Positions 1 to 24,000 of a stretch of 24,000 nt of DNA are shown piece after piece (within the stretch, counting starts at the first letter, position 1; each line of letters starts with the position of its first letter). The position numbers and the translations under genes were made by a program. Source of the stretch: Priestia megaterium (lineage in GTDB: Bacteria; Bacillota; Bacilli; Bacillales; Bacillaceae_H); NCBI RefSeq assembly GCF_015582655.1, contig NZ_CP058255.1; one strand, given 5' to 3'. The notes under the pieces are model-generated. The model worked only from the letters and a program-made list of their open reading frames with translations. It was not told the origin of the DNA and did no database searches.

Positions 1-1
1 A

Positions 2-757
2 ATTCTAACCCCTAGTATTCTAGGATTGGATTCACTATATTTATTTCTGCAAACGTTTATTGTGTACATCTTTGGCTCGACGAATATTGTCATCATGAAC
101 AAAAATCTTAACTTTCTTCTTTGCGTTTCGCTGATGATTATCTTTTCGGTCTTGCTTTACATACTGATGTTCAAAAAAGCCGGTAAGAATATTTTCTTTA
201 TTTTACTGGTTGGAATTGTGTTCGGCACGTTATTTAAAAGCATGTCTTCATTTATGGAAATGCTGATTGACCCGAATGAATTTCAAATTGTACAAGATAA
301 ATCATTTGCAAGCTTTAACAATGTTAATACCGATTTGCTATACATAGCAGCCGTCATTTTTATTCTACTGGGTATTTACGTGTGGCGCTTTACGTCCATT
401 TTTGATGTCCTGTCGCTAGGAAGAGAACACGCGGTAAATTTAGGGATTAATTATGACGGGCTCGTCAAAAAAATGCTGATTGTGATCGCCATTTTTGTCT
501 CAGTAGCTACAGCGTTAGTTGGGCCGATCACCTTTCTTGGACTGCTTGTTGTGAACCTTGCGAGAGAGCTGTTCAAAACGTACAAGCACACCTATTTAAT
601 GATGGGATCACTGCTGCTTAGTGTTATAGCCCTCGTCGGAGGAGAATTTATTGTTGAAAAAGTGTTCACCTTCAGCACAACGCTAAGCGTCATCATTGAC
701 TTTGCCGGCGGAATTTACTTTATTTATTTGCTGCTAAAGGAGAATAAATCATGGTAG
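2..757 (+). CDS. yclO: Iron-siderophore ABC transporter permease (FecCD family), 5' end outside the window
   Basis: The reading frame is open from base 2 (ILTPSILGLDS...) and runs off the left edge. The product is a multi-pass hydrophobic protein. Its stop overlaps the ATPase start (ATGGTAG). The permease-ATPase-lipoprotein order matches B. subtilis yclNOPQ; the symbol is assigned by synteny only. Confidence 0.8.
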   Translation: MLTPSILGLDSLYLFLQTFIVYIFGSTNIVIMNKNLNFLLCVSLMIIFSVLLYILMFKKAGKNIFFILLVGIVFGTLFKSMSSFMEMLIDPNEFQIVQDKSFASFNNVNTDLLYIAAVIFILLGIYVWRFTSIFDVLSLGREHAVNLGINYDGLVKKMLIVIAIFVSVATALVGPITFLGLLVVNLARELFKTYKHTYLMMGSLLLSVIALVGGEFIVEKVFTFSTTLSVIIDFAGGIYFIYLLLKENKSW

Positions 758-1509
758 AAGTAACAAATGTCAGTAAAACATACGGAGAAAAAACCGTCTT
801 AGAAAAAACATCCGTCGTGATTCCAAAAGGGAAAATCACGTCATTTATCGGCCCAAACGGAGCGGGGAAAAGTACGCTGCTTTCAATTATGAGCCGTCTC
901 ATTAAAGCCGACTCAGGATCAATATCAATAGAAGGAAAAAATATAGAGAATATTGACAGCTCAGATTTAGCCAAAAAAATGAGTATTTTAAAACAGTCCA
1001 ATCAGCTGAATATCAGGCTTAGCGTACGTGAACTCGTAAATTTTGGCCGGTTTCCTTATTCAAAAGGCCGGTTAACAAAAAGCGATGAACAAGCGGTTGA
1101 TCAGGCGCTGAGTTACATGAAGCTTGAAGGTATTCAAGATAAATACTTGGATGAACTGAGCGGGGGACAGTGTCAGCGGGCTTTTATCGCTATGGTCATC
1201 GCACAGGACACGGAGTATATCTTCTTAGATGAACCGCTCAATAACTTAGATATGAAGCATTCTGTTGAAATTATGAAGCTGTTGAAACGTCTTGTAGAAG
1301 ACTTAGGCAAAACGATTGTGATTGTTATTCACGATATTAATTTTGCGTCTGTCTATTCGGATTACATCGTGGCGCTTAAAAACGGTGAAGTAATCCGTGA
1401 AGGCCCAACAGAAACCATCATTCAAACGTCTGTATTAAAGGATATATACGATATGGATATTCCAATCGAAACGGTTGGCGGCCAGCGTATTTGCGTGTAT
1501 TTTTCATAA
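751..1509 (+). CDS. yclP: Iron-siderophore ABC transporter ATP-binding protein
   Basis: Contains Walker A GPNGAGKST, ABC signature LSGGQCQR and Walker B IFLDEP. RBS AAGGAGA lies 7 nt upstream of the ATG. The start overlaps the permease stop, suggesting translational coupling. Confidence 0.9.
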   Translation: MVEVTNVSKTYGEKTVLEKTSVVIPKGKITSFIGPNGAGKSTLLSIMSRLIKADSGSISIEGKNIENIDSSDLAKKMSILKQSNQLNIRLSVRELVNFGRFPYSKGRLTKSDEQAVDQALSYMKLEGIQDKYLDELSGGQCQRAFIAMVIAQDTEYIFLDEPLNNLDMKHSVEIMKLLKRLVEDLGKTIVIVIHDINFASVYSDYIVALKNGEVIREGPTETIIQTSVLKDIYDMDIPIETVGGQRICVYFS

Positions 1510-1532
1510 AATTTATTCATGAGGTGACGAAA

Positions 1533-2489
1533 GTGAAAAAAGTGTTAGTAATGTTTGTAGCAGTCTTAACTGCGATTGTTGTAGCCGCTTGCGGTAATCA
1601 AGGAGCAAAAGAAACAACAGGTGGAGAAAGTAAGCAAAAAGAGACGGTAACAGTAACCGATCAGTTCAATAAAGACGGCATTAAAATTAAGAAAAACCCT
1701 AAAAAAGTTGTAGTATTCAGCATGGGTGCACTTGATACACTAGATAAACTAGGGGTTGAAGTAGCGGGCTTGCCAAAACAAGCGATTCCTGAGTATTTAT
1801 CAAAATATCAAGATGATAAGTATGCGAATGTAGGTGGATTAAAAGAACCTGATTTTGAAAAAATTGCAGAATTAAAGCCAGACTTAATTATTATTCAAGG
1901 GCGTCAAGCAGATTCATTTGATGAATTCTCAAAAATCGCGCCGACGATTTATATTGATACAGACACCCAGCACTACATGGATTCATTTAAAGAAAATACG
2001 AAAGTACTAGGACAAATTTTTGATAAAGAAGATCAAGCGAAAAAAGAGCTAGCAGCAATTGACAAGCAAATTGCAGATTTGAAAAAACAAGCGGACAAAC
2101 TAGATAAAAAAGCGCTTGTCATGATGGCGAATGATAGCAAAATGACAGCGTTTGGTCCGGGTTCTAAATATGGATTAATTCACGATGTCTTCGGTATTAA
2201 GGCTGCAGACGACAGCCTAGATCCATCGGCTAAGCACGGCCAAAGCATTTCATACGAATATTTAGTTAAGCAAAATCCAGACTACTTATTCGTCGTTGAC
2301 CGCGGTGCAGCGATTGGTGAAAAATCTTCCGCTAAACAAATTGTTGAAAATGAGTATGTAAAAGAAATCAACGCGGTGAAAAACAATCACGTTGTGTATC
2401 TTGATCCAGGCCTTTGGTATTTATCTGGAGGAGGCCTTGAGTCAATGGCTGGCATGATTAAAGAAATCAAAGCAGGGATAGAGAAGTAA
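1533..2489 (+). CDS. yclQ: Petrobactin/siderophore-binding lipoprotein (ABC substrate-binding protein)
   Basis: GTG start at 1533 follows a GAGGTGA RBS. The N-terminus is a lipoprotein signal with lipobox VAAC. The protein resembles my recollection of B. subtilis YclQ along its length (KNPKKVVVF..LDTLDKLG, PDYLFVVDRG, WYLSGGGLESM). The ORF-track start at 1491 lacks an RBS. Confidence 0.88.
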   Translation: MKKVLVMFVAVLTAIVVAACGNQGAKETTGGESKQKETVTVTDQFNKDGIKIKKNPKKVVVFSMGALDTLDKLGVEVAGLPKQAIPEYLSKYQDDKYANVGGLKEPDFEKIAELKPDLIIIQGRQADSFDEFSKIAPTIYIDTDTQHYMDSFKENTKVLGQIFDKEDQAKKELAAIDKQIADLKKQADKLDKKALVMMANDSKMTAFGPGSKYGLIHDVFGIKAADDSLDPSAKHGQSISYEYLVKQNPDYLFVVDRGAAIGEKSSAKQIVENEYVKEINAVKNNHVVYLDPGLWYLSGGGLESMAGMIKEIKAGIEK

Positions 2490-2492
2490 TAG

Positions 2493-2528
2493 AAAAAAAG
2501 AGCTGGTTTTGACCAGCTCTTTTTTTTT
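2493..2528 (+). terminator. Intrinsic terminator of the siderophore-uptake operon
   Basis: Stem AGAGCTGG/CCAGCTCT (2499-2506 / 2513-2520) is followed by T8. Confidence 0.85.
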
Positions 2529-2809
2529 GCATGCAAAGTATTCACGGTTCCATGACTGTAAAAAGACCGCTACGAGCAGCTTTTTTGCTTATAACAAAGG
2601 GTGTTATCCACGTGTTTCAATGAAGGTGTCTTTTAGCTACCCAGAATAAAAAGGTCGCATATGGAAACAGTAGTTATGTGCAGATGTGAGAAAGATGGCA
2701 CGCTAGAATATGTTAAGAAGAAAAGAAACAGTGAAAAAACCTATAGCGGACAAAAATCTACATAAGTTAGTTCAAAAAACAAGCAATATTAATAAAAGGA
2801 GTGTTTGAT

Positions 2810-3664
2810 ATGTATTATTACAAAGAAGGATTAATCAATGGCATTAAACCGGATAAGCCCGATCCAGCGGCGGCGAAGGTACTGCAAGAAGCCTTAGGCG
2901 GGCAGTTTGGTGAAATGCGGACGATGATGCAATATTTCTTTCAAAGCTCTAACTTCAGAGGAAAAGAGACGCAGTATCGCGATTTAATGAAAGGTGTTTT
3001 TTTAGAAGAAATAGCTCACGTAGAACTCGTTCAAAATACCATTAATGCATTGTTAGATGAATCTGGCGGAGCCGGGGTAGGAAGTCAAGGTTCAGATCAG
3101 GCTCCTCTTGATGAAGCCGTAAAACATGCTAATCCTCATCACTATATCATGGGCGCTCAAAGCTCACTGCCAGTGGATGCGGGCGGAAATCCATGGAACG
3201 GCTCATGGGTTTATAATCACGGAAATCTAGTGGCTGATTTGCTCAATAACGTCGTATTAGAATCAACCGGTGTTTTACAAAAAACAAGAATATACGAAAT
3301 GAGTTCTAACCAAACGTTAAGAGAAACGCTAGGTTTCTTAATTGTTCGAGATAATGCTCATCAAAATGCGTTTGCAAAAGCTCTTGAAACATTAGGCGTG
3401 GACTGGGGAAAACTATTTCCCGTACCAAATTATGATATTAACAAATACCCTGAATGCAGAAAATTTGTCGAGATGGGGTATCATAACACGCAATTTGATT
3501 TTAGGTTAGATCCGCATCGAATGGGAGAAATATTCCGAGGGCAGACGCCAAGCAGAAATGGCGGAGACTTGAGTGTAACACCTCCACCGGAAGCTTTTCC
3601 AGTCCCTCATTTACCTGAAATGCCCAATGAGCATGCTCCAGGTTTAGGAGATATGAACGCGTAA
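2810..3664 (+). CDS. Manganese catalase family protein
   Basis: N-terminal PDPAAAKVLQEALGGQFGEMRTMMQYFFQS and EEIAHVELV match the di-Mn catalase (YdbD/YjqC/CotJC-type) ferritin-like motifs. The ATG at 2810 lies 8 nt after AAAGGAG, which I prefer to the GTG at 2801. Confidence 0.85.
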   Translation: MYYYKEGLINGIKPDKPDPAAAKVLQEALGGQFGEMRTMMQYFFQSSNFRGKETQYRDLMKGVFLEEIAHVELVQNTINALLDESGGAGVGSQGSDQAPLDEAVKHANPHHYIMGAQSSLPVDAGGNPWNGSWVYNHGNLVADLLNNVVLESTGVLQKTRIYEMSSNQTLRETLGFLIVRDNAHQNAFAKALETLGVDWGKLFPVPNYDINKYPECRKFVEMGYHNTQFDFRLDPHRMGEIFRGQTPSRNGGDLSVTPPPEAFPVPHLPEMPNEHAPGLGDMNA

Positions 3665-3708
3665 AAGTACCTGAATCGACTTTAATTACACACAGCTAAA
3701 ATAAATAA

Positions 3709-3746
3709 AAAAGCATTGACTTAGAGCTAGTAGTCAATGTTTTTTA
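3709..3746 (+). terminator. Intrinsic terminator after the Mn catalase gene
   Basis: Stem CATTGACT/AGTCAATG (3714-3721 / 3732-3739) is followed by a T-run. Confidence 0.7.
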
Positions 3747-3924
3747 TGCTTCTAAGCTAAATGCTGTCGTTCCTCTAAAGGCAAGAACATCTCGCCGTTT
3801 GCATAAACTCCGGATAAACCGGTTATTTTACCTCTGTGTATTAATTTAATTGTTTTTTATAAGAAGAAAAGGGAATACTTTCTTTAATCACTTGTGATAG
3901 AAAGCTAATAAGGGGCATGCTGCT

Positions 3925-4065
3925 ATGAGTAGTCAACAAGATGAATTTTTATTTAAACGAGAGCTCTATCGCTTAGTACAAGAATACAAACGCTGTAAAG
4001 CTGAAGAAATTAGACGGGCAATTAAAAAGGATATTCTTCTTTTGAAGAAGGTTATAAATAACTAA
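3925..4065 (+). CDS. Small hypothetical protein (46 aa, helical, basic)
   Basis: This ORF is below the ORF-track cutoff. AAGGGG lies about 9 nt upstream of the ATG. Product is MSSQQDEFLFKRELYRLVQEYKRCKAEEIRRAIKKDILLLKKVINN. A bidirectional terminator follows directly. Confidence 0.4.
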   Translation: MSSQQDEFLFKRELYRLVQEYKRCKAEEIRRAIKKDILLLKKVINN

Positions 4066-4082
4066 AATAGATAGACACCGGC

Positions 4083-4119
4083 AAAAAAGCTCATGTTGGT
4101 TAATAAATGAGCTTTTTTT
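4083..4119. terminator. Bidirectional intrinsic terminator between convergent genes
   Basis: The sequence AAAAAAGCTCAT...ATGAGCTTTTTT has an A-run on the left and a T-run on the right. Confidence 0.8.
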
Positions 4120-4125
4120 CCTGCT

Positions 4126-4380
4126 TTAAACTTGTTCAAACGAATTAGTATGTCTATAAACGGTATTGGGAAGATTATGGATCATGTTAAACAAAGCTAA
4201 CGCAGTTGTTTCTGCTTCTTCATAACGATAAATAATATCGTTTTCAATATCGCAGATTTGAAAACTGTTTAATTGTTTTGAATAACTTAGTGTAAACCTA
4301 TTGGCAAGAGTATGAGTAATGTCGCTATCTCTATAATTTACTAAATTTGCTGTCATGTGCTTAATTTCAGTTAGGTTCAT
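4126..4380 (-). CDS. Hypothetical protein (84 aa)
   Basis: The ORF ends next to the bidirectional terminator. The ATG at 4380 sits 9 nt after AAAGGGTG; the GTG at 4392 is an alternative start. I recognise no family. Confidence 0.5.
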   Translation of the reverse strand: MNLTEIKHMTANLVNYRDSDITHTLANRFTLSYSKQLNSFQICDIENDIIYRYEEAETTALALFNMIHNLPNTVYRHTNSFEQV

Positions 4381-4533
4381 CCACCAAGTCACCCTTTCAT
4401 GTTATTGAGGTTATCATACCATGTGCAGGTAGTTTAAATGCTGTTTTTTACAATTTGTAACAACAATTTTCAAAATGAAACATAAAGGTAATAAAAAGTT
4501 AAAACGAGCAGCTAAACGGAAGCTGAACATTTC

Positions 4534-5508
4534 CTATGAGGGTGTAGGATTTTCGTTGCAGTAGGTCAACTCCAACTTTTTATCCGCGATTTCTTTTAGC
4601 CCAATATGAATCATACTGAATACCAAAATCTGTAATATAACCGTTAAAATCGTATGTCCAGCGGGAAAAATACCTAGTATAGGTGAGTCCCAAAGAGCGT
4701 GCATAAAAACGACAAGCAAAAATACACCGAGAAATTTTGGTTTTATCAACATGCTCCACTGAAATTTCTTATTTCCTTGCACGATGCAGATGGCAGCTCC
4801 AGTCAAGGCAGCCCAAGCCGCATGTCCTCCAGGAGCAAAAATACTGCGCCAGAGTATTGTAGAATAAAGCATGTGAAAGCTCCCGGAAAGAAGTGCTCGC
4901 AAAGCATAGCCATCGGTTTCAAAAGCAGCAAAACCAGCTCCTATTGCAGCTCCTAAGAGAAGACCGTTAAGGATATATCTATATTTAAGATCGCGTACAA
5001 AATAAATAACCGCGATAACTTTAGCCAGTTCCTCACATATCCCAATCACGATCACGTTTGTGTTATTGCCAAGAATATCATAAAACACAAGTGCTAATAA
5101 AAGTGAAAGGATTCCGCCAATAAAAACGACATAAACAATTTTGTAAACAGCAATATTCTGCGGAGCGTTCATTTCCCAAAAGAAAATGAGAGTAGTAAAT
5201 GGCACTGCAAAAGCACCAACTACAATAAGACCGGGTATGAAGTTGATGTTTTCGAACAAGCTTACGCCTAGATATAGCCCTAAGTATGCAACAAGCGCAA
5301 TAAGAAAGACCCTTGCAAAAAGCCAAGGCTTTGGCCATGTATTTACAACTTCTTCTATTTTAGGAGTCGTAAGCCCTGTTCCTACAATAAAAAGCCGTTC
5401 AGCTTCCATTTCACTGTGCTGTCGGAAGACTCGAGAGAATATATTTCGAAATTTAGGTTCAACTGAACGTTCATTTCTTGGAATTTTATCAACACGATGG
5501 GCAAACAA
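4534..5508 (-). CDS. PrsW-family glutamic-type intramembrane protease. This is the distal part of a 4534-5613 frame interrupted by TGA at 5554-5556.
   Basis: The product is multi-TM with ICEELAK (EExxK) and HAAW/HALWD motifs typical of PrsW. Upstream and in the same frame is a well-initiated zinc-ribbon segment, MKCPHCAYSNPEGVKFCLN-stop-GHEI (AAAAAGGAGGAAGATAA then ATG at 5613). The TTG at 5508 has no obvious RBS. Confidence 0.7.
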   Translation of the reverse strand: MFAHRVDKIPRNERSVEPKFRNIFSRVFRQHSEMEAERLFIVGTGLTTPKIEEVVNTWPKPWLFARVFLIALVAYLGLYLGVSLFENINFIPGLIVVGAFAVPFTTLIFFWEMNAPQNIAVYKIVYVVFIGGILSLLLALVFYDILGNNTNVIVIGICEELAKVIAVIYFVRDLKYRYILNGLLLGAAIGAGFAAFETDGYALRALLSGSFHMLYSTILWRSIFAPGGHAAWAALTGAAICIVQGNKKFQWSMLIKPKFLGVFLLVVFMHALWDSPILGIFPAGHTILTVILQILVFSMIHIGLKEIADKKLELTYCNENPTPS

Positions 5509-5792
5509 GTAGAATATGCTGTAGTTTTCGTCCTGTTTTACGATTTCATGGCCTCAATTTAAGCAGAATTTTACCCCTTCTGGATTAGAATAAGCGCAAT
5601 GGGGGCATTTCATTTATCTTCCTCCTTTTTCTAGATACAAATCGTTTGACGCTTGTCTTATGACATCTTCTACATATATTATGTGAACTGATGAAAAAAG
5701 CATAAGAGGGTTTGATAGGTAATTTGCTTAAATAATGGAATGGTATGTATATAAAAGACAGAAGCTATTGCTAAAAGAGACCTCATGAAACC

Positions 5793-5837
5793 AAAAAAGG
5801 CTGCGTCATAAGGCGAATATTCGACTTGTGACGCAGC
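5793..5837 (-). terminator. Intrinsic terminator (minus strand) after the small membrane protein gene
   Basis: Stem GCTGCGTCA/TGACGCAGC (5800-5808 / 5829-5837) has an A6 run on the plus strand, which is a U-run on the minus strand. The loop is rather large. Confidence 0.6.
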
Positions 5838-5888
5838 TCTTTATATGATTAAAAATGTGGGTTTAAGCCTGTTTTCTTTACAATACTA

Positions 5889-6137
5889 CTACGCAATAAA
5901 AAAGCTTCCTGAAATAAAAACGATGACACCAATGACCATCATTAATGTTTCGCGGTCTTTTTTTCCTGGTTTTTTATTAGCAGGAAGCAGCGATTTTGAA
6001 AGAGGCTTGGCAAAAATGATGACAAGCATGCAAACAGCAGCAAAGATGCCAAGCGCCACCTGAAAATTACCTTCAATAAAGACGCATGCCATTAAAAGTA
6101 CAAGACTTATTTTCAGAAAAATTTTTGATAGGTTCAC
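5889..6137 (-). CDS. Small membrane protein (82 aa, two hydrophobic helices)
   Basis: GTG at 6137 lies 8 nt after AAAGGAG. The gene begins 22 nt downstream of the oxidoreductase gene, so the two are a probable operon. A terminator follows. Confidence 0.5.
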   Translation of the reverse strand: MNLSKIFLKISLVLLMACVFIEGNFQVALGIFAAVCMLVIIFAKPLSKSLLPANKKPGKKDRETLMMVIGVIVFISGSFFIA

Positions 6138-6159
6138 TATCAACACTCCTTTAGAACAC

Positions 6160-6774
6160 TTAATATGAAAGACTTAGTGATTTTTTTATGTGCCTGTTGT
6201 TTTCTACGGCTTGAAGGAGAAAATGAGCGACGTCAGAACGGCTGATGTTGCGTCCGTTTTCTGGTATGCTAGCTTCTCCTATACGATAATACGCAGTTAA
6301 TGGACCGCTCGTTAAACCCATTGGCCGAGCAACAGTCCAGTCGAGTCCGCTTACCTTCAAGAGCTTCACGGCTTCGTGATGATCGCGAAGCACATTTTTT
6401 AAAATACGCTGAGCAAGCCAGCCCGTCATGCCTGGAATTTCTCCGTCGATTCCGGCAGAAGCCGTGTAGGCGATACGCTGAATTCCGTTTTCGTTCATAC
6501 ATTGAATCAGCAGATTTGTCGTTTCTACTAAAAGGGTAGAATGCCCTAGATTTTCGGTTCCAAGACAAGAAATTACTGCATCACACCCTCGCATGGCCTG
6601 ACACACTTCATAATAATCAAGCACGTCGCCTTGTATGATGTGTACGTTCGCATGCGTTATCTTAAGTTTAGATGGATTTCGCACAAATGCTTTTACATAA
6701 TGTCCGTTTTTAATCGCTTGCTTTATTAATTCCTGTCCGGTCCTGCCGCTTGCGCCAATCAAAAAAATGTTCAT
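6160..6774 (-). CDS. NAD(P)H-binding oxidoreductase (atypical SDR / NmrA-like, YwnB-like)
   Basis: The N-terminus MNIFLIGASGRTGQELI carries a GxxGxxG Rossmann motif. The length of about 204 aa is typical of this family. Confidence 0.8.
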   Translation of the reverse strand: MNIFLIGASGRTGQELIKQAIKNGHYVKAFVRNPSKLKITHANVHIIQGDVLDYYEVCQAMRGCDAVISCLGTENLGHSTLLVETTNLLIQCMNENGIQRIAYTASAGIDGEIPGMTGWLAQRILKNVLRDHHEAVKLLKVSGLDWTVARPMGLTSGPLTAYYRIGEASIPENGRNISRSDVAHFLLQAVENNRHIKKSLSLSY

Positions 6775-7040
6775 ACGATCAACCCTTTCGTTTCAATGTA
6801 GGTAGTAAAAACGAAATTTTCTTTTACCATAACACATTTTTCTCGATTTAGCTTGTCAAAACATAAAAGCTGCTTACGAGATTCACCAAAGTAAGAGGTA
6901 TCCTCTGTTCTTTTTTAAAACTTATGTCATAGACTGTCTAGAAAACAAAGAAATGTACGAACGGTTTATAAAGGTGTTTAATGCTATAGAAGCGAAAGGG
7001 TATGATAGGAATAAGGGACGAACAGAAGGGGCGATGCACT

Positions 7041-7217
7041 ATGAAAAAATCGGTAAGCCGAGCACGCGTTATCATAGTACTAATAGGTTTTCCGCTCATC
7101 TTTCTCATTATGGCGCTTGTGACGGGTGAGTGGCGATATATGACTTGGACCATTCCGCCTGCACTGATGTCATGTTGGACGGCACTCTTTGTATTAAGGA
7201 AGCAAGAAGAAAGATAA
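7041..7217 (+). CDS. Small membrane protein (58 aa)
   Basis: The ATG at 7041 lies 9 nt after GAAGGGG. The product MKKSVSRARVIIVLIGFPLIFLIMALV... has two hydrophobic segments. Confidence 0.45.
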   Translation: MKKSVSRARVIIVLIGFPLIFLIMALVTGEWRYMTWTIPPALMSCWTALFVLRKQEER

Positions 7218-7309
7218 CAGGAAATTTGAACTATTGCATCGAATTTATAGAAAAAGTATAAAATGATAGAAAGCTATAGTAAGAAAATTTAATGAAGGAC
7301 GGTGTGAAG

Positions 7310-8797
7310 ATGAACGGACAACAGTTATTGTATGGGTTGCTTACGTCTAAAGGCGATATCCTAAGAGCTGCTTATGTGTTATGTGACCACCGCATTTATA
7401 CGGAAATGTCAGCACAGTATCAGCAAACGGAGCATACGGATTTTCAAGCGTCATTGGTAGAAGAAATGAAATTGCTTGAAAAACAGCCTGAAGTAGACAT
7501 GCATCTGCATATTTTGCTTGAAATGGCGAAGTTTTTTGAACTTCCTGTTTCCCATGCTACAACAAATGGCGAGCTGTACGAGCTAAGCGATAACATTGGA
7601 AATTTGCTTGTATCTAAATACAATGAGCTGTTTTCAATTGCACGCTGTCATACGCTAGAAGACGTAATGCGCCATCAAATCCGGCTGTTCTTTCATCTAA
7701 TTGATTCGCAATACATGATTGCTACAAATCGTCAGCAAGCTGTGTTTCAGCAGCAGCTGATGAATTGGATTGAACAGCTGCCCCCCATGTATCAGGAAAG
7801 AATGATTGATGCATTAGGAGAATATCAGCAGGAAGCACTTGTGAAACTGCTGCAGAAAAAAGGGACAATTGAACTGTACAAACAGCTTCCTCCGCACGCA
7901 TACCCTGCTATTTCAGGCCTTATGGCAACCGTAATGAGTATCTTTATTCCCGTTAATTACCCGCCAGCACTGCTATTTAGTATGAATGCGCCGCTGTTTT
8001 TAATGGCGAGCTTTGAAAGTCATGAAATTATTGCAAAACGCAAAGAAGCTGGAACTTTTTTACCGCTGTTATTAGTAGTTGTTCAGCTGATGTGGACGTA
8101 CAAGCTTGAGCATCAGGATGAGCTGTTGAATTATCAGTCTCTGCTGATCAAGTGGTCATCTGTACACACAGCGTATCAAGATTATATGAAAAAGAAAGAG
8201 CAGTCACTGTTTGACCGTGAACGGTTAGACAGCTTTATTTATAAAACAGAGCAGTATGTTAAGCAGCTCCGAGCTACGGAGAAAAAGACGGTGAAGCAAA
8301 TTGAAACGCTCAAAACAGCCATTCGCCATCAGCTCGATGAAATGGAGCTTACGTCGTTAAACGGAGGGCTTGTGCTTCAAAAAATGATTGAAGAGCATGA
8401 ATCATTAAAACAAGATGTAGAAGAACTGCAGCGCAAGCTTTCGATTAAAGGTGACTTCTTCTCTAAAGTAAGGCTGACGTTCCGTTCTGCAGAACGAGCC
8501 GTCAAAAGCAAAGTGAAAGAAGTAGAGCGTAAAAAAGTGCTTATGCAAATGACCGACTTTATTTTAGCAAATCGCTTGCCCGTATGCGTGGATATTCAAA
8601 ATGAAATTTATGATTATCAAGACGAGCTGACGACGACTATTTTTCAAATTAATCAGCAGGTCGAACTGCTTGAAGAAACAAAACAAAGCCGTCAGCTAGC
8701 CGATGCAAAAGTACGCCGTTATGATCAAGAAATAAAGCGATTCGAACGGAACTATTATGGCTTAAAAGAAGGAACCGTTGAAGAAATGGCACAGTAA
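7310..8797 (+). CDS. Hypothetical protein with a central hydrophobic region and a long C-terminal coiled coil (495 aa)
   Basis: This is a long ORF with normal codon usage and a strong terminator downstream. The ATG at 7310 has a purine-rich SD-like stretch upstream; the ATG at 7292 is an alternative. I recognise no family. Confidence 0.7.
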   Translation: MNGQQLLYGLLTSKGDILRAAYVLCDHRIYTEMSAQYQQTEHTDFQASLVEEMKLLEKQPEVDMHLHILLEMAKFFELPVSHATTNGELYELSDNIGNLLVSKYNELFSIARCHTLEDVMRHQIRLFFHLIDSQYMIATNRQQAVFQQQLMNWIEQLPPMYQERMIDALGEYQQEALVKLLQKKGTIELYKQLPPHAYPAISGLMATVMSIFIPVNYPPALLFSMNAPLFLMASFESHEIIAKRKEAGTFLPLLLVVVQLMWTYKLEHQDELLNYQSLLIKWSSVHTAYQDYMKKKEQSLFDRERLDSFIYKTEQYVKQLRATEKKTVKQIETLKTAIRHQLDEMELTSLNGGLVLQKMIEEHESLKQDVEELQRKLSIKGDFFSKVRLTFRSAERAVKSKVKEVERKKVLMQMTDFILANRLPVCVDIQNEIYDYQDELTTTIFQINQQVELLEETKQSRQLADAKVRRYDQEIKRFERNYYGLKEGTVEEMAQ

Positions 8798-8817
8798 AAC
8801 TGGGACAAACACATTTT

Positions 8818-8871
8818 ATCCGAACGAGTTTGATTCTTGATGGAGAATCGAACTTGTTCGGATTTTTTTTA
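8818..8871 (+). terminator. Intrinsic terminator after the 495-aa gene
   Basis: A roughly 19-bp imperfect stem, ATCCGAACGAGTTTGATTC/GAATCGAACTTGTTCGGAT, is followed by T8. Confidence 0.85.
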
Positions 8872-8923
8872 TGATGGTCGTGAACATAGGTTTTATGTAT
8901 GTAATTGCTTCTAGCTTTTTATT

Positions 8924-8987
8924 GGAGAGCAAGGCGAAGACTCCGGCCGCCTGCGGAAAGTAAAGCCCTGTACGGAAACCAACAGCG
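8924..8987. repeat. Possible truncated copy of a dispersed Bacillaceae intergenic repeat
   Basis: GGAGAGCAAGGCGAAGACTCC...GCCTGCGGAAAGTAAAGCCCTGTACGGAAACCAACAGCG resembles, from memory, the ends of a GC-rich intergenic repeat seen in Bacillus/Priestia-type genomes. Its local GC content is far above the surroundings. This is unverified. Confidence 0.3.
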
Positions 8988-9066
8988 ATGTCTCAGGCGG
9001 TCCATACGAACTTATTCACCTCATTTGTCTGCCTTTAGAGTGGCGTAATTTAGTTATGTCTCAACC

Positions 9067-9801
9067 TTATTCTCTGTCTGTAGGAGCGGACAGCTGATCT
9101 TTATACTCATCTACATAGAGCATGCCGTTTGTTGACACAACTGCATACAGCACTTGGTTCAACTGAAGCTGGCGATTTGAAAGCTCAAGGTTGATTCACT
9201 GTTCGGTATATTGAGATGTTAAATTTTTATGAATAATTTCTCCGTCCATGATGAGTTCTACCGGTAAATTCATTTCTTTAAACGGCTTAGACAAAACGTC
9301 CTGTTTGGCAATGTTTTGATAAGCAGTTTTCTTTAACACCGACAGTTTTCCGCTTACTTCTAAAACAGCAAATTCTACTTAAGCAATGTTGAACGTTCCT
9401 AGTTCTCGTAAATGCTGATTCAAGTCGTCAATAGAATATTTGACTTTTTTCATATTTGCTTCAAGAAGCTTTCCTTTTTCCATAATAACCGTCGGGCGTC
9501 CTGTAATCCATTTTCGCAAGCGCCTGCTTTTTAGAGCTGTTGATGCTAAAAGAAAATGAATGGCCACAAGAAAAGCAAAAGAAGCGAACATCGGCAGAAA
9601 TTTTAATTTTAAATCAAATCCCATATTTGCGATGAACGACCCAATGATGATGGACATCGCAAATGTAAAATGATTATTATGCGTGTTAATTTGTTTTCCA
9701 ATCAGGAAAGTTGTAATGCTTAAGATAAGGAAAGAAACAAAGGTTCTAAGAAGGGACATGAGAATGTCTTCCATAGGTTGTGATGTCACCTGCTTTCTCA
9801 T
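9067..9801 (-). pseudogene. DUF421 (YetF-family) membrane protein gene with two in-frame nonsense codons
   Basis: A single frame spans the whole interval. The N-terminal TM part (9382-9801) ends at TAA 9379-9381 (..GTFNIA*VEFAVLEVSGKLSVLKK..). A second stop, TGA 9196-9198, sits where the family usually has Trp (..YTEQ*INLELSNRQL..). The frame then continues to the natural TAA at 9067-9069. Confidence 0.75.
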
Positions 9802-9970
9802 AAATAGAAAGAGTATCTATCTCTATAGCGTTATCCATTTAAAGGATCGTTATACAAGAAAAAACACCAAGAAGAAATGCGGATAATGCGTTCACATTCG
9901 GCTACTTAAAAAGGGGCGGAAAGGCTGTAGGTAAGGGACCAAAGCAAACAAAAAGAATGTGCAAATTCCT

Positions 9971-9999
9971 TTGAAATTTTTTGGGGGATTTGTTACAAT
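9971..9999 (+). promoter_or_regulatory. SigA-type promoter of the cold-shock gene, with a roughly 110-nt leader
   Basis: TTGAAA (9971-9976), a 17-nt spacer, then TACAAT (9994-9999). Long 5' UTRs are typical of csp genes. Confidence 0.55.
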
Positions 10000-10071
10000 A
10001 AAAGTGCTTATTTTTGTTCGGTAAGGATAGTTCGAAGTGTTCGTCTTGACTTATTGTAAGAGCAGGAATAG

Positions 10072-10314
<243 letters not shown>

Positions 10315-10382
10315 TTTTTTTTATAAAGTTTAAGCCGATCAGCAGAACGTTTCTCTGGTCGTTCGTTAAACTAAACTGGGAG

Positions 10383-10414
10383 AAGGCCCCTTTTATAAAA
10401 GGGGTCTTTTCTTG
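10383..10414 (+). terminator. Intrinsic terminator after the csp gene
   Basis: GCCCCTTTTATAAAAGGGGTC hairpin followed by a T-rich tail. Confidence 0.7.
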
Positions 10415-10556
10415 TTCGCTTTTTACACCTTGTTGACGATTTCTTTGATTTTGTAGAAGTATTCAAATATGAAAAAAACTAGTCACGCAGTATAAAAAAA
10501 GCGTATAATGAAATGATGAAAATAGGAATTGTAGAGCAGAAAGGATTTTAAAACGT

Positions 10557-12134
10557 ATGAACAACCAACTTCAAGAAACGATGGTCGATTCACGTCGTAC
10601 ATTCGCCATTATTTCTCACCCGGATGCCGGGAAAACAACGTTAACAGAAAAAATGCTGTTACTGGGCGGAATGATTCGTTCAGCCGGAACGGTTAAAGGA
10701 AAAAAATCAGGCAAGTTTGCTACATCTGACTGGATGGAAATCGAAAAACAACGTGGAATTTCGGTTACATCAAGTGTTATGCAGTTTGAGTATAAAGATC
10801 ACTTTATTAACATCTTGGATACACCAGGACACGAAGACTTCAGTGAGGATACGTATCGTACCCTAACGGCTGTAGACAGTGCGGTCATGGTTATTGACGG
10901 AACAAAAGGAATTGAAGCACAAACGCTTAAACTTTTTAAAGTTTGTCGTATGCGCGGTATTCCTATTCTAACATTTATCAATAAATTAGACCGTGAAGGA
11001 AAAGAGCCGCTTGAGCTGCTTGAAGAAATTGAAGATGTACTCGGTATTGAATCATACCCCGTAACGTGGCCAATTGGCATGGGGAAACGATTCCAAGGAA
11101 CGTATGACCGCTTTTCAAAACAAATTGAGGTATACCAAGGAAACAAAGAGTCATATTTTGCAGACTTTGACGGTGAAAATATCGACGATGAAATTAAAAA
11201 ACACGTCGATGAAATGTATTTACCAGGCTTAGTGGATGATTTATCTCTATTAGACGAAGCAGGTAATGATTTTTCAATTGAAAAAGTAAAGCAAGGCCTA
11301 TTAACACCTGTTTTCTTCGGAAGTGCGATTGCAAACTTTGGTGTACAGTCTTTCTTTAATTCATTTTTACAATTAACATCACCGCCGCAGCCTCGTGAAT
11401 CAACGAATGGCACCGTTCAGCCTACGGATGAAAACTTCTCAGGTTTCATCTTTAAAATTCAAGCGAACATGAACCCAGCTCACCGCGACCGCATTGCGTT
11501 CGTACGCGTATGTTCAGGGAAATTCGAGCGTGGAATGAACGTGACGTTAGCAAGAACGAACCGTAAAATGAAGCTAGCGCAGTCTCATCAGTTCTTGGCA
11601 TCAAGCCGTGAAACAGTAGACACAGCGTATCCAGGGGATATCATTGGCTTGTATGACTCGGGTACGTATCAGATTGGCGATACCATTGTAGGAGAGGGAA
11701 AAGTATTCGAATTTGATGCTCTTCCAAAGTTCCCGCCTGAACTGTTTGTAAAAGTTCGTGCGAAAAATGCAATGAAATCTAAGCACTTTGAAAAAGGGAT
11801 TAATCAGCTTGTACAAGAAGGAGCCGTACAGCTTTACCGTACGCCGTTCTTTGGAGATTATATTTTAGGAGCAGTCGGTGAACTTCAGTTCCAAGTGTTT
11901 GAACACCGTATGAAAGGTGAGTACAATGTCGATCTTGAATTCACGCGCATGTCTCATAACATTGCAAAATGGGTAGACAAATCAACAATTGAAGATCGCA
12001 TGCTAGATTCTCGCGTGATGCTAGTAGAAGATCGTGATAAACATGCCGTTCTTATGTTTGAAAACGATTTTGTATGGCGTTTGTTCCAGGACAAATATCC
12101 ATCTGTTAAATTCCTAGACCCGTTTAATCTATAA
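10557..12134 (+). CDS. prfC: Peptide chain release factor 3 (translational GTPase)
   Basis: The protein has G1 [17 protein letters not shown] and NKLD motifs. Its RF3-type N-terminus ([20 protein letters not shown]) and 525-aa length fit the family. Confidence 0.92.
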
Positions 12135-12142
12135 AAGAGTAT

Positions 12143-12198
12143 AAAAAAAAGGAAAACGATACATACTACTTTCATAAGTAGACAGTCGATTTTCCTCC
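12143..12198 (-). terminator. Intrinsic terminator (minus strand) for the TetR-SMR operon
   Basis: Nested imperfect hairpin AGGAAAACGA...CTACTT/AAGTAG...TCGATTTTCCT. An A8 run on the plus strand gives a U8 tail on the minus strand. Confidence 0.6.
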
Positions 12199-12205
12199 TT
12201 TGCTT

Positions 12206-12235
12206 AAGAGTCAGTATTTACTGGCTCTTTTTTTA
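12206..12235 (+). terminator. Intrinsic terminator of prfC
   Basis: Stem AAGAGTCAGT/ACTGGCTCTT with one G-U pair, then T7. The T-run contains the stop codon of the convergent SMR gene. Confidence 0.75.
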
Positions 12236-12559
12236 GTGAGCCGCTGATTTTAAATTTAAAAGAATGACTCCTGCAATGATTAATACGATGCCAAATACCA
12301 TCGTGAGACTGCCGCTTTCTTTCCAAATAACTACGCCAATCACAGCTGTCACAGCAGTTCCTACACCAGACCAAATGGCATACGCAACGCTGAGTGGAAT
12401 GTGCTGAAGCGATGTGGAGAGCGCATAGAAAGCAAGACCAAACCCTAATAAAACACCAAGACTAGGCCAAAATTTTGTAAATCCGTTTGATGCTTTTAAC
12501 ATAGATGTACCAAATAACTCTGAACTAATAGCAATCGCTAAAAATAAATAGGCTTTCAT
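12233..12559 (-). CDS. SMR-family multidrug efflux transporter (EmrE/QacE-like, 108 aa)
   Basis: The product has four TM helices and the conserved membrane Glu in AISSELFGTS. Its ATG overlaps the TetR stop (ATGA). The longer ORF-track start at 12655 lies inside the TetR gene. Confidence 0.85.
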   Translation of the reverse strand: MKAYLFLAIAISSELFGTSMLKASNGFTKFWPSLGVLLGFGLAFYALSTSLQHIPLSVAYAIWSGVGTAVTAVIGVVIWKESGSLTMVFGIVLIIAGVILLNLKSAAH

Positions 12560-13089
12560 CGAAAACCCTCCTCTGTTAATTTCCGAAGTTGTTGTTGAAT
12601 CTGTTTTTGCATGTCTGGATCCACGGGTGCGAGCCCAAACATTTGACTGAACCATAATCCGTCAGCTGCTAGGCGCACAATGGTAGCAAGCACGGGATCA
12701 ATGTCGTCTTGTTCAATGTGCTGCTGCCACTTTTCGTATTGCTTTTGAAAGTGCTGCAGGAGTTCAGGATTGGTTGCAATACCTGCAAGTAACCCAGCGC
12801 TCATCACTTGTTCACGCTGAAGGTCATGAAGCGTCTCAGCGAGATAAGCCCGGCTCCATTTGCCAGGAGAATTGTCATGTTCAACTTGTACGTTTAGTCC
12901 GTCATCATATTTCTTTGTGACTGAATACAGCATTTGCTTAATCAATTCATCTTTTGAAGAGAAGTGATACAACAAACCGCCTTTACTGACGCCGGCTTCT
13001 TTTGCTACTTTTTCAAGCGTCAAATTTCCAACGCCGTCACGCTGTACAACCTGCGTAGCTGCAAGCAATATATCATCAAATGTAGACAC
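12556..13089 (-). CDS. TetR/AcrR-family transcriptional repressor
   Basis: N-terminal HTH region LTLEKVAKEAGVSKGGLLYHFSSKDEL. GTG start lies after AAAAAGGAGGAAATTC. The gene is translationally coupled to the SMR pump gene. Confidence 0.88.
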   Translation of the reverse strand: MSTFDDILLAATQVVQRDGVGNLTLEKVAKEAGVSKGGLLYHFSSKDELIKQMLYSVTKKYDDGLNVQVEHDNSPGKWSRAYLAETLHDLQREQVMSAGLLAGIATNPELLQHFQKQYEKWQQHIEQDDIDPVLATIVRLAADGLWFSQMFGLAPVDPDMQKQIQQQLRKLTEEGFR

Positions 13090-13122
13090 ACGAATTTCCT
13101 CCTTTTTGATTTTCCCTAGAAT

Positions 13123-13152
13123 ACTTTACCGTCTGGACGGTTTGTTTGGCAA
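13123..13152 (-). promoter_or_regulatory. Candidate promoter with an embedded TetR operator dyad
   Basis: Read on the minus strand: TTGCCA (13147-13152), 18 nt, TAAAGT (13123-13128). The inverted repeat ACCGTC-TG-GACGGT (13128-13141) lies in the spacer, the usual layout for autoregulated TetR operators. Confidence 0.4.
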
Positions 13153-13317
13153 TACTTTTATTTCGAATTTCAAAAAAAATTTTTGTGCACACTAAAATAT
13201 AAAGTATAAAAACAAAAATAAAAGAGTAAACAAAGGGTTAATACCTTTACTATATGAAGAAAAAGAAAAAATAAAGCCTGGGTATATGAAAGATAAAAGA
13301 AAGGTGTGAAGAAACGG

Positions 13318-13893
13318 ATGAGGGATGTGTATCAAAGTTTTCAAGAACTATCACAGTGTGAACGAGCGGGAATTGATTACGAAATAGAATGTGTCATTCG
13401 CCGGAGAGAAATTGTCGTGCTTGCTATTCACGGAGGAACGATGGAAATTGGGACAGAAGAAGTAGCAGAAAAAATAGCAGAAAAGCTGAACGCAACGGTG
13501 TACGTATTTAAAACGCTGAAAACAGAAAATCCGTTTGAATTGCATGTTACGTCTGCAAACTACGATGAAGAAATGGCGCGTCACCTCGTTAAAAAATCAG
13601 AGATCACCATTTCTCTTCACGGCGCCTATAGCGATGTATGCACAACTTATATCGGAGGAAGAGACGAAGAGTTAGAAAAAGCGGTGCGTCAAGCGCTTTC
13701 GAATTTTCCGATCAGTGAAACGCCCGTCCATTTAAAAGGCGTTTCACCTCGAAATATCGCCAATAGCAATCAGCGGCATAAAGGACTGCAGCTTGAAATA
13801 ACCACTCCGCAGTATGAACAATTATTACAGAATAATCAGCTGTTTAACGAGTATGTGAATGCGGTAGTATCGGCTGTGAACTCAGTGATGTAA
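13318..13893 (+). CDS. Poly-gamma-glutamate hydrolase family protein (PghP/YjqB-like, UPF0714)
   Basis: GIDYEIE..VLAIHGGTMEIGTEE..LHVTS..ISLHG..YIGGRDEEL..KGLQLEI follows the YjqB/PghP pattern. The ATG at 13318 lies 9 nt after GAAAGGTG; the GTG at 13306 is an alternative. Confidence 0.75.
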   Translation: MRDVYQSFQELSQCERAGIDYEIECVIRRREIVVLAIHGGTMEIGTEEVAEKIAEKLNATVYVFKTLKTENPFELHVTSANYDEEMARHLVKKSEITISLHGAYSDVCTTYIGGRDEELEKAVRQALSNFPISETPVHLKGVSPRNIANSNQRHKGLQLEITTPQYEQLLQNNQLFNEYVNAVVSAVNSVM

Positions 13894-14398
13894 AGATAAA
13901 TTCAACAGCTTCCTGCACGTTGGCTGCAATAAAGGCTGCTTGCACGTCAGCCCATTTTTCCCGTGCATGTAACGTGTCGTGCCCAGCACCTGTTAACACT
14001 AAAATACATTGAGCCCCTGCTGTATGGGCCGCTACGAGGTCTTTCCACCGGTCGCCAATCACGATGCAGTTAGCCAAATTTAAGCTGTGCTCCTCGGCTG
14101 CTCTTAACAGCATGCCGGGGTTTGGTTTGCGGCATGAACAGGCGTCCGAATCTTCATGAGGACAAAGGTAAACATCATCAAATCCAAAAGCTAAAAGCTC
14201 AGAGATAAACTGTGATTTCTTTACCTTTCCTTTTGCAATATCGGGCTGATTCGTAAAGGAAAACAGCGGAATGTTTTGTTTCTTTATGTCGATAATCGCT
14301 TGCTTTGCGTGGGGGAACAGCTGAAAATCACCTGGATATTGTATTTCATTACTGCCTCCAATCGTTCCGTCTCGGTCTAAAAATATTGCTTCAATCAT
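13844..14398 (-). CDS. HAD-IIIA family phosphatase (GmhB-like)
   Basis: Motif I FLDRDGT, FTNQ, CxC..RKPNPGM and GDRWKD are present. The ATG at 14398 follows AAGAGGTGA. The 3' end overlaps the convergent PghP-like gene by 50 nt. Confidence 0.8.
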   Translation of the reverse strand: MIEAIFLDRDGTIGGSNEIQYPGDFQLFPHAKQAIIDIKKQNIPLFSFTNQPDIAKGKVKKSQFISELLAFGFDDVYLCPHEDSDACSCRKPNPGMLLRAAEEHSLNLANCIVIGDRWKDLVAAHTAGAQCILVLTGAGHDTLHAREKWADVQAAFIAANVQEAVEFIFTSLSSQPILPHSHTR

Positions 14399-14546
14399 AT
14401 TCTTCACCTCTTTTTCTATCATAATATAAAACAGGATTAATTTGGTAAAAACTTTGTTTTTTGAAAAAAATCAAAGAAATATGACTGTCTTTTTACTTCT
14501 CATCATATGGATAAGTTAAATAGAAGTGGTGAGGAGGGGAAGACAA

Positions 14547-15869
14547 GTGAACGAAGAATCGTTTTATTCACCATTTATAAGCGAAGACGGAAAGAAAAAA
14601 ACAATTGGAGAAATTGAGTTTTCAGATGTGCAGCGCATGATGGAAAAACATTTAGAAGAAGGCTATCAGCTTGAGTTCAAGCGCGAAGTAAGCTCAACGG
14701 TCAAACGAAAAATCCCAAATATCATCGCTTCGTTTGCCAATGAAAAAGGAGGGTGGCTTATTTTTGGCGTAGATGAAGACGACCATTCCATTAACCTGCT
14801 CGAGCGCAAGGAATATGAGCTGTTTATTAATAATATGCTTAAAGATGTCACCAATCCCATTCCTCGTATTGTTACGCGTTTTTTATCACCTGAAGATCAC
14901 CCCGAGCAAGGTGTTTTTGTTATTTGGATTCCCGAAGGTCCGAACCCTCCGTACATGTCTTACGGGAAGATTTACAGAAGAATTGGAAGCGGCACATCTC
15001 CCGTTACGGAAATCGATGACCGCTATCATTTAGATCGACTCTATCAAAAATCCGAGGATCAAACGCAGCGAATAGAGGACTTTTGCACAAAAGAACTGTC
15101 TATCTATAACAGAAAATGGCCGATGCACGGAAAAAGCTATATTCATTACGGGATGTGTAATATGTACGTGCTGCCACTATATGATTTGCATTTAGTTGAA
15201 CAAATGGAAGAAGAACGGTTAAAGCAATATATTTTAAGCAAGTCTAGCGAACCCAAACACTATCGTTTGGACGAGGAAAGTACGGTAATGCTGCATACAC
15301 CGTTTGTTAAAGCCTCTTATTCAGCGGAATCCATCATTTTTCGAAGCACAGATGTGATTGATGCGTATGATAAAACAATTGCGTGGGAGCAGTTTTATAA
15401 CGGATCAGCTAAGTTTCATATTCCTATTCCGTACATGGAAGAATCAAAACCAATTCATAACGTATTAAAGTCAAGTATTTCAAGCTACATCGATGAGACG
15501 ATTTTTGAGCAGTTTCAATATATAAACGGACCCTTTTTTCTCACATCTTTAATCAGCTGCATCGGCGGATACATTGATTGTATGATGGAATTAAAAGCAG
15601 AGCTGGAAGATATGATTATTGTGATTGACTTAGAGAACGTTCGAAACGATGTGCTGTACTTTCCGCATGAGCAGTTTCAAACATTTCTAGAAGAAGAAGG
15701 GCTCGTCTTTTCAGATAAAAAGCAATATCGATTTAATCGATCATTTAAAACAACAAAATTAGGAGGGAATCTGGAGCTTCTTGCCTACGTTGATTATATC
15801 GTGACAGCGTTTGGCCTTTCAAAAAACCAGTCCATTGACTTTCTTAAACACTCATTAAACCAAGGATAA
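14547..15869 (+). CDS. AlbA_2 (Schlafen-like, putative nucleic-acid-binding) domain protein with an uncharacterised C-terminal half
   Basis: EGYQLEFKREVSS..IASFANEKGGWLIFGVDEDD matches the AlbA_2 (PF04326) core as I recall it. GTG at 14547 lies 7 nt after GAGGAGGGG. I see no Walker motif or HTH in the C-terminal ~280 aa. Confidence 0.6.
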   Translation: MNEESFYSPFISEDGKKKTIGEIEFSDVQRMMEKHLEEGYQLEFKREVSSTVKRKIPNIIASFANEKGGWLIFGVDEDDHSINLLERKEYELFINNMLKDVTNPIPRIVTRFLSPEDHPEQGVFVIWIPEGPNPPYMSYGKIYRRIGSGTSPVTEIDDRYHLDRLYQKSEDQTQRIEDFCTKELSIYNRKWPMHGKSYIHYGMCNMYVLPLYDLHLVEQMEEERLKQYILSKSSEPKHYRLDEESTVMLHTPFVKASYSAESIIFRSTDVIDAYDKTIAWEQFYNGSAKFHIPIPYMEESKPIHNVLKSSISSYIDETIFEQFQYINGPFFLTSLISCIGGYIDCMMELKAELEDMIIVIDLENVRNDVLYFPHEQFQTFLEEEGLVFSDKKQYRFNRSFKTTKLGGNLELLAYVDYIVTAFGLSKNQSIDFLKHSLNQG

Positions 15870-16027
15870 AATATACAATTTTTTGACAATAACTAAAAAA
15901 ATGACAAAAGTGAAAAAAAGTATGATAATATCTTTCGTAAGTAATGAGCAAGTAAAGAAGAGAAAGGGGACTCTTCTTTTACGGATGCCGTTGCTAGGTA
16001 GGGTTAAACATAAGGGGAGAAAAGGCA

Positions 16028-16174
16028 ATGAAAAAAGCGACATCCATACTTCTAATTGTCCTAGCACTGGCTGGATTAGGAGGAGTATGCGCTGCTTATT
16101 ACCATCTGGAGCAGCAAAAGCAAACGGAAGAAATGACGTATGAACAGAAGTACATAACCGTAAGAAATGCATGA
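16028..16174 (+). CDS. Small single-pass membrane protein (48 aa)
   Basis: This ORF is below the ORF-track cutoff. AAGGGGAG lies 8 nt upstream of the ATG. Product is MKKATSILLIVLALAGLGGVCAAYYHLEQQKQTEEMTYEQKYITVRNA. The stop abuts a strong terminator. Confidence 0.5.
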   Translation: MKKATSILLIVLALAGLGGVCAAYYHLEQQKQTEEMTYEQKYITVRNA

Positions 16175-16202
16175 AAAAACCAGCCAATTGGCTGGTTTTT
16201 TT
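16175..16202. terminator. Bidirectional intrinsic terminator
   Basis: AAAAAACCAGCC-AATT-GGCTGGTTTTTTT lies between two convergent genes. Confidence 0.85.
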
Positions 16203-16212
16203 GGGTTTCAAG

Positions 16213-16656
16213 TCATAGTAAGTAAAATAAAGATTTTGCTTGTTCAGTTTTTTTAAATAACTCCAATGATGTATAGACGCAAAATAGAAAGCCAACGCTT
16301 GAAAAAACAAAAAACAAGCGGAGAAAAGGGCGTTTTTTTTGAATGCGAAAGTACGTAAAAACAACGAGTGAACATACAAGCAGTACGCTCATAGCAGCAA
16401 ATCGAATCGCGAGGTCTGCTAAATCATCAACCGTACGCTGAAACAATTTTAGCGTTTCATCGTTCAAATCAGTCTCAGGAATGTTCGTTTTGTCTTGCTG
16501 ATTTAACACCCCTACATCCCATTTTTCTCGACTATAATCATGAGAAACCGTGTAGTAAAACGGACCAAGCTTTTTTTCATCTGCACCGTCGTCAGCAAGT
16601 GCTGAAGCTGGGTGCATGAATGCTAGAACAAAAAATAAAAAGCTCCACTTTCTCAT
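16213..16656 (-). CDS. Hypothetical secreted/membrane protein (signal peptide plus two C-terminal TM helices)
   Basis: The ATG at 16656 lies 8 nt after GAAAGAGG. The signal-like N-terminus is MRKWSFLFFVLAFMHPASALA. I recognise no family. Confidence 0.6.
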   Translation of the reverse strand: MRKWSFLFFVLAFMHPASALADDGADEKKLGPFYYTVSHDYSREKWDVGVLNQQDKTNIPETDLNDETLKLFQRTVDDLADLAIRFAAMSVLLVCSLVVFTYFRIQKKRPFLRLFFVFSSVGFLFCVYTSLELFKKTEQAKSLFYLL

Positions 16657-16774
16657 TACCAAAGCCTCTTTCTAACTCAGACTATCTCCCATTATAAACC
16701 AAAAATTTTTATGTTTCCATCATCCCTCTTTCCTATTTCCATTTCTATATATAAAGTGAAAGGGGGAATAAAAG

Positions 16775-16993
16775 ATGGCAGAAAAAATTCAGCATTCAAG
16801 CCAGCTTCGCTTAGTATTAGAACAAGGAATAAAAGAGGATGGAAAACCCGATTTAAAGACAAAATCCTATATGAACATTCAGCCTGGAAGTTCTGCAGAT
16901 GCACTCATTACAGCAAGCGAAACCATCGCCAGCCTGCAGTCGCTGCCGCTTGTTGAAATCAACGAAGTTGTCACGTTTTCACTTTTAAAATAA
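16775..16993 (+). CDS. DUF1659 domain-containing protein
   Basis: LRLVLEQGIKEDGKPDLKTKSYMNI....ASLQSLPL follows the DUF1659 pattern. AAGGGGGA RBS is present. The gene is the first of the conserved DUF1659-DUF2922-YvrJ trio. Confidence 0.7.
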   Translation: MAEKIQHSSQLRLVLEQGIKEDGKPDLKTKSYMNIQPGSSADALITASETIASLQSLPLVEINEVVTFSLLK

Positions 16994-17008
16994 GAAAAGA
17001 GGTAGAGT

Positions 17009-17221
17009 ATGAAAACTTTAACGATGCAGTTTTTAAATGAGTCACAAAAAGCAGTAAGCCTATCGATTGAATCACCAAAAGATACGTTAGACGCAGCAGC
17101 CATCACAGCAGCAATGAACGCACTGATTGCAAGCGATGTCTTTACTTCAAGCGGCGGAGCGCTCGTTGCCAGAAAAGGCGCCCAAATCGTCGAGCGAAAT
17201 GTAACCGAATTTACGATTTAA
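17009..17221 (+). CDS. DUF2922 domain-containing protein
   Basis: MKTLTMQFLNESQKAVSLSIESPK...DVFTSSGGALVARKGAQIVERNVTEF matches the DUF2922 pattern. RBS is AAGAGGTAGAG. Confidence 0.7.
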   Translation: MKTLTMQFLNESQKAVSLSIESPKDTLDAAAITAAMNALIASDVFTSSGGALVARKGAQIVERNVTEFTI

Positions 17222-17228
17222 AAATGAA

Positions 17229-17260
17229 AGTCCTTCCACTTCGGTGCGAAGGGCTTTTTT
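17229..17260 (+). terminator. Hairpin plus T6 between the DUF2922 gene and yvrJ (terminator or attenuator)
   Basis: Stem AGTCCTTC..CAC-TTCG-GTG..GAAGGGCT followed by TTTTTT. The yvrJ RBS starts immediately afterwards. Confidence 0.6.
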
Positions 17261-17276
17261 AAAAGGAGAGAGGAAG

Positions 17277-17414
17277 ATGACAGAGTGGTTTAAGCTTGTT
17301 TCAGACGTTGGTTTTCCAGTCGTGGTGACGCTTTATTTACTTCACCGAATCGAAGCCAAGCTTGATACAGTTGTGCTGTCCATTCAGCATTTAACCGATG
17401 AAGTAAAAAAGTGA
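17277..17414 (+). CDS. yvrJ: YvrJ family protein (45 aa)
   Basis: This ORF is below the ORF-track cutoff. AAAAGGAGAGAGG RBS is present. MTEWFKLVSDVGFPVVVTLYLLHRIEAKLDTVVLSIQHLTDEVKK matches the YvrJ family pattern (GFP..YLL.R.E.KL). Confidence 0.7.
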   Translation: MTEWFKLVSDVGFPVVVTLYLLHRIEAKLDTVVLSIQHLTDEVKK

Positions 17415-17448
17415 TTATGACAATTGTAAGGCGGTTGTCATGGAAAAG

Positions 17449-17494
17449 TTGACGTATTTGACACCTCACACTACAATTAGTAGTGTGAGGTGTC
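17449..17494 (+). promoter_or_regulatory. SigA-type promoter overlapped by a 15-bp perfect inverted repeat (candidate BlaI-family operator)
   Basis: TTGACG (17449-17454), 17 nt, TACAAT (17472-17477). The arms are GACACCTCACACTAC (17460-17474) and GTAGTGTGAGGTGTC (17480-17494), separated by AATTA. The dyad covers the -10 and the SD GAGGTG. Confidence 0.6.
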
Positions 17495-17498
17495 GAAT

Positions 17499-17912
17499 AT
17501 GAAAATTGAAAAATTCAAATTTAACGAAACCGGCCTTAATCGCTTTTTTGGCCCGCTTGAAGCAAAAATTATGACGGCTTTATGGAACGGAAGTGAAATG
17601 TCTATTAAAGACGTGCAGCACGTGCTTGAGAAAGAAAAAGCAGTGAACTTCAACACCGTTATGACCGTTATGAATCGATTGGTGGAAAAAGGCGTGTTGC
17701 AAAAGCGTTTAAAAGGACGTACGTCGATGTATCAGCCGATTCTTTCTAAAGAGGAATTTATCGACGCTCAGTCGAAAGAGTTAACGCACGAATTGATCGA
17801 CGAATTTGGCTCGCTTGCTGTTACTCATATGCTTGATGCGTTAGAAGAAGTCGATGATTCACTGTTAAGCATGCTCGAATCAAAAGTCAAACAGTTAAAA
17901 AAGGATGAATAA
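17499..17912 (+). CDS. BlaI/MecI/CopY-family transcriptional repressor
   Basis: The winged-helix N-terminus LGPLEAKIMTALW..MSIKDVQHVL......NTVMTVMNRLVEKGVLQK..GRTSMYQP fits the family. The ATG lies 6 nt after GAGGTG. There is no C-terminal CxC metal motif. Confidence 0.85.
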   Translation: MKIEKFKFNETGLNRFFGPLEAKIMTALWNGSEMSIKDVQHVLEKEKAVNFNTVMTVMNRLVEKGVLQKRLKGRTSMYQPILSKEEFIDAQSKELTHELIDEFGSLAVTHMLDALEEVDDSLLSMLESKVKQLKKDE

Positions 17913-17915
17913 TCA

Positions 17916-18767
17916 ATGAATCAAGGAATACTAAAGCGTTCTAAGCTTATTTTTAACCTGTGCTTTTTTATTGCCGTGACGTTGCTTATGCAAATGGGCA
18001 TGTATGTGCTGCATTTGCTGTTTGGATGGAATTTATCGTTTAACTTAATTTTACTTTGTAACAAAGTAGCCCACTTTTTCGGCTTGTTTTTTATTGAATA
18101 CATGCTGAATGCGGTTATTTTTCATACGATGTTCGTACTGTTCATTAAAGCTGTAAAGCAAGTGATTCAAATTCGGAAAGTCCGTAAAATGATTACGAAG
18201 CTGCGACATGAAACAGCAACGGCTCACCTGCAAAAAGCGTACGGAAAGAATTTAACAGTTTTAACAACAGATCAGCCTATTGCATTAACAATGGGGCTGT
18301 TTACACCGCACATCGTTCTGTCTACAGGGTTGCTCTCAGTGCTTGATGAAAATGAACTAGAAGCTGTTATTTACCACGAGCAGTCACACGTTGCAAACAA
18401 AGATCCGCTCAAAACATTTTTACTAAGCACGCTTGCTTCTGCATTATGGTATATTCCGTTTATTAAATGGAGCCATAAACGTTTCAAAGTCATGCGTGAA
18501 GTGCTGGCTGATCAAGATGCCATTGTGAAAAATGGCACGTCTGCTCACATCGGCAGCGCCCTTTTAAAAATGGTTAAAACGGGACAGACAAGTCTTTCGT
18601 GTGCGCACGTATCATTTGCTGATACGTCGGTTAATTATCGCATTCAATATATTTTAAATCCGGAAACGAAAATGCCGATGCAGCCTCCTGTTGTTTTAAC
18701 GCTGACGTCGCTATACGTGTTTTTTATTTTGTGTGCGCTAATTTTTACAGCTCTAACAGCTTTGTAA
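17916..18767 (+). CDS. M56-family (BlaR1/MecR1-like) membrane metalloprotease lacking the C-terminal sensor domain
   Basis: The gene starts 3 nt after the repressor stop. The product has TM helices and the zinc motif YHEQSHV (HExxH). At 283 aa it is about half the length of BlaR1. Confidence 0.8.
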   Translation: MNQGILKRSKLIFNLCFFIAVTLLMQMGMYVLHLLFGWNLSFNLILLCNKVAHFFGLFFIEYMLNAVIFHTMFVLFIKAVKQVIQIRKVRKMITKLRHETATAHLQKAYGKNLTVLTTDQPIALTMGLFTPHIVLSTGLLSVLDENELEAVIYHEQSHVANKDPLKTFLLSTLASALWYIPFIKWSHKRFKVMREVLADQDAIVKNGTSAHIGSALLKMVKTGQTSLSCAHVSFADTSVNYRIQYILNPETKMPMQPPVVLTLTSLYVFFILCALIFTALTAL

Positions 18768-18773
18768 GTTTGT

Positions 18774-18810
18774 AAGAGAGAGAGAAAGAAAAGAAAAGAA
18801 AAGAAGGAGA
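18774..18810 (+). repeat. 37-nt uninterrupted polypurine tract, (GA)n then (GAAAA)3, ending in the bdbD SD
   Basis: AAGAGAGAGAGAAAGAAAAGAAAAGAAAAGAAGGAGA. It is preceded by the direct duplication TTTGTAAG-TTTGTAAG, which spans the M56 stop codon. Confidence 0.8.
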
Positions 18811-18817
18811 TGAGATT

Positions 18818-19525
18818 GTGTCAAAAGCAAAGAAAAAGAAAAAAGTAACGCCCAATCAGCAAACGTCCTCGAGCAAGTGGATTTTTTGGGTGATTGGAAT
18901 TATTGCGGTCTGTATTTTAGGGTTAATCGTCCTTTCTAATATGTCAAAGGGCGGAGAAGATGAAAAGGCCGCTCTTACATATGATAATCAGCCGTATCTT
19001 GGAAAAGAGTCAGCTCCGGTAGAAGTAGTAGAGTTTGGAGATTACAAATGCCCGGCTTGTAAAAACTTCACGGAATCCTTTTTCCCGCTGATTCAAAAAG
19101 ATTATGTAGATACAGGGAAAGTCAAATTCTACTTTATGAACTATGCGTTTATCAACAATGACTCCTCTCGTGCAGCAGAGTTTGCTGAAACAGTATACAA
19201 AGAGCTTGGAAACGATACATTTTGGAAATTCCATGAACTTCTTTATAAAAAGCAAAACGCAGCGGACGAAAAGAAAGATGTCTTAACGGAATCTTACTTA
19301 GAAGATACGCTGAAAGAAGTATCTAGCGATGCCGATGCGAAAAAAGTAGCGAGTGCATTTAAAGACGGAAAAGGAAAAGATGGGTTTGATCAAGATATGA
19401 AGACAGCCACTGATTTAGGCATCACAGGTACACCCACCATTTATGTAGGCGGCAAAAAATTCGAAGGAAAAACAATCGATGACTTTGATCAAATGGTCAA
19501 AGATGCGGCTAAGGAGAACAAATAA
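18818..19525 (+). CDS. bdbD: Thiol-disulfide oxidoreductase, DsbA family (BdbD-like), membrane-anchored
   Basis: The product has an N-terminal TM anchor and the active site CPACKNF in a thioredoxin fold (VEFGDYKCPAC). GTG lies 6 nt after GAAGGAGAT. Confidence 0.85.
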   Translation: MSKAKKKKKVTPNQQTSSSKWIFWVIGIIAVCILGLIVLSNMSKGGEDEKAALTYDNQPYLGKESAPVEVVEFGDYKCPACKNFTESFFPLIQKDYVDTGKVKFYFMNYAFINNDSSRAAEFAETVYKELGNDTFWKFHELLYKKQNAADEKKDVLTESYLEDTLKEVSSDADAKKVASAFKDGKGKDGFDQDMKTATDLGITGTPTIYVGGKKFEGKTIDDFDQMVKDAAKENK

Positions 19526-19935
19526 TGAACAAGTCTTTGGTTTTCGGGTGGATTACAGCGCTTATCGCGATGCTTGGAAGCTTGACGTTTAGTGAAGTTC
19601 TTCACTTTATCCCGTGTGAACTTTGCTGGTATCAGCGAATTTTAATGTATCCGCTCGCGATTGTGCTAGGTGTAGCCGTGTACCGGAATGATATGGTCAT
19701 CTACAAATACGTCCTGCCGTTTTCTGTGATTGGTATGGCGCTTTCAGGCTATCATTATTGCTTGCAGAAGATACCGGCTCTTAAAGCATTTGAAACGTGT
19801 ACAAGCGGTGTTCCTTGCTCAGGTCAATATATTAACTGGCTTGGGTTTATCACCATTCCTTTTTTAGCGTTTATCGCGTTTACTATCATTACAATTACGA
19901 TGCTTGTTCTTCGCAAGCAGACGAAAAAAGCTTAA
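19525..19935 (+). CDS. bdbC: Disulfide bond formation protein B (BdbC-like)
   Basis: The product has four TM helices, CELCWYQR (CxxC) and a second Cys pair, CTSGVPC. The start overlaps the bdbD stop (TAATG). Confidence 0.88.
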   Translation: MNKSLVFGWITALIAMLGSLTFSEVLHFIPCELCWYQRILMYPLAIVLGVAVYRNDMVIYKYVLPFSVIGMALSGYHYCLQKIPALKAFETCTSGVPCSGQYINWLGFITIPFLAFIAFTIITITMLVLRKQTKKA

Positions 19936-19956
19936 CCTCCGGGTTAAGCTTTTTTG
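19924..19956. terminator. Bidirectional intrinsic terminator after bdbC
   Basis: AAAAAGCTTAACC-TCCG-GGTTAAGCTTTTT. The bdbC stop lies in the left arm. Confidence 0.85.
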
Positions 19957-19965
19957 TATGAAAAC

Positions 19966-20037
19966 AAAAAAAGGCCCGCTTCCAAGAAGCGGGTGCAAAT
20001 AGGGTACATCTATGAAAAATGATGAAATTGTTTTGAC
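19966..20037 (-). ncRNA. Candidate small RNA, unit A1 (about 72 nt, ends approximate)
   Basis: On the minus strand: TTTTCAC-N4-TTTTCAC (20060-20077), 10 nt, TATACT (20044-20049). The terminator is GCCCGCTTC/GAAGCGGGT plus U7. There is no experimental or homology support. Confidence 0.3.
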
Positions 20038-20123
20038 AAGAACAGTATATAAAAGAAAAGTGAAAAAACGGTGAAAAGAGAAAAGCTTTTTTAAAAAATA
20101 AGGTGAAAATATGCTTTTCTTAC

Positions 20124-20196
20124 AAAAAAAGCCCCGCTCACAAAAAGCGGGGAATAAATAGGGGTCATTTATGAAAAATGATGAAATTGCTTTGAC
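20124..20196 (-). ncRNA. Candidate small RNA, unit A2 (about 73 nt, ends approximate)
   Basis: On the minus strand: direct repeat 20219-20236, 10 nt, TATACT (20203-20208). The terminator is CCCCGCT/AGCGGGG plus U7. Confidence 0.3.
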
Positions 20197-20258
20197 AAAC
20201 TTAGTATACAAAAGAAAAGTGAAAAAACGGTGAAAAGATGGAAGCTTTTAGAAAAAAT

Positions 20259-20336
20259 AAAAAAAGACCTGTTTTTGGGAAACAGATCACTAGAAAGGGA
20301 GTAAAACTATGAAAAAATATGCTAATTGGCTTCGCA
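20259..20336 (-). ncRNA. Candidate small RNA, unit B1 (about 78 nt, ends approximate)
   Basis: On the minus strand: direct repeat 20359-20376, 10 nt, TAGGAT (20343-20348). The terminator is GACCTGTTT/AAACAGATC (one mismatch) plus U7. Confidence 0.3.
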
Positions 20337-20390
20337 AGTACTATCCTATACCTTTATGGTGAAAAAACGGTGAAAAGAAAAGCGGGATAT

Positions 20391-20445
20391 AAAAAAGACC
20401 TGCTTTGGGGAAACAGGTCTTTAGAATATGCTAATTGGCTTCGCA
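20391..20445 (-). ncRNA. Candidate small RNA, unit B2 (about 55 nt; carries a 22-nt internal deletion)
   Basis: On the minus strand: direct repeat 20468-20485, 10 nt, TAGAAT (20452-20457). The terminator is AGACCTG/CAGGTCT plus U6. Confidence 0.25.
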
Positions 20446-20499
20446 AATACGATTCTATACCTTTATGGTGAAAAAACGGTGAAAAGAAAAGCGGGATAT

Positions 20500-20576
20500 A
20501 AAAAAGACCTGCTTTGGGGAAACAGGTCTTTAGAAAGGGAGTAAAACTATGAAAAAATATGCTAATTGGCTTCGCA
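20500..20576 (-). ncRNA. Candidate small RNA, unit B3 (about 77 nt, ends approximate)
   Basis: On the minus strand: direct repeat 20599-20616, 10 nt, TAGGAT (20583-20588). The terminator is AGACCTG/CAGGTCT plus U6. Confidence 0.3.
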
Positions 20577-20729
20577 AATACAATCCTATACCTTTATGGT
20601 GAAAAGATAGTGAAAACGATATTAGGATATAGCTCCTATTTTTCCATATTATAGATTCATTTCTCTTTAATAGGGTATACGTTCATTAGAATCGATATAA
20701 ACTTAAAGAGCTGCCAGGGAGGTATATAT

Positions 20730-21212
20730 ATGGAAAAGAAACACGAAGCAACTACAAATCATCGCGTCGTTCATCGCGCTCGAAATAGCTGGTCAGGCTT
20801 TTTGTTTGGCGTAGGGTTAGTTGCTTTTATTGATGAAGCAGTGTTTCATCAGCTGCTTCATTGGCATCATTTTTATGATAAGTCCACAACGGCCGCTGGT
20901 TTAGTGTCGGACGGTTTGTTTCATGCATTCAGCTGGTTCGCTACAATTGCATCACTTTTTATGGTGGCAGATCTCAGGCGCCGAGGCGGCTGGTGGGTGA
21001 AAAGGTGGATAGGAGGAGTATTGCTTGGAGCCGGGGCGTTTCAGCTTTATGACGGGACCGTGCAGCATAAGCTTATGGGACTTCATCAAATCCGGTACGG
21101 AGTGAAGATTGCACCTTACGATATTACGTGGAATGTACTTGCATGTTTGATGCTGCTTATTGGCATCATGTTAACATGGTTTACACGTAAACAAGGTGCA
21201 CATCATGATTAA
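20730..21212 (+). CDS. DUF2243 domain-containing membrane protein
   Basis: The His-rich TM motif FIDEAVFHQLLHWHHFYD and a four-TM layout of about 160 aa fit DUF2243 as I recall it. AGGGAGG RBS is present. The gene is coupled to the downstream CtaG-like gene. Confidence 0.6.
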   Translation: MEKKHEATTNHRVVHRARNSWSGFLFGVGLVAFIDEAVFHQLLHWHHFYDKSTTAAGLVSDGLFHAFSWFATIASLFMVADLRRRGGWWVKRWIGGVLLGAGAFQLYDGTVQHKLMGLHQIRYGVKIAPYDITWNVLACLMLLIGIMLTWFTRKQGAHHD

Positions 21213-21963
21213 ATATGAAGTATTGTCTCAGCTTTTATTAGCCCTGCCTTTTGCCGCTGCCTTTTTTTTATACATGCGGGCTGTAGCGTCTTCAAATGCA
21301 ACGTATAGAAAATGGTCATTATATAGGACGTCCAGCTGGACACTTGGTATTTTATGCGCCATATTTTCCGTAGCCGGACCGCTCGCAGCCCGTGCTCATA
21401 TGGACTTTACTGCGCATATGACGGGGCATTTGCTTTTAGGTATGTTAGCTCCGCTTTTAATGGCGTTAGGAGCACCTCTTACGCTGCTGCTTCGCACGCT
21501 TCCGGTTCATTCAGCCAGAAAAGTATCAAAACTTTTAAAAGGGCGGTTTGTTCGGTTCATCAGCAGTCCGGTGACAGCTTCTGTTCTTAACGTAGGAGGA
21601 CTTTGGATTCTTTATACAACAAGTCTGTATGGCATGATGCATCACTCTTTTTTCGTGCATGTCGCTGTACATAATCACGTATTTTTAGCCGGCTATTTAT
21701 TCACCGTATCGATGATTTCAATCGATCCTTCGCCGCATCAAAAAACTTTTACGCACCGAGCGTCCGTATTGGTTCTTGCTCTTGCTGCTCACGGTATTTT
21801 ATCAAAATATGTGTACGCTCACCCGCCTATGCACGTCTCGACGGAAGGGGCGCAGCAAGGGGCTATGCTGATGTATTACGGAGGCGATTTAATCGACTTA
21901 TGTTTAATTGTACTTCTTTGTTATGAATGGTTTAAGCGGTTTCAAAAAGTCTCTTTTACATAA
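21205..21963 (+). CDS. Cytochrome c oxidase assembly factor CtaG-like membrane protein (Caa3_CtaG family)
   Basis: The product is polytopic with HMTGHLLLGMLAPLLMALGAP and histidine-rich helices typical of the family. The ATG at 21205 lies 6 nt after AAGGTG and overlaps the upstream stop (ATGATTAA). Confidence 0.7.
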   Translation: MIKYEVLSQLLLALPFAAAFFLYMRAVASSNATYRKWSLYRTSSWTLGILCAIFSVAGPLAARAHMDFTAHMTGHLLLGMLAPLLMALGAPLTLLLRTLPVHSARKVSKLLKGRFVRFISSPVTASVLNVGGLWILYTTSLYGMMHHSFFVHVAVHNHVFLAGYLFTVSMISIDPSPHQKTFTHRASVLVLALAAHGILSKYVYAHPPMHVSTEGAQQGAMLMYYGGDLIDLCLIVLLCYEWFKRFQKVSFT

Positions 21964-22003
21964 AAAACGCGCAGAAAGCATGGTGCTTTCTGCGCGTTTT
22001 TTT
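21962..22003. terminator. Bidirectional intrinsic terminator
   Basis: AAAAAACGCGCAGAAAGCA-TGGT-GCTTTCTGCGCGTTTTTTT lies between two convergent genes. Confidence 0.9.
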
Positions 22004-22886
22004 AGTGAATGTTTCGTTTTTTAAAGCGTCCGCCGCGGACTTCGGTAATATCTGCAACAGCTAAAAAGGCAGTAGGGTCAAAATCTTCAACAATGGTTTT
22101 TAGCTTTGATTCTTCAAGGCGCGTAATGATGCAGAAAATCACTTTTTTATCATCGCCCGTATAAGCACCTTCACCGTGCAAATAGGTAACGCCTCGACCT
22201 AGACGCGCATTAATCGCATCGCCGATGTCATCAGAATGATCACTAATAATCCAAGCTGATTTTGATTCTTCTAATCCTTCTACAACTGTATCAATGGCTT
22301 TGGCCGCAATGATGTACGCAAGGATGGAATACATGGCGCGGTCCCACGTGAACACAAATCCCGCTGCTCCTAAAATGAAGAAGTTGAAAAACATCACAAT
22401 TTCTCCTACAGAAAACGGAATTTTTTTGCTGATTAAAATGGCAAGTATCTCCGTACCGTCAAGCGCTCCGCCGTAGCGAATTACGAGTCCAATTCCAATT
22501 CCGAGAATAATCCCTCCAAAAACGGTAGCAAGAAGAACGTCTGCGGTAAACGCGGGGACATGGTGAAACCTAGAAGTTAAGATGGATAAAACCAGTATGC
22601 CAAAAATAGTGGAAAGGGCAAATGTTTTCCCCATTTGCTTGTACCCGATAAATACAAACGGAAGATTTAGTACAAAAAGAAAGATTCCTAGATTTACGCC
22701 AGTAATATGCGAAAGCATGATGGAAATACCGGTAATTCCTCCGTCGACAACGTGGTTTGGAACGAGAAAAATCTCAAGTCCTGTGGCCATGAGCAGGGCA
22801 CCGATCGCAATAGCGATGGCCCTACCAAATACCTGTCCCTTGGACAGCTTTCGGTGCTGAATTTTCGCTTTTTCGAGTTCTGTCAT
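22002..22886 (-). CDS. YitT-family membrane protein (with DUF2179 C-terminal domain)
   Basis: GLEIFLVPNHVVDGGITGISIML plus a soluble C-terminal domain are typical of YitT. The ATG at 22886 lies 8 nt after AAAGGAG; the ATG at 22892 is too close to the SD. Confidence 0.85.
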   Translation of the reverse strand: MTELEKAKIQHRKLSKGQVFGRAIAIAIGALLMATGLEIFLVPNHVVDGGITGISIMLSHITGVNLGIFLFVLNLPFVFIGYKQMGKTFALSTIFGILVLSILTSRFHHVPAFTADVLLATVFGGIILGIGIGLVIRYGGALDGTEILAILISKKIPFSVGEIVMFFNFFILGAAGFVFTWDRAMYSILAYIIAAKAIDTVVEGLEESKSAWIISDHSDDIGDAINARLGRGVTYLHGEGAYTGDDKKVIFCIITRLEESKLKTIVEDFDPTAFLAVADITEVRGGRFKKRNIH

Positions 22887-23019
22887 TTGCATGTCTCCTT
22901 TGATGTCTCCTATGTATTTCCCACTTTAGAAAAGTGAAACTATCTTTAATTATACCTTACTATGCACAATTAGTGGGGATAGACGGCTTAATTACTTGTT
23001 TCATCCTATAAAAAAAGCC

Positions 23020-23133
23020 TGCTTTAGAGTCATAAGCAGGCTTTTTAAGGAGTAAAACGATGAAAAAAGATATTGGCTTCACGGCTTTAACTATATAGAA
23101 AATTGATGAAAAAACAGTGAAAATGCCGGCATG
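23020..23133 (-). repeat. Sixth, diverged and solitary copy of the array module (candidate RNA about 23020-23093)
   Basis: On the minus strand: TTTTCAC-N4-TTTTCAT (23116-23133), 10 nt, TATAGT (23100-23105). The terminator is AGCCTGCTT/AAGCAGGCT plus U7. It shares the core GGAGTAAAAC-N-ATGAAAAAA and the ATTGGCTTC block with B units. Confidence 0.7.
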
Positions 23134-23186
23134 TGCGCCAAGAAAATCGGGGATACTAGTTAAAAAAGCCAAAAGGAGATGACGAA

Positions 23187-23312
23187 ATGAGCGTGTGGAT
23201 GATCTATAATCACTTGATGCATTCGCAAATCTTTTTAAGCAGCGTATTAATTAGCGGTATTCTTCTTGTTAGCGGAGGATTTGTGTACGGCAGAATAATG
23301 AGCAAAAAGTGA
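23187..23312 (+). CDS. Small hydrophobic peptide (41 aa, one TM helix, C-terminal KK)
   Basis: This ORF is below the ORF-track cutoff. AAAGGAGAT lies 6 nt upstream of the ATG. Product is MSVWMIYNHLMHSQIFLSSVLISGILLVSGGFVYGRIMSKK. Confidence 0.4.
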   Translation: MSVWMIYNHLMHSQIFLSSVLISGILLVSGGFVYGRIMSKK

Positions 23313-23410
23313 ACCTAATATTGCCACGGATAGGTTGTTGATGGAAGATGCTCACTAGTAGCTTGGTTAATGTTATACTTGCTCCATAAGCTTAGCGTGG
23401 AGGTGTCAGC

Positions 23411-23884
23411 ATGAGCAAGCATCATGATTTAACAGCATCATACGGAGAATCGTTAGTGACGTGTGAACATCAGTTTGAAGCTAGCTATTACTATCATCAA
23501 GTGCGCGAACAGTGCATGAATCACATTCATGAAATAAGCAAAGCGGTAGATGAATTCACCGTTGATTTTACAGATGAAAGTTTGAAAATATTAGAGCTTC
23601 TTTACTATGATCTAGAAGACAGCAATTGTTTTGACTATTTTTCGATGACAAAAGAAGAATTCGAAGAGTGTATGGGCGTATACTTTGGTGAGGTGGTTAC
23701 GTCTACTATTGATGAAGCGCGCTGGGTTGTGAAAGAATATCCGCTTATGGAAAACAAGTATGTGACCGGAATTGAAAAAGGGAATCTTTCACTCATGTTT
23801 CCCCACGGCTTTTTTAACCATAAAGAGCGTCATCCAGAGTGCGTTTTTACTCTTTATCATTTATATAAACAGCTGCAAAAATAG
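23411..23884 (+). CDS. Hypothetical cytoplasmic acidic protein (157 aa)
   Basis: GGAGGTG RBS lies 6 nt upstream of the ATG. A strong terminator follows directly. I do not confidently recognise a family. Confidence 0.65.
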   Translation: MSKHHDLTASYGESLVTCEHQFEASYYYHQVREQCMNHIHEISKAVDEFTVDFTDESLKILELLYYDLEDSNCFDYFSMTKEEFEECMGVYFGEVVTSTIDEARWVVKEYPLMENKYVTGIEKGNLSLMFPHGFFNHKERHPECVFTLYHLYKQLQK

Positions 23885-23885
23885 G

Positions 23886-23914
23886 AAAAAGGTGAACGTA
23901 AGTTCACCTTTTTT
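23886..23914 (+). terminator. Intrinsic terminator
   Basis: AAAAAGGTGAAC-GTAA-GTTCACCTTTTTT. Confidence 0.85.
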
Positions 23915-24000
23915 ATTGTCCCAGCTTTATGGGAATATAAATATCCATTTCATATGTATCACTATATAAATTGCTGTGTATAGCTGTATTTACAATTTCA

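Follow-up and report, generated by a model that had tools for sequence, protein, structure and literature searches.

A candidate family of regulator-dependent small RNA genes in Priestia megaterium, with five tandem units and an unlinked sixth copy

The gap between bdbC and the DUF2243 gene in the 24-kb stretch of Priestia megaterium DNA analyzed here (the window) contains five head-to-tail units that, together with an unlinked sixth copy, we interpret as regulator-dependent small RNA (sRNA) genes. On the combined evidence of unit anatomy, comparative genomics and likeness to characterized systems, we place the probability of this interpretation at about 0.75. Each unit would possess its own activator-dependent promoter, devoid of a -35 element, and its own intrinsic terminator. 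The specific proposal that the encoded RNAs act as a translational brake is put forward with less confidence than the existence of the genes themselves. The sRNA family appears to be real and previously undescribed, and it is of a kind already known from streptococci and Listeria. Beyond the preliminary description of this DNA, which had reported five promoter-to-terminator modules, the analysis adds the reading of the promoter repeat as a probable operator for an htrA-type regulator, the reading of the RNA body as a putative seed complementary to translation initiation regions (anti-TIR), and the view of the units as a strain-variable family with six copies in this genome.

Organization of the units and their predicted transcripts

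The interval separating bdbC (19525-19935, plus strand) from the DUF2243 gene (20730-21212, plus strand) measures 795 bp. Read on the minus strand, every unit presents the same parts in the same order: a TTTTCAC-N4-TTTTCAC direct repeat (the box), exactly 10 nt, a TAnnnT hexamer, a body of 55-78 nt, a GC-rich hairpin and a T-run. The exact box occurs five times within positions 19966-20616, always on the minus strand, where 0.05 occurrences are expected from shuffles of the 24-kb window. Terminator-like hairpins followed by T-runs are likewise confined to one orientation: the minus strand of the array has five and its plus strand has none, as had been claimed, and a terminator scan extended over 1.5 kb returned six in all versus 1.3 expected. 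In each of these terminators the stem is GC-rich and has 5 bp or more, the loop comprises 3-8 nt (9 nt in unit C, described below), and a T-run follows on the transcribed strand. The five units delineated in the preliminary description were recovered at the same coordinates, each with the anatomy ascribed to it, including the 10-nt spacing and the hexamers TATACT, TATACT, TAGGAT, TAGAAT and TAGGAT. The inter-unit gaps of 46, 22, 14 and 14 nt fit the 14-46 nt reported there.

The units of the array fall into two subfamilies, with 78% identity between A1 and A2 and 91% between B1 and B3; all the unit features that follow lie on the minus strand. Unit A1 (19966-20077) has its box at 20060-20077 and its -10 hexamer TATACT at 20044-20049, from which a 72-nt RNA is predicted to run from about 20037 to 19966 (fold z = -2.9), with the terminator stem at 19975-19993 followed by T7 and an anti-TIR stretch reading UUUUUCAUAGAUGUACCC. 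In unit A2 (20124-20236; box 20219-20236, TATACT at 20203-20208) the predicted RNA is 73 nt long (about 20196 to 20124; fold z = -3.1), the terminator stem occupies 20132-20152, again followed by T7, and the anti-TIR stretch UUUUUCAUAAAUGACCCC is complemented by a UUCCCC segment running into the terminator. The first member of the second subfamily, B1 (20259-20376; box 20359-20376, TAGGAT at 20343-20348), would encode a 78-nt RNA (about 20336 to 20259) with UUUUUUCAUAGUUUUACUCCCUUUC as its anti-TIR stretch and a terminator at 20266-20288 whose loop reads UCCCA. Unit B3 (20500-20616) carries its box, TTTTCACTATCTTTTCAC, at 20599-20616 and TAGGAT at 20583-20588, and its predicted RNA (about 20576 to 20500, 77 nt; fold z = -3.3) ends in a terminator at 20503-20531 with the loop CCCCA.

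Unit B2 (20391-20485; box 20468-20485, TAGAAT at 20452-20457) corresponds to a B unit lacking 22 nt, a deletion that removes UUUUUCAUAGUUUUACUCCCUU and with it the anti-TIR stretch, and retains the C-rich terminator loop. Its predicted RNA is 55 nt long (about 20445 to 20391), with the terminator at 20394-20422 and a fold z of -4.4. Among the Priestia units compared, this deletion variant was seen only in the present window. The exact 81-nt duplication reported for this part of the array, in which 20346-20426 equals 20455-20535, was reproduced and ends at those positions.

Two further elements accompany the array. A perfect 14-bp palindrome with A6 and T6 flanks (AAAAAAGCTTAACC/GGTTAAGCTTTTTT), assigned to neither strand, lies at 19924-19955 and is likely to be a bidirectional terminator, ending bdbC and marking the border of the array. 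A lone TTTTCAC half-box (20103-20109, minus strand) lies in the 46-nt spacer between A1 and A2 and is probably the leftover of a decayed promoter.

A box search allowing one mismatch revealed a sixth unit, so that the earlier count of five was right for the array and had overlooked one copy in the window. This unit, C, spans 23010-23123 on the minus strand, with its box (TTTTCACTGTTTTTTCAT) at 23106-23123, the 10-nt spacing preserved and a -10 hexamer TATAGT at 23090-23095. The predicted RNA (about 23083 to 23010, 74 nt; fold z = -4.8) has a B-like body with the anti-TIR stretch UUUUUUCAUCGUUUUACUCC and ends in a 13-bp terminator followed by T7. Unit C is unlinked to the array, 2.4 kb away; it shares the orientation of a YitT-family gene (22002-22892, minus strand) and lies approximately 118 nt upstream of that gene.

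Tandem repetition, hairpins and copy-number polymorphism are also what would be expected of a REP/BIME or MITE-like element spread by duplication and devoid of regulatory function. The distribution and structure of the units nevertheless make this explanation highly improbable, and the preliminary description had not recognized the units as a known family of either class. Within the 24-kb window they are confined to two sites, and searching it with nhmmer profiles built from the RNA bodies detected no additional or box-less copies. A plasmid search for the units gave no match, and a pattern scan of phage contigs gave 26 single matches, which is the background level. Furthermore, the units are strictly oriented and lack terminal inverted repeats and target duplications, and the columns conserved among them are those that define the promoter and the terminator.

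Promoter geometry and association with htrA

With a heptamer of 7 nt and a spacer of 4 nt, the box has an 11-bp period, and it spans approximately -40 to -23, overlapping the -35 region. When the array was scanned with the sigma-70 consensus, a complete -35/-10 promoter was not detected, which is expected where promoters depend on an activator. A point against the promoter interpretation is the weakness of several -10 elements (TAGGAT, TAGGGT). OmpR/PhoB-type activators use this layout, in which direct repeats of 11-bp period end 10 nt before the -10 element and replace the -35 element. The promoters governed by the streptococcal regulator CiaR follow the same geometry rule (PMC3091779).

We then searched a single genome from each species for box-N10-TAnnnT. 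The pattern occurred in at least 120 loci, and in the 120 listed, 81 matches have a downstream ORF. Of these ORFs, 23 encode HtrA homologs placed directly behind the box (3 in Bacillaceae and 20 in Clostridia), an assignment confirmed by NCBIfam at E-values of about 1e-90, and five encode OmpR-type response regulators. Regulator genes of this type preceded by the box are linked to htrA. In Domibacillus, one box precedes a regulator-kinase (RR-HK) operon and another precedes the adjacent htrA gene, whereas in Geobacillus two boxes stand back to back, one directed towards htrA-PepSY-TM and the other towards RR-HK. Anoxybacillus also presents a box before htrA and a linked regulator-kinase operon. 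Moreover, the spacer TTTTCTTTT is common to the Bacillaceae htrA promoters and the A units.

The presence of the box upstream of both htrA and OmpR-type regulator genes indicates that the repeat is most likely the operator of a CssRS-type two-component system responding to envelope or secretion stress. In Bacillus subtilis, CssRS (htrA, htrB, cssRS) is an autoregulated OmpR-family system that activates HtrA-type proteases, and the arrangement in Domibacillus, Geobacillus and Anoxybacillus, with the same box before htrA and before a linked regulator-kinase operon, is alike. The htrA and htrB genes of B. subtilis reportedly carry TTTTCACA repeats that are bound by CssR. In the literature text searched, TTTTCAC occurred alongside CssR or htrA only in primers. 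For Priestia, we infer the identity of the regulator from these other genera, and by the same reasoning the Priestia units are inferred to be part of a CssRS-type regulon.

Conservation, copy number and the predicted RNA body

The DUF2243 protein falls, at 98% identity, within a protein cluster named 'MULTISPECIES [Priestia]', in keeping with an origin of the window in the Priestia megaterium/aryabhattai group. To compare the units across strains, we used exact-protein look-ups, which provided 16 further Priestia loci (17 in total), and a metagenome pattern scan, which contributed additional Priestia-like contigs. Among the Priestia loci and metagenome contigs that include the whole gap, the array ranges from 3 to 8 units, with 5-8 in genomes and the minimum of 3 in a metagenome contig, a variation that is expected of redundant tandem genes. 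Unit C was present in every Priestia locus or contig covering its region. Altogether, 51 distinct unit sequences were collected, and the distance from the box to TAnnnT is exactly 10 nt in all 51.

We aligned 28 representative units, comprising Priestia A, B and C units, a single Bacillus fengqiuensis unit (L042) and one metagenomic unit (L166/L169; unit X). This alignment shows no variation in either TTTTCA core or at positions 1, 2 and 6 (T, A and T) of the -10 hexamer, and almost none in the UUUUUCAU of the body and in most of the T-run. The -10 element takes the forms TATACT, TAGGAT, TAAGAT, TAGAAT, TAGGGT, TATAGT, TAAATT and TACTAT, with changes at tolerant positions only. The 10-nt spacer, in turn, is fixed in length and appears as seven unrelated sequences, a combination that is the signature of a promoter in which geometry counts. 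Outside Priestia, nhmmer returned only weak matches, namely L042 and L166/L169, both of which are part of the combined profile, and a third locus (L138). Among the sequences searched, the family is seen only in Priestia, with two loose analogs elsewhere.

The terminators also vary in a manner that preserves their structure. As proposed in the preliminary description, the hairpin arms differ in sequence and remain complementary; the differences lie between subfamilies, which place unrelated GC stems at the same position, and the MAFFT alignment sets the terminators of different subfamilies out of register. Within the B units, the terminator stem is 100% paired across 13 variants. Covariation inside this subfamily is thin: a single pair, cycling through UA, UG and CG, has changed at both of its positions, and the observed covariation score is attained by 28 of 500 shuffles. 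These comparative data support the earlier proposal that the units give rise to independently promoted and terminated short minus-strand RNAs, which we consider here as predicted transcripts.

The predicted RNA body carries UUUUUCAU, a segment of about 7 nt (6-7 nt), and then CUCCC in the B and C units or ACCC or CCCC in the A units. This putative seed is the reverse complement of GGGAG-N7-AUG-AAAAA, in which an optimally spaced Shine-Dalgarno sequence precedes a start codon and codons for lysine. In the predicted folds, a weak 5' element and the terminator flank an unpaired body. The anti-TIR stretch, which B2 lacks, is free of pairing in A1, A2, B1, B3 and C, in the minimum free energy fold as well as in the centroid fold. 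The B units are predicted to expose a second C-run, UUCCCCA, in the terminator loop. The UUUUUCAU core and the C-run are also found in the B. fengqiuensis unit, downstream of the same box, and the metagenomic unit X, also behind the same box, has a UUUUUUUCAUACUCUCCCC body with the CU-rich motif CUCUCCCCUUUUU and the loop UUUCCCA. The most likely mechanism of action is thus that the RNAs would base-pair with translation initiation regions and hinder the entry of ribosomes. Duplex energies computed against the 22 start regions within the 24-kb window singled out no target.

The conservation of the body also bears on a role exerted at the DNA level, in which the units would serve as a decoy or sink for the regulator, or as an insulator between bdbDC and DUF2243-ctaG, and any transcripts would be by-products. 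The 12 regulator half-sites contained in 650 bp, the freedom of copy number to vary between strains and the retention of B2 in spite of the loss of its seed would all suit such a role. A bank of binding sites, however, needs neither a conserved body nor a precise -10 element or terminator. In the B units, no part is better conserved than the RNA body, and five unit types from different organisms share the UUUUUCAU core in nearly invariant form. Furthermore, unit C is solitary and has the same body. We thus regard a purely DNA-level function as unlikely, and favor the interpretation of the units as sRNA genes.

Because the putative seed is complementary to an initiation region, the opposite strand of each seed-bearing unit reads as a translation start, and it could be argued that plus-strand micro-peptides (B: MKKYANWLRKYYPIPLW, 17 aa; A: MKNDEIVLTRTVYKRKVKKR, 20 aa) are the actual product, the minus-strand features being incidental or representing antisense regulators in the manner of type I toxin-antitoxin systems. 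These ORFs have a near-ideal plus-strand Shine-Dalgarno sequence (GGAG or GGGAG) 7 nt before the ATG, and they stop at a TGA within GGTGAAAA. Their coding content, in contrast, does not behave as that of genes. An extra T in the U-run shifts the frame in 11 of the 35 distinct B variants, leaving the five-residue MKKIC*, and the substitutions comprise 6 synonymous and 18 non-synonymous changes (25% synonymous versus 18% by chance), among them R to C, S, H or Y and premature stops. The block ATTGGCTTC, which is conserved between B and C, falls in different frames, B2 has no start codon, and the A and B peptides are unrelated to each other. The peptides are also not hydrophobic, unlike type I toxins. 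In addition, the gene tables of the 16 Priestia loci spanning the gap list no gene there, and the scan found no plus-strand promoter or terminator belonging to individual units. We consequently rejected the plus-strand mini-ORFs as genes, given that neither frame nor amino acid sequence is maintained among copies, and we deem the micro-peptide explanation as a whole very unlikely.

Relationship to known small RNAs and proposed mechanism

The sRNA interpretation finds its closest parallels in two characterized groups. The csRNAs of streptococci, controlled by CiaRH and compared here according to their published definition (PMC3091779), resemble the Priestia units in having an 11-bp-period direct repeat placed 10 bp from the -10 element, no -35 element, an intergenic location and a terminator soon after the start (within 250 nt in the csRNA rule, and 55-78 nt past the predicted start in Priestia). 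They are 51-202 nt long and harbor anti-Shine-Dalgarno and anti-AUG (CAU) sequences in an unpaired stretch, as predicted for the Priestia bodies; 2-6 paralogs are present per genome, some of them in tandem, and CiaR also drives htrA. The differences reside in the operator, which is TTTAAG-N5-TTTAAG for CiaR versus TTTTCAC-N4-TTTTCAC in Priestia, in the regulator (CiaR versus a putative CssR-type protein), in the predicted lack of a stable 5' stem-loop in the Priestia RNAs, and in the array, which is larger (3-8 tandem units plus one) and strain-variable.

LhrC1-5 of Listeria monocytogenes offer the second parallel, since they are multicopy sRNAs induced by an envelope-stress system, LisRK, that also affects htrA. 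Four of the five lhrC genes are arranged in tandem. CUCCC...UUUU motifs occur redundantly in LhrC RNAs, both within a single-stranded stretch and in the loop of the terminator, and the final duplex with the target covers the Shine-Dalgarno sequence through the start codon. The B units of Priestia match this pattern through a body motif, ACUCCCUUUC, and a loop motif, UUUCCCCAAA; the A and C units show the single-stranded C-run only. The multicopy character is shared as well, with five tandem units plus one in this genome and 3-8 plus one across Priestia. In contrast, the LisR-responsive element lies upstream of -53 (-55 to -75 in lhrC5), whereas the Priestia repeats lie at approximately -40 to -23. 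LhrC RNAs, at about 110 nt, are also longer than the Priestia RNAs and possess a 5' stem-loop A.

An Rfam scan, which the preliminary description had proposed as a check, showed no family reaching its gathering score in the window, and neither csRNA nor LhrC models were present among the 35 matches with E-values up to 10 in positions 19850-20750. The best matches, anti-hemB (35 bits versus a gathering score of 49.5) and RybB (21.8 bits versus 40), stayed below threshold and were discarded, since mostly terminator-like hairpins and U-rich stretches were aligned; for RybB the alignment involved mainly the terminator. The earlier statement that the units resemble no known family consequently stands with regard to Rfam, and does not extend to their functional kind, for which csRNA- and LhrC-like sRNAs are precedents. 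Based on the different operator sequence, the more upstream position of the LhrC element and the absence of an Rfam model match, we assign the Priestia units to neither the csRNA nor the LhrC family.

A comparable logic operates in Gram-negative bacteria, where the sigmaE (MicA, RybB, MicL) and Cpx (CpxQ) responses induce DegP (HtrA)-type factors together with sRNAs that cut envelope synthesis. The logic is the same, and there is no relationship to the Priestia units in regulators, RNA families or chaperone dependence.

Within the proposed mechanism, stress would lead to phosphorylation of the regulator that controls htrA, putatively of the CssRS type, which would fire all copies together and thereby release RNAs of 55-78 nt with a single-stranded anti-Shine-Dalgarno and anti-AUG body. 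By pairing with the regions where translation of their target mRNAs begins, these RNAs would keep ribosomes from entering. Messages for exported or envelope proteins would be the probable targets, so that the envelope load would be lowered while HtrA is induced.

A wider generalization, which we offer tentatively and consider possible but doubtful, is that the HtrA-controlling systems across the Bacillota (CiaRH, LisRK, the CssRS-type systems of Bacillaceae and a clostridial counterpart) each drive anti-TIR sRNAs from htrA-type promoters. Under this generalization, the arm present in Priestia would have been expanded to as many as eight tandem units plus one unlinked copy, and its seed (anti-Shine-Dalgarno, 7 nt, anti-AUG-AAAAAA) would generically read the start regions of messages for signal-peptide proteins (MKK...), providing a dosage-tunable brake on secretory load.

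The CssRS secretion-stress response limits the yields of Bacillus cell factories, and P. megaterium is used industrially for protein secretion. In the literature searched, CssRS is described as a small protein-coding regulon (htrA, htrB and cssRS); no RNA arm and no CssR-dependent sRNA were found in it, nor was an account of these RNAs in P. megaterium or of such a system in the Bacillus family. Should the predicted RNAs be real, P. megaterium would have a post-transcriptional arm of the CssRS response that could be deleted, tuned or used as a stress reporter, and the association of HtrA with anti-ribosome-binding-site sRNAs would reach from streptococci and Listeria to Bacillaceae and possibly Clostridia. 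With the rule that combines box, spacing and terminator, any genome of the Bacillota can be searched for RNAs of this type, and the polymorphism between 3 and 8 copies offers a naturally occurring test of the reasons for which multicopy sRNAs are maintained in bacteria.

The htrA-type promoter outside Bacilli

A tightly conserved promoter, TTTTCACAnnnTTTTCAC-AAnnnnnTTG-TATTAT, is common to the clostridial htrA homologues, which account for 20 loci among the matches listed for the box (the TTTTCAC-N4-TTTTCAC direct repeat), including L035, L044, L069, L073, L107, L112, L114, L119, L143, L144 and L148. With this promoter ahead of clostridial htrA homologues, the box-to-htrA link extends over both Bacilli and Clostridia.

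Other genes and units behind the box

The box in both Geobacillus and Anoxybacillus is followed directly by a gene for a PepSY-associated-TM-like protein (MRKMRNLHLWIGLISS...; loci L046, 2697-3119 (-), and L117, 4059+), which in Geobacillus lies upstream of htrA and divergent from the regulator-kinase operon. Among the matches listed, box-N10-TAnnnT also precedes genes for small Gly/His-rich membrane proteins (~130-160 aa) in Neobacillus, Aneurinibacillus and Paenibacillus (L097, 6042+; L099, 3800-; L141, 2859+; L139, 6120-; L047, 5643-). None of these proteins has an NCBIfam match, and together they may represent another conserved member of the htrA-type regulon. Another box-driven unit, composed of UUUUUCAU, two hairpins and then CUUCUCCCCUAUAAUUUUUU, was observed in two metagenome contigs (L165, 1462+; L170, 1685+), and may encode a further, unrelated anti-SD sRNA using the same promoter type.

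Neighborhood and decay of the array units

Beside the array, genes for a repressor of the BlaI/MecI type and for a BlaR1-like M56 peptidase are immediately followed by the thiol-disulfide pair bdbD and bdbC (17490-19935 (+)), an order kept in all Priestia loci examined. Within the array, the B2 copy (20391-20485 (-)), which carries a 22-nt deletion, was found only in the window in a comparison of 17 Priestia loci and the metagenome contigs, and is a strain-specific, decayed copy.

Just upstream of the promoter of unit C, the sixth predicted sRNA copy, lies a hydrophobic 41-aa ORF (MSVWMIYNHLMHSQIFLSSVLISGILLVSGGFVYGRIMSKK; 23187-23312 (+)); gene calls for most of the other Priestia strains examined include it. 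On the other side of unit C (22893-23010 (-)), GTATAAT occurs at most ~60 nt past the unit C terminator, followed by the YitT-family gene in identical orientation, which could also be fed by read-through from the unit C stress promoter.
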